Below are positions 1-64,000 of a stretch of 64,000 nucleotides of DNA, piece after piece. A program made the translations under genes and the position numbers. Source of the DNA: Candidatus Latescibacterota bacterium (lineage in GTDB: Bacteria > Latescibacterota > UBA2968 > UBA8231). The number at the start of each line of letters is the position of its first letter. Position 1 is the first letter of the stretch. The notes under the pieces are model-generated. The model saw only the letters and a program-made list of their open reading frames with translations, was not told the DNA's origin and ran no database searches. The DNA is taken from positions 64,001 to 128,000 of the forward strand of contig CBDAOB010000004.1 of assembly GCA_965197905.1 (NCBI GenBank). The letters run 5' to 3'.

Positions 1-6
1 TGCACG

Positions 7-1944
7 GTGAAACAACCCCAGGTGCCCAGTACGGAGTTTACCGTCAGCATTCCCGTTGCCGACGACCTCACCACCATAGAAGATGTCGCCGCTGATCGCT
101 CCGAGTTCCTGAACATCACCGGCGACGGCCGCATGGCCCTCGATTTCAGCACGGACGAAGCACAGCGAGAAATAGTGGGTGAGCGGCTGACGATCAGAAC
201 CACCGAAACCGCCTTCAGTAGCGAGATCCCAGATATCGACATCCAGCTACCGGCGATTCCAGGAGCATCCATTCCCATTCCGTTGCCTTCAACCGGAGGT
301 CAGGCGGTGGAAGTGGAATCTCTGGAAATCGAAGGGTCAGAGACGATAGACACCGGAGTCGGGGACCCGCTGGTCGTTTCTCGAGGCTTGCTCGACGTTA
401 CCGTAACTAACGGTCTCCCGCTGGGTATGGAGACCTTCGAGCTGACCTTGTTCGGAGGCACGGCGACCTTCACCAATCTGCCGGCGGGAGAAAGCGCTAC
501 CGAGCAAATCCCGTTGGACAATACAACCATCGGCGATCAGATCGAGATCGGTTTCGAACTAGAAACTATCACGGAAACGGTGGCCATCTCTGGACCAGGC
601 ACCATCGAAATCGATCTGCAATTCGTCGAGCTCTTCGTGCTTATTCCGCCACAAGACTTCGGAATACCCGAGTCTGCCATCGAGATTCCGACTGAGCAGA
701 TTGCCGTCCAGACCGCCACCTTCTCCAAGGGCCGTCTCGATTTCGATATCACCAACAACACGAATCTGGGGATTGGCAAGCTCGATCTCACCATGCGCGA
801 GCTGCGACGAGCCAACGGTGAAAGCGTGCGATTTGGCATCGACCAGCCACTGTCGGCAAGTGCTACGGCAATTGCTTCCACCGGGGATTTGACCAACGCC
901 GAATTCCGACCCGACAATCCTTCGGCGTTGCTCATGTCGTTCGAGGGCGCAACGGACACGCTCGAGGTGGGGGTGCCGTTCGTTAGTCGCAACAACACGA
1001 TCGACGTCGTCGCCCGTACCGACAGCTTCATCTTCGGCCAGGTTACCGGCACTATCAACCGTATCCGCATGCCGATCGACTCGCTGGCCACCTCGGTTGA
1101 CTTCCCGGAGGGTTTGGACGAGGTGGCTATCGATCGGGCCACGGCCCAGGTTTTCCTGCAATCTGCGGTAAATCTGCAAAGCTCGATCAATATCAGGATC
1201 AGGGGAACCAATAAAGGCGGCAATACCGAGGTCGTGAACATCGACGCCGTGTTCGATCGCGGCACCCCGGATGCGCCCAACCCCGAGACGATCGAGATCG
1301 ATCCCGCTCAGCTGCGGACGTTCCTCAATAATCTACCTACGGACATCGCGGTTTTCCCCGAGGTATTTATCGGTAGTGGAGATCCCGGTGAGTCCATCGC
1401 GGCGGATCACTGGGTGCAAATCGATAGCGTCATATTCAACGCGCCGGCCCGCTTCGAAATTCAGAACGACACCCAGATTCAACCCGACCCCGAATTGCAA
1501 AATCTGGAGGATGAAGAAGCCCGGCAGCGCATTTGCGACAATCTCGTCAGCGCATCCGTGTTCACCAACATTGAAAACCATTTGCCTATCGGGATTCGAG
1601 TGCGGTTGATGGTGTCGCCCAACCGGGCAGAGGTCTACACCAATCCGGTCCTCACCATTCCCGGCGCCGGTCAGGAGCCGTTCAAGGTGCCGGCGGCTCC
1701 CGTCGACGAGAACGGTCGCGTTACCCGAAGCCAGTTCGAACCCGCCCAGGGTGAGCCTGCCCGCGACGTAACGCTTACCAAAGACGACGTTCTCGTCTTT
1801 CTGCAACCCGGTGGAGTTTGGACCGGTGTTTTGGTCGAACTAGACGCGACCGGCGGAACGGTCGAGCTCTTCGCCACCGACTTCGTCAAGGTGCAAGCTG
1901 CCGGACGAGTGATTATGGAACTCAATGAAGACCTGGTTAAGTAA
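7..1944 (+). CDS. Large acidic beta-rich hypothetical envelope protein, probably truncated at the window edge
   Basis: 645-aa ORF with internally repeated N-x-L-P-x-G motifs (TNGLPLG, ENHLPIG); no signal peptide visible, so the true start is likely upstream; co-oriented with a barrel gene. Confidence 0.7.
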   Translation: MKQPQVPSTEFTVSIPVADDLTTIEDVAADRSEFLNITGDGRMALDFSTDEAQREIVGERLTIRTTETAFSSEIPDIDIQLPAIPGASIPIPLPSTGGQAVEVESLEIEGSETIDTGVGDPLVVSRGLLDVTVTNGLPLGMETFELTLFGGTATFTNLPAGESATEQIPLDNTTIGDQIEIGFELETITETVAISGPGTIEIDLQFVELFVLIPPQDFGIPESAIEIPTEQIAVQTATFSKGRLDFDITNNTNLGIGKLDLTMRELRRANGESVRFGIDQPLSASATAIASTGDLTNAEFRPDNPSALLMSFEGATDTLEVGVPFVSRNNTIDVVARTDSFIFGQVTGTINRIRMPIDSLATSVDFPEGLDEVAIDRATAQVFLQSAVNLQSSINIRIRGTNKGGNTEVVNIDAVFDRGTPDAPNPETIEIDPAQLRTFLNNLPTDIAVFPEVFIGSGDPGESIAADHWVQIDSVIFNAPARFEIQNDTQIQPDPELQNLEDEEARQRICDNLVSASVFTNIENHLPIGIRVRLMVSPNRAEVYTNPVLTIPGAGQEPFKVPAAPVDENGRVTRSQFEPAQGEPARDVTLTKDDVLVFLQPGGVWTGVLVELDATGGTVELFATDFVKVQAAGRVIMELNEDLVK

Positions 1945-1960
1945 GGGACGAGGAAATATC

Positions 1961-3441
1961 ATGAAAACAGTTAGACATCTGGTCGTCGCCGCGCTCTTGC
2001 TGGCGAGCGTTCCATCTTTCGCTGTCATGCGCGACACCGATCCCAGAGCCATGGCCCTGGGCCAGGCTTACACGGCGTTAGCGCGAGGCCCCGAGGCCGT
2101 ATTCTGGAACCCGGCAAATCTCGCCCTTAGCGACAGTCCGAGCTTCTCTTGGAACCTGGTTGGAGTGGGTTTTTCGCTCATCACCGAGAACAACAGCTTC
2201 TCCATCTCCACTTACAACGACAACTTTACCGAATCGAACGACTCCGTATCTCCAACCAGAGGGACCCTGTATTACATCAGCGACCAAGACAAGGACGACA
2301 TTCTTGCCGATATCCCCAGCGAGGGTTTGAAGATGAACGTGGAGGTGGAGCCCTTTCTGGCCCTGGGGATTCCGATCAACGGCGGCGTAGCATTCCCCAT
2401 GCCCTGGGGTGTGAAGTCTGCGGTGGCCATCGGCTTCTCCACCGGATTCGAAGGGGAGATCCCTAAGGATGTGTTCGAGATCTTTCTTCGCGGCAACGAG
2501 TTCGATTTCGCCCGGGAGCAAGCCAACAGGTCGCCAAACTACGATATCGCTGACTGGGACGGTTCAGGCTGGGCGCTGGGCAGTTTGAACATCGCCGGCG
2601 CCAAGGCGTTGATGCCGGCCCAACTGAAGCCGTATCTGAGCGAGTTCACCGTAGGAGCGACGCTCAAGTTTGTAGGCGGTGCCTACGGTGAAGTGGTAAA
2701 GTCAGGAGGTACCGGGCTGATTTCGAGGCTGGAGGGTACCGACGTAGACATGTTCGTATTGACCCAGAACGGTGGAGGCGGTGGGGTAGGTCTGGATTTC
2801 GGGGTTGCCGGCGTTTCCAAGAATCGCAAGATAACGGGAAGCATCGGCGTGCTCAATCTGCTCGACGCCTATTCCTGGAGCACCAGCGTACGCCAAGATT
2901 CCATATTCGTTACTGCGCGAGACCTGCGGGTGCACGGTTCATGGATCCGGACCAACAGAACATCGAGGAGGCCCTCGACAACCCCAAGGAGTGCACCGGT
3001 CCCAATGACCCCACGGGCGTGGAATATTCGCAAGATTGTACCGGCGATGTCGTATTTCAGGATAAGCAGGGAGAAGAGAGCTTTTCCCGCTCGCTGCCGG
3101 CCATGCTGCGCATCGGCGGTGCTTACCGGTTGATGCCGAAGCTAACGCTCGTGGGGAACTACGACCAAGCGTTCACCGATGGTTTCGGAATAACATCGAC
3201 ACCGCGACTGTCCGCCGGAGCCGAATATCGGCTGGTGCAATGGTTTTCGTCCAGGGCTGGGATTTCGCTGGGCGGCCGCAGCAACGCCTCCTCGATCGGC
3301 ATTGCCTTCGGTCCGTTCAAGGTCTGGCACACGCAACTGGAGCTGATGGACCTGGCGTTGGTCACCAGAGGTGGATTCTTCCCGGGCATTTCGAAAGGCA
3401 CGGCGATCTCGCTCCAACTATTCAGATTTAGCTTGATATAG
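1961..3441 (+). CDS. Outer-membrane beta-barrel protein (DUF5723/PorV/FadL-like), frameshifted near 2930-2940
   Basis: Signal peptide MKTVRHLVVAALLLA, PRAMALG..A..A..WNPANL motif; continues in the 2941..3441 frame with SLPAMLRIG, PRLSAGAEY, RAGISLGG. Confidence 0.75.
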
Positions 3442-3464
3442 AGCCCGGCGCGTAGAGCCCGGCG
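3439..3464 (+). repeat. Short direct repeat TAGAGCCCGGCG x2 at the stop codon
   Basis: Copies at 3439-3450 and 3453-3464. Confidence 0.7.
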
Positions 3465-3510
3465 TAGGTCTATTTTGTAGAGTTTAGCGCATAAAAATCG
3501 TCAAAACAGA

Positions 3511-3541
3511 GAGAGGTCGGCAAAGCCGGCCTCTTTTTTTT
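3511..3541 (+). terminator. Rho-independent terminator
   Basis: GAGGTCGGC-AAA-GCCGGCCTC followed by a T run. Confidence 0.8.
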
Positions 3542-3572
3542 GTCAGAACTCGAAATTCTCGAAAAAAACCGC

Positions 3573-3599
3573 TACAGAATATTAAGTCGGGGTCGATAA
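3573..3599 (+). promoter_or_regulatory. Sigma28 (FliA)-like promoter
   Basis: TACA-N15-GTCGATAA versus consensus TAAA-N15-GCCGATAA, 55 nt before the 3655 start. Confidence 0.6.
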
Positions 3600-3654
3600 G
3601 AGGGAGGAGGGGTACTTCATTCTTCCCAAAACCGCTCAACAAGGAGGAGCACTA

Positions 3655-4224
3655 ATGCAAGTCGGGACCACTCAGAGCCAGAGCCTGATTGCTTCAGTAA
3701 GCGTTTCATTCACCAGCATGACGGCAACTAAACAGGTGCAGACCGCGGGAGCCTCACCTGTTGCCGATATTCTGGAAGTAGGAGGAAAGGTCGAAGCCGA
3801 TTTCGCACAAACAGTTCTGCGCAATTCGGTCGAGGAGAGCATGACGGCTGCTTTCGAAGCAGCTGGGATCGACCTTTCCGTCGAAAGCTTGAAAGCTTCC
3901 GAGGCGGATCACTCCCCATCCGCCACCGCCAAGCTAATCGTCGATTTCGCCGTTGGATTTTTCGCTCAGTTCAAAGCAAACCACTCTGAGGAGCCTGGAA
4001 ACACTCAGATAGAGGGTTTTGCCGAACTCGTGAAGGGTGCCGTGGAAGCGGGCTTTAACAACGCCCGCGACATTTTAGGCAAGATTGGCGACATCTCCGG
4101 CGAGATTGAAGCGGATATCGACGAGACCTTCCAGCTAGCCATGAAAGGGATTGACGACTTCGCTGCGGAACAACGCGGAGTGTTGGCCAATCTTGAGGGA
4201 AATGATGAAGTTAGCGTAATATAG
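3655..4224 (+). CDS. DUF5610-like protein
   Basis: SPxATAxxIVDFA..FF..F, GF..AR.IL, I..TF motifs; strong SD AAGGAGGAG. Confidence 0.75.
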   Translation: MQVGTTQSQSLIASVSVSFTSMTATKQVQTAGASPVADILEVGGKVEADFAQTVLRNSVEESMTAAFEAAGIDLSVESLKASEADHSPSATAKLIVDFAVGFFAQFKANHSEEPGNTQIEGFAELVKGAVEAGFNNARDILGKIGDISGEIEADIDETFQLAMKGIDDFAAEQRGVLANLEGNDEVSVI

Positions 4225-4259
4225 TCGCTTTTCTGGGAAGAACTGCCCCGACTAGACCT

Positions 4260-4289
4260 GGGAGCCGCTTTTGGCGGCTCCCTTTTTTT
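4260..4289 (+). terminator. Rho-independent terminator
   Basis: GGGAGCCGC-TTTTG-GCGGCTCCC then T7. Confidence 0.85.
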
Positions 4290-4300
4290 GTCTACGCTGT

Positions 4301-4315
4301 CTGCCAAAATGGCAG
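4301..4315. promoter_or_regulatory. Palindromic candidate activator-binding site
   Basis: CTGCCA-AAA-TGGCAG inverted repeat about 50 bp upstream of a -24/-12 motif. Confidence 0.55.
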
Positions 4316-4366
4316 GAAACGCCATGTGTGGGCTGATAACCGGTTCGAAATACCCTGAAAAGCTGG

Positions 4367-4382
4367 TGGTACAGCAATTGCG
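4367..4382 (+). promoter_or_regulatory. Sigma54 -24/-12 promoter of degP
   Basis: TGGTAC-AGCAA-TTGC versus TGGCAC-N5-TTGC. Confidence 0.6.
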
Positions 4383-4578
4383 CCTGTGCAGGACCAGAAG
4401 AGGCCGAGACGCCTACCTATCGGGGACGCCGTTTTCGTAAGGTCAAATCCACCAGCTGGATGCCAGAGGGAACCAATATCCAGTACCTTCGTCTTTTTGT
4501 GGTGAACGACACGAAGGTCCCAAGCTTATAAATTCAAATTGAGGAATCACACTTCCAGAAGATCGAAAGGCGACCTCC

Positions 4579-6009
4579 ATGAATAGACCCCTTCTTCTCA
4601 CTCTACTGTCTGCCGCCACCATCTTGGCTGGTGGCATTCCCGCGCACGGTTCCGCCACGAGCAAGCTCGAGCAACTACAGGATCTCAGCGATGCGTTTTC
4701 CGAGTTGGCGGCCAAAGCGAAGCCGGGCGTTGTGGCCTTGATGACCGAACGGAAGGTGAGCGTGGACAATCCGTTTTCCGGCGCCCCTTTCAGATTCCAT
4801 TTCGACACCCCTCGGGGTCGTCAGCCAGGGGAGCGGGAATATCAGCAGGGACAGGGTTCGGGAGTGATCGTCAACTACAACCACGAGAGCTACATCCTCA
4901 CGAATAATCACGTGGTCAAGGGCGCCGAAAAGATCCGCGTCGAAATGACCGATGGCCGATCTTTCGAAGCGACGGTCGTCGGCACCGATCCTAAGACCGA
5001 CATCGCCGTATTGCGACCGAATATTGAGGACCTTCCCTCCGTTCCGCTGGGAGATTCAGATCAAGTCCGCGTCGGGGAATGGGTACTGGCCATCGGTAAT
5101 CCATTCGGCCTGGAGCATACCGTAACCTCGGGGATTATCAGTGCGCTCGGACGCCAGAACGGGCTGTTGCTGCGCCAAGAAGGGTACGAGGATTTTATCC
5201 AGACCGATGCGGCGATCAATCCTGGCAACAGTGGCGGTGCGCTAATCAACCTCAAAGGCGAGCTGGTGGGAATCAACACCGCCATCGTGAGCGGTACCGG
5301 CGGATACCAGGGCATCGGCTTCGCCGTTCCGACCAACATGGTCAGCCACGTCATGCAGAATCTGATCGACTACGGCGAGGTGCGTCGAGGTCTGCTCGGC
5401 GTAATGATCAGGGACCTGGACGACGAAATCGCCCAGGCCATGGGTGCCCGCAAGGGCAGCGGAGTCTTGATCGATATGGTCATTGAGGACGGACCCGCCG
5501 ATGATGCCCGGCTGGAGCACGGCGATATAATTCTGGAGGTCGATGAAAGATCGATGCCGAATGCCGCGACGCTGCGCAATCACATTTCTCAGACTAAACC
5601 GGGAACCGAGGTGGAGTTGTTGATTCTGCGGGATGGAAAAGAGCGCGCCTACCAGGTCGTCCTCGGACAGCTGGAATCGAAATCCGAGGTAGCTGCCGAC
5701 GAGCCCCCGACAAAACGCACGGCCAAGTTAGGGCTTGAGGTGCAAACTCTGAACCAGGAGCTGGCCGAAAGACTAGGTTACGAAAGCGAGCAAGGCGTGA
5801 TCGTGACGCAGGTTGAACGCGGAAGTCCGGCGGCGCGCAAGGGGTTGAGAGGGGGCGATCTCATCATCGAGATCAATCGAGCCACGGTCGCGAATCTGAC
5901 CGAATACGAAGAGGCGATCGACGAGGTGGGACCGGGTGAGGTCATTCTACTCCGGCGCCTGCGCTCGGGCCGAACCTCCTATATTGCTCTGCGGGTTCCA
6001 GACGAGTAG
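4579..6009 (+). CDS. degP: DegP/DegQ (HtrA) serine protease with two PDZ domains
   Basis: Signal peptide, TNNHVV, TDIAVL, IQTDAAINPGNSGG, two PDZ domains. Confidence 0.95.
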   Translation: MNRPLLLTLLSAATILAGGIPAHGSATSKLEQLQDLSDAFSELAAKAKPGVVALMTERKVSVDNPFSGAPFRFHFDTPRGRQPGEREYQQGQGSGVIVNYNHESYILTNNHVVKGAEKIRVEMTDGRSFEATVVGTDPKTDIAVLRPNIEDLPSVPLGDSDQVRVGEWVLAIGNPFGLEHTVTSGIISALGRQNGLLLRQEGYEDFIQTDAAINPGNSGGALINLKGELVGINTAIVSGTGGYQGIGFAVPTNMVSHVMQNLIDYGEVRRGLLGVMIRDLDDEIAQAMGARKGSGVLIDMVIEDGPADDARLEHGDIILEVDERSMPNAATLRNHISQTKPGTEVELLILRDGKERAYQVVLGQLESKSEVAADEPPTKRTAKLGLEVQTLNQELAERLGYESEQGVIVTQVERGSPAARKGLRGGDLIIEINRATVANLTEYEEAIDEVGPGEVILLRRLRSGRTSYIALRVPDE

Positions 6010-6016
6010 GAGGAAC

Positions 6017-6088
6017 ATGAAGGTAGACCACCTGCTCCAGCACCGGTGCGGGACGGTCTGGAGGAGAGACAAATATTGCAACCACTAA
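6017..6088 (+). CDS. Candidate 23-aa small ORF MKVDHLLQHRCGTVWRRDKYCNH
   Basis: AGGAGGA overlapping the degP stop, ATG at 6017, stop just before a hairpin. Confidence 0.3.
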   Translation: MKVDHLLQHRCGTVWRRDKYCNH

Positions 6089-6089
6089 A

Positions 6090-6130
6090 CCCCCGGTGCC
6101 GGCTGAGTTGAGTTCGGCACGGGGGCTTTT
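6090..6130 (+). terminator. Rho-independent terminator after degP
   Basis: CCCCGGTGCCG...CGGCACGGGG stem then CTTTT. Confidence 0.65.
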
Positions 6131-6159
6131 ATGTTAGTGTTGGACGAAAGGTCTCTCAC

Positions 6160-7988
6160 ATGGCAGGAAAAGAGTTTTATTACCACTGGAAGTGGCGACT
6201 GGCCGCCAGCCCGGAGAAGCTGTGGCCGCTGATCGCGGACACAAATCGCTTCAATAAGGATACGGGGCTGCCGCCCGTCATCAAGGTGGATGCACAGGAC
6301 CGGTTGCCCAATGCCCGCCGGCGATTGAGCTTCTCGAAAATGGGGGTCACCGTGGCCTGGGAGGAAGAGCCGTTCCAGTGGATCGAACCACGGCGTTTCA
6401 GCGTCGTGCGGAGATACACCAGCGGGCCTATTGCCGAGATGCGCGTGCTCGCCGAGCTGGAATCGCAGGACGGAGAGGGAACCGACCTGAGTTATCAGGT
6501 CTGGGCGCGCGGCCGCGAAACCTGTTGGGATCGTTGGCGATACCGATTCAAATCGGCATGGTGAGCGCCCGAAGCTTCGCCAAGGTGTTCGAGAGCTACG
6601 ACGAGGTTGCAACCAGCGACCAGCCGACCTACGAGTTGCCGGCCGCACCGGTTGAATTCACCTCCGGCGGACAGGAGAGACTAGCCGGGCTGAGGGAGAG
6701 CCTGTTGGCGGAGGACGCGGATCCACAGCTGGTCCAACGTCTCACCACGGCTATTGAAGAGTTCGACGATATGTCGGCCAGCCGCATGCGTGCCTACGCG
6801 CTGGCCGACACCTGGGATGCACCGCGACGCAAGGTTCTGGAGCTGTGTCTGTATGCCACCCGAGTCGGGTTGCTGGAATTCGAGTGGGACCTGCTCTGCC
6901 CCCTCTGCCGTGGAACCAAAGCTCGCAACAGCTCGCTGGGAGGGATCGAGCCCGAGGTGCATTGCGATACCTGCAACATCGATTTTGACGTCAACTTCGA
7001 GCGCTCCGTCGAGCTGACCTTCCACCCCAATCCCTCGATTCGCTCGATCGAAAGTGGCGAGTTCTGTGTCGCCGGTCCGCGGGTTACGCCCCACGTCGTT
7101 ATGCAACAGCTGATGACACCGGGCGAGACGCGCGAGGTGACGCCGCATCTGGAACAGGGACGTTACCGCCTGCGCGCATTCGAGATTTCGGGTGGTCAAT
7201 TTGTTCGGGTCACCGACGGCGCGGTGCAATCCCACCATACAATCATCGATGGAAATTGGTCCGACGGGGAAGTCTCCCTGGGAATCGGCTCGAGTTTGAA
7301 GCTTGAGAACCGGACGGAAGACGAACAATTGATTGTTCTGGAACGGCTGGCGTGGACCGACGACGCCACGACCGCTGCGGAGGTTACCGCTCTGCAACGG
7401 TTTCGCGACCTGTTTGCCGGGGAAGCGCTGCGTCCGGGGGAACGCATCTCCGTAGGAAGTCTGGCCGTCTTATTCACCGACCTCTGCGGATCTACCCGAC
7501 TCTACAACGAGATTGGAGACGCCTCGGCATTTGGCTTGGTAATGAATCACTTCGATGTGTTGATGGAAGCGATTGACGCGGAAGAGGGAGCGATCGTGAA
7601 AACGATCGGCGACGCCATAATGGCGGTGTTCAGGCGTCCCGTTTCCGCCATTCGCGCTATTCTCGCCGCCAACGAACGCTTGACTGAGGCGTCGGAAGGA
7701 CTGAGCAAACTGCGTCTGAAGGCGGGCATGCACTACGGGCCGTGCATCGCCGTTACCCTCAACGACCGGCTCGATTATTTCGGATCCACCGTGAATATCG
7801 CCTCGCGCCTCGAACATCTGTCAGAGGGCGCCGACCTGGTGATGTCGGCGACGGTGCACGACGATCCGGAGGTGCGACGATTCCTCGACGAGGCGTCTCA
7901 GTCGTTCAACATCGATCCCACTGCGACCACCCTGAAGGGGTTCGACGAAGCTCAGTTCGATCTGTGGCGCATGAATCTCGAAGTTTGA
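6160..7988 (+). CDS. Class III adenylate cyclase with N-terminal SRPBCC and DUF5939-like domains, frameshifted near 6510-6530
   Basis: WPLIADTNRFN N-terminus; CPLC/CDTC; LFTDLCGST, VKTIGDAIMA, DYFGSTVNIASR catalytic motifs. Confidence 0.85.
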
Positions 7989-8048
7989 GGTAGAAACCGG
8001 GCGATCCGAATTGACGGTTCCGAACAACGCCACTTCTCGGTTCCCTGG

Positions 8049-9734
8049 TCACAAACCTCGCTTCAGCGCTCGAAGATTCTGGCGCGCCCTGTCGAAGGCG
8101 GGGTCGGATTCAAGAGCGCGCTCGAAACGCGATTGAGCCTGCTCCCGCTGCCCCGTTTCCAACAGAATCACACCCAGGTTGTAGTGGGCGGCCGCGTAGC
8201 ACGGATTCAACTCCACTGCTCTGCGTAAAAAACCCAGCGCGGCCCCGTATTCCCGCCGTTTGTACTCCGCCAATCCGAGGTTGAACCAGGCCGGCGGATA
8301 GCTCGGGGAGAGCTGCAGGCAAGATCGCAAGAAACCGATCGCTTTCGTGACTTCGCCGGTTTCGACGTAGCTTCCGCCCAAATCATTGAATACTTCATAG
8401 TAGTCCGGATAAATCTCCAACGCTCGCTGCCAGGCTTCCCGCGCGCCACTCCGGTCTCCGAGTTCGAGCTTCGCGCCCCCCAGAGCGCGCCAGACGCGGG
8501 CGCTGTTGGGATAATTTTCGGCAGCTGCGACAAAAAGGGTGAGGTTGTTTCGCCACTCCTGAATACGCCCTACCGTGAAGAGGGAGAGGGCGAACAGGTA
8601 GGAGAGAGCTACCACCACTGAAACTCGTGGGGAAAGCTGCGCCGAGGCGGCTCGAAACGCCGCTGCGACAGCCATTGAAAATCCGAAAGCGGGAAGATAG
8701 AGGAACCTCTCCGCCATCATGGCGCCGATGGGGACGAGCAGGTTGGAGACTGGAAGCAGGGCGATCGCAGTCCAAGCCCCACCCACAAAGAGCCAGGGCA
8801 ACCGCTGCCAGCTGATAATTCCCAACAAGACGATGGCGGCGGCAGCTGCGACCACGAAGAATGTCGCCTTCGACCACAAGCTCATCTGAAGGGTCAGGGC
8901 GGCGAATGAATAGTCAGCCGACAACCCGATCGGAAGTACCAGCAGGTTCAGGTACCTGCTCATCACAAGTGATGCGTTGAGCAGGCGAAGACCAGGTTCC
9001 AAAGCGATCAAGGGGTTGTCGAGCTCGCTGATGCCTGGAACCGTCAATCCACCAAGAACGTACCAGCGCCAGACCAGGTAGATCGCTGTCAGGGCACTGT
9101 ATTGCAGACAGACCGACAAATGGCATCGGTGAAAAAATGCGCGATATTGTTGGCAATTGAACAGCAGAAACAATGCGGGAAGTACGATTGCGCTCTCTTT
9201 ACACATCAGAGCGGCAACAAACGCCAATCCAGCACCCCAAGGTAACCGGCCGCGCGAGCGGATCTGAAGCTCCGTTGCCAACAGGCCGAACAGGGTCGCT
9301 AACAGGTCGGCACGCCCCACGACTCCCGCCACTGCTTCGGTTTGCACCGGATGGGTGGCGAAGATCAGGGCGCCCAGAGCCGCCAATCGGTGCTCCATCG
9401 TTGCAAGAGCGATGACACGAAAGACCAACAGTACGACCAATCCGTGTAGAATAGCGTTGGTCAAGTGATAGGAGAACGGATCTTGTCCCCCGACCGCGTA
9501 GTTGACGGCGAAGGTCAAGACGGTCAGAGGGCGGTAGAGTCCCGAGCGGTCCCCATGGTACCCCGCCCAATAGTCCGAAGTGAAGATTTCGACCGGGTCG
9601 AATCGGTGTACGATCGGGTTGTCACGGACCGCGGTTTCGTCGTCGAGGACGAACTGGTTGCGCACGGTACTGATGTAGAGCAACGTTCCCAGCAGGGCCA
9701 ACGTAGATGCAGTGGAGAGTAGCTTTGTCATCAT
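8049..9734 (-). CDS. TMTC-like GT-C membrane protein with C-terminal TPRs
   Basis: FVLDD, YRPLT, HPVQTEAV..VVGRADLL, CKES, LSADY, MAERFLYLP, followed by TPR repeats. Confidence 0.9.
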   Translation of the reverse strand: MMTKLLSTASTLALLGTLLYISTVRNQFVLDDETAVRDNPIVHRFDPVEIFTSDYWAGYHGDRSGLYRPLTVLTFAVNYAVGGQDPFSYHLTNAILHGLVVLLVFRVIALATMEHRLAALGALIFATHPVQTEAVAGVVGRADLLATLFGLLATELQIRSRGRLPWGAGLAFVAALMCKESAIVLPALFLLFNCQQYRAFFHRCHLSVCLQYSALTAIYLVWRWYVLGGLTVPGISELDNPLIALEPGLRLLNASLVMSRYLNLLVLPIGLSADYSFAALTLQMSLWSKATFFVVAAAAAIVLLGIISWQRLPWLFVGGAWTAIALLPVSNLLVPIGAMMAERFLYLPAFGFSMAVAAAFRAASAQLSPRVSVVVALSYLFALSLFTVGRIQEWRNNLTLFVAAAENYPNSARVWRALGGAKLELGDRSGAREAWQRALEIYPDYYEVFNDLGGSYVETGEVTKAIGFLRSCLQLSPSYPPAWFNLGLAEYKRREYGAALGFLRRAVELNPCYAAAHYNLGVILLETGQREQAQSRFERALESDPAFDRARQNLRALKRGL

Positions 9735-9774
9735 CAAGCAAGTATAGCAAAATCGCCCGGCCGCAGCGGGAGCC

Positions 9775-11958
9775 ATGAGTCCCAAACCCGTCTGGCTGAA
9801 CGACCCATCCGATCCTCCGTTTGTGTACGCCAGATGCTGTTTCCACCTCTCTGGATCGGTAACCGCGGCTCATCTTCGTTGTGCATCAACGGGAGAGTAC
9901 CTGTTGTACGTCAATGGGACAGAGAGCGCCCGGGGGCTTCGCAACACCCTCTCTCCGGACCCGGTCTGGCAGGAGGCTAAGATCGCAGAGAGCCTGGTTC
10001 CCGGCGACAACGAACTCTTGCTGCTGCTGGGAAACGGCGAGCGCGGCCAAACCTCCTGGTTTATGGCGGAGGGAACGGTTGTCACTGACGCTGGAAAACG
10101 GGTGGCGATCGGTCGGCGTTGGAAAATGCAACCTGCAGCCGCCTGGTCCAAATCTGACGTGCACCCAGGAATCCTGGTGTACGAGGCACAGCAAGACAGA
10201 GTGCCTGGCGGCCCCATCCAAATGGATGCTTCCGCCTGGTCCGACGCAGTGGTCGTGACCGCAAGCGGGCCACCTCGTGAATGGCACCCTCACAGGTTCG
10301 AGTTGAGCGAGGTGTTCGCGAGGACGATACACTGCGCTGGGGAGGTCCCGGCTAACAAGGCCTTGGATTTTGTCGAGCAACCGGACTCTTTCGAGCAGTG
10401 CAAGTTTGTGCAACGACAGGATTTGCTCAAACCTACAGGAGCGTTGACCCGCATCGCAACTGGTGATAGCGACAGAGCCGTTTTCCTGGTGCTCGACTTC
10501 GGTCGAGTTCTGCGGGGATACCCGCGGTTGCGAATGAGCGCCGAAACCGGGAATGTCATCGACCTGGGTTGGGCTCAAATAACCGACGGACTGTGCCGCT
10601 GGATCAGCTACCGGTGCACTTCGGAATATCGAGATTGGTGCAGCCCGATGCTGGCCCGATTCAGGTACCTGGTTCTACGCTTCAGCCATTGCAAAATGGC
10701 GATGTTTATCAACTGCATATCCGTCATGGAACGAAGACGCCCGCCGCTGCACGAAGGCCGCTTCGACTCCAGCGGAGTTGGGGTCGGGGTGTGGAACGTC
10801 GGCATTGCATCGCTGGAGGTGTCTCGGTCGGAGGTATACGAATTTGCCGACTCGGCTAGCGATGGGTCTGGCGTCTACGCCCATGCCCTGAACGACTTCT
10901 ATCAAACTGGGGATACCCGTACCGCTCGTGCAACGCTGGAATGCTCAGCCAAACCAACCAGCGAACGGCAGTTGGCCTGGCTGATTCTCGTTGCTCAGAT
11001 TCACGCTTGGTATTCGGGCGAGATCGACACAGCCCGGACATTCCTGTCCACCTTGGAGAAGCCGTTGCTCGAAGCAAGCGAGCGGCTGCTGGCGGCAAGT
11101 CACTCTGCAAAGGTCGAAGGGATGGATCCGACCAGCCTGGCGATGTTGGCCGCCGCCTGCAGAGCGGCCGCATCCATACACCGATGCACGGGATCCGCCG
11201 AACAGGGGGCGCATTGGTCGACACGCGTCGTTGCACTCCAGAAAATATTGGAGAGATTCTGGTCGGAAGAAGAAAACCTATACCGTTCCTTCCGTAACCC
11301 CGAAGACAATCAGTTGTTGAACGCTTTAATCCTTTTCTTTGATCTCGCCGACGATCTCAGAAAAGCGGCCCTGATCGTCGGGATGCGAGGTATCGACTCG
11401 AACGGAACCACCCCATTGCTGACCCGTTTTTTCGAGATCGGCGGATTTTTCGAGGCGGGTGCCATCGCGTCGGCGATGAGCGGTCTCGAGCAACACTGGT
11501 CCCGTCTCCAGGACCAAAACGGTGCGACTTGGGCCGAGAAAAGAAATGAGGATCCGGGCGCCTGTCCGGGGGCTGACTACTTTCTCGGTTCACGAATCCT
11601 GGGTATCGCGCCCAAATCCCCAGGTTACGAGATCATGTCGATCCGACCGGATGCGGTCGGTCTGGACTTCGCCGCCGGGTTGATCAACACGGTTCGGGGT
11701 CCCGTCGAAGTGGAATGGCGTCACCGGCGCGAGGTCCATCGGTTCGAACTAGACCTTCGGTTGGATTCGGATGGGGAGACCCACATTTGCCTGCCACGTG
11801 GTGAGCTTCGCTTCCCCACCGTGATTCTCAATGGAGAAACCGTCTGGCAGAACGAAAAGGTGCGCCCCAATACCCTCGTGCGCGAGCTGATTAGCGAACC
11901 GAACAGAATTACGTTGGTGTTGGCACAATCAGGTAGGTTCCAGGTCGAGCTGCAGTGA
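9775..11958 (+). CDS. Alpha-L-rhamnosidase (GH78)-like protein, divergent
   Basis: YLLYVNG, LDFGR, RFRYL, ILGIAPxxPGY, TVRGPVEVEW architecture; catalytic region degenerate. Confidence 0.75.
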   Translation: MSPKPVWLNDPSDPPFVYARCCFHLSGSVTAAHLRCASTGEYLLYVNGTESARGLRNTLSPDPVWQEAKIAESLVPGDNELLLLLGNGERGQTSWFMAEGTVVTDAGKRVAIGRRWKMQPAAAWSKSDVHPGILVYEAQQDRVPGGPIQMDASAWSDAVVVTASGPPREWHPHRFELSEVFARTIHCAGEVPANKALDFVEQPDSFEQCKFVQRQDLLKPTGALTRIATGDSDRAVFLVLDFGRVLRGYPRLRMSAETGNVIDLGWAQITDGLCRWISYRCTSEYRDWCSPMLARFRYLVLRFSHCKMAMFINCISVMERRRPPLHEGRFDSSGVGVGVWNVGIASLEVSRSEVYEFADSASDGSGVYAHALNDFYQTGDTRTARATLECSAKPTSERQLAWLILVAQIHAWYSGEIDTARTFLSTLEKPLLEASERLLAASHSAKVEGMDPTSLAMLAAACRAAASIHRCTGSAEQGAHWSTRVVALQKILERFWSEEENLYRSFRNPEDNQLLNALILFFDLADDLRKAALIVGMRGIDSNGTTPLLTRFFEIGGFFEAGAIASAMSGLEQHWSRLQDQNGATWAEKRNEDPGACPGADYFLGSRILGIAPKSPGYEIMSIRPDAVGLDFAAGLINTVRGPVEVEWRHRREVHRFELDLRLDSDGETHICLPRGELRFPTVILNGETVWQNEKVRPNTLVRELISEPNRITLVLAQSGRFQVELQ

Positions 11959-12004
11959 CGCCTAGATGTCGGCCTAGCTCTAGGAAAATGACCCGGGAGG
12001 AGGA

Positions 12005-12703
12005 ATGAACGAAAACCCGTCGGCTCTGCACTATATCGTGCGGGAACCGTCAGTGGAGAATGCGGCGAAGACACCTTTGCTCATGTTGCTACACGGGTAC
12101 GGCAGTAACGAGCAGGACTTTGATGGGGTTGGCTCCTTACCTCGACCCCAGGTGCCTGATCGTCAGCATCCGCGCGCCTCATGCCCTAGACTTCGGGGGA
12201 TACGGGTGGTTTCCGATCGAGATAACGGAGAAGGGGATCCGTTGCTGCACTTCGCCGAAGCGTTGGTTGCCTGCGAGAACGTTTCGAAGGTCGCAAAGAA
12301 AGTCGCTGGCGGAAGAACGCTCCACTGACCCGGCGTGTACCATCCTTGCTTGGCTTCAGTCAGGGTGCCAGCATCTCCGTAGCCGTCGCTCTGAAGGAAC
12401 CGAGTAAAGTTCGCCGCTGTGGCTGCTCTGAGTGGTCGGTGTGTACCGGAGATGATCCCAGCGGACAAAGACGCGGTCCAAGGATTGCCCATCTTGATGA
12501 CTCACGGAGAGTTCGATCAAGTCATTCCCATCGCTCAGGGTAGGGAAGGGCACGAACTGATAAAGCAACTGCCCGTGGATCTGACCTACACCGAATATCC
12601 AATGGGACACGAAATCAATCAGGCGTGTCTGGAGGATGTGCGGCGCTGGCTCTCCGACCGGATCGACCAGTCTCAGCAATCCGCTACCGAACCGTCATCG
12701 TGA
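12005..12703 (+). pseudogene. Phospholipase/carboxylesterase broken by several frameshifts (possibly sequencing errors)
   Basis: LLHGYGSNEQD, SIRAP..GYGWF, GFSQG, HGEFDQVIP, YPMGHEI motifs spread across different frames. Confidence 0.8.
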
Positions 12704-13821
12704 AAGACGACATAGGTTTTGGATTTGCCTGCATAGTCTGGCTTTCTGCGGGCACACGCGGACTCGTCCACCTCGACGCCGATACCCGGCTTTTCGGGGG
12801 GTAGGATATGGCCGTCTATGACCGGGAGAGGATCGACTACCAGCTCCTGTGCTTCGGGCGTTGTCGCCGGGTCCAGCATCTCCTGGATGACGAAATTGGG
12901 TGACGTCAAATCCACCTGTACACAAGCGGCTGTGGCCAGTGGACCGTAGGGATTGTGCGGCGCGATGCCGGCATAATAAACTTCGGCCATGGCGGCGATG
13001 CGGCGCATTTCGCTGATGCCTCCCGCGTGGCAGGTATCCGCCTGCAACAGGCTGGCCGCCTGACTCTCGAGGATCTCTCGGAATCCCCACCTCGTAAACA
13101 ACCGTTCGCCGGTGGCAACGGGGATGGAAACGGCCCGTGCCACGGGCGCCATGGCTTGCGGATTTTCCGCCTGACAGGGCTCTTCTATGAAAAGCGGCTT
13201 GTACGGCTCGAATACCTTGCCGTATTGAATAGCCATCTGGGGCGTCGGCCGACCGTGGAGATCCAACAGGATATCGACCTCATCACCAACCGCCTCCCGC
13301 GTCGCCCGTAGGTTCGCCTCCGCTTCTGCCAGTACCAAAGGTCCATCAACCGGCAACGTCAGCGGGATCGGCACCGTCTTGATGGCGGTCCAACCCGCTT
13401 CCTTTTTGGACAGGGCGTCCGCTGCCAACTGCTGCGGCGAATTGCCGTGAAAGTGGGTGTACACCCGCACCTTGTCACGCACGCGGCCACCGAGCAGTTC
13501 GTGGACTGGCCGACCCAACTCTTTTCCTTTGATATCCCACAGCGCTTGGTCGATACCTGACAAGGCGGACAATCCGATGACTCCGAGGCGCCAAAAGCCG
13601 CCGCGATACATCAGTTGCCAGCAATGCTCTACCCGGCGGGGATCTTCGTCCAGAATGAGCGGTTCCAGGTCCTCGATGCAACCGGCCACCGATCTTGGCT
13701 TCGCTTCGAGGGTTGCTTCTCCCCAGCCAACGAGACCGGGTTGGTCGGTTTCGACCTTGGCAAAAACAATGATGCGGTGACCCCCGTCGGCGACGATCGG
13801 CTTAACGCCGGTGATTTTCAT
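12673..13821 (-). CDS. dgoD: Galactonate dehydratase-like enolase-superfamily enzyme
   Basis: GWGEATLE, SGIDQALWDIKGK, DLHGR, EEP, ATGER, APHNPYGP, HDDGSVAD. Confidence 0.85.
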   Translation of the reverse strand: MKITGVKPIVADGGHRIIVFAKVETDQPGLVGWGEATLEAKPRSVAGCIEDLEPLILDEDPRRVEHCWQLMYRGGFWRLGVIGLSALSGIDQALWDIKGKELGRPVHELLGGRVRDKVRVYTHFHGNSPQQLAADALSKKEAGWTAIKTVPIPLTLPVDGPLVLAEAEANLRATREAVGDEVDILLDLHGRPTPQMAIQYGKVFEPYKPLFIEEPCQAENPQAMAPVARAVSIPVATGERLFTRWGFREILESQAASLLQADTCHAGGISEMRRIAAMAEVYYAGIAPHNPYGPLATAACVQVDLTSPNFVIQEMLDPATTPEAQELVVDPLPVIDGHILPPEKPGIGVEVDESACARRKPDYAGKSKTYVVFHDDGSVADC

Positions 13822-13885
13822 GGTACGACCCCTTCGTAGTTTTTCTTGGAATGCACAGACCGCGGTCGCTCACTGCGCCCTGCCC

Positions 13886-14956
13886 CTACGCCAGCATGTC
13901 GAGATAATAGTCGGCGGCGACGGACGCTCCGTCTTTCCTGGGTGGCTCTGATCTGTCCATGGTGATCACGGCTTGAAATTTTTCCAGCCACACTTCGCTT
14001 TCTAGATCCACGGTTTTCAATGGCGCGCTTGGAACAAGACGTAGGGTATGCTCGCCGAGCGCGTCGTCTTCGGGGTATCCGTCCCGTGCAAAAAATAGAA
14101 AGGGCACCTGGAAGGCGTGTGCTTCGGCGCACGTGCAATAGCCCAGCTTGCCGATCAAACCGTCCAGGGCACTGAAAATCTCGGAAGTATTGAAACGCGG
14201 GTCGATCCTGCGAAAGCGGGGATGGTCGGTTTTAAACGCGGCGTAACTGACCAAATGCCAGTCCGGCAATGCTTGCAGCAGGATGTCGAAGTCTGGCATG
14301 GTTCCCGGATGGCCTCCGACATTCCACATGAGAACCCGGGCGTCGGGCGGAAGACCCATCTCCTGCCGGATAAGGTTCGGGTCTCGGCCGGAGCGACCGA
14401 CCATCAACGGAATGTCCTTGAGGTCGGAAAACGTCTCCTCCAAACCCACGGCGAACGGCAGGCGCAACACGAGGACGCTCTTTTGGTACCAGTCGCGTGC
14501 CTCCAACGCCATCGGCCTGAGCTCCGGGTGGGGGCCGGACAACCTCAGGTAGAGCCAGTGCCAGTCGAAGTTGGCGTTGACGACGCCGGGTATCTCAGCT
14601 CGCTCGGCGATCTCTAAACCCAGCGGGGCGGTTTCGGAAACCACGAGGGAAGCGCCAAGATCTCGCAGGAAGGCGACCTCTCTGGAGATCAAATCGTCCA
14701 GATTGCGGTAGAGCTGCCGATGGCGGCTTACGGTTCCGGGAACATCGAGGTTGAGCCAGTCCGACTGCCGCAATCCCGGATCAATCTGACGTCGATGTAG
14801 AACAAAGGAATCGGCGGGCAGCCGGCTGAAAAGCCAGTCCGGACGATCGCAGACGAAATGACAAAACGCACCTCTGCGAATCAGCTCTTCCGCGAGAAAG
14901 ATGGCTCGCATTGCGTGACCGAATCCGTGGTCGCTGGTGTAGAAAACGATCTCCAA
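13886..14956 (-). CDS. GT-B glycosyltransferase-like protein (similar to the L-arabinokinase N-terminal domain)
   Basis: SDHGFGHAMR, NFDW, GKLGYCTCAE; TTG start with GAAGGAG SD. Confidence 0.75.
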   Translation of the reverse strand: MEIVFYTSDHGFGHAMRAIFLAEELIRRGAFCHFVCDRPDWLFSRLPADSFVLHRRQIDPGLRQSDWLNLDVPGTVSRHRQLYRNLDDLISREVAFLRDLGASLVVSETAPLGLEIAERAEIPGVVNANFDWHWLYLRLSGPHPELRPMALEARDWYQKSVLVLRLPFAVGLEETFSDLKDIPLMVGRSGRDPNLIRQEMGLPPDARVLMWNVGGHPGTMPDFDILLQALPDWHLVSYAAFKTDHPRFRRIDPRFNTSEIFSALDGLIGKLGYCTCAEAHAFQVPFLFFARDGYPEDDALGEHTLRLVPSAPLKTVDLESEVWLEKFQAVITMDRSEPPRKDGASVAADYYLDMLA

Positions 14957-15022
14957 ACGGCTCCTTCGGCAAAAGTGGTGACACAACAGATAAAGGGAAA
15001 GACTCTGTAGCCTCAGGCGGTA

Positions 15023-16039
15023 TTACTCGCTCCAACCAGCGGATTCTTCACGTGTGATCTCGGCCATGGCGTCGAGCCAGGAGGGGTGTTCGTTGAGGCA
15101 AGGGCTCAAGTGCAGCTGTTTCCCTCCGCCCTCGGCAAACAAGCGAGTGCCTTCATTGCCGATCTCATCCAATGTCTCCAAGCAATCGGCGGTGAAGCCA
15201 GGGCAGGCGGCGACCAGAAGTTCCAACCCCTGCTTTCCCAATTCGCCTAGGATATCCTCCGTATATGGTTGCAGCCACGGCTCCTTTCCGAACCGAGACT
15301 GGAAGCCGAGCACCCATTCGCTATCTCCGAGCCCCAGGGTCTGAGCCAACAAATTAGCGGTGGTCTCGCATTGCTCACGATACGGATCTCCTTCCTGGAC
15401 GTATCGATTCGGGATACCATGGAAGGTCAGCAGGACGCGGTCTGGCTTGGAGCTTAGCCCCGACAGCTCCTGCTGCAACACGCTCTTTAGTGCTCCGATG
15501 TAGGCCGGATGCCCAAAATAGGGAGGGACGAAACGAAGGGTCGGCATCACCCGTCGTCGTTCGAAGAACAGGAAACATCGCCGCCCCATCGCGGCTCGCG
15601 TGACGGCGTCGTAGATAGACCCGGTCGTGCTGGCAGAAAACTGGGGAAACATCGGAAACACCAGAATGCGATCGATGCCCTCCTGCATCAGGCCTGCCAT
15701 GGCGGAGTCGATGGAAGGCTCGCCGTAGCGCATTCCCAACACTACCTTGAACCGATCGCTCAAACGCGCCTGCAACCCCTCTACCTGTGCCCGGGAGTGA
15801 ATCAGGAGGGGGGATCCATCTGCGGTCCAGATGCGACGATAGAGCCGAGCGGAGCGTGCGGGTCGCCTGGTCAGCACGAACAGGTACAAGATGGGAAGCC
15901 ATTTCCATCGCGGCAGATCAATAACCCGTGGGTCCGAAAGAAACTGTTTTAGGTACCGTCTCAACGCCGCTGAAGTCGGTGCTGCAGGAGTTCCTAGCTG
16001 CGCAATGAGAACGCCGATTCTGCTCTGGGATTCACCCAC
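15023..16039 (-). CDS. hemH: Ferrochelatase
   Basis: LGTP, FLSDPRVI, GMRYGEP, FHGIP, FQSRFG, WLQPYT, DCLETLDEI. Confidence 0.97.
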   Translation of the reverse strand: MGESQSRIGVLIAQLGTPAAPTSAALRRYLKQFLSDPRVIDLPRWKWLPILYLFVLTRRPARSARLYRRIWTADGSPLLIHSRAQVEGLQARLSDRFKVVLGMRYGEPSIDSAMAGLMQEGIDRILVFPMFPQFSASTTGSIYDAVTRAAMGRRCFLFFERRRVMPTLRFVPPYFGHPAYIGALKSVLQQELSGLSSKPDRVLLTFHGIPNRYVQEGDPYREQCETTANLLAQTLGLGDSEWVLGFQSRFGKEPWLQPYTEDILGELGKQGLELLVAACPGFTADCLETLDEIGNEGTRLFAEGGGKQLHLSPCLNEHPSWLDAMAEITREESAGWSE

Positions 16040-16175
16040 GAAGGTAGCTTCTTATAACCCTGGTGACAGGAATGCTAAATAGCCGTGCGCCTGCCCAATG
16101 CCCTGATTTTGTCGAGATTCTCGATTGCATTTTAATATATGGGAAGGTCAACTACGAGCCAGCGAGCGAGACGGC

Positions 16176-16922
16176 ATGAGAGATCTATCAACAACCTTCG
16201 CCAAAGACCGGCCCGGACACATCGTCTTGATGCTCATCGCTCTTATTTCCACAAATGCTAGCGCCTTCGGAGCGGAAGACGGGCCACTCCTGCGGCGCGA
16301 CCTGATGAACCTGACGCACCCGCAAAATCTCGTTATCTCGACATTGGGATTAGGTGTTGCCGGAATCGCGCACAGGTGGGATGACGATCTTGCCGGTGAG
16401 GTCGGCGACATCAGGGTATTACATGAGGTGTTGGACCTGGGGAACCTGTACGGCTCAAGCACTCTCAGCCTGACGTTTACCGCCGGAATGTGGGGGTTGG
16501 CAAAAATCACAGGTGTTTCCAGGGGGGAGGCTATTTTCTCGGATCTGGTCCGTGCCATTCTGTTGGCAAACGTAGTGGTAACACCGATCAAGTTCCTCGC
16601 TCAGCGCGAGCGACCCGACGGCAGCAACAGGCTCTCTTTTCCTTCTGGACATTCTGCGAACGCCTTCGCCATGACAACGGTGCTGGCGCGGCGATACGGT
16701 CCGAAGCTAGCGATGCCCCTCTACGCTCTTACCGCTGTGGTTCCAGCGGCCCGAATCGATCGCAACCGCCATTTCTTTTCCGATGTGGTTGCCGGTTCGA
16801 TTCTCGGAGTAGTGGCGGGATACGCGGTTACCCTGCGGACCTCGGATGACGAAACGCCGCTCATGATCCGACCCTCATACGGCGGTAGGTCGCTGTCGGT
16901 CGAAGCATCGTTGCGTTATTGA
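16176..16922 (+). CDS. PAP2-family phosphatase
   Basis: K....RERP, SFPSGH, ARI....HFFSDV. Confidence 0.9.
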   Translation: MRDLSTTFAKDRPGHIVLMLIALISTNASAFGAEDGPLLRRDLMNLTHPQNLVISTLGLGVAGIAHRWDDDLAGEVGDIRVLHEVLDLGNLYGSSTLSLTFTAGMWGLAKITGVSRGEAIFSDLVRAILLANVVVTPIKFLAQRERPDGSNRLSFPSGHSANAFAMTTVLARRYGPKLAMPLYALTAVVPAARIDRNRHFFSDVVAGSILGVVAGYAVTLRTSDDETPLMIRPSYGGRSLSVEASLRY

Positions 16923-16947
16923 CATTCGACGGCCCTCCGGGTAGATT
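16919..16947 (+). promoter_or_regulatory. Sigma70-type promoter of the copper-efflux operon
   Basis: TTGACA-N17-TAGATT. Confidence 0.65.
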
Positions 16948-16984
16948 GCAAATGAGAGCCGACGCATTCGAAACACTGAACATC

Positions 16985-17374
16985 ATGCGAAAATCACTCT
17001 GCGGTACCTCCATCCTTGCCCTTGTACTGGTGGTCGCCATCCAGGCCCCTGGTCTGTACTCTGTCTGCGTTATGTGCAACGACGCGCCGGCGGAGGTGAT
17101 GCGCTGCCACGCCGAGTCCGCATTGCCTTCGGGGGAGAAGGTCGTTCTCCATGCTTCCTGTTGTTGCGAAATAGGTGCCGTGCCAGAGCAGACCGCTGCA
17201 CTGGACCTGCTTGCCGAGCTACCAACCGCTCAGAGCAACCATCTATGGCATGCAGCTGTTTCGCTTCGTCTGGCTTCTCGTGAGACTCCGAGCACGGAAA
17301 AACGACGGCCGGACTCGTCGTTTCGTTATACGAACACCCCTCTTTTTGTGCTGAATAGCTCCTTTCTTATCTGA
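16985..17374 (+). CDS. Small Cys-rich exported/leader protein preceding cusCBA
   Basis: Hydrophobic N-terminus, CVMC, CH, SCCC, C-terminal PLFVLNSSFLI. Confidence 0.7.
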   Translation: MRKSLCGTSILALVLVVAIQAPGLYSVCVMCNDAPAEVMRCHAESALPSGEKVVLHASCCCEIGAVPEQTAALDLLAELPTAQSNHLWHAAVSLRLASRETPSTEKRRPDSSFRYTNTPLFVLNSSFLI

Positions 17375-17543
17375 TTACACCCCTCTGATCCGCCCCTAGT
17401 AACTCGCTGGGCAGCAGTCTGCTCGGGTACGTCCGTCTTAACCGCGGCGGGATGCCCGCTAGAAGACCGCGGTCTTACACGCGCACTTCCGGCCCCGTGC
17501 CGTCCACGCCGCCGGTTGTTGCCAAGATCATTTGGAGATCGAC

Positions 17544-18800
17544 ATGAAGGCTGCAGTGTATCCGCTGTTGCTGATGATGGCTGCAGAAACGCTAGCGTCG
17601 GGGCCAGCGATGGACATGGATCGATTGATCGACGAGGCGCTCACCAACAACCGGGGGCTGCAGGCGCTGCGCTACGAAACCGAGGCGCAGGCGGCCCGGA
17701 TTCCGCCGGCGAGGGCACTTTCCGATCCAATCTTCAAGATCGAGCTAAGCAACGTGCCATTCAGCAACCTCGATTTCGAGAGCACCCCCATGAGCGGCAA
17801 GCAATTCATGCTGAGTCAACGGATTCCGTATTGGGGTAAACGAGCAACCCGAGCCGCGATCGAGGACCATGCTACGAAGGCGTCGCAGGCGGCCTTTGAA
17901 GATCACTCCGCAATCATTACTAACGAGGTCAAACAAACTTATTACGATCTCGCATTTCTCGACAGGGCGATCGCCATCACACAGAAGAATCGCAACCTGC
18001 TGAAAGATTTCGTCCGCATTGCCCAGGCCAAATACTCCGTCGGGACTGGGTTGCAGCAAGACGTGCTGAAAGCCCAGGTATCCCTGTCCGAGCTGCGGGA
18101 TCGACTGATTGTCCTGAGGCAAGAACGGCGACGCACGGAAGCCCGATTGAACGCCGTGCTCAACCGGATGACGCAGGCCCCTGTAGGCAGGCCGGAGATC
18201 GTCAAACAAACGCCGTATCCATATGACCTCGCTGAACTGCAGCAGATGGCGGTCGCGGGGTCGTCGCACCTACGAGGTCTGGAGCAGACGACCCGAAAGT
18301 GGCAAACCGCAGAACGCCTCGCGCGGCTGTCGCATCGACCCGACTTCAACCTGAATCTGGGATATCGCCAGCGGGACTTTACCGCCGATCCGGTAGAAGG
18401 AAGCGATTTTCTCACCGTCGGCGTCGCGATCAATCTTCCAATATATCGAGGGGGCAAGCAAGACCAGCAGGTCCGCGAGGCGCTTGCAACACGCAAGGCA
18501 TCCGAAGCTCGATACGACGCCGCCAAACGGCAGGTTTTCCTACGAATCGAACAGGCGCATATCGATATCCAAACCCACCGCGAGGAATCAGTCCTATACG
18601 AATCGTCGATCCTGCCTCAGGCGGAGCAAGCTCTTGCCGTCTCTGTCGCGGCGTACCAGGTGGGTAAGGTCGACTTCATGACCCTGCTCAACAGTCAGGT
18701 AACACTATTGAATTTCGAAATCAAACAGTACCACCATCTGACCGAAGGTGAGAAAGCACTGGCACGGATGGAGGTTGCGGTGGGCAAGCGCCTTTTCTGA
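17544..18800 (+). CDS. TolC-family outer-membrane factor of heavy-metal efflux (CusC-like)
   Basis: LSDP, SQRIPYWGK, GLQQDVLKAQ, YQVGKVDF motifs; position in the operon. Confidence 0.92.
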   Translation: MKAAVYPLLLMMAAETLASGPAMDMDRLIDEALTNNRGLQALRYETEAQAARIPPARALSDPIFKIELSNVPFSNLDFESTPMSGKQFMLSQRIPYWGKRATRAAIEDHATKASQAAFEDHSAIITNEVKQTYYDLAFLDRAIAITQKNRNLLKDFVRIAQAKYSVGTGLQQDVLKAQVSLSELRDRLIVLRQERRRTEARLNAVLNRMTQAPVGRPEIVKQTPYPYDLAELQQMAVAGSSHLRGLEQTTRKWQTAERLARLSHRPDFNLNLGYRQRDFTADPVEGSDFLTVGVAINLPIYRGGKQDQQVREALATRKASEARYDAAKRQVFLRIEQAHIDIQTHREESVLYESSILPQAEQALAVSVAAYQVGKVDFMTLLNSQVTLLNFEIKQYHHLTEGEKALARMEVAVGKRLF

Positions 18801-18827
18801 CGCACAACAAAACGAGAGGGGTCCGCA

Positions 18828-20255
18828 ATGTACAAATCAGCCGCACTGACACTGATAATGCTCGCGGTGGGCACTCTTCTGGGCATCTGGCTAGCAGACA
18901 GCCAAGCACCGGAAGCTGCTGAGGAAGCCAACACGTTTCGCTGCCCCATGCATCCTACCGTGGTTTCCGATCGGCCCGGATCCTGTCCCGTCTGCGGCAT
19001 GGATCTCGTCGCGGATCAACCGGCTGGTAACCTGACGCCCATGGGCGAACGCAAAATCGCCCATTGGCGGGCACCCATGGACCCGAGCTATACCTCGGAA
19101 TCGCCAGGAAAGTCACCCATGGGGATGGATCTCATCCCGGTTTACGAAGATGAGCCTGAGATCAGAGGAATGGTTCAGATCGATCCGGTAACCGTGCAGA
19201 ATATGGGTGTCAAGACTTACTCCGCCGAGCGAAAGTTACTCACTCGAGAGATTCGAACCGTGGGCAGGGTGGACTACGACGAGACCCGGATGACAGACGT
19301 GAATACGAAGGTGGATGGCTGGGTCGAGCGCCTCTTTGTGGACCATACGGGCCAGTCGCTCAAGAAGGGTCAACCGCTCCTGGAGATATACAGCCCCGAG
19401 CTCGTAGCTGCCCAGGAAGAGTACCTCATCGCGTACGACTATCAACAGCGATTGGCGCGCAACCCCGACGACGAAGTGGTGCAAGGAGCCGAGGATCTGC
19501 TAACGGCGGCGGCCCAGAGACTGCACTATTGGGACATCACCGACCGGCAGATTACGGATCTGAGGCTAACCCGTGCAGCGAATCGAACCATGATCCTCTA
19601 CTCTCCCCAGCAGGGGATCGTGGTGCACAAAGCGGTTTTCGACGGCGCGTATATCAAATCGGGCCAACACCTGTATCGCATCGGAGATCTTTCGAAGGTC
19701 TGGGTATATGCCGACGTATACGAATACGAGTTTCCCTGGTTGCGCGTGGGCCAAGAAGCTGAAGTGGAGCTCTCCTACCTCCCCGGGCGGACATTCTACG
19801 GGAAGGTCACCCATGTGCATCCCTTCCTTGATTCTAAGACCCGTACGGTAAAGGTGCGGATAAGTTTTCCAAATCCGAATCTCGAGCTCAAGCCGGAGAT
19901 GTACGCCAATGTGCGTATAAAATCGATGGTGTCGCGGAAGGCGCTTGTAGTTCCGGCACAGGCAGTGATCCGCTCCGGCGAAAGGAATGTGCTGATCGTT
20001 GCCCTCGGCGAAGGCAGGTTTCAGCCACGGGATGTGAAGCTGGGTGTCGAAGCGGATGGGTTTCTGCAGATTCTCGATGGCCTGTCTGCTGGTGAGCAGG
20101 TCGTTTCTTCGGGACAGTTCTTGATCGACTCCGAAAGCAATCTGAAAGCGGCAATCAGTAGTCTTGGTGATGGCCGGGACCGCGAAGGTGCGCGGCCGGC
20201 CGTCGGCAACGGCGACCAGGTGGAGCGCGAATACGCCGAAGACGGGTCTCGTTAG
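18828..20255 (+). CDS. cusB: CusB-type periplasmic adaptor with N-terminal metal-binding domains
   Basis: CPMHP..CPVCGMDL, APMDP..PGKSPMGMDL, YSPEL..AQEEYL, LKPEMY, QFLIDSES. Confidence 0.93.
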   Translation: MYKSAALTLIMLAVGTLLGIWLADSQAPEAAEEANTFRCPMHPTVVSDRPGSCPVCGMDLVADQPAGNLTPMGERKIAHWRAPMDPSYTSESPGKSPMGMDLIPVYEDEPEIRGMVQIDPVTVQNMGVKTYSAERKLLTREIRTVGRVDYDETRMTDVNTKVDGWVERLFVDHTGQSLKKGQPLLEIYSPELVAAQEEYLIAYDYQQRLARNPDDEVVQGAEDLLTAAAQRLHYWDITDRQITDLRLTRAANRTMILYSPQQGIVVHKAVFDGAYIKSGQHLYRIGDLSKVWVYADVYEYEFPWLRVGQEAEVELSYLPGRTFYGKVTHVHPFLDSKTRTVKVRISFPNPNLELKPEMYANVRIKSMVSRKALVVPAQAVIRSGERNVLIVALGEGRFQPRDVKLGVEADGFLQILDGLSAGEQVVSSGQFLIDSESNLKAAISSLGDGRDREGARPAVGNGDQVEREYAEDGSR

Positions 20256-20264
20256 GAGGATCAG

Positions 20265-23200
20265 ATGTTGAACCGCATCATCGAGGCGTGTTTGAACAAC
20301 AGGTTCATGACGATCATCGTGGGGTGCCTGGTGATCGGGGCGGGCTTCTTCGCTGTCTACAACACCCCGCTCGACGCCATTCCAGATCTGTCCGACGTAC
20401 AGGTGATCGTTTTGACGGAATACCCGGGTCAAGCTCCTCAGGTCGTTGAGGATCAGGTGACCTATCCCTTGACGACCGCCATGTTAGGGGTCCCGTTCGC
20501 GAAAGCGGTGCGGGGGTATTCCTTCTTCGGTTTGTCATTTGTCTACATCATCTTCGAGGATGGGACAGACATCTACTGGGCCCGGAGCCGGGTACTGGAA
20601 TATTTAAATTTTGTTACCGACAGATTGCCGCCTGGAGTGGCTCCCAAGCTCGGCCCGGACGCTACCGGGGTCGGATGGGTCTTCGAGTACGTGCTCGAAG
20701 ATACCAGTGGCCGCCACGACTTGTCCGAGCTGCGATCCATCCAGGACTGGTACCTGCGTTACGAATTGACCAGCGTCCCGGGTGTCTCGGAGGTGGCGAG
20801 TATCGGTGGTTTCGTCAAGCAGTATCAAGTAACCGTAGACCCCAACAAGCTTGCGGTTTTTGACGTACCGCTAAACAAGGTGCGCACAGCAATTCAACGT
20901 GGAAACAACGATGTCGGTGGTCGCCTGGTGGAGATGGGGGAGACCGAGTTCATGGTACGCGGTCTGGGATACGTCCGGTCGTTGGAGGATCTGCGCAGTA
21001 TCGCCATCGGCGTCGATGCCAACGGTACACCGATTCGGCTGCGGGATATCGCTACGGTCCAGCTGGGTCCCGAATTGCGCCGAGGTCTGGCCGAATGGAA
21101 CGGCGAGGGGGAGATCGTAGGGGGGATCGTGGTCATGCGTTACGGCGAGAACGCCCTTGCCGTCATCGAGCGTGTGAAAGCACGGCTAGAACAGCTGAAG
21201 TCGGGGCTGCCGCCCGAAATCGAGATTCACACCGCATACGACCGCTCCGGTTTGATCCTACGGGCCGTGGACAACCTGCGGGAAAAACTGACGGAAGAGT
21301 GTATCGTGGTGGCTCTGGTTTGCACCCTCTTCCTGCTCCATTTCCGCAGTGCATTCGTGGCGATATTCACGCTTCCAGTGGGCATTCTCGTGTCGTTTGC
21401 CATCATGTATAACCAGGGCATCAACGCGAACATCATGTCCCTGGGGGGAATCGCCATCGCCATCGGGGCCATGGTCGACGCGGCCATCGTAATGGTTGAG
21501 AACGCCCATCGCCATATCGAGCGCGACGGCGGCCGCAAGGACCACTGGCAAATCATTGCCGATGCTTCCAAGGAAGTGGGACCGGCCCTTTTCTATTCGT
21601 TACTGATCATTACTCTGTCCTTCTTGCCCGTGTTCAGCCTCGAAGCACAAGAGGGCCGGCTGTTCAAACCTCTGGCTTTTACGAAAACCTACGCTATGGC
21701 GGCGTCCGCAATTCTCGCGATTACGATCGTGCCGGTGCTCATGGGATTTCTCGTCCGCGGTCGCATCATGCCGGCGAGGAAAAACCCTCTTTCACGAGCT
21801 GCCATCTTCCTCTACCGGCCGGCACTGAGGTGGGTGCTCAGGCATCGGATCCTAGTGGTGGCTCTGGGGGGCGCCGCAGTTCTGGTTGCGGTTTTTCCAT
21901 TCAACCGCCTAGTCGCTGAGAGGTTCTCCGACGAACCTCGAAGCATTACCTACCGCGGACTGGTGAAACTCGGTCGCCTCTTTCCAATGGAAAAGCTCGG
22001 TTCCGAGTTCATGCCCCCACTCTATGAGGGTGACTTGCTGTACATGCCCACCACCCTGCCGGGCGTGTCCGTAACCAAAGCGCGTGAGCTGCTGCAGCAG
22101 ACCGACAAGATCATTCGCACCTTCCCCGAGGTACATCACGTTTTCGGCAAGATCGGTCGCGCTGAAACCGCGACCGATCCAGCGCCAATGTCGATGATTG
22201 AAACAACGATCACGCTCAAACCAGAGACCGAATGGCGCCCGGGCATGACCCCCGAAAAGCTGGTGGACGAACTCAACCAGGCGGTCAAGTTCCCCGGTCT
22301 GACCAACGCGTGGACCATGCCGATCAAAACTCGAATAGACATGTTATCCACGGGCATCAAGACGCCGGTGGGCATCAAAGTAGCCGGCGACGATCTGGAG
22401 ACCCTTCAGCGTATCGGTCAACAGATTGAAGAGGTCGTGCGCCGCATCCCCGGCACCTCAAGCGCTTACGCCGAACGGGTGGCCGGGGGCAATTACCTAG
22501 ATTTCGAGATCCGGCGGGAGGAAGCGGCGCGCTACGGCCTCAGCATCGGAGACATTCAGGATGTCATCATGTCCGCCATGGGAGGCATGAATATCACCCA
22601 CACCGTTGAGGGGCGTGAGCGGTACCCAGTTAATCTGCGCTACGGTCGTGAACTGCGAGACAATCTGCCTGCTCTGCGTCGGGTTCTCGTGCCCGCACCT
22701 ACCGGCGCGTCGATCCCCCTTGAACAGTTGGCCGAGATACGCATTAGCAAGGGTCCGCCCGGAATCAAAAGCGAGAATGCCCGGCTTAACGCCTGGATCT
22801 ATGTCGATATCAAAGATGTCGATGTGGGCACCTACGTGGACCGCGCGCAGCAGCTGGTTGCGGAGCAAGTCGAGCTCCCCGCGGGGTACAGTCTCGTCTG
22901 GAGCGGTCAATTCGAGTACATGCAACGTGCGGAGCAGCGCCTGCGCATCGTCGTGCCCGTCACTCTCTGCATCATTTTCTTGTTGTTGTTTCTGAATTTC
23001 CGCAACGTCGCCGAGTGCCTGATCGTTATGGCGTCCCTGCCCTTCGCCTTGGTGGGAGGCATCTGGCTGATGTATCTGCTGGACTACAACATGAGCGTCG
23101 CAGTGGGTGTCGGATTCATCGCGCTGGCGGGTGTCAGTGCCGAGATCGGAGTTGTAATGCTCACCTATTTGGACCAGGCGTACCAGGCGCGCAGGCAGGA

Positions 23201-23459
23201 GGGCGCATCGCTTTCTCGCGGCGACCTGCAGGAGGCAATCATCGAGGGAGCATCGCTTCGCGTGCGTCCCGTCTTGATGACCGTTGGGTCAACCTTTTTC
23301 GGGCTGTTGCCCATCATGTGGGGCCACGGCACCGGATCGGAGGTGATGCAGCGAATAGCAGCGCCCATGGTGGGCGGATTGGCCACCTCCTTGATCCTGG
23401 CCCTCTTCTGCATCCCGGCGATCTACAGCCTCTGGAGAGAATGGGACCTGGAGAAATGA
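20265..23459 (+). CDS. cusA: CusA Cu(I)/Ag(I) RND permease
   Basis: DAIPDLSDVQVI, VEDQVTYPLT, GPDATGVGW, AMVDAAIVMVEN, WTMPIKTRIDML, MQRIAAPMVGG. Confidence 0.97.
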   Translation: MLNRIIEACLNNRFMTIIVGCLVIGAGFFAVYNTPLDAIPDLSDVQVIVLTEYPGQAPQVVEDQVTYPLTTAMLGVPFAKAVRGYSFFGLSFVYIIFEDGTDIYWARSRVLEYLNFVTDRLPPGVAPKLGPDATGVGWVFEYVLEDTSGRHDLSELRSIQDWYLRYELTSVPGVSEVASIGGFVKQYQVTVDPNKLAVFDVPLNKVRTAIQRGNNDVGGRLVEMGETEFMVRGLGYVRSLEDLRSIAIGVDANGTPIRLRDIATVQLGPELRRGLAEWNGEGEIVGGIVVMRYGENALAVIERVKARLEQLKSGLPPEIEIHTAYDRSGLILRAVDNLREKLTEECIVVALVCTLFLLHFRSAFVAIFTLPVGILVSFAIMYNQGINANIMSLGGIAIAIGAMVDAAIVMVENAHRHIERDGGRKDHWQIIADASKEVGPALFYSLLIITLSFLPVFSLEAQEGRLFKPLAFTKTYAMAASAILAITIVPVLMGFLVRGRIMPARKNPLSRAAIFLYRPALRWVLRHRILVVALGGAAVLVAVFPFNRLVAERFSDEPRSITYRGLVKLGRLFPMEKLGSEFMPPLYEGDLLYMPTTLPGVSVTKARELLQQTDKIIRTFPEVHHVFGKIGRAETATDPAPMSMIETTITLKPETEWRPGMTPEKLVDELNQAVKFPGLTNAWTMPIKTRIDMLSTGIKTPVGIKVAGDDLETLQRIGQQIEEVVRRIPGTSSAYAERVAGGNYLDFEIRREEAARYGLSIGDIQDVIMSAMGGMNITHTVEGRERYPVNLRYGRELRDNLPALRRVLVPAPTGASIPLEQLAEIRISKGPPGIKSENARLNAWIYVDIKDVDVGTYVDRAQQLVAEQVELPAGYSLVWSGQFEYMQRAEQRLRIVVPVTLCIIFLLLFLNFRNVAECLIVMASLPFALVGGIWLMYLLDYNMSVAVGVGFIALAGVSAEIGVVMLTYLDQAYQARRQEGASLSRGDLQEAIIEGASLRVRPVLMTVGSTFFGLLPIMWGHGTGSEVMQRIAAPMVGGLATSLILALFCIPAIYSLWREWDLEK

Positions 23460-23512
23460 TACGTGTAGGTATGCGTTTAGCCCCTATTATCGCTGTGGCA
23501 CCGTTTCATCTC

Positions 23513-23584
23513 CTCAATATGGTTGATCAGGACAGGCATTGCATCGACATTCTAATTCAGGTTAGCGCCGCGCTTACCAACTGA
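23513..23584 (+). pseudogene. csoR: Internal fragment of a CsoR/RcnR-family metal-sensing repressor
   Basis: Translates [21 protein letters not shown], matching the CsoR core MvEEdRyCiDILtQisA; N- and C-terminal parts absent. Confidence 0.7.
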
Positions 23585-23630
23585 TCATCGTGAAATGGGC
23601 AACCCGTTTCCTTATCGGCAGCAAGATCCA

Positions 23631-25892
23631 ATGAACGAAAAGCCTCCAACTGAAGAGCTAGCGACCCGGGAAGTTACCCTGGGCATCGAAGGCATGAACT
23701 GTGCCGCGTGCGCTAGCCGAGTAGAAAAACAGCTGGCTGGGGTTACCGGGGTGGAGCTGGCTGCGGTCAATCTCGGCACCGAAGCCGCCCACGTGGAATA
23801 CGACAGTGATCTGGCGGACATCCATCAGCTCAAGCAGGCGGTGGTGGACGCCGGTTACGCAGTCCGTGAAGACGCTGACAACGGAAAAGAGCGCCGGGAG
23901 CGAAAGCTGGCCGATATCAGGGGGCAACGGAGAACGATGGTGGCTGCCTTGGTTTTCTGGCTGCCTCTGTTTGCGCTGGAGATGAGTGGGATGGCCGGCA
24001 TCCGCCCGCCCGAATTTCTGTCATTCGAACAGCATCCGTCGCGAATCGGAATTCTGCATCTGGCCTTCGTTCTGCCAGTGCTCTGGATTGGTCGGCACAT
24101 CTACCGCGATGGTGTGCGCGCCCTGTGGCACGGGGGCCCCAACATGTTCACCCTCATCGCCCTTGGAACGACCGCTGCCTTTTTCTTCAGCGCGTGGGGC
24201 CTGACGAGGGTACTCTGGTTCGAGGCTTCTACGTTTCACACCTATTTCGCCGCGGTATCGACCATTGTCGCCCTCATGTTGCTTGGCCGTTACCTGGAAG
24301 CCAGGTCCAAGGACAGGGCCGGCGAAGCCATACGGGCTTTGATGGATCTTCAACCGCCCACAGCGGCATGGGTAACCGACGCCGGCGAGCAGCAAATTCC
24401 GATCTCCGAGGTTGCCGTCGGACAGGTTCTTCGCGTGCGTCCGGGTACAACCCTGCCCACTGATGGGGAGGTGGTCAGCGGAGTATCCGACGTTGATGAA
24501 TCGATGTTGACCGGCGAATCGATGCCGGTGCCGAAGACCGTTGGAGACCGAGTTGTCGGCGGTAGCATGAATGGACAGGGCATGATCGATGTGCGCGCTA
24601 CTCGTGTGGGACGCGACACGGTGTTGGCGCGCATCGTCAGAGTTGTTGAGGAAGCCCAGCAGGGCAGAGCACCGATAGCGCGTCTCGCGGATAGGGTGGC
24701 GGGGTACTTCGTACCCGTGGTAATCGGCATCGCGTTTGTCGCTGCCGGCTCCTGGCTGTTGGTGGGGGAGCCGTTGCCATTCGCGCTACAGGTTTTCGTG
24801 ACCATCTTGATCATAGCCTGCCCATGCAGTCTCGGTTTGGCAACGCCGGCAGCTATTATGGTGGGAACAGGCCGGGGCGCTCAGCTAGGTATCCTGGTAC
24901 GGAGTCCGGAAGCATTGGAACAAACACATCGTCTCGATACTATCGTGCTGGACAAGACCGGCACCATAACCAAAGGTAAGCCATCAGTGTCCGGGATAGA
25001 GGTTCTGGGACCGTGGTCCGAAACCGAGCTGTTGTCGTTGTGCGCCGCTGTGGAGCAGGCTTCCGAGCACATCGTTGCCTCGGCTATTGTCGATCGGGCG
25101 CGGGCTGCGGCAGTTCAATTGGAATCCGCTCTCGATTTCGAGGCGATCCCGGGTGTGGGAGCAAGGGCGCGTGTGGGTGAGCGCGTCGTTGCAGTGGGCA
25201 ATCGCAAGATGGTTGAAGACGTTGGCGGGAAGGAGCCGTACGCTGCCGCGGCGGACAGGCTGGCGGCGCAGGGGTCGACGGTCGTTTGGGTGGCTGTGGA
25301 CAACCTGGTCGCCGGGTTGATCGCCATCGCCGATATCCCCCGCGACGAGAGCACCTCCGATATAGCGACGCTGCGCAACGACGGGCTGCACGTGGTCATG
25401 CTGACAGGCGACCATGCAGCCGCAGCCCACGCCGTGGCCAAACAGGTGGGTATCGACGACGTGCGCGCAGAGGTACTGCCAGAGGACAAAGCAGACGTGG
25501 TCGAATCGCTGCGGCAGCAGGGGCGACGTGTGGGCATGGTGGGCGATGGTATCAACGATGCCCCCGCCCTGGCAAAGGCAGACGTGGGTATCGCTATTGG
25601 CGGTGGAACCGATGTGGCGCTGGAGGCAGCCGATATCGTTCTGCAAAACAACCGCCTCGCCGACGTGCGCCGTGCCATAGAGCTGAGCCGGGCGGTGTTG
25701 CGCACGATCAAACAGAATTTGTTCTGGGCGTTTTTCTACAATGTGATCGGAATTCCCGTGGCGGGTGGGGTTTTGTATATATTCGGGGGGCCGTTGCTCA
25801 ACCCGATGTTGGCCAGCGCCGCGATGGCTTTCAGCTCAGTTTCCGTGCTTGCCAATGCCCTGCGTTTGAAACGGTTCGCGCGAGATGGGTGA
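23631..25892 (+). CDS. copA: Cu(I)-translocating P1B-type ATPase
   Basis: GMNCAAC HMA domain, [22 protein letters not shown] and MAFSS Cu+ motifs. Confidence 0.95.
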
Positions 25893-25956
25893 TTCGTACC
25901 TGCGGTAACGGGAAGGGGTGCGTTGAATCGAAAGGGGGGACTGACGTGCTGCGGGC

Positions 25957-26706
25957 TCAGCGAGCTTCGAGTTTGACCATACCCCAGGACAGGTCGTCCA
26001 CGGCTGTAAGATCGAAAACGATCGTCAACACCGGGCGGTTTGCTACGCTCTGGTGTTCGCGGCTATCGAACCGCTTGGCGGTGGCGCCGCCCGACTCATT
26101 GCCGATCAGTATCCAGCCGAAGTTGGTTGAAGGAGCGTCCAGCCAGCCCTGAACATCGTCAATCATATCCGCGGTAGACGTCCATGTGTAGTTGCCGACG
26201 CCGCCCACGCCCAGGTCGGCACTCGCGATGGATGCAAAGTCTCCACCTGGGTTTTCCCACATGGTGTCCGAGGAAAAGGAATGAATCCAGGTAGCGTCGC
26301 CACGAGTAGCGGGAGCGCCGCGACCTTCTTCTCCGCCAAGTGAATCGCCCTCTCCCCAGTCCGTCAGTAGCCTGTGCAGGTGCACATTTTCGGTGCCGGC
26401 TTGGCTGTTGGACACGTTCATCGTCAAGCTGACCCTCTCTATGGTGGATCCGTCCGGTATGCTTCCCGCGATGTCGAAGAAGACCAGGGCACGCTGAGAG
26501 AGACCGTTGCTTCTCCCCACAAATAGAAAGTCCCCGGAGCCATTGCTCTCGGCCCCATCTGGGTGTTCGTAGAGGGAATTATCCCGATCGGCGGTAAGGG
26601 TGCCCTCGACGGCGACAGTGGGCAACGGGAGCAGAAGCAGGAAACCCAGACAGAGCTGCAGGTGCCGAGGAGATGAAATCAAGATTTGCGAGGGTTTTGG
26701 CGGCAT
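25957..26706 (-). CDS. Secreted DNRLRE-domain-like protein with C-terminal SWGxVK tail
   Basis: Signal peptide, DNSLYE, RALVFFD, DVQGWLD..NFGW, FDSRE..RPVL; ends TAVDDLSWGMVKLEAR. Confidence 0.8.
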   Translation of the reverse strand: MPPKPSQILISSPRHLQLCLGFLLLLPLPTVAVEGTLTADRDNSLYEHPDGAESNGSGDFLFVGRSNGLSQRALVFFDIAGSIPDGSTIERVSLTMNVSNSQAGTENVHLHRLLTDWGEGDSLGGEEGRGAPATRGDATWIHSFSSDTMWENPGGDFASIASADLGVGGVGNYTWTSTADMIDDVQGWLDAPSTNFGWILIGNESGGATAKRFDSREHQSVANRPVLTIVFDLTAVDDLSWGMVKLEAR

Positions 26707-26832
26707 TACGGAAACCGGTGTAACTAGCTAACAATATTATATATATACTATACAGGATGCTGGCATTTCGCACAAATTTTTTCTTATTCCCAGAGTGGCT
26801 CAAATTCCCATTTTTCCGTGGAGCGAACCTCT

Positions 26833-27306
26833 ATGCGTGACGTGGAAAACCCGGAGCATGGATCCGAGCAGCTCAAATCTCGGCGGCTCGTCAATCGCCT
26901 CTTGGGTGTAGGGTTGGTTTCGTCAATGACCGGATTTATGGGCACCGCCCTGGGTTATCTATGGCCGGCGGCGTATCAGAACGCGTCTACCATGGTCCAG
27001 GGCATGGATGGTCCCATCGATCCCGATCGAATCGGCGAGAATGAAGGGGTCGTTGGTCGCAGCGTGGCGGGCAAGGTCCTGCTGGTGCGCAAGAACGGCG
27101 AGCTCATCGCATTGCAGGCAAGCTGTACCCATCTGGGGTGTACCGTTGCATGGAACGGTGCGACCGGGCGCGTGGAGTGTCCCTGCCACGGGGCTCGGTA
27201 TGACCTCAGCGGTCAGGTGCTAAGAGGCCCCGCCAGAGACCCTTTGGCGCGACTACAGCTGACAACACAGCAGCAGGGGATTCACGTCGTACCGACGGCT
27301 TCCTAG
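26833..27306 (+). CDS. Rieske 2Fe-2S subunit
   Basis: SRR plus TM helix, CTHLGC, CPCHG, GPA..PL. Confidence 0.93.
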   Translation: MRDVENPEHGSEQLKSRRLVNRLLGVGLVSSMTGFMGTALGYLWPAAYQNASTMVQGMDGPIDPDRIGENEGVVGRSVAGKVLLVRKNGELIALQASCTHLGCTVAWNGATGRVECPCHGARYDLSGQVLRGPARDPLARLQLTTQQQGIHVVPTAS

Positions 27307-27311
27307 CGCAA

Positions 27312-28475
27312 ATGGGAAAATTCATACTCAACTGGTTTTCCGAGCGGTTGGACCTCGCCCCCGCCTTCAAGCTTCTGGGGGAGAATCTGCGCAAGCCGGT
27401 TCCTACCCACGTCAACTGGCTCTTCACCCTTGGTGCTTCGATAGCGTGCCTGCTGGGACTGCAGATCTTCAGCGGCCTGCTGCTGATGGTTCACTACAAG
27501 CCAAGTGCTCGGGAAGCGTACGCCAGCATCGAGTTTATCATGGATCACGTGACCCTGGGATGGTTTGTGCGCGGGCTGCACAACTGGGGCGCCCATTTGA
27601 TCATGATTCTACTGTTGCTCCACATGATCAGGGTTTTCGTATACGGCGGGTACAAACGCCCTCGCGAGGTGACCTGGGTAATCGGCGTCTTGCTCTTCAC
27701 CGTCGTCGCTGGATTCGGATTTACGGGATACCTCCTCCCCTGGGATCAGATGGCTTACTGGGCCACGGTCGTCGCCACCGAAGCGCCTGCGACCCTTCCG
27801 CTTGCCGGCCCGCTCGTCAAGGAATTCATGGTGGGCGGTGTCGAGGTGGCCGACGGAACCATCGGCAGGTTCTACGTTCTGCACGTTTTTGTTCTGCCGC
27901 TGGCGCTGGTCGGTCTAGTGGGTTTGCACCTCTTTCTCATACGGTATCAGGGGGTTTCCTCGCTGCGGCGCACCGACGTTCCCGAGCCTGGGTCGCGGGA
28001 GCTCGGCGCTGCCGGGGGCAAGCCGTTCTGGCCCTATCACGTGCTCAAGGATCTTACCTCCTGCTACATCATCATCGCCGTCCTGGTGACCCTGGCACTG
28101 TTGTTTCCACCGCACCTGGGAGACCCAGCAAACCCGTTTCTCACACCGATCGGCATTAAACCCGAGTGGTACTTTCTGCCGGCTTATCAACTGCTGAAGT
28201 ACGTTCCCGAAGCGGTTGGCGTGCAGGTGCCGCCCTTGTTTCTGATTCTTCTTCTGCTACTCCCGTTCGTCATCGATCGCTCTCCCGAACGGCACCCACG
28301 GCAGCGCCTCCGAGTCATCACCGGTGGCGTGCTTGTCTTTGGACTGGTCGTTCTGCTTGGAGTTCTCGGTCATCTCTCCGAAACCAAACGCACGATTCTC
28401 GGCACGACCTTTCAGTTTGATATCCGCGGTTTCCCGCAACCGGCAGAGGTGGACTCATCGAAGGAGCATCCGTGA
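27312..28475 (+). CDS. Cytochrome b (b6 + subunit IV-like, single chain)
   Basis: R.LH.W.....LH..R, TGYLLPWDQ..YW, RFYVLH, IKPEWYF. Confidence 0.95.
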   Translation: MGKFILNWFSERLDLAPAFKLLGENLRKPVPTHVNWLFTLGASIACLLGLQIFSGLLLMVHYKPSAREAYASIEFIMDHVTLGWFVRGLHNWGAHLIMILLLLHMIRVFVYGGYKRPREVTWVIGVLLFTVVAGFGFTGYLLPWDQMAYWATVVATEAPATLPLAGPLVKEFMVGGVEVADGTIGRFYVLHVFVLPLALVGLVGLHLFLIRYQGVSSLRRTDVPEPGSRELGAAGGKPFWPYHVLKDLTSCYIIIAVLVTLALLFPPHLGDPANPFLTPIGIKPEWYFLPAYQLLKYVPEAVGVQVPPLFLILLLLLPFVIDRSPERHPRQRLRVITGGVLVFGLVVLLGVLGHLSETKRTILGTTFQFDIRGFPQPAEVDSSKEHP

Positions 28476-29266
28476 TTCTCGGTGTTGTCTGCATGCTTCT
28501 CCTCGCCGTCGGCGCAGCCGCCACCGAACCGATCGATCTGGACGAGGTGGCCTGCGCGCTCTGTCATTTCGAACAGGGAGACGAGTTCAGTGAAAGCGTT
28601 CACTATCAACGCGGATTAATCCTTTGCAACGACTGCCACGGCGGCTTGCCATTCGAAACCGACGACGCCATTGCAAAAGCGCAAGGGACCGGTTATATCG
28701 GCAAACCGTCCCGCGAACAGATCGCCGGAGTGTGCGCCTCGTGCCACACGGCGTCGGAGAATCATTTCGCCACCGGCCCCCACGGCAACTGGACGGTGCG
28801 GGACAATCCCACTTGCGTCACCTGCCATCACAACCACCGCGTGTTAGAAGCGTCCGCCGCACTTCTCGAATCCAAGTGCACCCTATGTCACACAACCGAC
28901 AGTGATGCGCTGGAACGCTGGCACCGCATGGTCGAAGCCCTGCAAGTGCAACGGCAAAGGGTTGCCTCCCTGCAGTCGCGGCTCGACACCCTGGCGCCTG
29001 AGGTGCGAGCGGTGCGACGTGCCCTACCAATGATCGGGATCGCTTACGCCTCACTGCGGGACGCCGAACCTGCTACCCACGCCATGAACGCCTATCTGAT
29101 TGAGGAAAAGGTCGAGGAGTCACAACGGGAGTTGCAGAAGGCGGAACAACACATCGCCGACCACGTTGCGGATCTACGTCAACGAGAGTGGATCGTGGGG
29201 GGCGTGTGGCTTTTCGTCGCGATCAACGTGGCGCTGTTGTGGATTCGTCGTAGGTCGGGGAAGTAG
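28472..29266 (+). CDS. Pentaheme c-type cytochrome with C-terminal helical stalk and membrane anchor
   Basis: CALCH, CNDCH, CASCH, CVTCH, CTLCH; signal peptide; C-terminal TM helix. Confidence 0.9.
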   Translation: MILGVVCMLLLAVGAAATEPIDLDEVACALCHFEQGDEFSESVHYQRGLILCNDCHGGLPFETDDAIAKAQGTGYIGKPSREQIAGVCASCHTASENHFATGPHGNWTVRDNPTCVTCHHNHRVLEASAALLESKCTLCHTTDSDALERWHRMVEALQVQRQRVASLQSRLDTLAPEVRAVRRALPMIGIAYASLRDAEPATHAMNAYLIEEKVEESQRELQKAEQHIADHVADLRQREWIVGGVWLFVAINVALLWIRRRSGK

Positions 29267-29271
29267 CCGGC

Positions 29272-30030
29272 TTACGACGGTTGGTCCCAAGCCGCCGTTA
29301 CGAGCCTGGGTAAGATCACCCCTGCCGGTCCTGTCAGGACGTGGTCTGCCGCGGCAGAGAGGGGGGTTGGTTCCAGGTTTACCTCGACGACCTTCGCGTC
29401 ATTGCGTTTTGCCTCATAGGGCAACGCTGCTGCAGGTTGCACCAACGAGGAGGTGCCAACGCTGAACAGCAGGTCGCATCTGCGGGCCGCATCGAAAGCT
29501 GCCTGAAGAATATCTTCAGGCAGAGACTCGCCGAACCAGACCACGTCGGGCCGAAGCGGTCCTCCGCACCTAGGGCACGGTGGCGGCATCTCTTCGCCTT
29601 CCTTCCAGTCGCTCACGATTTCGTTTTCACGGAAACATTTGACCCGACCGATGTTTCCGTGTAGTTCCAGCACGTGCTCGTTGCCGGCGCGGGTGTGCAG
29701 TCCGTCGACGTTCTGGGTGATCAGGGTGAAAGCGGCCGATCGACGCTCCATTTGGGCGAGTGCTCGATGGCCGGCATTTGGTGCTGCTTTTGAAAGCAAC
29801 TCTCGACGCCAGGCGTACCAGTTCCAGACCAGCTCGGGCTCGCGCTCGAACGCAGCCGTTGTAGCCAGGTCCTCGGGATCGTACTGCTGCCACAGCCCTG
29901 ATTGCGCGTCGCGAAAGGTGGGAATCCCGCTTTCGGCTGAGATCCCGGCCCCGGTGAGGACTACGACCCGATCGGCGTCGCACAAGAGACGCCCGAGGGC
30001 GGGTGGGATTTCAGCAGCTGGATCACGCAT
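29272..30030 (-). CDS. cobB: NAD-dependent protein deacylase (sirtuin)
   Basis: GAGISAESGIPTFR, WYAWRR, TQNVDGLH, ELHG, RPDVVWFGE, GTS. Confidence 0.95.
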   Translation of the reverse strand: MRDPAAEIPPALGRLLCDADRVVVLTGAGISAESGIPTFRDAQSGLWQQYDPEDLATTAAFEREPELVWNWYAWRRELLSKAAPNAGHRALAQMERRSAAFTLITQNVDGLHTRAGNEHVLELHGNIGRVKCFRENEIVSDWKEGEEMPPPCPRCGGPLRPDVVWFGESLPEDILQAAFDAARRCDLLFSVGTSSLVQPAAALPYEAKRNDAKVVEVNLEPTPLSAAADHVLTGPAGVILPRLVTAAWDQPS

Positions 30031-30130
30031 GGTCAGCCGAGCTTGTTCGTTGAATTTTCCATGAGTATACTACGCTCTCCGAAGCATTCATCCGCCGCGC
30101 TGGCGGAAACACCGCGTTCGCCGTTCAACG

Positions 30131-30676
30131 ATGATCCCCCTGCGAAAAGTTGAGATAAGGCGTCTCTACAAAGAAGCGATCCAGAAGTACCGACTTCAAG
30201 CCAAGATCGCTTTTTTGCTGCAAAGCCTGGATGATCCGTTGAACGTCGGTTCCATGTTCCGCATTGCCGATGCCTGCGGTGCGTCTGAGCTCATCCTCGC
30301 CGGCCGTACCCCGGCGCCGCCGCACGAAGAGATCGATCGCACTTCGCGGGGCCATGAACGGCGCGTCCCTTGGCGACATATCCCACAGATAGCCGAGGCT
30401 GCGGCCATTGCTAAAGACGATGGTTATCACCTGGTGGCGTTGGAGACGGCACAGGGCGCGAAATGCTATCTGGAGTATGAGTTTCCCAGGAAGATATGCC
30501 TGGTTCTCGGCAACGAGAGCAAAGGGGTCTATCCCTCAACCCTCACCCACTGCGACGGCGCGGTGTTCATTCCCATGTACGGCAAGGGTCCCTCACTGAA
30601 TGTTCACGTCGCAGCCGCTCTGGTCGCGTATCAGGCGGCGCTGGGCGGTGGGTGCGGGGGAAGTGTCGATCGATGA
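30131..30676 (+). CDS. TrmH/SpoU-family RNA methyltransferase
   Basis: NVGSMFR, LVLGNE..G, IPMYG...SLNV. Confidence 0.9.
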   Translation: MIPLRKVEIRRLYKEAIQKYRLQAKIAFLLQSLDDPLNVGSMFRIADACGASELILAGRTPAPPHEEIDRTSRGHERRVPWRHIPQIAEAAAIAKDDGYHLVALETAQGAKCYLEYEFPRKICLVLGNESKGVYPSTLTHCDGAVFIPMYGKGPSLNVHVAAALVAYQAALGGGCGGSVDR

Positions 30677-32235
30677 ATGTCTCACAGCTGCTGACGAAGT
30701 CGGCTCGAGCCTACCCCGATCGAGACGCCCTGATTTTCGGTTCTCAGCGCTGGAGCTATGTGGAATTCGAAGCGCGAGTGAACCAGCTGGCCAACGGATT
30801 GATCGGGCTGGGTCTGCAACCCGGGTCCCACGTCGCCTTGCTCATGTACAACTGTCCGCAGATGATGGAAGCCCTCTTTGCCTGCTTCAAAGCAGGATGT
30901 GCCGCGGTGCCGATCAATTTTCGGCTCCACCCCAATGAGTACGCCTACGTCATCGATCATTCGGAAGCTGAGGTCTTGGTGACGTCGCCGGAGTTTTCCG
31001 CGGTGATCGCTGAGATGGCGGCTGATATTCCCCGCTGTCGCCACCTCGTGTCCCTGGATCCAGCGGTAAAGGGACATCTCTTTTTCGACGAGCTTGTAGA
31101 CCGGCAGCCAACCTCCTTCGCGGATTACGAGGCGATGCCCGACGATGTGGCCTGGCTGTTCTACACCTCGGGAACCACCGGCCGCTCAAAAGGTGCCATG
31201 CTGACCCAACGCAACCTGATGGCTATGACCATGAGTTTCTACACCGGCATGTGTCCGGGCTTTTCCAATCGCGAGGCGGTACTTCATGCTGCGCCTCTCT
31301 CCCATGGCAGCGGTTTGTACGCGCTCCCGAACGTGGGCATGGCCGCCACCAATGTGATTCTCGAGCAAAGGTCGTTTGCTGCGTCTGTCGTTCTGCGATC
31401 GATAGAAGAGCATGCCATTACCAACATGTTTGTCGCCCCCACCATGCTGAAGCTGTTGGTGGATGATCCGCAGCTGAGTGCTTGCGACTTGACCAGCATG
31501 CGATCGTTTATCTACGGGGGTGGGCCGATGATGGTGGACGATCTGGTCAAAGCGATGGAACGACTCGGTAACCGCTTGGTGCAACTATACGGCCAGGGAG
31601 AATCCCCGATGACCATCACCTTTCTTTCCCACGATGATCACGTGTTAAACGGTGACGAAAAACAGACGCGGAGATTGGCGTCTGCGGGCAAGCCACATCC
31701 GAATCTAGAGATACGGATCGTGGACGAGGATGACAACGGACTCGCGTCCGGTGCCATGGGGGAAATTGTGACGCGGTCAGATCTGGTCATGAAGGGATAC
31801 TGGCGCGACGAGGAGGCGACCAGCGCCAGTCTCAAGAACGGCTGGCTGCATACCGGGGATATGGGGTACCTGGACGACCGTGGATATCTCTTCATTATGG
31901 ATCGCTCGAAGGACATGATCATCAGCGGCGGAGAAAACATTTACCCGCGGGAAATAGAAGAGGTAATCAGCACCATGCCAGGAGTGCGTGAGGTTGCGGT
32001 GATCGGGATTCCCGATCCCAAGTGGGGCGAGGCGGTTCACGCGGTGGTAGCCTTGGTGCCCGGGGCCGAGCTGAGCGCTGACGAGATCATAGGATTCTGC
32101 CGCGACAACATCGCCAGCTACAAGAAACCGAAATCAGTAGAGTTCGTCGACGAGCTGCCCAAGAACAACTACGGCAAGATCGTCAAGAAGGACCTGCGGA
32201 CGCGACACTGGACGGGGAAAGATCGCAAGGTCTGA
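30673..32235 (+). CDS. AMP-dependent acyl-CoA ligase
   Basis: YTSGTTGRSKG, YGQGE, TGD, DRSKDMIISGGENIYP, YKKPK. Confidence 0.95.
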   Translation: MNVSQLLTKSARAYPDRDALIFGSQRWSYVEFEARVNQLANGLIGLGLQPGSHVALLMYNCPQMMEALFACFKAGCAAVPINFRLHPNEYAYVIDHSEAEVLVTSPEFSAVIAEMAADIPRCRHLVSLDPAVKGHLFFDELVDRQPTSFADYEAMPDDVAWLFYTSGTTGRSKGAMLTQRNLMAMTMSFYTGMCPGFSNREAVLHAAPLSHGSGLYALPNVGMAATNVILEQRSFAASVVLRSIEEHAITNMFVAPTMLKLLVDDPQLSACDLTSMRSFIYGGGPMMVDDLVKAMERLGNRLVQLYGQGESPMTITFLSHDDHVLNGDEKQTRRLASAGKPHPNLEIRIVDEDDNGLASGAMGEIVTRSDLVMKGYWRDEEATSASLKNGWLHTGDMGYLDDRGYLFIMDRSKDMIISGGENIYPREIEEVISTMPGVREVAVIGIPDPKWGEAVHAVVALVPGAELSADEIIGFCRDNIASYKKPKSVEFVDELPKNNYGKIVKKDLRTRHWTGKDRKV

Positions 32236-34265
32236 TGACGTCAGAACTGACCGTCGAGATCGAACATAAGACCACGTTTGCAGATGGAATCGATTTCGGG
32301 GGAAGCGGCTGTTACCAGCGTCTCTCGGGTCGGGTGCGATTGGCTATCGATCCGGAGGTGCCGGAAAACAGTGCTGTGATCGATCTGGATCTCGCCCCTA
32401 GAAACGCCGCCGGACAGGTGGAATTCGACGCCGATCTTTGCATTCTTCGCCCCGACCACCTCGAGCAAGGCAACCGTCGCGCCCTGTTCGATTTCGGGAA
32501 CCGCGGTCACAAGCGGGCGCTGGCGATGTTCAACGATGCTCCCGGCGACAACGCTCAGCCAGGATCCGATGCCGGCACTGGGTTCCTTATGCGTCGGGGT
32601 TACAGCATCGTCTGGGTCGCTTGGGAGGGGGACATACTCCCGGGCGACGAGCGCATGACGGTGCGGCTTCCCGTAGCTTCTCACCGGGGCAAACGGATCG
32701 CGGGGCAAGTGAGAAGGGTGTTCATCGCCGACTGCCCGGGAACCTCTTGCATGAGATTGAGCGGCTTCAATTCTGCCAAGGGATATGCGACGGCTAGCCG
32801 CGATACGCGACATGCCGTCCTTACCCGTCGTCAATACACCGAGAGCCAGCCGGTTACCGTTCTCCCTGGGGACTGGCAGTTTGCACGTCTGGAAGTCAGC
32901 ACTCCCCATCCCGAGTCGGGTGAGGCGGTGGAGTCGGCCGTCGTTTCTTCAGACGAGCATATCTATCTGCCCGGTGGATTCAAGCCGGGGTGGATTTACG
33001 AGCTGGTGTACACCGCCGTCGATCCACTGGTCATGGGCCTGGGCTACGTAGCGGTTCGCGATCTCATTTCCTTCCTCAAATACGGCGAAAGAGACAGTGC
33101 CGATACCGTGAACCCACTCCGTGAGGGGGACACTCGGTTGGAGAAGGTGTACTGCTTCGGTCGCTCGCAGACGGGGCGTGTCATTCGCGATTTCGTCTAC
33201 CAGGGGTTCAATGCCGACGGCCAAAATCGCCGTGTATTCGATGGCGCTTTTTGTCACGTAGCCGGTGCCGGCCGCATCTGCAACAATCATCGATGGTCGC
33301 AGCCGGTGCGGTTGGCGTCTTACCAACACGAAGATCGATACTCCTACTCGGACCGCTTTCCTTTCGCCTACGAAGCGACCGAGGATCATCTAACCGGGCA
33401 GCAAGATGGACTTCTAAAGCGCCCCGACACCGATCCCCTCTGGATCCATACCCAGACCTCCGGCGAGATGTGGCACCGACACGGCTCGTTGGTGCACACG
33501 GACACTCGCGGCAACGACCTTGCGCAGGGTGACGGGATAAGGATCTATCTGTGGTCGAGTTCGCAGCATCTGCCCCGTCGAATGGGAGATACAATGGTCT
33601 CCGATTTCAGCCAGCATGCTATCAACGACATTGTCGCGACGACGCCCCTGTTCCGGGCGTTGTTGGACCATCTCGATCGGTGGGTTACCGACGGCACACC
33701 TCCGCCTCCGAGCCGCGTTCCCTTGCGCTCAAACGGAGGACTCGTATCTATCGAGGAATGGAGGGTTCAGTTTCCCGTGATTCCCGCGGCTGTCACGCCT
33801 CGCGAACCGAATCGCTTGCCTTTGTGGGACTACGGACCAGATGCCGACCGGGGATACCTAACCATCGATCCGCCGCAGCAAGTGGGAGCGGATGATTACT
33901 CGGTGCTGTTACCGGCCGTCGACGCGGATGGCAACGAGACCGCCGGCATTCGTATGCCGCTGGTGCGCGTACCCCTCGGAACTGCAACCGGCTGGAACAT
34001 CAGGGCAAGGGGATCTAGTCCCGGCGCCATGGCATGCATGTGGGGCAGCTTCATCCCGTTTCCCGTGAGCCGGGCGGAGCGACTGGCAACCGGCGATCCC
34101 CGCGCCTCCATCGAGGAACGATATGACGGGGAGGAAGACTTTCTGCACCAGCTCACAAGGGCCACCCACGACCTCGCCCAGGAAGGATTCCTGCTGCTGG
34201 ACGAGGACCTGAAGTCGGTTCGGGACCGGGCACGCCAAGTTTGGCGTTTGGTAACTGCCCAATAG
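32235..34265 (+). CDS. Alpha/beta-hydrolase-domain protein (tannase-like, PF20091-type)
   Basis: GNRG, GLG..AVRDLISFL, FGRSQTGR, FDG, VDADGNE.AGIR.P..VPLGT.TGWN. Confidence 0.85.
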   Translation: MTSELTVEIEHKTTFADGIDFGGSGCYQRLSGRVRLAIDPEVPENSAVIDLDLAPRNAAGQVEFDADLCILRPDHLEQGNRRALFDFGNRGHKRALAMFNDAPGDNAQPGSDAGTGFLMRRGYSIVWVAWEGDILPGDERMTVRLPVASHRGKRIAGQVRRVFIADCPGTSCMRLSGFNSAKGYATASRDTRHAVLTRRQYTESQPVTVLPGDWQFARLEVSTPHPESGEAVESAVVSSDEHIYLPGGFKPGWIYELVYTAVDPLVMGLGYVAVRDLISFLKYGERDSADTVNPLREGDTRLEKVYCFGRSQTGRVIRDFVYQGFNADGQNRRVFDGAFCHVAGAGRICNNHRWSQPVRLASYQHEDRYSYSDRFPFAYEATEDHLTGQQDGLLKRPDTDPLWIHTQTSGEMWHRHGSLVHTDTRGNDLAQGDGIRIYLWSSSQHLPRRMGDTMVSDFSQHAINDIVATTPLFRALLDHLDRWVTDGTPPPPSRVPLRSNGGLVSIEEWRVQFPVIPAAVTPREPNRLPLWDYGPDADRGYLTIDPPQQVGADDYSVLLPAVDADGNETAGIRMPLVRVPLGTATGWNIRARGSSPGAMACMWGSFIPFPVSRAERLATGDPRASIEERYDGEEDFLHQLTRATHDLAQEGFLLLDEDLKSVRDRARQVWRLVTAQ

Positions 34266-34273
34266 AAAGCCAG

Positions 34274-34966
34274 ATGCTCACCGCCGTCGATGAGAATGTG
34301 TGGGAAGCCGAGCACCCGCTGAGTCTGGCCGGCGTTCAGCTCGGTCACCGGATGACGATCATACGGATGGCCGACAACGAACTGCTGCTGCACTCTCCCG
34401 TGCCGCTGTCCGACGTTCTCGAGCGCGAACTCGAGGAGCTTGGCGAGGTAAGGTACGTCGTGGCGCCCAGTCGTTTTCACGATCTTTTTCTGACGGCCTA
34501 TTTCGAACGTTTTGCCCGTGCTACATTTTGTACGGTTCCTGGCATGGCGGATCAACATCCCGAGATGGGATTCGAGATCGTGCTCTACGATCAGTTCCCC
34601 AAATACTGGTCCGAAGAGGTGGAACATATCCTTGTAGGTGGGATCCCCAAGGTAAACGAAGTGGTCTTCTTTCACCCCGCGAGCAAGACGCTTGTCGTCG
34701 CCGATCTCGTCTTCAACATCCAATCCAGCAACTCCTGGTTGACGCGAACCGCCATGAAGTTGAACCAGGCGTACGGAAGGGTCACACCTTCGCGATACTT
34801 CAAGTCCTTGGTCAAGGACAAGAGGGCTTTCACGACCTGTATCGAGCGGATCCTCGAATGGGATTTCGAGCGGATCGTCGTCGGGCACGGTTCTATTGTC
34901 GAGAGCAACGGCAAAGAGGTGCTGGCGGCTGCGTTCGACTGGTTGGCCGAGCCGACTCGCAGTTAG
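34274..34966 (+). CDS. DUF4336-family protein (MBL-like)
   Basis: RMTIIR, LHSPV, VAPSRFH, EVVFFH..SKTLVVADL, WDFERIVVGHG. Confidence 0.88.
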   Translation: MLTAVDENVWEAEHPLSLAGVQLGHRMTIIRMADNELLLHSPVPLSDVLERELEELGEVRYVVAPSRFHDLFLTAYFERFARATFCTVPGMADQHPEMGFEIVLYDQFPKYWSEEVEHILVGGIPKVNEVVFFHPASKTLVVADLVFNIQSSNSWLTRTAMKLNQAYGRVTPSRYFKSLVKDKRAFTTCIERILEWDFERIVVGHGSIVESNGKEVLAAAFDWLAEPTRS

Positions 34967-35001
34967 CTTGTCGCTTTCACGGAGAGGGGGCAAGAAAGGT
35001 T

Positions 35002-35541
35002 TTGAATCTGAAAGGCAAGAACAGACACCAAAAGGCCGCATTGCGCCCGGGAGAGCCCAGGGTGGGCAAAGAGCAGATCGCCGAGTTGCTCGAGATGTCT
35101 CACAGCGACGATCCGAAGGAACGTCTCGTCGCCGCACAATTCCTATGCCCATGCCATGTGCGCAAACGAATCGGCGAGGTCTGGACGGCATTGTACCGCA
35201 TGCTCGAAGATCCCGATCTAAAGGTGCGACGAGCCGCATGGCACACCTTGGATGACGGCGGGAGACCAGCGGATCCCATCCTGGAGGAGATATTCGCTCG
35301 CGCCCTGGAAAACGAATCCGATCGACGTATCCGCGAATGTGCGGAGAAGTATACCCGGTCGCGCCGGAAGAGGGCTGCAGCAGAAGAACGCCTGAGGGTC
35401 TACTCCGAATACACCGAGGTAGGCAAATGCGATTTCTGCGGCGGTTCGAATCTGAAGCTCAAGAAGGATATGGAGACCCTCATTCCGGTGAACGGCGAGC
35501 AGCGGCTGGCCTTGATCTGCGAAGCTTGCAGCGCCGGTTAG
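35002..35541 (+). CDS. HEAT-repeat protein with CPCH and a C-terminal CxxC-CxxC zinc ribbon
   Basis: LEDPDLKVRRAA HEAT-like unit; CDFC and CEAC; the long upstream extension in the ORF track overlaps DUF4336 and is not credible. Confidence 0.7.
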   Translation: MNLKGKNRHQKAALRPGEPRVGKEQIAELLEMSHSDDPKERLVAAQFLCPCHVRKRIGEVWTALYRMLEDPDLKVRRAAWHTLDDGGRPADPILEEIFARALENESDRRIRECAEKYTRSRRKRAAAEERLRVYSEYTEVGKCDFCGGSNLKLKKDMETLIPVNGEQRLALICEACSAG

Positions 35542-35558
35542 AATCAAATGGAGGCGAT

Positions 35559-36665
35559 ATGAAGATTACTGACGTCACGGTCGAGTGTTACGCATGGCCC
35601 AAACCGAAACCGATCAGCAACGGCAAATACACCTACACGAAGGTCGTGTTTAACCTAGTGAAGGTGATCACCGACGACGCAGTCACCGGGATCGGCTGGG
35701 GGGGCGGAACCGCCGCCACCCGACCCGGGGCCGTCAGCAGTGCCCTGGTCGACCATTTCAAGGCGGCTTTGATCGGGGAGGATCCTTTTACCTATCGCCG
35801 CATCTGGGAAAACATGTGGTTGCCGAAGATCGTCGGCCGCCGCGGCATGTCCACCCACATCATCAGCGCCATAGACATCGCGATTTGGGATCTCATGGGA
35901 AAAGTTCTCGGCAAATCGGTGCACAAGCTACTGGGCGGTTTTACCGATCGCATACCTACCTATATCGCCGGCGGTTACTACGAGGAGGGGAAAGGGTTGA
36001 AGGAACTGGCGCAGGAGATGGAAGATAACCTGGCGCTGGGCGCGAAAGCGGTGAAGATGAAGGTGGGCGGCGTACCCATCAATGAGGACGTGGAACGCGT
36101 GCGCGCGGTCCGAGATGCGATCGGCCCCGATATCAAATTGCTGGTGGATGCGAATAACGCCTACGCGGCCTACGAAGCGATCGAACTGGCACGCAAGATC
36201 GAACCGTTCGACATATTCTGGTTCGAAGAGCCGGTAGCGCCGGATGACTACCGCGGCCATGCCCAAGTTGCACGCTCTACCTGTATCCCCGTTGCAACCG
36301 GTGAGAACGAGTACACCCGCTACGGCTTCCGCGACCTGATCGAGCACGAATCGGCGGCCATCCTGAATGCGGATGCGCAGATTTTGGGCGGTATTACGGA
36401 ATTCATGAATGTCGCTTCCCTGGCGGCCGCTCAGGATCTTCGCATTGCGCCCCACGGAGCACAGGAAGTGCACATCCATCTGGTTGCGGCCATTCCCAAC
36501 GGTCTCATTCTCGAGTTCTACAGGGAAACCGTTGATCCGCTACGTGGCCAATTGTTCGAACAGCCGTTGACGGTGGATGATGACGGATACGTCACTGTAC
36601 CGGACCGCCCCGGTCTTGGCATGGAGCCGAATTACGACATACTGAAAGAGCATCGCGTCGCCTGA
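35559..36665 (+). CDS. Mandelate racemase/muconate lactonizing family enzyme
   Basis: SAIDIAIWDL.GK, KMKVG, DAN, WFEEP, ATGEN, APH, PDRPGLG. Confidence 0.92.
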   Translation: MKITDVTVECYAWPKPKPISNGKYTYTKVVFNLVKVITDDAVTGIGWGGGTAATRPGAVSSALVDHFKAALIGEDPFTYRRIWENMWLPKIVGRRGMSTHIISAIDIAIWDLMGKVLGKSVHKLLGGFTDRIPTYIAGGYYEEGKGLKELAQEMEDNLALGAKAVKMKVGGVPINEDVERVRAVRDAIGPDIKLLVDANNAYAAYEAIELARKIEPFDIFWFEEPVAPDDYRGHAQVARSTCIPVATGENEYTRYGFRDLIEHESAAILNADAQILGGITEFMNVASLAAAQDLRIAPHGAQEVHIHLVAAIPNGLILEFYRETVDPLRGQLFEQPLTVDDDGYVTVPDRPGLGMEPNYDILKEHRVA

Positions 36666-36693
36666 GCGGAACAGGCGCCGAAACGTCTGTATT

Positions 36694-38736
36694 CTATTCT
36701 CCCTTGGGATTTTGCTGGTAGCGATCGCGCAGAACCCGACGCATTACCTTGTTCGATGCCGTCCGCGGCAAGGTTTCGACGACGACTACGTCGTGCAGTC
36801 TGAAGAGGGGGTTCAGGTTGCGTTTCAACGCCGACTGCATCAATTCCCGAAGATCGGCCTGGGCTGCCGATAACACGGCGTAGATAACCAACTGGCACGG
36901 ACCTCCATCCGGCGGATTTACCGCTACCGCTGCGGTTTCCGCAACGCCGGCGATCCCGCCAACGGCGTGTTCGATTTCAGCGGAGCTCACCTTGATGCCG
37001 CTCAAATTCATGGTGTCGTCGGTTCTGCCGTGGGCGCGGTAGTACCCGTTGGCAAGTCGCTCCATTTGATCTCCGTGCCGTCGCAGCACCGATCCCCTTG
37101 CCGAGGCTGTCACCCCCGCGAAGTAGGTAACACGATGATCGCCGTTCAACAGATTGTTCGACAAGCCGATGGAGGGTGGCTCGATGAAGAGCTCGCCATG
37201 GTCAACGTCTTGGCCTTCGGCGTCGGTAATGACGACATCCATGCCCAATGCCGGTGTCGTGAAGGTGGCCGGGGCGGCGGGTTGAATCATCGTTCCGGTG
37301 ATGTAGCCGCCGCCAATCTCCGTACCGCCGCAATATTCGATCACCGGCTTGTATCCGGCCAGGGACATGAGAAACAACATGCTGTCTCGATCGGAACACT
37401 CCCCGGTGGAGCTGAAACAACGGATTTGGCTCCAGTCGAGTCTGGCCATACAGTTCGACCCCAGCCAGGCCCGCACCGTACTGGGGACGACTCCAAGAAC
37501 GTTCACTCCGGCATCCTCGACGAAGCGGCCGAACTCTCGCTGGGTCGGAGCACCGTAGTAGAGGCCGATCGTCGCCGAATTGACCAACGAGGCGTAGATC
37601 AGCCACGGCCCCATCATCCAGCCAAGATTCGTCGGCCATGCCACCACCTCCCCCGCATGAATATCCTGGTGCAGGTAACCATCAGCGGCGCATTTGATTG
37701 GCGTGGTGTGGGTCCAGGGTATCGCTTTCGGGTCGCCCGTCGTGCCCGAGGAGAACAACACATTCGCGGTGTCCTCAGGATGCATCGAAAGGGCTTGAAA
37801 CTCGTCGCTAGTCGCCAGGAAATCGGACCACCACAGATCGTGGGCGCGCAAAGTACAGGCAGGTTTTTCCGGATAAGCAGGTAATACGACGGCCGCTTCC
37901 GAACTCGCTTCCGCGACCTTGGAAAACATCGGAAGTTCCTTGCCGGAGCGCAGTAGCAGGTCTTGGGTGAAAACCAGCCGCACCGGGGCGATGCGCAATC
38001 GGGTGGCGATCTCCAGAGGAGCAAAACTGTCGGCGATCGACACCACAACGGCCCCCGCTTTGACGATGCCCAGATAGATCGCCACCGCTTCCACGGTCAT
38101 CGGCATACATACGGCTACAGCCTCCCCAGCGTCGATTCCACCCGCCACCAGGCCCGCGGCCACGCGATTCGACAGGGCATCCATTTCGCCATAGGTAACC
38201 CGTCCGGTCTCTCCGCCCTCCGGCCTGTAGACAATCGCGGTCTGATCCGCGGGGGTGTTGAAACAGCTCTCGGCAATGTTCAACCTTGCTCCCGGAAACC
38301 ACTCCGGCGATTCGACCGGCCCACGAGGATCGAGGATAGCTTCTGGGAAATCATGGAAACGAATGTTCAACCGCTCAACCATAACGCTCCAGAATCCGAC
38401 GCGATCGCGTTTGGACCAGGTGTGCAGCTGTTCGTAACTCTCCATATCGCGTTCGCGCATGATCTCGTAGAGGTGGGTGATTCGAACCTCGTCTTCCGAC
38501 GGGATCCAGGCCGGCGGTGGTCCGAGGGCGGCATCCCAGTCGGCGTAGGCGCGATCGAATAGATCCAGATGAAGTTTGAACGGATGGTCGGGGCGCAATA
38601 GAAGCCTGGAGATACCGCTCCATCGGTCGGTGGGGGAAGGCAGTTCCAAATACCGATCGACCTGGCTCAGAAGCTCAGCTGCAGTCTCACGATCCATGCC
38701 CATGCCCAGCAGGTCCTGAACAGTTGTAATCTCCAT
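36694..38736 (-). CDS. Acetyl/acetoacetyl-CoA synthetase-like enzyme (AAE17/18-like)
   Basis: FSSGTTGDPKAIPW, WPTNLGWMMGPW, EYCGGTEIGG, GRTDDTMNL, LPRTASNKVMRR. Confidence 0.9.
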   Translation of the reverse strand: MEITTVQDLLGMGMDRETAAELLSQVDRYLELPSPTDRWSGISRLLLRPDHPFKLHLDLFDRAYADWDAALGPPPAWIPSEDEVRITHLYEIMRERDMESYEQLHTWSKRDRVGFWSVMVERLNIRFHDFPEAILDPRGPVESPEWFPGARLNIAESCFNTPADQTAIVYRPEGGETGRVTYGEMDALSNRVAAGLVAGGIDAGEAVAVCMPMTVEAVAIYLGIVKAGAVVVSIADSFAPLEIATRLRIAPVRLVFTQDLLLRSGKELPMFSKVAEASSEAAVVLPAYPEKPACTLRAHDLWWSDFLATSDEFQALSMHPEDTANVLFSSGTTGDPKAIPWTHTTPIKCAADGYLHQDIHAGEVVAWPTNLGWMMGPWLIYASLVNSATIGLYYGAPTQREFGRFVEDAGVNVLGVVPSTVRAWLGSNCMARLDWSQIRCFSSTGECSDRDSMLFLMSLAGYKPVIEYCGGTEIGGGYITGTMIQPAAPATFTTPALGMDVVITDAEGQDVDHGELFIEPPSIGLSNNLLNGDHRVTYFAGVTASARGSVLRRHGDQMERLANGYYRAHGRTDDTMNLSGIKVSSAEIEHAVGGIAGVAETAAVAVNPPDGGPCQLVIYAVLSAAQADLRELMQSALKRNLNPLFRLHDVVVVETLPRTASNKVMRRVLRDRYQQNPKGE

Positions 38737-38852
38737 AAACCTTGACGCTGTTGGCGAAAAACGTTGACCCCGGGGCAGATCGCAGACAGATTATCGGCAG
38801 GATTGTAAGTGTGCATTCGCGCACACTACAATATCCGCCCGGAAATCGAAGA

Positions 38853-39711
38853 ATGACAAAGACAACCGAAAAAACCAAGCGCCTGAAAGTCGGTGCGGTC
38901 CAGATGATCTCCACCCACTGGGATCTCGCCGGCAATCTACACAAAGCCCTTCGCTTCTGCGACCGGGCCGCCAGGAGGCACGTCCAGATTCTCTGTTTTC
39001 CGGAATGCGCCAGCGTCGGGTTCGATTGGGTGCAGGAAAAACCACCCGCCGACCAGGTTCCGGCCGAACCCGTTCCCGGTCCCCTCGTTCAACGGTTTGC
39101 CGAGAAAGCCCGCGAAACCGACATGTACATCATATTCGGCATGGCGGAGAGACCGCGGCGCTCGAAGCGGTTATACAATTCCGCTTTTTTGGTCGGTCCC
39201 GAAGAAGGGTACAGTAGGTTGTTACCGGAAGGTTCTTTCCGAGCGAGTATTCACCAACGGCCGCGAAGCCGAAGTGTTCGAGACCCGATACGGTGCCATG
39301 GGAATCTTTATCTGCGCCGATATGAGATCACCGGACATCTCGCGATTGTTGGTGGCAAAAGGAGCGAAGGTTCTCTTTCAGCCCACCAACTACTTCCACA
39401 CCGACGGTATGGCAGTCAAAAGCAGATATGTGGGAAAACATACGGCGCAACGAAGCCGTGCGATGGACAACGGCGTCCACCTGGTGGTGGCAAACGCCGG
39501 CCGCGAGGAGTTCGTCAACGATAGCCGCATCATCGCGCCGTACGGTCAGGGACCCGAGCCACAACTTGCCAGAGCCACGCGCAAGGAGCAGTTGTTGGTC
39601 GCCGATATCGAGTTCGACGAGAATCGCAATCCCATCGCACACCAGGCCAAGAGCACGCCCTGGTTGTTCAAGGAGATGGGGGAAACCATGGTGCGCCTGG
39701 CGGACGCCTGA
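38853..39711 (+). CDS. Carbon-nitrogen hydrolase (nitrilase family), frameshifted near 39210
   Basis: CFPE and YNSAF in one frame; YRK and ICAD in the next, completing the E-K-C triad. Confidence 0.85.
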
Positions 39712-39754
39712 GCACCGAGTATTGACCGGCACGTTTAAGATAGAGGTTCTGACT

Positions 39755-40693
39755 ATGATCAATGAAAAAGTGGTAGGTGCTTATGCCGCAGTGGGTGCGC
39801 TCGCCCCCGCCGAGCAGGCCGAGTGGTACCGAAGAGTTTCCAGCGAGTGGGGCATCAACGGCTTCGAGCTGCCGGTGCTTGCCGGTCAGCCTCTGGCGCC
39901 GGAACTGGTGGAAGAGCTGGAGTCCATGTCCTCTACGATCGTGGTGACAATGGTTACCCAGCTTGCCATCACCGGCCAGCAGGATTTGGCCTACGGGTTG
40001 TGTGCGGTCGACGAGTCGTCCCGTGGGGCGGCCGTTCTCGACATTCAGTCAGCCGTACAACAATGCGTGACATTGAGCAAGCGTGGAATCCGCGTGCGTT
40101 CCGTCGTTGTTCACGTTGGACGACGGGGCGCAGACCCGTTTGCCCACGCCATCGCATTCTATCGCAGCTTGATCGAGCTCAAAACAACCCTCGCGGCGCT
40201 ACTGCCAGACACGGCTTTGTCTGTGGAGATCACCGACAACCGCCCGGACAGCCACGCAATTCCGTTCCCAGCCGCCAAGAAGGCCCCGCTAGACGTGAAC
40301 CAGGCTCTGCAGATCGTAGCAGCGGTAAATCGAGACACCGACCGGGGTCGAGACGTATCGATGGTTGCCAACCTGGGCCGGTTTATCGTCAACGGTGACG
40401 ACCCCATCGATGCCGTGGATATGCTGCTCCAGGCGGACGTGCCGTTCGAGGGAGTGATCATGTCGGGTGCCGGCGCGTCCGAGGATGGATTTATGGACTC
40501 CCACAATTCGCATCTGGATCCCCAGTGCAAGTTCACCGCCGCTGACGGGAAACGATGCGCCGATCTCCTGAACGCGAGCTCGCACAACTCGTTTATCGGC
40601 ACCAAATGCAGCGTGGCGACCAGTAAAGGAGAGATTACCACGGCAGAGGTCCTGGCCGCCCAAGCCGAACTGCTGAATACGGTCGTACCCTGA
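39755..40693 (+). CDS. DUF4862-like TIM-barrel protein
   Basis: VGAYAA, GFELP, YGL.A.DE..R, GVIMSGA, DSH motifs. Confidence 0.65.
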   Translation: MINEKVVGAYAAVGALAPAEQAEWYRRVSSEWGINGFELPVLAGQPLAPELVEELESMSSTIVVTMVTQLAITGQQDLAYGLCAVDESSRGAAVLDIQSAVQQCVTLSKRGIRVRSVVVHVGRRGADPFAHAIAFYRSLIELKTTLAALLPDTALSVEITDNRPDSHAIPFPAAKKAPLDVNQALQIVAAVNRDTDRGRDVSMVANLGRFIVNGDDPIDAVDMLLQADVPFEGVIMSGAGASEDGFMDSHNSHLDPQCKFTAADGKRCADLLNASSHNSFIGTKCSVATSKGEITTAEVLAAQAELLNTVVP

Positions 40694-40700
40694 TTCCGCG

Positions 40701-41603
40701 TTGGCCCCAATAGAGATTGCAGGAGATTCGCTGAAGGCGGCTCTCGATCCCGATCGGGGTGCGGGCATTTCCGCTCTACACTTATTGACCTCGACGGGCT
40801 CGACACCTCTCATGCCCGAGGTGGGCGACCCCTCCTTCGATCGTGACTCGGCTTGCTTTCTTATGGTCCCCTACTCGAATCGCATCGAAAACAGCCGCTT
40901 CAGGTTCTTGGACAAGACTTACCAGCTGGACAACGCCGACCAACACGCGATCCACGGAGACGTCCGCAAGCGCTCGTGGCACATCGAAGAGTCCAGCGTC
41001 GAGCGAGTTGTATTCGGCTTCGACTCCAGCCGCTACGAGAACATCAACTGGCCCTGGCCGTTTGCCGCGCACGCCGAATACCGGATACGCGATCACACCT
41101 TCAGCGCCACATTGACCTTGTGCAATCGCAGTTCAGAATCGATGCCCGCGGGAATGGGGTGGCACCCCTTTTTCAACCGCAGCCTGTACTCCGGAGAGGA
41201 AGATGTCCGGCTTTGTTTCAAGACCCCCTTCGTCTATCCGGATGCCAATGACAACAGGATACCGTCGGGTCCACCCCGCGCCGCCCACCCGGAAGAGGAC
41301 TTCACCTACGAGACGGTTCTACCTGTGGATCGAGATATCGACGCCTGTTATCGGGGTTACGACGGTGGCGGGTATATCCGCTGGCCAAAGAGTCGGGTGC
41401 GGCTCGATTTCCACTGCTCCAGCTGTAGCCACCTGATCGTATTCAATCCCGCTTCGCGTCCTTACTTCGCGGTCGAGCCCGTGACCCATGCCAACAATGG
41501 GGTCAACCTGCTCGATGGCGGCGACGAAGGGTGCGGCGTCTGCGTATTGCAGCCGGGTGAAGCGCTCGAGGCTCAATTCAGTCTAACGGTCGTCGTCGGC
41601 TGA
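40701..41603 (+). CDS. Aldose 1-epimerase family protein
   Basis: PYSNRI, HAIHG, GMGWHPFF, AVEPVT. Confidence 0.92.
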   Translation: MAPIEIAGDSLKAALDPDRGAGISALHLLTSTGSTPLMPEVGDPSFDRDSACFLMVPYSNRIENSRFRFLDKTYQLDNADQHAIHGDVRKRSWHIEESSVERVVFGFDSSRYENINWPWPFAAHAEYRIRDHTFSATLTLCNRSSESMPAGMGWHPFFNRSLYSGEEDVRLCFKTPFVYPDANDNRIPSGPPRAAHPEEDFTYETVLPVDRDIDACYRGYDGGGYIRWPKSRVRLDFHCSSCSHLIVFNPASRPYFAVEPVTHANNGVNLLDGGDEGCGVCVLQPGEALEAQFSLTVVVG

Positions 41604-41620
41604 GAAGGAAGGACGGGTGT

Positions 41621-42658
41621 ATGGAAGACTCTACCTACAAAGCGGGAATCATCGGACTCGGATTTATAGGTGCCGGCGATCAGGTTTCAGGAGACGCACT
41701 GGGGCAGAACGTCAGGGATCTCGGCGGTACCCACGATGCTTCGTACGTCCGTCATCCGCGCGTCGAGCTAATCGCGGGGAGCAGCCGCGATGAGGGCCGG
41801 CGGGAGCGGTTTGCCGCTCGCAGCGGGGGAGCGCGCACCTACGCCGACTGGCGGGAGATGCTGGATGAGGAAGACCTCGACATCGTGAGCGTTGCCACCT
41901 ACACCCACGTTCGCGCCGAGATTACCATCGGATGTGCTGAGCGTGGGGTGCGGGCGATCTTCTGTGAGAAGCCGATCGCAAGCACCGTCACGGACGGTGA
42001 GAGAATGGTCGCCGCCTGCGAACGGTCTGGGTCCTTGCTCGTGGTCAATCACAATCGACGCTTTGAGTCAAATCACCGGGCATTGCGCGACCTGGTCGCA
42101 GCCGGGCGATTGGGGCAGCTCACCTCGGCCATGGTTCAATGGAGCAGTGGGCGCCTGGGAAACGTGGGCACCCACATGTTTGATGCGCTGCGGATGTTGA
42201 CGGGGCGTGAAGTGCTGGGCGTTTCAGGGGTTCTAGACATGGCTGGGAAGCCGGACTGTCGTGGGGACCAGTTTCGCGATCCGGGCGGCTGGGGTTTGTT
42301 TCGCCTCGAGGATGGCATCATGGCAACCGTAACCGCTCCGGACTACGGCATGGTGACGCCGCAAATCATCCTCTGCGGAACCAAAGGTCGAGCTGTGGCG
42401 ACCACCGACATCGAAGTCGAGTATGCCGATGGCGGGAGCGAGTCGCTGCCTCGGGGCGCAGGTTCGAATATGGACGTCGCAATAGATGAAATCGTGGACT
42501 GGCTCGACGGCGGCTCCGAGTTCAGCTACCCCCCTTCGGGTGCGGTGCGAACGCTGGAGGTTATCGCCGCATTGCACGTCTCCGAGGCGCGAAACGGCTC
42601 CTGGGTAGCATTGCCCCTGTCGGAAAACGACAAAACGATCGTGGTAAATAGCGGTTGA
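41621..42658 (+). CDS. Gfo/Idh/MocA oxidoreductase
   Basis: GIIGLG, CEKPIA, NHNRRF, GTHMFD. Confidence 0.93.
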   Translation: MEDSTYKAGIIGLGFIGAGDQVSGDALGQNVRDLGGTHDASYVRHPRVELIAGSSRDEGRRERFAARSGGARTYADWREMLDEEDLDIVSVATYTHVRAEITIGCAERGVRAIFCEKPIASTVTDGERMVAACERSGSLLVVNHNRRFESNHRALRDLVAAGRLGQLTSAMVQWSSGRLGNVGTHMFDALRMLTGREVLGVSGVLDMAGKPDCRGDQFRDPGGWGLFRLEDGIMATVTAPDYGMVTPQIILCGTKGRAVATTDIEVEYADGGSESLPRGAGSNMDVAIDEIVDWLDGGSEFSYPPSGAVRTLEVIAALHVSEARNGSWVALPLSENDKTIVVNSG

Positions 42659-43389
42659 TGGATGCGCACTTCAACAGTGAGGATGTTGTGAATACCACAA
42701 ACAGCAGGTTCGAAAACGCGGAAATCGGTGAAGGGTGCCGGATCGACGATGATGTCACACTGGGTTATCGCTTCCACTCCGACTGCGGTCCGGCGCGCAT
42801 TGGAAAGCAGTGCGTATTACACAAGGGAACCGTTATATACGGCGATGTTACCATCGGTGACTACTTCCTCGGGAGCCATTACATCGTAGTTAGAGCTCGA
42901 GTGCGAATGGGGGATCACTGTGCCTTAGGCAACCATTCTACCATCGAGGGGATCGTGCGTTTGGGAACAGCCGTTCGAATCATGTCCCACACATATATTC
43001 CATCGCGGACCTGGGTCGGCGATCACGTCTTCATTGGTCCGTGGGTGACCTTTCTCAACGACAAGTATCCGTATCGCCGCGACCCCGCGCCCACGCCAAG
43101 GGGTGCGACGCTGGAGGACGATGTCATGGTGGGTGGAGGCGCTACTATCATACCAGGAGTAACTATCGGAGAGCGCAGTTTCATCGGCGCTGGCGCATTG
43201 GTGAATAAGGACATACCGCCACGGAGCCTGGTGGTCGGTGTCCCGGGTCGCATCTCGCCTTTGCCGAAGAAGCTGGATGTTCGGAATACGCGAGCGTCTA
43301 CCACGGGAATGTATGGCATGTGGGACGCGCGCACAGAATATTCCGGTAGCAGCGATTGGCCCGATGATTGGCCCGAAGCTTTTTCATAA
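42655..43389 (+). CDS. Hexapeptide-repeat acyltransferase
   Basis: Left-handed beta-helix repeats, FLNDKYP, IGAGALVNKDIP, VGVPGR. Confidence 0.9.
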   Translation: MMDAHFNSEDVVNTTNSRFENAEIGEGCRIDDDVTLGYRFHSDCGPARIGKQCVLHKGTVIYGDVTIGDYFLGSHYIVVRARVRMGDHCALGNHSTIEGIVRLGTAVRIMSHTYIPSRTWVGDHVFIGPWVTFLNDKYPYRRDPAPTPRGATLEDDVMVGGGATIIPGVTIGERSFIGAGALVNKDIPPRSLVVGVPGRISPLPKKLDVRNTRASTTGMYGMWDARTEYSGSSDWPDDWPEAFS

Positions 43390-43462
43390 ATCGAAAGCTG
43401 AAATCCTTCTATTTCACACGACCGTTTCCATCTCTTACAAGGCGTCGACCACTCGAATCTTG

Positions 43463-43491
43463 TGGACAATATTATTCCACGTACTTATCTT
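43463..43491 (+). promoter_or_regulatory. Possible sigma70 promoter
   Basis: TGGACA-N17-TATCTT. Confidence 0.45.
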
Positions 43492-43682
43492 TTCATCAAG
43501 AGAAATCGACCCCCCTGGCACCTCCCGGGCACCTCCCGCTCTCCCCGAGCATCTCTTCGCAGGACCTGCGCGCCCTGTTTCCCCGGTAATGCCGCGTCGG
43601 CGCAATCACCGCGAGCGGGTGGCAGCGTGTTTCCGGATTTGCCAGCGAGATACCAACTACTCAATTCGAAAGGAGTCATTCA

Positions 43683-43880
43683 ATGGCTTTTTCCTACACA
43701 AACGGTCGTGGTAAAACCTACATTCTGCATTCGAAAACCACGACGCTGAAGAACGGCAATACCCAGACCATTTATTTCTTTGCCGGCCAACAGAAGGAAG
43801 GGGCGTTGGATGCCGTACCGGCAGGTTACGTGGTATCCGAAACAAAAAACGGATTGCCGGTGCTGAAACGCGACAGTTAG
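43683..43880 (+). CDS. Small hypothetical protein (65 aa)
   Basis: AAAGGAG SD, own terminator, natural-looking sequence (TYILH, TIYFF, PAGY, GLPVLK). Confidence 0.85.
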   Translation: MAFSYTNGRGKTYILHSKTTTLKNGNTQTIYFFAGQQKEGALDAVPAGYVVSETKNGLPVLKRDS

Positions 43881-43908
43881 AACCGGATCGATAGCAATAC
43901 GAGCGCAG

Positions 43909-43943
43909 GAGGCTTTGCCATGAGGCAAAGCCTCTTTTTTTTT
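43909..43943 (+). terminator. Rho-independent terminator
   Basis: GAGGCTTTGCC-ATGA-GGCAAAGCCTC then T9. Confidence 0.92.
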
Positions 43944-44010
43944 GTCCGCGCCCTGCATACTTTCTATCCCTGCGCAGGATTACCCTACGATCCAGGATGC
44001 GAGGAGCAGT

Positions 44011-44982
44011 ATGGATAAAGTTCGATGGGGCATCATAGGCTGCGGCGACGTCACTGAGGTGAAAAGCGGCCCCGCCTTTAGCAAGGTGGACCATTCCGAA
44101 CTGGTTGCAGTCGCGCGTAGAAACGGCGAGCTGGCTGCGAACTACGCCGAGCGCCACGGGGTCGATAAATGGTACGACGATGCTACAAAGCTGATTGACG
44201 ACCCGGATGTCGACGCCGTCTACATCGCGACTCCCCCAGGTTCGCACGCCGAATTTACGCTCAAGGCCGCGGCAGCGGGGAAGCCGGTATACGTAGAGAA
44301 ACCGATGGCCCGCACCTACGCAGAGTGTGCATCGATGATCGAAGCGTGTGATAAAGCCGGCGTGGGACTCTTCGTTGCGTACTATCGCCGCGCGCTGCCG
44401 GCGTTTGTCAAAACGAAAAAACTGATCGAAGAGGGCGCGATCGGGCAGGTGAGATTCGTCACTACGGAGTTCGCCAGACCGCCGTCTGTCGAGGATGTTG
44501 AAGGTCCTCTACGGTGGAGGGTAAAACCCGAGCTGTCCGGAGGAGGATATTTCTTCGATCTGGGATCGCATCTTTTAGACTATCTCGACCATCTATTTGG
44601 GCCGATCAAACACGCGTCAGGCCGAGCGGTAAATCAAGCCGGTTTGTATGACGCCGAGGACATCGTTGTTGCGACCTACGACTTTCCAGGTGGAGTGCAG
44701 GGGAGTGGAGTGTGGTGTTTCACCGCCGGACCCTCAGCGGCAATCGATTCCACGAAAGTGGTTGGCGACCGCGGCGAACTCACCTTTGCCACCTTCGACT
44801 TCCGGCCGGTGCAAGTGTCCAACGACAAGGGCGTGGAAGAGTTTGACCTTCCGGTCCCTGAACATGTGCAGCAACCGTTGATTCAGAGTATCGTCGACGA
44901 GTTGCGCGGCGTCGGATCGTGCCCCAGTACCGGTCTTACCGCCGCACGCACCAGCAAGATCGTGGACGAGATCGTAAGATAA
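44011..44982 (+). CDS. Gfo/Idh/MocA oxidoreductase
   Basis: WGIIGCGDVTEVKSGPAF, VEKPM, AYYRR, GGYFFDLGSH. Confidence 0.93.
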   Translation: MDKVRWGIIGCGDVTEVKSGPAFSKVDHSELVAVARRNGELAANYAERHGVDKWYDDATKLIDDPDVDAVYIATPPGSHAEFTLKAAAAGKPVYVEKPMARTYAECASMIEACDKAGVGLFVAYYRRALPAFVKTKKLIEEGAIGQVRFVTTEFARPPSVEDVEGPLRWRVKPELSGGGYFFDLGSHLLDYLDHLFGPIKHASGRAVNQAGLYDAEDIVVATYDFPGGVQGSGVWCFTAGPSAAIDSTKVVGDRGELTFATFDFRPVQVSNDKGVEEFDLPVPEHVQQPLIQSIVDELRGVGSCPSTGLTAARTSKIVDEIVR

Positions 44983-44987
44983 TTGGC

Positions 44988-45965
44988 CTAGTCGGATCGG
45001 CGCAAGAGTTCAGCAACGTCCTTGGCAAAGTAGGTCAAGATCATATCGGCACCGGCGCGTTTGATCGAAGTCAGGGCCTCCATCATGGCCAGTTCGGCGT
45101 CGATCCATCCTCTTTCGGCAGCCGCGCGTATCATTCCGTATTCGCCCGACACGTTGTAGGCCGCGACGGGCACGTCGAAGGCTGCTCGAACCGCGGCGAT
45201 CACGTCGAGATAAGCCAGGGCCGGCTTGACCATGACCACGTCGGCACCCTCTTCGATATCGAGGGCGATTTCTCGTAGCGCTTCCCGCCGATTGGCGCAG
45301 TCCATTTGATACGTCTTCTTGTCTCCCTTCTTGGGCGCGGACTTCAATGCGCCCCTGAACGGACCGTAGAAACAGGATGCGTATTTCGCGGAATACGCGA
45401 GAATACCAACCTGGTAGAATCCGGCTGCGTCCAGCGCGGTGCGAATGGCGCCCACTCGCCCATCCATCATGTCGGAAGGCGCGATCCAGTCAACTCCAGC
45501 ATCGGCATGAGAAACCGCCATCTTGCACAACACTTCTACTGTTTCGTCGTTTGCGACCTCGCCGTCGATTACCAGCCCGTCATGACCGTGTACGGTGTAT
45601 GGATCAAGCGCGGCGTCGGTCTGGACGCACAGGTCCGGCAGTTCCCTTTTCAACGCGCTTACGGCTCGCTGTATTAACCCCGCCGGATTGTACGCCTGCG
45701 TCCCCTTATCATCCTTTTCCTCGCAGTAGCCGAAAAGATTTACGGCCGGAATGCCGAGCCGCCATATTTCCACGCATTCCTGTACCAGTTCGTCGATGGA
45801 AAAGCGGTATTGGCCGGGCATCGTGTCGATGCCCTCGCGTACGCTATGACCTTCCATAACGAACATGGGGTAGATCAGATCGGACACGTCGATAGATGTC
45901 TCTTTGACCAGACCGCGAATTGGTTCTGTCCGCCGCAGACGTCGGGGTCGTCGCACCAACTTCAT
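44988..45965 (-). CDS. hemB: Porphobilinogen synthase
   Basis: RPRRLR, DAALDPYTVHGHDG (Cys-free, Zn-independent type), PSDMMDGR, MVKPA. Confidence 0.97.
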   Translation of the reverse strand: MKLVRRPRRLRRTEPIRGLVKETSIDVSDLIYPMFVMEGHSVREGIDTMPGQYRFSIDELVQECVEIWRLGIPAVNLFGYCEEKDDKGTQAYNPAGLIQRAVSALKRELPDLCVQTDAALDPYTVHGHDGLVIDGEVANDETVEVLCKMAVSHADAGVDWIAPSDMMDGRVGAIRTALDAAGFYQVGILAYSAKYASCFYGPFRGALKSAPKKGDKKTYQMDCANRREALREIALDIEEGADVVMVKPALAYLDVIAAVRAAFDVPVAAYNVSGEYGMIRAAAERGWIDAELAMMEALTSIKRAGADMILTYFAKDVAELLRRSD

Positions 45966-46064
45966 AAGACTTTCTTCCGGTGAGAAACCAACATATCTTG
46001 CTCCAGTAAAACTAGCTAATGCCTAAGTCCATGTCCACATTCCATTTATCGCCTGGAGGTGCGA

Positions 46065-46502
46065 ATGGAACCGTCAGCTGATCACGTCTTCGTTCGCACC
46101 GGGCGGCAACCATACAAAACGAAAATCGCCAAAGACGGCCATGAGATCGCGGCCGATGAACCGCTCGATGCGGGCGGCGGTGATTCGGGCATGACGCCGT
46201 ATGATCTCCTATTGGGAGCTCTAGGTTCCTGTACATCGATGACCCTGCGGATGTACGCTGACCGGAAACAATGGTCGTTGGAAGCCATCGTGGTACGACT
46301 CCAGCACCACAAGATCCATGCCGTTGACTGCGAGGAGTGCGAAAGTCGCAACGGATACGTAGATCACATCGAGAGAGAGATCGAGTTGACCGGCGAGCTG
46401 GAGCCAGATCAGCGCCAGAGATTACTTGAGATTGCCAATCGCTGTCCGGTGCATCGCACCTTGCATTCCGAGGTGGTTGTCGCCACCACCTTGATAGAAT
46501 GA
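46065..46502 (+). CDS. OsmC/YhfA-family protein
   Basis: ADEP...GG.D.G..PYDLLL.ALGSCT, RCPVHRTL. Confidence 0.92.
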   Translation: MEPSADHVFVRTGRQPYKTKIAKDGHEIAADEPLDAGGGDSGMTPYDLLLGALGSCTSMTLRMYADRKQWSLEAIVVRLQHHKIHAVDCEECESRNGYVDHIEREIELTGELEPDQRQRLLEIANRCPVHRTLHSEVVVATTLIE

Positions 46503-47179
46503 GCGGCCACACCGGCTCGGGGCCAAGCACCATGTTCAACGAGGTCATTCAGATCGCGGGAGTACTAGATGCGTTGGAAGCTGAGATGTTGCTTGCTTCG
46601 GGCATCGACCTTCTGGGGTTCCCGTTGCGGCTCGACGTACACTGCGAAGACGCCAGCGAAAGCGAAGTCGTGAGGATCATAGAAAAGCTGTGTATTCGGC
46701 GGCATGCAACGGTCATTACCTATTTGCATACAGCAACGGATGTACTAGACTTGTGCGATGCCGTCGGCGCCGGCAAGGTCCAGCTTCACGGAGACATCGG
46801 CGTCGATCAACTGGCACTGGTAAGGTCGTCTCGTCCGCACTTATCGATCATCAAGAGCTTGATCGTGAGAGACGGGAGCGTAGATGATCTGACAGGGCTC
46901 ACGCAGCGCTGCGAGCCATTTGTCGATGCTTTTATTCTCGATTCTTTCGACCAGGACAGTGGAGCTTCGGGTGCGACCGGAAAGGTGCACGACTGGTCCT
47001 TGAGTTCCGAGCTGGTCAAGTATTCTCGTCGGCCGGTGTTGTTGGCTGGTGGATTGACCCCTGAAAACGTCGGCGAGGCGATCCGCAGGGTGCGACCGGC
47101 CGGCGTCGATGTTCACACCGGCGTGGAGGCAGTGGATGGCCGGAAGGATCGTGGTCGAGTCCGCCGATTCGTGATCTAG
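46499..47179 (+). CDS. trpF: Phosphoribosylanthranilate isomerase-like protein (C-terminus possibly shortened by a frameshift)
   Basis: VQLHG, GATGKVHDW, LAGGLTPENV, GVDVHTGVE. Confidence 0.82.
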   Translation: MSGHTGSGPSTMFNEVIQIAGVLDALEAEMLLASGIDLLGFPLRLDVHCEDASESEVVRIIEKLCIRRHATVITYLHTATDVLDLCDAVGAGKVQLHGDIGVDQLALVRSSRPHLSIIKSLIVRDGSVDDLTGLTQRCEPFVDAFILDSFDQDSGASGATGKVHDWSLSSELVKYSRRPVLLAGGLTPENVGEAIRRVRPAGVDVHTGVEAVDGRKDRGRVRRFVI

Positions 47180-47260
47180 CTAGAGCAGCCTTCGCCGCTT
47201 TGAGAAGCGATAACCTCGCAGCGCAACGAGTCCACACATTCCAGATGAGGAGTTGATGAA

Positions 47261-48004
47261 TTGAAACTGGCAGGCAAGTACGCGTTGATAGCAGGTGGGG
47301 CGACGGGAATAGGGCGTGCGACGGCAGAGCTTTACGCCAGCGAGGGTGCGGCCATTGCAATCATGGATTACAACGAAGAAGAGGGCCGGGAGGCGGTCTC
47401 CACCATCGAGGCGGTGGGCGGCAGGGCGTCGTTCTACAAAGCAGATGTCCGCGATGAAGGAGAGGTTGCCAACGCGATAAAATCGGTGGATGCCGAATTC
47501 GGCCGTCTCGACGCGGCGGTTTGTTCCGCCGGCGTGCTCCGCGGAGCGTCACGCAAGATTGCCGAACTCTCGCTCGAAGAGTGGGAAGCAACCATTGGCA
47601 CAAATCTTACGGGGACTTTCTTGACGATCAAACATGCGGTGCCCCTGCTGGAAAAGGCCGACACCTCCGTTCTTATGGTAATTTCCTCGGGCGCAGGAGT
47701 GTACGGCGGCAGTTCGTCGTTCGCTTACGCCGCTAGCAAAGGGGGTCTGTACGGAATGCGTTTTAATCTGGAAGGGGAGCTCGGACCCAAAGGAGTGCGG
47801 GTGCACATCATCTGCCCCGGCAGCATTACGACGCCGCTCAAAGTGAAAAATATGGTTGAAAACGCTGAAAGGCGGGGGGGAGACCCTCGTGAGGCTTTGG
47901 AGGAAGCCAAAAGATTGGGGGACCCGATCGGAGTCGCCCGAATTCTGCTGATGCTGGCATCCGAAGAGGGCGAATACATGCGGGGCACGGTCAATACCCG
48001 GTAA
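47261..48004 (+). CDS. Short-chain dehydrogenase/reductase
   Basis: GGATGIG, YAASK, ICPG. Confidence 0.93.
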   Translation: MKLAGKYALIAGGATGIGRATAELYASEGAAIAIMDYNEEEGREAVSTIEAVGGRASFYKADVRDEGEVANAIKSVDAEFGRLDAAVCSAGVLRGASRKIAELSLEEWEATIGTNLTGTFLTIKHAVPLLEKADTSVLMVISSGAGVYGGSSSFAYAASKGGLYGMRFNLEGELGPKGVRVHIICPGSITTPLKVKNMVENAERRGGDPREALEEAKRLGDPIGVARILLMLASEEGEYMRGTVNTR

Positions 48005-48010
48005 GTCACA

Positions 48011-49021
48011 ATGGGGAAAGCTGAGATGAGCAAAATTGATTACAACGACCTGGATCGTGATATCTGGGAAAAAGAGCTGGAGGAATACGTCCCTTCGGTG
48101 ATATACGACATGCACGTACATGCATGGTCGGACGCGCACAAAGGTACCAACATCGGCCCTCCAACCGGTTTACGCTTGGAGATCGGATATCAAGATCATC
48201 TGGATTGGGCGGCAAAGCTGTATCCCGCAAGGGAGATGCATTACCTCCTCTTGGGAACGCCTCTCGTCGGTGGCGATCTGGAAGGCCACAACAACTGGAT
48301 GGCTGCAGAGTTTGCCGCCGATCCGAAGTCGGAGATCAACTTGATGGTTACCCCCGACATGACCCCGGAGTACGTGGAGGAACAGGTCAGGAAACACGAC
48401 TTCTTTGGGCTCAAACCGTATCGTCTGTTTGCGCCCGACCCAACCAATGGCCGTATGCGCGACTTTCTGCCGGAACCGTTCATCGAGCTGGCGCATGACA
48501 TGGGATTGGCTATAACGATGCACATGGCCAAGAAGACCGGTCCCGCCGACGCGGACAATTTGCGAGACTTGAAGGAGTATACAAGCAAGTACCCGCGCGC
48601 CCAGTGGATTCTAGCGCACTGCGCGCGGTCCTTCAACTGTTTCATGATGGAGGAAGCGATCCATGCCCTTGCGGATCTACCCAACATCTGGTATGACACA
48701 TCTGCTGTTAACGATCTTTACACGCAGTATCTGTTGATGAAACACGAAGATCGAAAGCGGGTAATGTTCGGATCCGACAACATCTGCGCCGGCGGCACGC
48801 GCGGCAAGTACGTTACCTGGGGGCGGGGATGGACGCTCTTTGAAGGAGACGAAGGTGCGCCGCATTGCGACGGCAGGCCGACATTCGTGATATACGAGCA
48901 GCTGCGCCACGAAAAACAGGTCGCCGATATGCTCGGGCTCAGTACATCCGAGATCGAAGATCACTTCTCCGGCAATGCGAAGCGATTCTTCGCTCAGGTT
49001 AGGGCGAATCGCAAAACCTGA
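48011..49021 (+). CDS. Amidohydrolase_2 family protein
   Basis: DMHVH, GLKPY, ILAHCAR, YDTS, MFGSD. Confidence 0.88.
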   Translation: MGKAEMSKIDYNDLDRDIWEKELEEYVPSVIYDMHVHAWSDAHKGTNIGPPTGLRLEIGYQDHLDWAAKLYPAREMHYLLLGTPLVGGDLEGHNNWMAAEFAADPKSEINLMVTPDMTPEYVEEQVRKHDFFGLKPYRLFAPDPTNGRMRDFLPEPFIELAHDMGLAITMHMAKKTGPADADNLRDLKEYTSKYPRAQWILAHCARSFNCFMMEEAIHALADLPNIWYDTSAVNDLYTQYLLMKHEDRKRVMFGSDNICAGGTRGKYVTWGRGWTLFEGDEGAPHCDGRPTFVIYEQLRHEKQVADMLGLSTSEIEDHFSGNAKRFFAQVRANRKT

Positions 49022-49058
49022 CGCGGGCGACGAGCAAAGGAGACAGGGAAAAACTCAC

Positions 49059-50105
49059 GTGAATCGGCCAAATCCCATTCGACTCATCAACAGCGTGGCG
49101 CCCATCCGCATCTGCGACAATGGTGGGTGGACCGATACCTGGTTTGCCGAACATGGCAAGATCTTCAACATCGGTGTCTATCCGTACGCGGAGGTACAGC
49201 TACAGCTGTTCAAGCGGGACCAGGTGCCTAATCGAATCGTCATTCACGCAGAGAATTATGGCGAGCGCTACTCGGTTCAGCAGGCAAAAGAGGGTTGGAC
49301 CCAGCACCCGTTGCTGGAAGCGTCTATCGAATATATGGGGGTGCCAGACGACATCGCTTTCGAGGCGACAATCTACTGCGATGCCCCGGCGGCGTGTTCC
49401 ACCGGCACTTCTGCTGCCGTGACAGTGGCCCTGGTGGGAGCCCTGGATCTGCTGACTCCCGGGCGGCTAACGCCGTATGACGTCGCTCAGGCAGCCCAGC
49501 GGATCGAGACCGACATGCTCAAGCAGCAGTGCGGCATCCAGGATCAGCTCTGTTCCGCTTTCGGTGGTATCAACTATATAGAGATGTTTAACTACCCTCA
49601 CGCCGCGGTTTCGCAGTTGCACGTTCCGAACTCCACATGGTGGGAGCTGGAACGACGTTTGATGCTGGTTTTCCTCGGGAAGTCGCACAGCTCCTCCCAA
49701 GTGCACGAAACGGTGATCGCCGATCTGGAGGGCGAAGGCCCCGGTTCCATAAAGCTGGAGGATTTGCGCAAGACTGCCGAAAAGGCTAGGGACGCCGTCT
49801 ATGCTGGAGATTTTCAAGCGCTGGGCGCCTCGATGTCGGAGAACACCGACGCGCAGACCCGACTGCACCCGGATCTGGTGAGCTTGGAAGCCCAAGCGGT
49901 CATAGACATTGCTCGAGAACGGGGCGCATTGGGATGGAAAGTCAATGGCGCCGGAGGCGATGGCGGTTCCATCACCTTGCTGGCCGGGTTGCACTCGCAC
50001 CAGAAGCGGGAGCTCATCCGCGAGGTGGAATCCCGCAATCCGCTGTTTAAAGTGATTCCTATCTATTTGAGCCGCTTTGGCCTACGTCTCTGGGACTCAG
50101 CTTGA
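49059..50105 (+). CDS. GHMP-family sugar kinase (HddA-like)
   Basis: APIRI..GGWTD, P...STGTSAA, GIQDQ...AFGG, KVNGAGGDGG. Confidence 0.9.
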   Translation: MNRPNPIRLINSVAPIRICDNGGWTDTWFAEHGKIFNIGVYPYAEVQLQLFKRDQVPNRIVIHAENYGERYSVQQAKEGWTQHPLLEASIEYMGVPDDIAFEATIYCDAPAACSTGTSAAVTVALVGALDLLTPGRLTPYDVAQAAQRIETDMLKQQCGIQDQLCSAFGGINYIEMFNYPHAAVSQLHVPNSTWWELERRLMLVFLGKSHSSSQVHETVIADLEGEGPGSIKLEDLRKTAEKARDAVYAGDFQALGASMSENTDAQTRLHPDLVSLEAQAVIDIARERGALGWKVNGAGGDGGSITLLAGLHSHQKRELIREVESRNPLFKVIPIYLSRFGLRLWDSA

Positions 50106-50138
50106 TGAGCGGCCACACTTTCTTTAACTTATAACGAT

Positions 50139-51299
50139 ATGGCAGATCGCGAAAAAGAGGCAAAAAAGCGGAAAAAGACACCCGGCCGCGCCTGGTACGC
50201 GGGCAAGGTTCCCCCCGAGCTGCAGATGCTGACAGACGCAGAAGGGGCGGACGAATCGGCGCAGGTGCTGTATGCCAGCGGCGGGGGCGAGGGGGAGTAC
50301 GCGGATGTCGTGAAGGGTCTCTACGACGCCATGGACTCGCTCAAGCGAAATCCAAACGACTTTCGGACATGGACCGAAGAAGACGGCATGGAAACCTTCT
50401 TGGAGGTTCTGCTGGATTTTGCCGAGTCGGAAACCCGCGCAAGGGTTAGGATACTGCAGCAAGTCGGAGCATTCAAATTCAGATCGGTGGACGGGCCTGA
50501 TGAAAAGAAGGCGAAGATCGAAGCGGTATTCGAAGATCCCCAAGATCTGGATCAGAAGGATGCGATTAGCGGCCAGGCCCGAAAACTCAACTTGATTTGG
50601 GCGGCAAAGCCGGATTCCCTGCTCGACTATGTCATCGGCCGCCCCGCACAGATCGGTCGCGCCCTCTCCGAGCGTCTCAATCCAGCCGATCCGGGACCTT
50701 TACAGCTGGTCGGTCATCCATTCGATGAGGTGCACAGTTCGTTGCTCCAACCGCTGGCTGCGAGCAAGACGGTGGCGTGGGAACGGGACTCCGAGATCCA
50801 CGTCCTGACCCCCGTGGGTAGGGTTTTGGAAAACTGGGATCAGGATACGGAAGCTACCGGGGGGTGTGATCAGGTCACCTTGCTCGACGCGTTGCTGCTG
50901 CACGAGCTGGTAGAGCTTTCGCTACACGAATCGGACCCGGATATGGATCCCATTTCGGCCCACATTGTCGCTTCGACCTTTGAGAGGTACCTGAAGAACA
51001 CCCTGTTGACGGTGGCGGTGGAGGATTTCTTTCTCGAGTGGCCGCCTTTGTCTGCGGCGGAGATTGAAGAGCGGAGTGCCGCCGAACTCGAGGCTCAACT
51101 GGCCGGCGTCAACGCTTTTCTCGGCGAGGAAGAGATCCCGGATGACGATGACGCGGGGCTGGATGATCTACCCATGGACGACGCCGTCCCGAGGAAAAAG
51201 AAGAAAAAGAAGGTGGTGAAGGGTAAAGTGGTAAAAGGTAAGGTGGTGAAGAAGAAGGTCGTAAAGAAGAAGATCGTAAAGAAGAAAAAGCAGGTCTGA
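50139..51299 (+). CDS. Hypothetical acidic protein with HELVE motif and Lys/Val-repeat tail
   Basis: 386-aa ORF ending KKKKKKVVKGKVVKGKVVKKKVVKKKIVKKKKQV. Confidence 0.8.
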   Translation: MADREKEAKKRKKTPGRAWYAGKVPPELQMLTDAEGADESAQVLYASGGGEGEYADVVKGLYDAMDSLKRNPNDFRTWTEEDGMETFLEVLLDFAESETRARVRILQQVGAFKFRSVDGPDEKKAKIEAVFEDPQDLDQKDAISGQARKLNLIWAAKPDSLLDYVIGRPAQIGRALSERLNPADPGPLQLVGHPFDEVHSSLLQPLAASKTVAWERDSEIHVLTPVGRVLENWDQDTEATGGCDQVTLLDALLLHELVELSLHESDPDMDPISAHIVASTFERYLKNTLLTVAVEDFFLEWPPLSAAEIEERSAAELEAQLAGVNAFLGEEEIPDDDDAGLDDLPMDDAVPRKKKKKKVVKGKVVKGKVVKKKVVKKKIVKKKKQV

Positions 51300-51325
51300 T
51301 CGTTTTCAGCGTCCTCGGGTCAACC

Positions 51326-51455
51326 TCGTTCAGAATCTCCTCCTTTTCCTTCAGTTCGGCGAACCCGGGTGATCGACGCTGCCACGTTAGTCGCCGCCCG
51401 CGCCTTCTTGCTCTGTTCGCAAATCGTTCAGAATCTCCTCCTTTTCCTTCAGTTC
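51326..51455. repeat. Exact 32-bp direct repeat (51326-51357 and 51424-51455)
   Basis: TCGTTCAGAATCTCCTCCTTTTCCTTCAGTTC in both positions. Confidence 0.92.
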
Positions 51456-51707
51456 CTCCGTGAGATCGGCTAGCCGGTTGAGAGATTTCCGCATCTCGGC
51501 GGAGATTTCGACCGTCTCCGCATCCCGACCCTGTTCGTGCACCATCTTTCCAACCTCGGCGAACAGGCGCTGAATTTGTTGCTTGGCGACGGCCACATCT
51601 AAGCGGGCGCGCCCTTGCTGGGCCAGCAGCTCGGCACAATCGGCAGCCGCGATCAACCCCTCCTCCAACCCCTTTCGGACATTTCCCCAAAAATCTTCTG
51701 TCATCAC
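51387..51707 (-). CDS. Small coiled-coil hypothetical protein
   Basis: FWGNVRKG..A...A..GRARL....I..LF.EVG pattern; start overlaps the BMC gene stop. Confidence 0.8.
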   Translation of the reverse strand: MMTEDFWGNVRKGLEEGLIAAADCAELLAQQGRARLDVAVAKQQIQRLFAEVGKMVHEQGRDAETVEISAEMRKSLNRLADLTEELKEKEEILNDLRTEQEGAGGD

Positions 51708-52183
51708 TACTCCTCCTGCCAGAGTCGCTGCAACTCTTCGATCAATTCTTTCTTGTTGGCACGCGATACGTTGCGCCCGGTAAGTCCGGCACCCGGTGTT
51801 TGACGAACGAGTTGGCGCAAACGCGCCACCGCCATATTCTTCAGCGTGTCTAAGGTCGGGTGTTGGTTTGCCAACGGATCCAACCGGGATGCGCCCGAGT
51901 TGGAGTCTATCGTGTCTTGAAGTAATCGAACGACGTCGGCGTGGGGGCCGGGGATGACGTGGCTACTGATAACCTCGGTCACTCGACGCGCTGCGTCCGC
52001 GCCGGCGCGAACGGCGGTCTGAACCGATGCTACATCCCCCGAAAACCGAATGGATACCAGACCACCGCCGATGCGTTCGAACTGAAGCAATTCTACGTTG
52101 GCTGCTTTGGCGGCTGCATCTGCCGCTTCCACAACACCTGCCATCCCTCGGGTTTCGATGAGTCCTATGGCAGATCCGGCCAT
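51707..52183 (-). CDS. BMC-H microcompartment shell protein with C-terminal helical (Rho_N/HeH-like) extension
   Basis: AIGLIETRG...VEAADAAAKAANV, GDVASV, HVIPGPH; tail LKNMAVARLRQL...ANKKELIEEL. Confidence 0.93.
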   Translation of the reverse strand: MAGSAIGLIETRGMAGVVEAADAAAKAANVELLQFERIGGGLVSIRFSGDVASVQTAVRAGADAARRVTEVISSHVIPGPHADVVRLLQDTIDSNSGASRLDPLANQHPTLDTLKNMAVARLRQLVRQTPGAGLTGRNVSRANKKELIEELQRLWQEE

Positions 52184-52207
52184 GGCGGGACCTGAACCGG
52201 GTTGGGT

Positions 52208-52435
52208 TTATCTCTGATCGTCGCGGGTGTATGGCAGCAGACCGAGATAGCGAGCCCGTTTTATTGCCTGGACAACTCGATTTTGCTGTTTGCGCGTGGC
52301 ACCCGTACGCCGTGCCGCGTCGATCTTGCCGGTGGGCGACAGGAAGCGGGTCAGTACATCCAGGCGTTTGTAGTCGATATCCTCGAGCTTCAGCTTTGCG
52401 ACGAATTCCTTGCGACTGCGACCTTGTCTACCGAT
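52208..52435 (-). CDS. rpsR: 30S ribosomal protein S18, Cys-free type, apparent ATC start (absent from the ORF track)
   Basis: Manual translation (I)GRQGRSRKEFVAKLKLEDIDYKRLDVLTRFLSPTGKIDAARRTGATRKQQNRVVQAIKRARYLGLLPYTRDDQR; AAGGAG 9 nt before ATC; in-frame TAA upstream. Confidence 0.95.
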   Translation of the reverse strand: MGRQGRSRKEFVAKLKLEDIDYKRLDVLTRFLSPTGKIDAARRTGATRKQQNRVVQAIKRARYLGLLPYTRDDQR

Positions 52436-52498
52436 GGTGAATTACTCCTTGAGAAGCCTGTTGAAAACGGGCTTTGACGTATATTAAAGAGAGCTTGG

Positions 52499-52527
52499 AA
52501 AATAGGTCTGGTACCCCCGCATGTCAA
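52499..52527 (-). promoter_or_regulatory. Sigma70-type promoter for rpsR-BMC
   Basis: TTGACA-N17-TATTTT on the minus strand. Confidence 0.6.
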
Positions 52528-52528
52528 T

Positions 52529-53872
52529 ATGGTACACCGGTTTGTGATCTGGTCTCGACTTCGCCGCACGGCACTTGCCTGGGTGTTGTGTCTCGGGGCT
52601 TTGGCTTTGGCATTTACCCACCGAATTGCCGGCGAGAGTGACTTGGTGCTCTTCGTTTTGGCGGGCACCGCGCTCCTCTCTCTTGCTTTGTTGATCCTCG
52701 GTGCGGTCGAGGGAAATCTTCTTCCCGGAACCGCAGTACGGTTGTTCGCTCTTTTGTTGCTCACTTCGGCCGCCGGTTCGGTCCTACTCAATGATCAGGT
52801 GCCCTGGGCAAATTTGATCCTTCTCGCCTGTCACCTCGCTCTGTTTTGGGTGGGTTGGGGAGTGGGCAGGCAGGGTGAGGGGCTGTCTCAACTCGGGGGG
52901 GGTTTTATCGTTTGCGCGGTGTTGATTGCCGCATATGCAGTGGCGCAGTTCTATCGATGGGACCCAATGCCCGCAAATGTACAGTTTCCTGATCGCATCC
53001 TCTCGGTATTCGCAAATCCGAACCATTTCGGAAATCTGATGGCGGCTTCGATGCCCATGGCAATGGCCTGCCTTTTAAGAGCGGAATCCAGGCGTCTCAT
53101 TGTCACATGGCAACTGGTCTGCGCCGTGTTGTACGCGGGGCTTCTTATGGCCGGTAGTCGCGGGGCTTGGATCGCGGGGTTTGCCGGTGGGCTGGTGGTG
53201 GCAGGAGGGTACTTGCTGCACTGGCGCCGCGGCGTGCTCCCCTTGCGGCCTGTCGTGATTCTGAGCACTCTAGGCCTACTGGCGGTCGTTACGCTGGGGG
53301 TGTCGCGCCGACCGGTTCTGACGCGCGCATCCGGCCCTGTCACGGTGGCAGAACGCGCTTTGAGTACGACCCAGATCGTCGGACCCGCCGAAAAACGCGA
53401 CGCCACCGTAAACCACCGCTATTTCATCTGGGGCGTGGCCGCGAGAATGATCGCTGCCGCTCCTGTACTCGGTCATGGCTACGGGGACTTTGCCTACACC
53501 TTTGCCTCCTTCAGGGATGATCCTGGGGGGGCGACTGAGCTAGCGCGACTGAGCTGGAGCCAGCGGCGCGATCCCACCGCATACGCCCACAACGAATTCC
53601 TGCACACCTGGGTCGAAACCGGATTGTTGGGGCTGACCGGTCTTGTAGGCCTGATAGCAGTCGCGTTGACGAGATGCTGGAAGAACCTCATGCTGCGCTC
53701 CGAAAGCTTGTACTACTGGGGAGCGCTGGGAGCGTTCGGGGTTATTCTGATTCACAGCCTCGTCAGCTATCCATTGCGACTTCCTCTAAATGGCAGCATT
53801 TTTTGGATACTACTTGGTATTACAATAGGAATCGACCACGGGACGAGACACTCATCCAAGCTGCGTCAATAA
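52529..53872 (+). CDS. O-antigen ligase / O-oligosaccharyltransferase family membrane protein
   Basis: FANPNH, GSRGAW, R..IW, PVLGHGYG.F, AHNEFLHTWVETGLLG. Confidence 0.9.
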   Translation: MVHRFVIWSRLRRTALAWVLCLGALALAFTHRIAGESDLVLFVLAGTALLSLALLILGAVEGNLLPGTAVRLFALLLLTSAAGSVLLNDQVPWANLILLACHLALFWVGWGVGRQGEGLSQLGGGFIVCAVLIAAYAVAQFYRWDPMPANVQFPDRILSVFANPNHFGNLMAASMPMAMACLLRAESRRLIVTWQLVCAVLYAGLLMAGSRGAWIAGFAGGLVVAGGYLLHWRRGVLPLRPVVILSTLGLLAVVTLGVSRRPVLTRASGPVTVAERALSTTQIVGPAEKRDATVNHRYFIWGVAARMIAAAPVLGHGYGDFAYTFASFRDDPGGATELARLSWSQRRDPTAYAHNEFLHTWVETGLLGLTGLVGLIAVALTRCWKNLMLRSESLYYWGALGAFGVILIHSLVSYPLRLPLNGSIFWILLGITIGIDHGTRHSSKLRQ

Positions 53873-53925
53873 TAGCTGTAAAAACAGTATGATAGAGATC
53901 TATCTGTGACCATAGAAAAAAACGC

Positions 53926-53952
53926 TAAAGGGAATCAACTCTTATCCGATAA
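53926..53952 (+). promoter_or_regulatory. Sigma28 (FliA)-like promoter
   Basis: TAAA-N15-TCCGATAA. Confidence 0.72.
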
Positions 53953-53958
53953 TACAAA

Positions 53959-54172
53959 ACAAGATTACTTGATACTAAGTTCTTTTCTTCCAGTAGCTGA
54001 TTGAACCTCCGCTACTGCTACCCGATCGATCATTTAGTCTTTGCGGATTCGATTGCAGATCCGCACCCGGACAACCCGGAGTTTCCCCACTCCCGTCCGG
54101 TCCCGCGAGTGCCCTAATACCGCGGATGTGAAAAATGCCAGCGCCCTGCGTGATCTTCCGCAGGGCGTTTTG
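53959..54172 (+). ncRNA. Candidate structured small RNA
   Basis: Promoter, four consecutive hairpins and a terminator, with no credible ORF; ends approximate. Confidence 0.5.
54141..54172. terminator. Terminator hairpin, possibly bidirectional
   Basis: GCGCCCTGCG-TGATCTTC-CGCAGGGCGT then TTT; A5 shortly upstream. Confidence 0.7.
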
Positions 54173-54189
54173 CTTGTACGCCTTTCAGA

Positions 54190-55344
54190 TCAGGAGGTTT
54201 CGGTCAATTTCCGCATGGTGGAGTGATGATCCATGCCGGACGCGCGCAATCGATCGTATCTGGACATATCGATGCTCTCCCATCTTAGGAAAGAGCGAAT
54301 GTCGTAACGGCCGGGGACTTCAAGCTTGAGCTGGCCTTCGGCGATCATCTGCTCAAGAGGATATCCGCCTTCCTCCAGGGGCAGGCGGATCACCTTGTTC
54401 CTGCGCGCGGATTCGTAGAGCGCCATCATGATTTCTAGGGTCGCTCTCGCCTTTTCCACCGAACCCCGGTGTTCCGGACCGCCATCTAGCCAGCCTGCGA
54501 GTTCCTTGATTTGATCGGCGTTCACTCGCCCACCCATACCGTACCCTTCCTCTTCGACCAGCACATGCTCCTGCCAACCGGCAGCATTCGCATTCAAGAG
54601 GCGCACACTGCGTTCGTCGGTTTCCAGAATTCCGTCGGTCCCGCGGATGAGAAACCCTCCTGCAGTAGCTCCTTCTTGACGGAGGTCCGACTGGACAAAC
54701 AATTGTAGGCCGGCGTCCATTTGCACCAATGCCATGCAACAGTCTTCAATGGGGACGTCGCGTTCGTATCGATCCGTGCTTCGTTGCACGGCTCCCATCA
54801 CCCACTCCGCCGCCGGGTCCTCTAGCACGAACCGCGCCCCGTCGATGACGTGGGTGCCCCAATTGGCGAAACCGCTCGCTACGCAACACTCCACCATTAC
54901 GGGTTTCCCTATGGCCCCTTCGCGGATTAAGTCGCGAGCTCTCTCCCATCCCACCGTGAACCGCCGCTGGTGGCCAATGACCAACAGAGTGTCATGCGAC
55001 CGGCACGCATCGATCATCAGGTCGGCCGACCTCAATCCCAAAGCCATCGGTTTTTCGCAGATGACAGCTTTGACGCCGGCTTTAGCGGCGGCCACCGTGC
55101 CCTCCTGATGGACGAGATGCCAGGTACACACGATCGCAATATCTGGCACCTGGTTGGAGAACATCTCATCCGTAGTAGAAAAGGCGCGGGGAACACCGAA
55201 CTCCTCAGCAAACCGTATCCTCGCCGCTTCTACCGGTTCGACGACAGCGACTAGCTCCACTTCGTCGGCAAGTTGGCACCCCTCCGCGTGCGACCGGCCG
55301 ATCGTACCACACCCGACAATGGCAACTGTATACCTGCTTCCCAT
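54190..55344 (-). CDS. Gfo/Idh/MocA oxidoreductase
   Basis: IVGCGTIG, CEKPMA, GHQRRF, GTHVID. Confidence 0.93.
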   Translation of the reverse strand: MGSRYTVAIVGCGTIGRSHAEGCQLADEVELVAVVEPVEAARIRFAEEFGVPRAFSTTDEMFSNQVPDIAIVCTWHLVHQEGTVAAAKAGVKAVICEKPMALGLRSADLMIDACRSHDTLLVIGHQRRFTVGWERARDLIREGAIGKPVMVECCVASGFANWGTHVIDGARFVLEDPAAEWVMGAVQRSTDRYERDVPIEDCCMALVQMDAGLQLFVQSDLRQEGATAGGFLIRGTDGILETDERSVRLLNANAAGWQEHVLVEEEGYGMGGRVNADQIKELAGWLDGGPEHRGSVEKARATLEIMMALYESARRNKVIRLPLEEGGYPLEQMIAEGQLKLEVPGRYDIRSFLRWESIDMSRYDRLRASGMDHHSTMRKLTETS

Positions 55345-55427
55345 ATTGCTCTCCTTTGGCACTGTCCATGTGCGCGCTTAGCTTAGCTACTGTTCGAGCC
55401 AATTTGGTCGCAAACCAGCAAAACCCT

Positions 55428-55856
55428 ATGGATGATATCACTGTTACTCCGCACCTCACGATCCCTGTGTCAGAGCTCAGATTCAGCTTCGATCGCAGCC
55501 CGGGTCCCGGCGGTCAAAACGTAAATAAGTTGAACACAAGGGTGGAGTTGTGCTTCGATGTGCGCAACAGCCGGTCCATTACGGAACCCCAACGCGCGCG
55601 AATCGTTGAAGGATTAGGACGCCGGTTGAGTAACGACGGGCTCTTGCGCATCCGTTCCTCCAGGCACCGAACTCAGCTGCGCAACAAGCAGGATTGTTTG
55701 GAGAAGCTTGCCGCGAAACTTGGAGAGGTGCTAAAGCCGCCGCCTGCCAAACGAAGACGGACGCGGCCGGGTCGTGCTGAATTAACACGGCGGCGAGAGG
55801 CAAAACGGCAAAATTCCGCCAAGAAGCGGCTGCGGAAACGTCCCGATTTCGATTAG
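55428..55856 (+). CDS. arfB: Alternative ribosome-rescue factor B
   Basis: RSPGPGGQNVNK, R.Q.RN, basic C-terminal tail. Confidence 0.95.
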   Translation: MDDITVTPHLTIPVSELRFSFDRSPGPGGQNVNKLNTRVELCFDVRNSRSITEPQRARIVEGLGRRLSNDGLLRIRSSRHRTQLRNKQDCLEKLAAKLGEVLKPPPAKRRRTRPGRAELTRRREAKRQNSAKKRLRKRPDFD

Positions 55857-55868
55857 TGTGGCAAAATC

Positions 55869-55910
55869 TTGACACTGCTTGAGCAATCTCTTACGTTAAC
55901 GTTAACGTAA
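55869..55910 (+). promoter_or_regulatory. Sigma70 promoter overlapped by a perfect 20-bp palindrome (candidate operator)
   Basis: TTGACA-N17-TACGTT; TTACGTTAACGTTAACGTAA at 55891-55910. Confidence 0.65.
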
Positions 55911-55968
55911 TAATCAGCTGTACAAATCTCAGAATATTTAACACTAACCATTGTAATTTATAAGACTT

Positions 55969-56859
55969 ATGAACAGAAAAAGAAAATCGGTTCGAGCCGA
56001 AGAAAACGATGAAAAGGCCGTTTTGGCAATACCGCCTACATCGGATCTCACCGATCTTTATTGGCGCGATATCAAGGAAGCCCAAACCTTATCTCGATCC
56101 GAAGAGGTTGAGCTGTTCAAACTAGCGAAATCTGGCAACGAAGAAGCCCGGCAGAAAATCATTTTGTCGAATCTGCGTTTTGTGGTGCGTGTGGCGCGGG
56201 AGTATAAGGATTACGGGCTGTCGTTGGTGGAGCTGATCTCAGAAGGAAACTTCGGTCTATTGGAGGCGGTCAAGCGGTTTGATGAAACACGCGGGTTCAA
56301 GTTCATCACCTATGCCGTTTGGTGGATTCGACAGGCCATACTCAAGGCGCTCGCCGAACAGGGAAAGATCGCCAAACCCCCCCTCAGCCAAATCAACGAT
56401 CAGCAACGAATGGACAAACAAGCCGGAGCTTTGGCACACCAGCTGGGTCGGTCCCCCACGTTCGAAGAGATCTCCGAGTCCGTGGATATCAGCGCTGAGC
56501 GAACGAAAAACGCGTGGGTTGCGGCGCAGCAGGATCTTTTCCTCGATGCACCGGCCTTTCAAGATGAAGAGGCTCCCCTCATGACGGTGTTCGCCGCCGA
56601 TCAGCCCGGGGGTGATGACGATGTGATGCAGGGCCAGTTGGAACACAGTGTCCAGGCATGTCTGCAGGTGCTGGACGACCGCGAGTACCAGATCGTGTCT
56701 TCCTACTTCGGCTTCGACGATCTGCGACCCATGACCCTGGAGGAGATCGGGGAAACCCTGGGTGTAACCCGGGAACGAGTCCGGCAACTGCGCAATCGAG
56801 CCCTCGACAAGCTGCGCGTGCAGTGCGGCGAGCTCCTGCTCGAATTTTCCAGCAACTAG
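55969..56859 (+). CDS. Sigma70-family (RpoD/RpoS-like, lacking region 1.1) sigma factor
   Basis: SNLRFVV, LISEGNFGL, RGFKFITYAVWWIRQAI, TLEEIG...VTRERVRQL. Confidence 0.95.
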   Translation: MNRKRKSVRAEENDEKAVLAIPPTSDLTDLYWRDIKEAQTLSRSEEVELFKLAKSGNEEARQKIILSNLRFVVRVAREYKDYGLSLVELISEGNFGLLEAVKRFDETRGFKFITYAVWWIRQAILKALAEQGKIAKPPLSQINDQQRMDKQAGALAHQLGRSPTFEEISESVDISAERTKNAWVAAQQDLFLDAPAFQDEEAPLMTVFAADQPGGDDDVMQGQLEHSVQACLQVLDDREYQIVSSYFGFDDLRPMTLEEIGETLGVTRERVRQLRNRALDKLRVQCGELLLEFSSN

Positions 56860-57125
56860 TGCACCGCTCAACAGCTATCCTTGTATTTCGCCGCCGATGC
56901 ATCCCAGCCGGCTGCTTTGCGCTTGCTCGCAGCCCGGGCGCCTCTCAAAGCCGAAATTCCGAAGGCTTTCTTATGGACCGGTGCACAAGGCTACGCCCGC
57001 AGAATCGGTCGCTCCAAACCCTCGCGCGCCTTTTAAGGTAGCCTCCGAAAAAACCGCTTGCCAAGATACACCATCGGAGCCAGTATTGGTGGTGACCCGC
57101 GTCTACTCCTCTTCCGTTCCCCTAC

Positions 57126-57141
57126 CGGCACGAAGCTTGCT
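57126..57141 (+). promoter_or_regulatory. Sigma54 -24/-12 promoter candidate
   Basis: CGGCACG-AAGC-TTGCT. Confidence 0.55.
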
Positions 57142-57347
57142 GGTTGAGCAGCCGCAACTGAAACGCAAGCACAGATAGGTACTGCTGCCGCCGAACCTTC
57201 GCAAGATCGCGACTCGGTGGTAACGCAGGTTGTGTTGCCTTGCTTTATTCGGGGATCCATGCCGAGTATCTGCGATTCAGGTGCAAGAAGAATCTTCTCT
57301 TTTGCGGAACGATTTTCTGTGACAAGCCTTAGCAGAGGAGGCACACC

Positions 57348-57422
57348 TTGAGCGCTCTATTGCTAATTCTTCCAGTGCTTGGCCTTTTGGCGATATTCGG
57401 ATTCTCGCTTAAGTCCGAGTAA
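57348..57422 (+). CDS. Candidate 24-aa single-pass membrane peptide MSALLLILPVLGLLAIFGFSLKSE
   Basis: GAGGAGG SD 6 nt before TTG; uninterrupted hydrophobic stretch. Confidence 0.6.
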   Translation: MSALLLILPVLGLLAIFGFSLKSE

Positions 57423-57641
57423 CCCCGGCTCTTCCCGCTTCTAGCGAGCGGCGCACCTACCGTCCCTGTCCGCGGCGCACGCGCCGCTTTGTCTGTCCAC
57501 GTGTACAACTGCCTGCGTCGGCAGACGAGGTCGCCACAACGACCAACCCCGTAGTTTCCGCACCAGTTCCCGCTTTCCGATCCGCAGCATCGTCGTTATA
57601 ATTGCAGAATACACACCACGACTCTTCGGCGGAGCTCGCAG

Positions 57642-58049
57642 ATGGACCTTACCAAATCGTTTCCCAGAAGTCCGTACGAAATGAACGCGGGGTTGGTAAT
57701 GCTACCTCGAACCACCGACAAAGCCCGGGCGCAGATGGCGGGGTTACTCGGGGATTACCACTACGATTGCCCGTTGGACCAACGCCTGTTCCAGTTTCTC
57801 GGAATCGACGCCGGGAGCTTCCTGAAGCAGCTCAAGAAGGTGGGTACCGACGACGGTATGGCGACGTGGATCGAGGAAATCGCCAACCGCTCGAGAGTCG
57901 AGAAAGAAGCGTTCAACAACGTCTTGAGGCACTTACGCCCAGAAGGTGAAGAAGGCGAGCAGTGGCTGGAAGAGAAACGCAAGGATCTTGGACGTCGAGA
58001 CTTTAACACCTATTTCGACCAACTCGACGCCGACGAGGGTCGTTACTAA
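57642..58049 (+). CDS. DUF5069-like protein
   Basis: DL....PRSP, LPR..DKARA, G.Y.Y.CPLD, D.DEGR. Confidence 0.85.
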   Translation: MDLTKSFPRSPYEMNAGLVMLPRTTDKARAQMAGLLGDYHYDCPLDQRLFQFLGIDAGSFLKQLKKVGTDDGMATWIEEIANRSRVEKEAFNNVLRHLRPEGEEGEQWLEEKRKDLGRRDFNTYFDQLDADEGRY

Positions 58050-58124
58050 GGGCCGACCGGCACTTCGATTTTTGTCTATCAGGTTCGCTCCCTTTGCGAC
58101 CGGCTTACAACCGGGCCTCCCGAC

Positions 58125-59032
58125 TTAGGCCAGAATATCCAGGTGACCGGCACCACGCTGGTCAGATCCGACTCCTGGCGATCCCCAAGCAACTCCAGCA
58201 CCTGTGCTGCATCTCCGGCATCAGCCTTTGAACCTGTCCCGCTAGTACTGCCCCCGGGTGGTTCTGATTCCGGGTCCACGAATCCGGTTGTGCCATCACT
58301 GGCTCCAGCCGCGGTGTGGCCGTTCGCCGGCTCTTCTTCGCGATCCTGTTTCGCAATCTCCCGGCGCGCTTCGGCTTCCATGCGCGAAGCTTCGGCGGCG
58401 ACTTGTCGGTCTTGGCTGGAGGGTTCGGCAGGGGCCAACGCCGCACGTTTAACCACCTGTGCTTTTTGAATGGTTGCCTCAGGATCGCCCTCCACCGCTG
58501 AGGTGTCGATGCTAACCTCCCCGCCCACTGCATACCTGCGACTGTCCGGACCGCGCTCGTACTCGTATTTAGGTCCGCCGCGGGAATAGGGACCGGCGGC
58601 AGCTACGTGGGCTTGCTCGTGGGCGCGCACGTCGCGGTCGCGGTCCTTCAGTTTTTCCACCTCAGCTTGTTCCTCCTCGCTCAATTCCTGCGAGTCGCCT
58701 GCCGGAGACGAGCTCGTGCCCGCTTCCGGATCAGCCGCAGCCTCGGCACCTTCGTTGGACACCTGTTTCGAGCTGGAAGGTGAGGCAAGTGGTGGCTGTG
58801 GAACCTGGGGAAGCAGAGCGAGAATCTCGGATGCTCGATGAGCCGTCTCCCGGTTGTCTCGGTGTTCGACGGTGGACAACGGTCCGGACCTGGCGTCCAG
58901 TTTCGAGTCGGAAACGATCGCGGGCTCCTGGGTGTCACTCGAGCCACCAATTTCGCGTCGGGGCACAGCCGGCGAAGGGACGAAACCTGACGACAGATTA
59001 ACGCCTGTAGATATAGAATTCAGAGATTGCAG
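58125..59032 (-). CDS. SprA-related (CJM1_0395-like) protein; start and end inferred
   Basis: LKDRDRDVRAHEQAH, YERGPD.RRYAVGGEV.ID, AALAPAEPSSQDRQVA; probable CTG start after GGAG; probable 3' frameshift to GHLDILA*. Confidence 0.8.
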
Positions 59033-59064
59033 ATCGGTAAGCTCCGGAAAACGCCTATCGCTTA

Positions 59065-59091
59065 TTATCGGCAGGCGTCTGCTGAACTTTA
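59065..59091 (-). promoter_or_regulatory. Sigma28 (FliA) promoter, exact consensus
   Basis: TAAA-GTTCAGCAGACGCCT-GCCGATAA on the minus strand. Confidence 0.85.
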
Positions 59092-60930
59092 ACGGGCGGG
59101 TTGGTTTTTGGAACCGCCGCCGGTGAGTTTTGGCGTCACCAGGCGAAGCTGCCGAAGCGGCTCCTCGAGGCTGAGGATCGCGTCGCTCCAGAACTCGGGT
59201 GATTCGAGGTCGCAGTCGATGGTGTTGCGGGCAACGTTCTCCGCGGAATCGCTTCCCGTGGACTTGAGGAAGTCGGCATACCGGGGCAGGAACGAGGTCC
59301 CTTCCTGACGAAACCTGGCGTACAAGCCTCGACTGAGCAGGAATCCAAAGGTGTACGGGAAGTTGTAGAAGGTCGTGCCGGTTATGTAGAAGTGGAGCTT
59401 GGACGCCCAGAAATAAGGGTCCTCGCCCCCTTCCTCCAACAGGTTGCCGAAGACGCGGCGTTGGGTTTCGCACATGAGCTCCTTCAACCTGCTGACGCTG
59501 ATCTCGCCCTGTGCTCGTTCTTCGTACATGGCTTTCTCGAATTCATACCGCACGGGTATATCGAGCAGGTAAATGGCGGCGTGCCCGGTCTCCATGTCGA
59601 GAATCGCCGCTTTCTGCTGGTCATCGACGTCGGGTGCATTCAGGATCCCGTCGGTCAGAATCATTTCCCCGAAGGTGGAGGCCGATTCCGCGAGGGTCAT
59701 GGGGTAGAGCCGCGCCAATACCGGTTGACTGCTCATGACGAAACTGTGGAAGGCGTGACCGACCTCGTGCGCCAACGTGCGCACGTCGCCCATGGTTTGA
59801 TTGTAGGTCATGAAGATGCGGGATTCTCCGGTGAGTAGTGAGCCGGTGCAGAACCCTCCCGGCCGTTTTCCGGAGCGCGGCTCCCACTCGATCCATTCCC
59901 GTTCGTAGACCGAGTCCAGGAAGGTTCCCAGTTCGGGATACGTTTGGTGGAACGCGGTGCCCACGAGCTCCTTTCCCTTTTCCCAGTCGACGGGCTCCTG
60001 ATCTCCCACCGGTGAAGGCGCGCCAAGATCGTACCAGGCGATAGCCTGCGTGTTCATCAGCTCCGCCTTGAACTGCAGAATGCTCCGGGCTACGTCGATC
60101 TTTTCGGTAATGGCGGCGAACATCGCGTCGAGTGTAGCGTGTGAGATGGCCGCATCGAACAGGGCGACGTCCAAAAAATCTTCTATGCCGCGGTGGCGAT
60201 TGAGGGTTAGACGCGTGCCCGAAATGGCATTCAAAGCGGCGGCTGCAGCGTCCTCCACTTGAGACCAGGCGAGGTTGCCGCCGTCGAAGGCGGCGCGTCT
60301 GACGTCGCGATCGGGTTTCTCCATCAAGGAGCGGCGCTGCGACATGGGAAGACGCTCCCGGCGCCCGTCGGGGTAAGACATTTCGAATTCTAGTTTGCCC
60401 GACACGGTGTCGTAAAGACGCCCCCACGCACCAATTCCGTCTACAGCCAGATCTGCAGCCAGCTTCTCCTCGTCGGGCGACATGGTCTGTTGCGCACGGT
60501 GATGCAAGCGTTTGATGAAGAACGCGAAAGGAGCTACGGCCGGTCTGCTCGCGAACGAGACGAGCAGGTCAGCGCTCGCACTTCTGAGCCCACGGAGCAG
60601 CTCCACTTCCAATTTAGAGAATTCCGCACCGAGAAGATCGAAGGACGACTCCGCGGCGGCGTACTCCTCGTTGTGGGCGTCCGCGGCGGTAAGACACCCG
60701 ACGTATGAGCCCAAGTGGGAGACACGGGCGAGGAGGTCTTGGTAGTCCAAGAAGATCGCTTCCCACTGGCTGTCGTTGTCCACGGCAAGTGCTTCGAGCG
60801 CGGCTGCCCGACCGCGCAAGCCCGCAAGGTCTGCCTCTAACGCCTCGCGGAAATTAGTCATCTCCGGTCCATTGAACGTTGGAAAGTAGCTCTGCAGATC
60901 CCAATTCATTATTACCGGTGTTTCGGACAT
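59089..60930 (-). CDS. pepF: Oligoendopeptidase F (M3B)
   Basis: WDL, GKRPGGFC, TLAHEVGHAFH, LAESASTFGE, FYNFPYTFG. Confidence 0.93.
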   Translation of the reverse strand: MSETPVIMNWDLQSYFPTFNGPEMTNFREALEADLAGLRGRAAALEALAVDNDSQWEAIFLDYQDLLARVSHLGSYVGCLTAADAHNEEYAAAESSFDLLGAEFSKLEVELLRGLRSASADLLVSFASRPAVAPFAFFIKRLHHRAQQTMSPDEEKLAADLAVDGIGAWGRLYDTVSGKLEFEMSYPDGRRERLPMSQRRSLMEKPDRDVRRAAFDGGNLAWSQVEDAAAAALNAISGTRLTLNRHRGIEDFLDVALFDAAISHATLDAMFAAITEKIDVARSILQFKAELMNTQAIAWYDLGAPSPVGDQEPVDWEKGKELVGTAFHQTYPELGTFLDSVYEREWIEWEPRSGKRPGGFCTGSLLTGESRIFMTYNQTMGDVRTLAHEVGHAFHSFVMSSQPVLARLYPMTLAESASTFGEMILTDGILNAPDVDDQQKAAILDMETGHAAIYLLDIPVRYEFEKAMYEERAQGEISVSRLKELMCETQRRVFGNLLEEGGEDPYFWASKLHFYITGTTFYNFPYTFGFLLSRGLYARFRQEGTSFLPRYADFLKSTGSDSAENVARNTIDCDLESPEFWSDAILSLEEPLRQLRLVTPKLTGGGSKNQPAR

Positions 60931-61009
60931 GGGTCGACGCTCACACGTTTCGATGGGTGGGAGAATGGAGTGCTTGAAACCGCAGGTACGAAAAGGCGAT
61001 CGCGGGCGT

Positions 61010-62899
61010 TCACCCGATCGTCGCGCTCTTCAGCTCTCGGGTGGAAAGGCGGAGGCCGCCGGCCTTGATGCCTCGAACCGGAAAATCGGCGATGGCAAAC
61101 TCCTCACGCAGAATACGCTGCCGAGGTTTCGGTTTGTACTCCAAAACGAACCTTCCGCCGGCTACGGTGGTGAGTTTTAGGACCCTGCATGCTTCCGGAA
61201 CCAGCTCGTACGCCTTGTTGAGGATGAACTTGCGAATGGAGCATCGTTTCACATAGCCGCATCCGTCAGCATCTCGATACAGGACATTGAAAATCGTCTC
61301 TTCGTCCACGAAACCGCAATGCAACATTCCCTTGCCGACGAAGAGTTTGTCCGGAACATCGATTACCGAGTAGCTTCCTTCCTTCCGTATCACCAGGATG
61401 CGGTCATAGTGCGATACATCGAAGAGGGCCGAACCGTTCACATCGTATCCGAGGTACCCGGATTTGCGATCGTAGCGCAGCTTGAGGTCGCGTTTGGCGG
61501 CCTCGCGGACATCCACTCTATCGAATGCAACGATCTCCGTGCGCCGCGGGAACTGATCTTCGTAGCGCTCTATGAGATCTTCGAGAAAAGCGATGGTGTA
61601 CGGAATGATGTTCTCCAGGTGTGCGGCAATCAACAAGCGGCGTTCTGCGATCTCCGCCATCTCCCCCTTCACCTTTTCCATGTCGTACAAGGAGATGCGG
61701 CGGATCGGAATGCGGAGCAACACGTCGACGTCTTCATCGGTGATCGCGCGGCCGATCTGATCGGCGAACGGCTCGAGTCCGTCGCGCACAGCACCCAACA
61801 CCTTCTCCTTCGTCCTCTGTTTTTCGATCTGTCTGTAGATGCGATTGCGGATGAAAATTTGCTCGAGGGTCAGGGCATGAAGCCGGTCGGCGAGGTGGCG
61901 ATCTTCGTTGCTCAATTCCACCTTCAAGATATCGACCAGGCGATCCACGTTGTGGGCCAGGATCTCGGCCGCACGTTTTACTCGCGGCTTGCCGTCTTCA
62001 TCGATCACCATCATGCTTACCGAAATGGATGTCTCGCAATCCGTAAACGCGTACAACGCATCTACCACTTCCTCGGTGTAGACGCCCCGTGGGAGCTTGA
62101 CCTCGATCTCGGCCTGACTGGCGGTGAAATCCCGTATACTGGAGATCTTCACCTTGTTTTTGCGCGCGGCATCTTCAATAGAGGCGATCAGATTCTCAGT
62201 GTTGGTGCCGTACGGGATCTCGCGGATGACTATGCGCTTGGGATCTGAGCAGTCCAATCGCGCTCGCACACGCACCTTGCCGTTTCCGTCGGCGTATTCG
62301 GAGATGTCCGCCATTCCACCGGTGGCAAAATCCGGGTATAACCGGAATTCACCGTCCCGAAGGTGGTTGACCTGCGCCCGGAGAAGCTCGATCAGGTTGT
62401 GTGGTAGTATTCGGGTTGCCATGCCCACGGCGATGCCCTCGGCCCCGTGCGCGAGCAGGACGGGAATCTTGGCTGGAAAAACCAGAGGCTCCGTGTTTCT
62501 ACCGTCGTAGGAAGGCGTGTATTCGGTGAGTTCCGGATTGAACAGCACTTCCTTGGCGAGGCGGCTCAGCCTGCACTCTATGTACCGCGCCGCCGCCGCC
62601 ATGTCGCCGGTGAGGATGTTGCCGAAGTTCCCCTGTTTGTCGATGCAGATATCCTTGTTGGCGAGAACGACGAGGGCGGAATAAATGGAGGCATCTCCGT
62701 GGGGGTGGTACTTCATGCATTGGCCGACCACGTTGGCTACCTTGTGGAACTTGCCATCCTCAATCTCGAACAGGGTATGTAGTATCCGGCGTTGCACCGG
62801 TTTGAGGCCATCGTCGATATGGGGGATGGCCCGGTCTTTTATTACATACGAAGCATATTCGAGAAAATTGGTGTCGTAGAGAGAGTCCAGGTAAGCCAT
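61010..62899 (-). CDS. parC: DNA topoisomerase IV subunit A (short GyrA/ParC type)
   Basis: DGLKPVQRRIL, YHPHGDASI, QGNFG, AAARYIE. Confidence 0.92.
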   Translation of the reverse strand: MAYLDSLYDTNFLEYASYVIKDRAIPHIDDGLKPVQRRILHTLFEIEDGKFHKVANVVGQCMKYHPHGDASIYSALVVLANKDICIDKQGNFGNILTGDMAAAARYIECRLSRLAKEVLFNPELTEYTPSYDGRNTEPLVFPAKIPVLLAHGAEGIAVGMATRILPHNLIELLRAQVNHLRDGEFRLYPDFATGGMADISEYADGNGKVRVRARLDCSDPKRIVIREIPYGTNTENLIASIEDAARKNKVKISSIRDFTASQAEIEVKLPRGVYTEEVVDALYAFTDCETSISVSMMVIDEDGKPRVKRAAEILAHNVDRLVDILKVELSNEDRHLADRLHALTLEQIFIRNRIYRQIEKQRTKEKVLGAVRDGLEPFADQIGRAITDEDVDVLLRIPIRRISLYDMEKVKGEMAEIAERRLLIAAHLENIIPYTIAFLEDLIERYEDQFPRRTEIVAFDRVDVREAAKRDLKLRYDRKSGYLGYDVNGSALFDVSHYDRILVIRKEGSYSVIDVPDKLFVGKGMLHCGFVDEETIFNVLYRDADGCGYVKRCSIRKFILNKAYELVPEACRVLKLTTVAGGRFVLEYKPKPRQRILREEFAIADFPVRGIKAGGLRLSTRELKSATIG

Positions 62900-64000
62900 C
62901 AGACCAGATGCTCCATAATGTAATCCCGCCGCTCGGGGGTGTTCTTGCCCATGTAGAACTCGAGGGTTTCCGGAACCGCGGACATGGAGCGCACGTTGAC
63001 CTTTACCAGCCGCATGGCGTCGCCGATAAACTGGCCGAACTCTCCCGGCGAAATCTCACCAAGGCCTTTAAAGCGGGTGATCTCTGGATTTCCCACTCGC
63101 TTCAGGGCGCTGTCTCGCTCCTTCACGTTGAAGCAATAGTGGGTTTCCTTCTTGTTACGCACCCGGAACAGTGGGGTCTCCAGAATGTAAACGTGGCCCG
63201 CCCCGACGAGCTCTTCGAAGTAGTTGAGGAAAAACGTCATGATCAGATTGCGGATATGGAAACCATCCACATCGGCGTCGGTGGAGATAACTACCCGATT
63301 GTAACGCAGGTCTTCGATAGAGTCTTCGATGCCCAGAGCCATCATCAGGTTGTAGAGCTCTTCGTTGCGATATACGGCTGCCTTGCTCCGAGAAAAAACG
63401 TTCTGCGGTTTGCCTCGAAGGGTGAAAATGGCCTGCGTGTTCGGATCGCGTGCGGAGACGATAGAGCCGGCGGCAGATTGGCCTTCGGTGATGAATACTG
63501 TGGACTCCTCACCCCGTTTCTTGTCCTGCAGGTGGAACTTACAATCCCGAAGGTTCGGGATCCTTATTTCGATGCGACGCGCCGCTTCCTTAGCCTCTTT
63601 CTTAACCGCATTCAGATCCTTCCGCAGCTTCTCGTTCTGAACGATTTTCTGCTCCAAACTCTCTGCGGCTGGTCTGTTCTTGTGCAGGAAATCAACTACG
63701 GACTCTTTGACTTCTGCCACAATCCATGTGCGAATGTCCGTGTTCCCAAGTTTATTCTTGGTCTGGGACTCGAACACAGGGTCCTTGATTTTCACGGAGA
63801 CGGCGCCGACGACGCCCTCGCGCACGTCGACTCCGTTGAAGCTCTTGCGATAAAACTCGTTGACTCCCTTCAACAGCCCTTCCCGAAAGGCACTCTGGTG
63901 GGAGCCGCCGTCGATGGTGTGCTGACCGTTGACGAACGAGAAGTAGGATTCGCCGTAAGAGGCGGTGTGAGAAAAAGCGAATTCGAGGTGGGTCGAGCTA
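62899..64000 (-). CDS. parE: DNA topoisomerase IV subunit B (5' part outside the window)
   Basis: FESQTK, ITEGQSA, LRGKP, TDADVDG.HI, TRFKGLGEI, MGKNTPERR. Confidence 0.92.
   Translation of the reverse strand, partial: SSTHLEFAFSHTASYGESYFSFVNGQHTIDGGSHQSAFREGLLKGVNEFYRKSFNGVDVREGVVGAVSVKIKDPVFESQTKNKLGNTDIRTWIVAEVKESVVDFLHKNRPAAESLEQKIVQNEKLRKDLNAVKKEAKEAARRIEIRIPNLRDCKFHLQDKKRGEESTVFITEGQSAAGSIVSARDPNTQAIFTLRGKPQNVFSRSKAAVYRNEELYNLMMALGIEDSIEDLRYNRVVISTDADVDGFHIRNLIMTFFLNYFEELVGAGHVYILETPLFRVRNKKETHYCFNVKERDSALKRVGNPEITRFKGLGEISPGEFGQFIGDAMRLVKVNVRSMSAVPETLEFYMGKNTPERRDYIMEHLV

Follow-up and report, generated by a model that had tools for sequence, protein, structure and literature searches.

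The window analysed here, a stretch of 64,000 nucleotides from a Candidatus Latescibacterota bacterium (genome G000, 91% complete), almost certainly encodes a real small RNA, which very probably pairs with the leader of one flagellin mRNA encoded far from the RNA locus. As judged by their sequences, the RNA and this leader have changed in step over 23 pairs from nine genera. Sequence by itself seldom establishes what a bacterial sRNA targets, and here the coordinated change of RNA and mRNA is seen in an uncultured group. It is rather likely that the RNA is a stand-alone sRNA, transcribed with sigma28, which would pair in trans with the leader, block translation and cap or delay that flagellin. 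From the comparison of genomes we infer transcription, pairing in the cell, repression and an effect on the filament.

The RNA gene and its occurrence in the family

The RNA gene occupies a gap between a plus-strand Wzy_C gene and a minus-strand Gfo/Idh/MocA gene that converge on it (Table 1), and both the gap and the near-consensus sigma28 promoter pointing into it are as described in the original prediction. The sigma28 gene that the prediction presupposed is also present, FliA being encoded in G000 with a match above the family cut-off. The sigma28-type pattern occurs at 31 sites in this genome, compared with 9–12 in three shuffles, and six of these sites precede flagellin genes. Another consensus sigma28 promoter is found at 59065–59091 (minus strand) ahead of a frame of the SprA-related family (58079–59473, minus strand), which by this sequence may be a member of the flagellar regulon. 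G000 has no fewer than 13 matches to the sigma70 family that span most of the model, and one of these genes lies in the window (55969–56859). The window also contains an isolated BMC-domain gene (51707–52183, minus strand) and an RF-1-domain gene (55356–55856, plus strand), the product of which we take to be an ArfB-type rescue factor.

Metagenome assemblies from four runs confirm the DNA, and one contig spans the whole stretch unbroken. The RNA gene is single-copy in G000, where three other short matches are ascribed to chance, and on this ground a repeat or mobile element is rejected. In line with the original prediction, which recognised no known family, Rfam 15 at the gathering threshold gives no match in the window or in 12 related loci; five sub-threshold matches, the best scoring 14.8 bits against 45, are rejected as chance. 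No description of the RNA was found in the accessible papers covered by a literature search. The RNA apparently represents an undescribed, stand-alone conserved sRNA family.

Among 60 relatives BLAST reached only two congeners, both with the same gene context, and the search of the family therefore required profile models. Profile R1, a sequence profile that includes the promoter, matches in 26 of the 76 family genomes; three of its 29 places (L067–L069) were junk second matches and are dropped. Model R2, which covers the 5' domain and is free of the promoter, matches in 33 of the 76, and the total of 34 includes G092, in which a contig end truncates the gene and R1 alone gives a match. The RNA is thus present in 34 of 37 flagellin-bearing genomes and in none of the 39 without flagellin, counts taken over kin and hence not over independent cases; the three flagellin-bearing genomes without a match are 58–76% complete. 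Within genera the RNA occurs only in the flagellated subset (g13, 4/31; g18, 4/10; g9, 1/2), and in g13 all four RNA-bearing genomes are among the five flagellated ones. Conservation in relatives, which the prediction had named as a check, is therefore found. R2 has no match in 87 genomes from the other families of the phylum, 29 of them with FliA, and no RNA copy is found with it across 72 flagellin-containing loci. A promoter-free pattern gives 24 matches in metagenomes, 21 of them distinct and some repeating the genomes, and sigma28 boxes stand 11–12 nt upstream in 23 of these, the 24th being cut by a contig end.

The genes next to the RNA differ among relatives. The Gfo/Idh/MocA gene at the 3' side is swapped for other genes in most of them, and the upstream gene cluster is the same in 22 of the 34 genomes with the RNA, as found with crude ORF picking. 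This common upstream gene family could mean that the element belongs to its neighbours, as a 3' UTR or as a terminator region, but the RNA gene has its own promoter boxes and varying neighbours, is duplicated in tandem in G008 and tracks the flagellin genes. A 38-codon frame in G000 could likewise indicate the mRNA of a small protein, but an insertion of 8 nt in G001 and a deletion of 53 nt in G002 disrupt this frame, and no reading frame is conserved across the RNA homologues. The presence of csrA and the several hairpins of the RNA would suit a CsrA sponge of the CsrB/RsmZ type; unlike these sponges, with their repeated GGA loop motifs, the RNA has GGA in the predicted loops of its 3' part in 0 of 31 homologues. 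Taken together, the sponge, UTR and small-protein explanations are largely refuted and extremely improbable.

Tandem second or partial copies of the RNA gene, ~290 nt apart, are seen at L287 (G008), L065 (G031), L365 and L376. In G028 the flagellin matches are weak or interrupted and FliA and CsrA are not found, yet the RNA gene and its promoter boxes are kept, which reflects either flagellar decay under way or a noisy assembly.

Predicted structure of the RNA

Table 1. Features of the RNA locus, with positions numbered from the first nucleotide of the window
Feature	Position	Strand	Remarks
sigma28 (FliA)-type promoter	53926–53952	+	-35 box 53926–53930, -10 box 53945–53952, spacer 15
Predicted small RNA gene, ~217 nt	53959–54175	+	5' end inferred from the -10 box
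Stem P1, 5' strand	53962–53973	+	closes the target-binding domain; from alignment pairing
Conserved 14-nt near-palindrome	53967–53980		alternative small hairpin or DNA operator
Hairpin with site B in its loop	53991–54017	+	genus-specific in this form; from the fold and comparison with relatives
Site B	53997–54010	+	antisense to Shine-Dalgarno and spacer of the target flagellin mRNA
Site A	54019–54031	+	13-nt perfect complement of the target leader
Stem P1, 3' strand	54029–54040	+	overlaps the end of site A; from alignment pairing
Variable hairpin	54042–54065	+	partly deleted in G002
Hairpin with C-rich loop 54083–54089	54067–54100	+	deleted in G002
Variable hairpin	54103–54125	+	from the fold
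Intrinsic terminator	54138–54175	+	hairpin 54140–54169 and T-rich tail; also found by terminator scan
O-antigen ligase family gene (Wzy_C)	52529–53872	+	upstream neighbour, context only
Gfo/Idh/MocA oxidoreductase gene	54190–55362	-	convergent neighbour, context only

The homologues of the RNA are 154–225 nt long. Each contains a conserved 5' domain, closed by stem P1 and holding the anti-Shine-Dalgarno motif and a second conserved block, followed by a variable 3' part, where 29 of 31 homologues have hairpins with C-rich loops ahead of the terminator. The terminator is possibly shared with the convergent gene. In G000 the plus strand folds with a z-score of -5.55, none of 200 shuffles being as good, compared with -3.15 for the minus strand. 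The mean z-score over 31 homologues, a set that leaves out G022, G095 and G033, is -5.9 for the plus strand versus -4.4 for the minus strand, and the plus strand is the better one in 26 of them. A second copy of the anti-Shine-Dalgarno motif stands directly before the terminator in L062, L066, L284 and L291, which belong to genus g18 and G009.

All four hairpins listed in the original prediction, as well as the terminator, are found in their places. The first hairpin is present in this form only in this genus, however, and the stem that is common to the family, the longer-range P1, was missing from that list. In a plain alignment 84.6% of the P1 cells are paired, and three pairs show two-sided changes, which is close to the shuffles. 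With 42 distinct rows, an alignment fitted to the structure model itself, 85.7% of the cells are paired, four pairs are changed on both sides, and two-sided changes occupy 16 cells versus 7.8. RNAalifold gives no consensus fold in the 5' domain from a 25-row 5' alignment. At least 5 bp of P1 appear in the single-sequence ensembles of 28 of 31 homologues, and the P1 mismatches, with G-U to A-C at 24 to 18, do not discriminate. The support that these sequences lend to the predicted stem P1 is moderate.

Almost every homologue has the near-palindrome downstream of the promoter. Its hairpin has 94% of cells paired and shows no two-sided change in the alignment, and from its sequence it is possibly an operator of a flagellar regulator. 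Similar near-palindromes in G000 (C5:1963467, C5:1330546 and C3:258332) include one downstream of a flagellin promoter and one downstream of another promoter of sigma28 type.

Complementarity to one flagellin leader

The target is the leader of the flagellin gene that starts at G000:C5:1991383 (minus strand) and encodes 398 amino acids. This gene is the last of three tandem flagellin genes and has its own sigma28 boxes. There are ten Flagellin_N matches in G000, one of which is a flgL-like gene, so that nine flagellin paralogues are counted; fliW adjoins csrA behind the flgL-like gene, and csrA is ~14 kb from the target gene. The codon bias of the target flagellin, at the 32nd percentile, does not mark it as the major flagellin, and the label “major” is therefore not claimed for it.

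The complement of site A, perfect over 13 nt, is located at G000:C5:1991468–1991480, ~95 nt upstream of the start codon. That of site B, at G000:C5:1991397–1991384 (minus strand), comprises positions -14 to -1 and forms 14 bp, including two G-U pairs. Between the two matching blocks lies a 65-nt spacer that is left out of the match. The original prediction of a translational regulator with C-rich, anti-Shine-Dalgarno-like loops has now gained a target leader, and the anti-Shine-Dalgarno loop corresponds to site B; site A, the most specific pairing element, had been overlooked, and the role of the downstream C-rich loops is only partly supported.

Between the sites the leader contains two hairpins with CsrA-type GGA loops. 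ANGGA motifs are present in these loops and at the ribosome-binding site, and CsrA and FliW are encoded, as far as sequence tells; the leader looks similar to a CsrA-repressed flagellin leader. A pattern for the leader with GGA hairpins is found in 22 of 168 genomes of the phylum, once in each, and all 22 hold the RNA. The 23rd RNA-leader pair is from G036, the leader of which has ambiguous bases. CsrA is found in 29 of the 76 family genomes, and csrA in 22 of the 23 genomes with the target. As an element in its own right, the leader (G000:C5:1991562–1991383, minus strand) and its orthologues L322–L343 form a conserved cis element with the order upstream Shine-Dalgarno-like motif, site A, two GGA-loop hairpins, Shine-Dalgarno; Rfam gives no match in three target-leader loci.

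There are 56 other matches of at least 13 nt to the site A region in G000. A single 13-mer is therefore not rare genome-wide, and the case rests on the relatives. Among the flagellin-family leaders listed, which for several genomes are those among 150 of 256 matches, it is the cognate leader that has the best duplex energy in 17 of 18 genomes (second in G021) and in all five held-out genomes, where the RNA was found afterwards, that is in 22 of 23 overall. Among 5497 crudely called leaders of G000 the target leader has rank 2, a rank based on segments picked after the target was known.

Over the 23 pairs, eight columns of site A are paired in 70% or more of the cells and include two or more kinds of Watson-Crick pair. 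Its duplex averages -25.0 kcal/mol for cognate partners and -18.0 kcal/mol for partners swapped in from other genera, and the permutation of partners (one genome per genus from nine genera, 50 draws of 20000 permutations) gives a median p of 5e-5, which is the floor, and a maximum of 1e-4. The six core columns of site A serve as the alignment anchor and are paired by construction; of the 69 cells in the three columns just outside the anchor, 67 are paired, and each of these columns shows two or three pair types. Three columns of site B reach the same degree of pairing with two or more kinds of Watson-Crick pair, the energies are -19.6 for cognate versus -18.2 for other-genus duplexes, and the permutation p has a median of 0.003 and a maximum of 0.0125. 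After the cost of opening both RNAs the net energy is negative at site A in 23/23 and at site B in 21/23 pairs. Site B is weak in G007, G021, G031, G036 and G013.

The held-out genomes include G008, where the site A core is altered on both partners, and G009, with 16 and 11 perfect pairs. In the 18 genomes the internal mismatches of site B are seven G-U and one A-C, while those of site A (three to two) are uninformative. Covariation, which the prediction had proposed as a check, is seen between RNA and leader over the 23 pairs, and the comparative evidence supports the predicted idea of an approximately 210-nt, sigma28-driven, trans-acting RNA with an anti-Shine-Dalgarno loop in a flagellar regulon.

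The same complementarity would arise if the RNA gene and the leader shared a DNA motif, such as a protein site in opposite orientation, or if a fragment of the leader had been copied. The core of site A is nearly palindromic, and a separate conserved dyad is present in the form of the near-palindrome described above. This explanation is nevertheless very improbable: there are two separate matching blocks from which the spacer is left out, lineage-specific changes are mirrored in both partners over up to 18 nt, site B accepts U opposite the G's of the Shine-Dalgarno in 15 cells, and the RNA has its own stems and terminator.

Proposed regulation and related systems

In the proposed mechanism site A would dock ~95 nt upstream of the start codon and confer paralogue specificity, because the Shine-Dalgarno core is common to several paralogues, while site B would cover the Shine-Dalgarno and spacer and block 30S binding, with the two GGA-loop hairpins of the leader looped out between them. 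As sigma28 would transcribe both the RNA and its target, the two would form an incoherent feed-forward loop that limits this flagellin, capping or delaying it. In addition to the FliW-CsrA checkpoint, the RNA would determine how much of this flagellin enters a filament built from several flagellins.

This arrangement resembles the Vibrio sRNA FlaX, which is described as having three pairing sites on the 5' UTR of a single flagellin, blocking 30S binding and altering the filament composition (PMC11879080). As in that description, the 5' UTR involved belongs to one of several flagellin paralogues, and more than one pairing site is predicted on it, one of them over the Shine-Dalgarno; there are two sites instead of three, a third, loop-to-loop contact being only partly supported. 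The RNA differs from FlaX, as the latter is described, in origin, sigma factor and chaperone: it is a stand-alone sigma28 locus far from its target, no ProQ match is found in the 91% of the genome covered by G000, in contrast to the ProQ association of FlaX, Hfq is found in 0 of 76 family genomes, and the target leader carries CsrA-type hairpins. It most likely works as FlaX does without being a FlaX member, as judged from the description of FlaX. This suggests that multi-site sRNA control of one flagellin paralogue arose independently of FlaX, without Hfq and on a leader that, by its look, is under CsrA control as well.

FlaX is also described as activating some flagellins and repressing another (10.64898/2026.08.28.747715), and the same pairing could here have an opposite or indirect outcome, in which the flagellin mRNA is activated or stabilised, for instance by displacement of CsrA from its GGA sites or by opening of an inhibitory fold. 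The two GGA-loop hairpins, the GGA-containing ribosome-binding site and the occurrence of csrA with the target are compatible with this, as is the complementarity of the RNA 3' part to the first GGA loop, which is 6 nt or longer in 16 of 23 genomes versus 5.5 expected. On the other hand, site B lies on the Shine-Dalgarno and covaries with it, and the second GGA loop shows no such enrichment of complementarity in the 23 genomes (11 versus 11.6 expected). With site A blocked, the ribosome site is on average as accessible as before (0.45 to 0.45), and just 3 of 23 leaders show more than 4 bp of cis pairing between site A and the ribosome-site region, so that activation through a cis-inhibitory fold is unsupported. 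With site B placed on the ribosome-binding site and no opening caused by a block of site A, repressed initiation is the most probable outcome; from these sequences the net effect on the target is likely to be repression, and activation is unlikely.

In staphylococcal RNAIII and RsaE, unpaired C-rich loops bind to ribosome-binding sites rich in G, in some cases by a loop-loop contact. The RNA differs from these by the lack of a match in Rfam and by its regulon and phylum. The first leader hairpin has GGA in its loop, and 7 nt of this loop are complementary to the RNA's own C-rich loop in the third hairpin; G014, G025 and G063 have matches of 8–10 nt to the second GGA loop, and G002 has lost the hairpin that bears the C-rich loop. 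On these sequences a loop-to-loop contact on a CsrA site may be regarded as a lead. A more far-reaching, and doubtful, idea is that the RNA acts as an antisense counterpart of CsrA, which would clamp both ends of the region with CsrA sites, place its C-rich loops on the GGA loops and evict or replace CsrA without Hfq or ProQ. If so, one flagellin would be silenced independently of the FliW checkpoint, CsrA would be released for other mRNAs, and an RNA arm would be added to the FliW-CsrA-flagellin switch, so far described as controlled by proteins.

In that switch the flaA leader of Campylobacter jejuni and the hag leader of Bacillus subtilis are described as controlled by proteins together with the mRNA that titrates CsrA (PMC4894983). 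The target leader is similar to the CsrA-bound flaA leader of that account in its GGA-loop hairpins and GGA-containing ribosome-binding site, and differs by the RNA proposed to pair with it, no leader-pairing RNA being described in the sections of that account considered. In the case of SR1 and ahrC mRNA of B. subtilis, CsrA can promote the pairing of sRNA and mRNA (PMC6546359). By analogy CsrA is a candidate chaperone for the pairing of RNA and leader, although RNA and target are unrelated to the pair described there and the RNA has no GGA loops.

Other flagellar sRNAs bear less similarity to the RNA. FliX, MotR, UhpU and FlgO of E. coli are described as sigma28-dependent, UTR-derived and Hfq-bound and as pairing within the fliC coding sequence, in an organism with one flagellin only; FliX lowers flagellin (PMC10578931). 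The RNA shares with them the sigma28 promoter, here recognised by sequence, and is unlike them, as they are described, in its stand-alone locus and in the absence of Hfq from the 76 family genomes. CJnc170, or FlmR, of C. jejuni is described as an unprocessed FliA-dependent transcript of 47 nt that reduces filament length, with the RpoN-dependent flgE, flaB and flgP as suggested targets (PMC11187230). FliA-type control in an organism with a FliW-CsrA module is common to both, while the predicted target here is a sigma28 flagellin leader with a far-upstream site.

The sharing of one leader by an sRNA and CsrA, as well as the setting of filament composition in bacteria with many flagellins, becomes testable with this system, and the RNA-leader pairs offer a natural compensatory set for a reporter test in a laboratory host.

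The RNA is also kept in 11 of 34 genomes where the target leader is not found. Seven of these are also without csrA; given its distance to the target in G000, missing assembly is plausible. The tandem flagellin cluster is interrupted by the end of the contig in G065 and G022, and contig ends together with absent csrA explain many of the missing targets as gaps. In G015, which consists of two contigs, the third tandem flagellin gene is absent from its place. Four g18 genomes keep site A, and no complement of it was found there ahead of a flagellin gene. A search for the complement of site A in five target-less genomes returns the opposite strand of the RNA itself and 14 other places. In the target-less genomes other targets or a relic state are possible.

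A regulator with several targets, of which this flagellin is one and where the anti-Shine-Dalgarno and C-rich loops act on other flagellar or G-rich ribosome-binding sites, would be compatible with the preferred mechanism. Several flagellin paralogues share the Shine-Dalgarno core, with 7–9 nt of pairing to site B, and both the retention of the RNA in the 11 genomes and the frequency of C-rich loops would fit. Since no second target with a site A match was found ahead of a flagellin in the five genomes searched, and a 14-nt match in the coding region of another flagellin is shortened in G002, such a wider role is judged improbable. Downstream of the second tandem flagellin of G015, at L314, there is a short stretch, given no score by R2, that resembles the RNA core in the mRNA sense.
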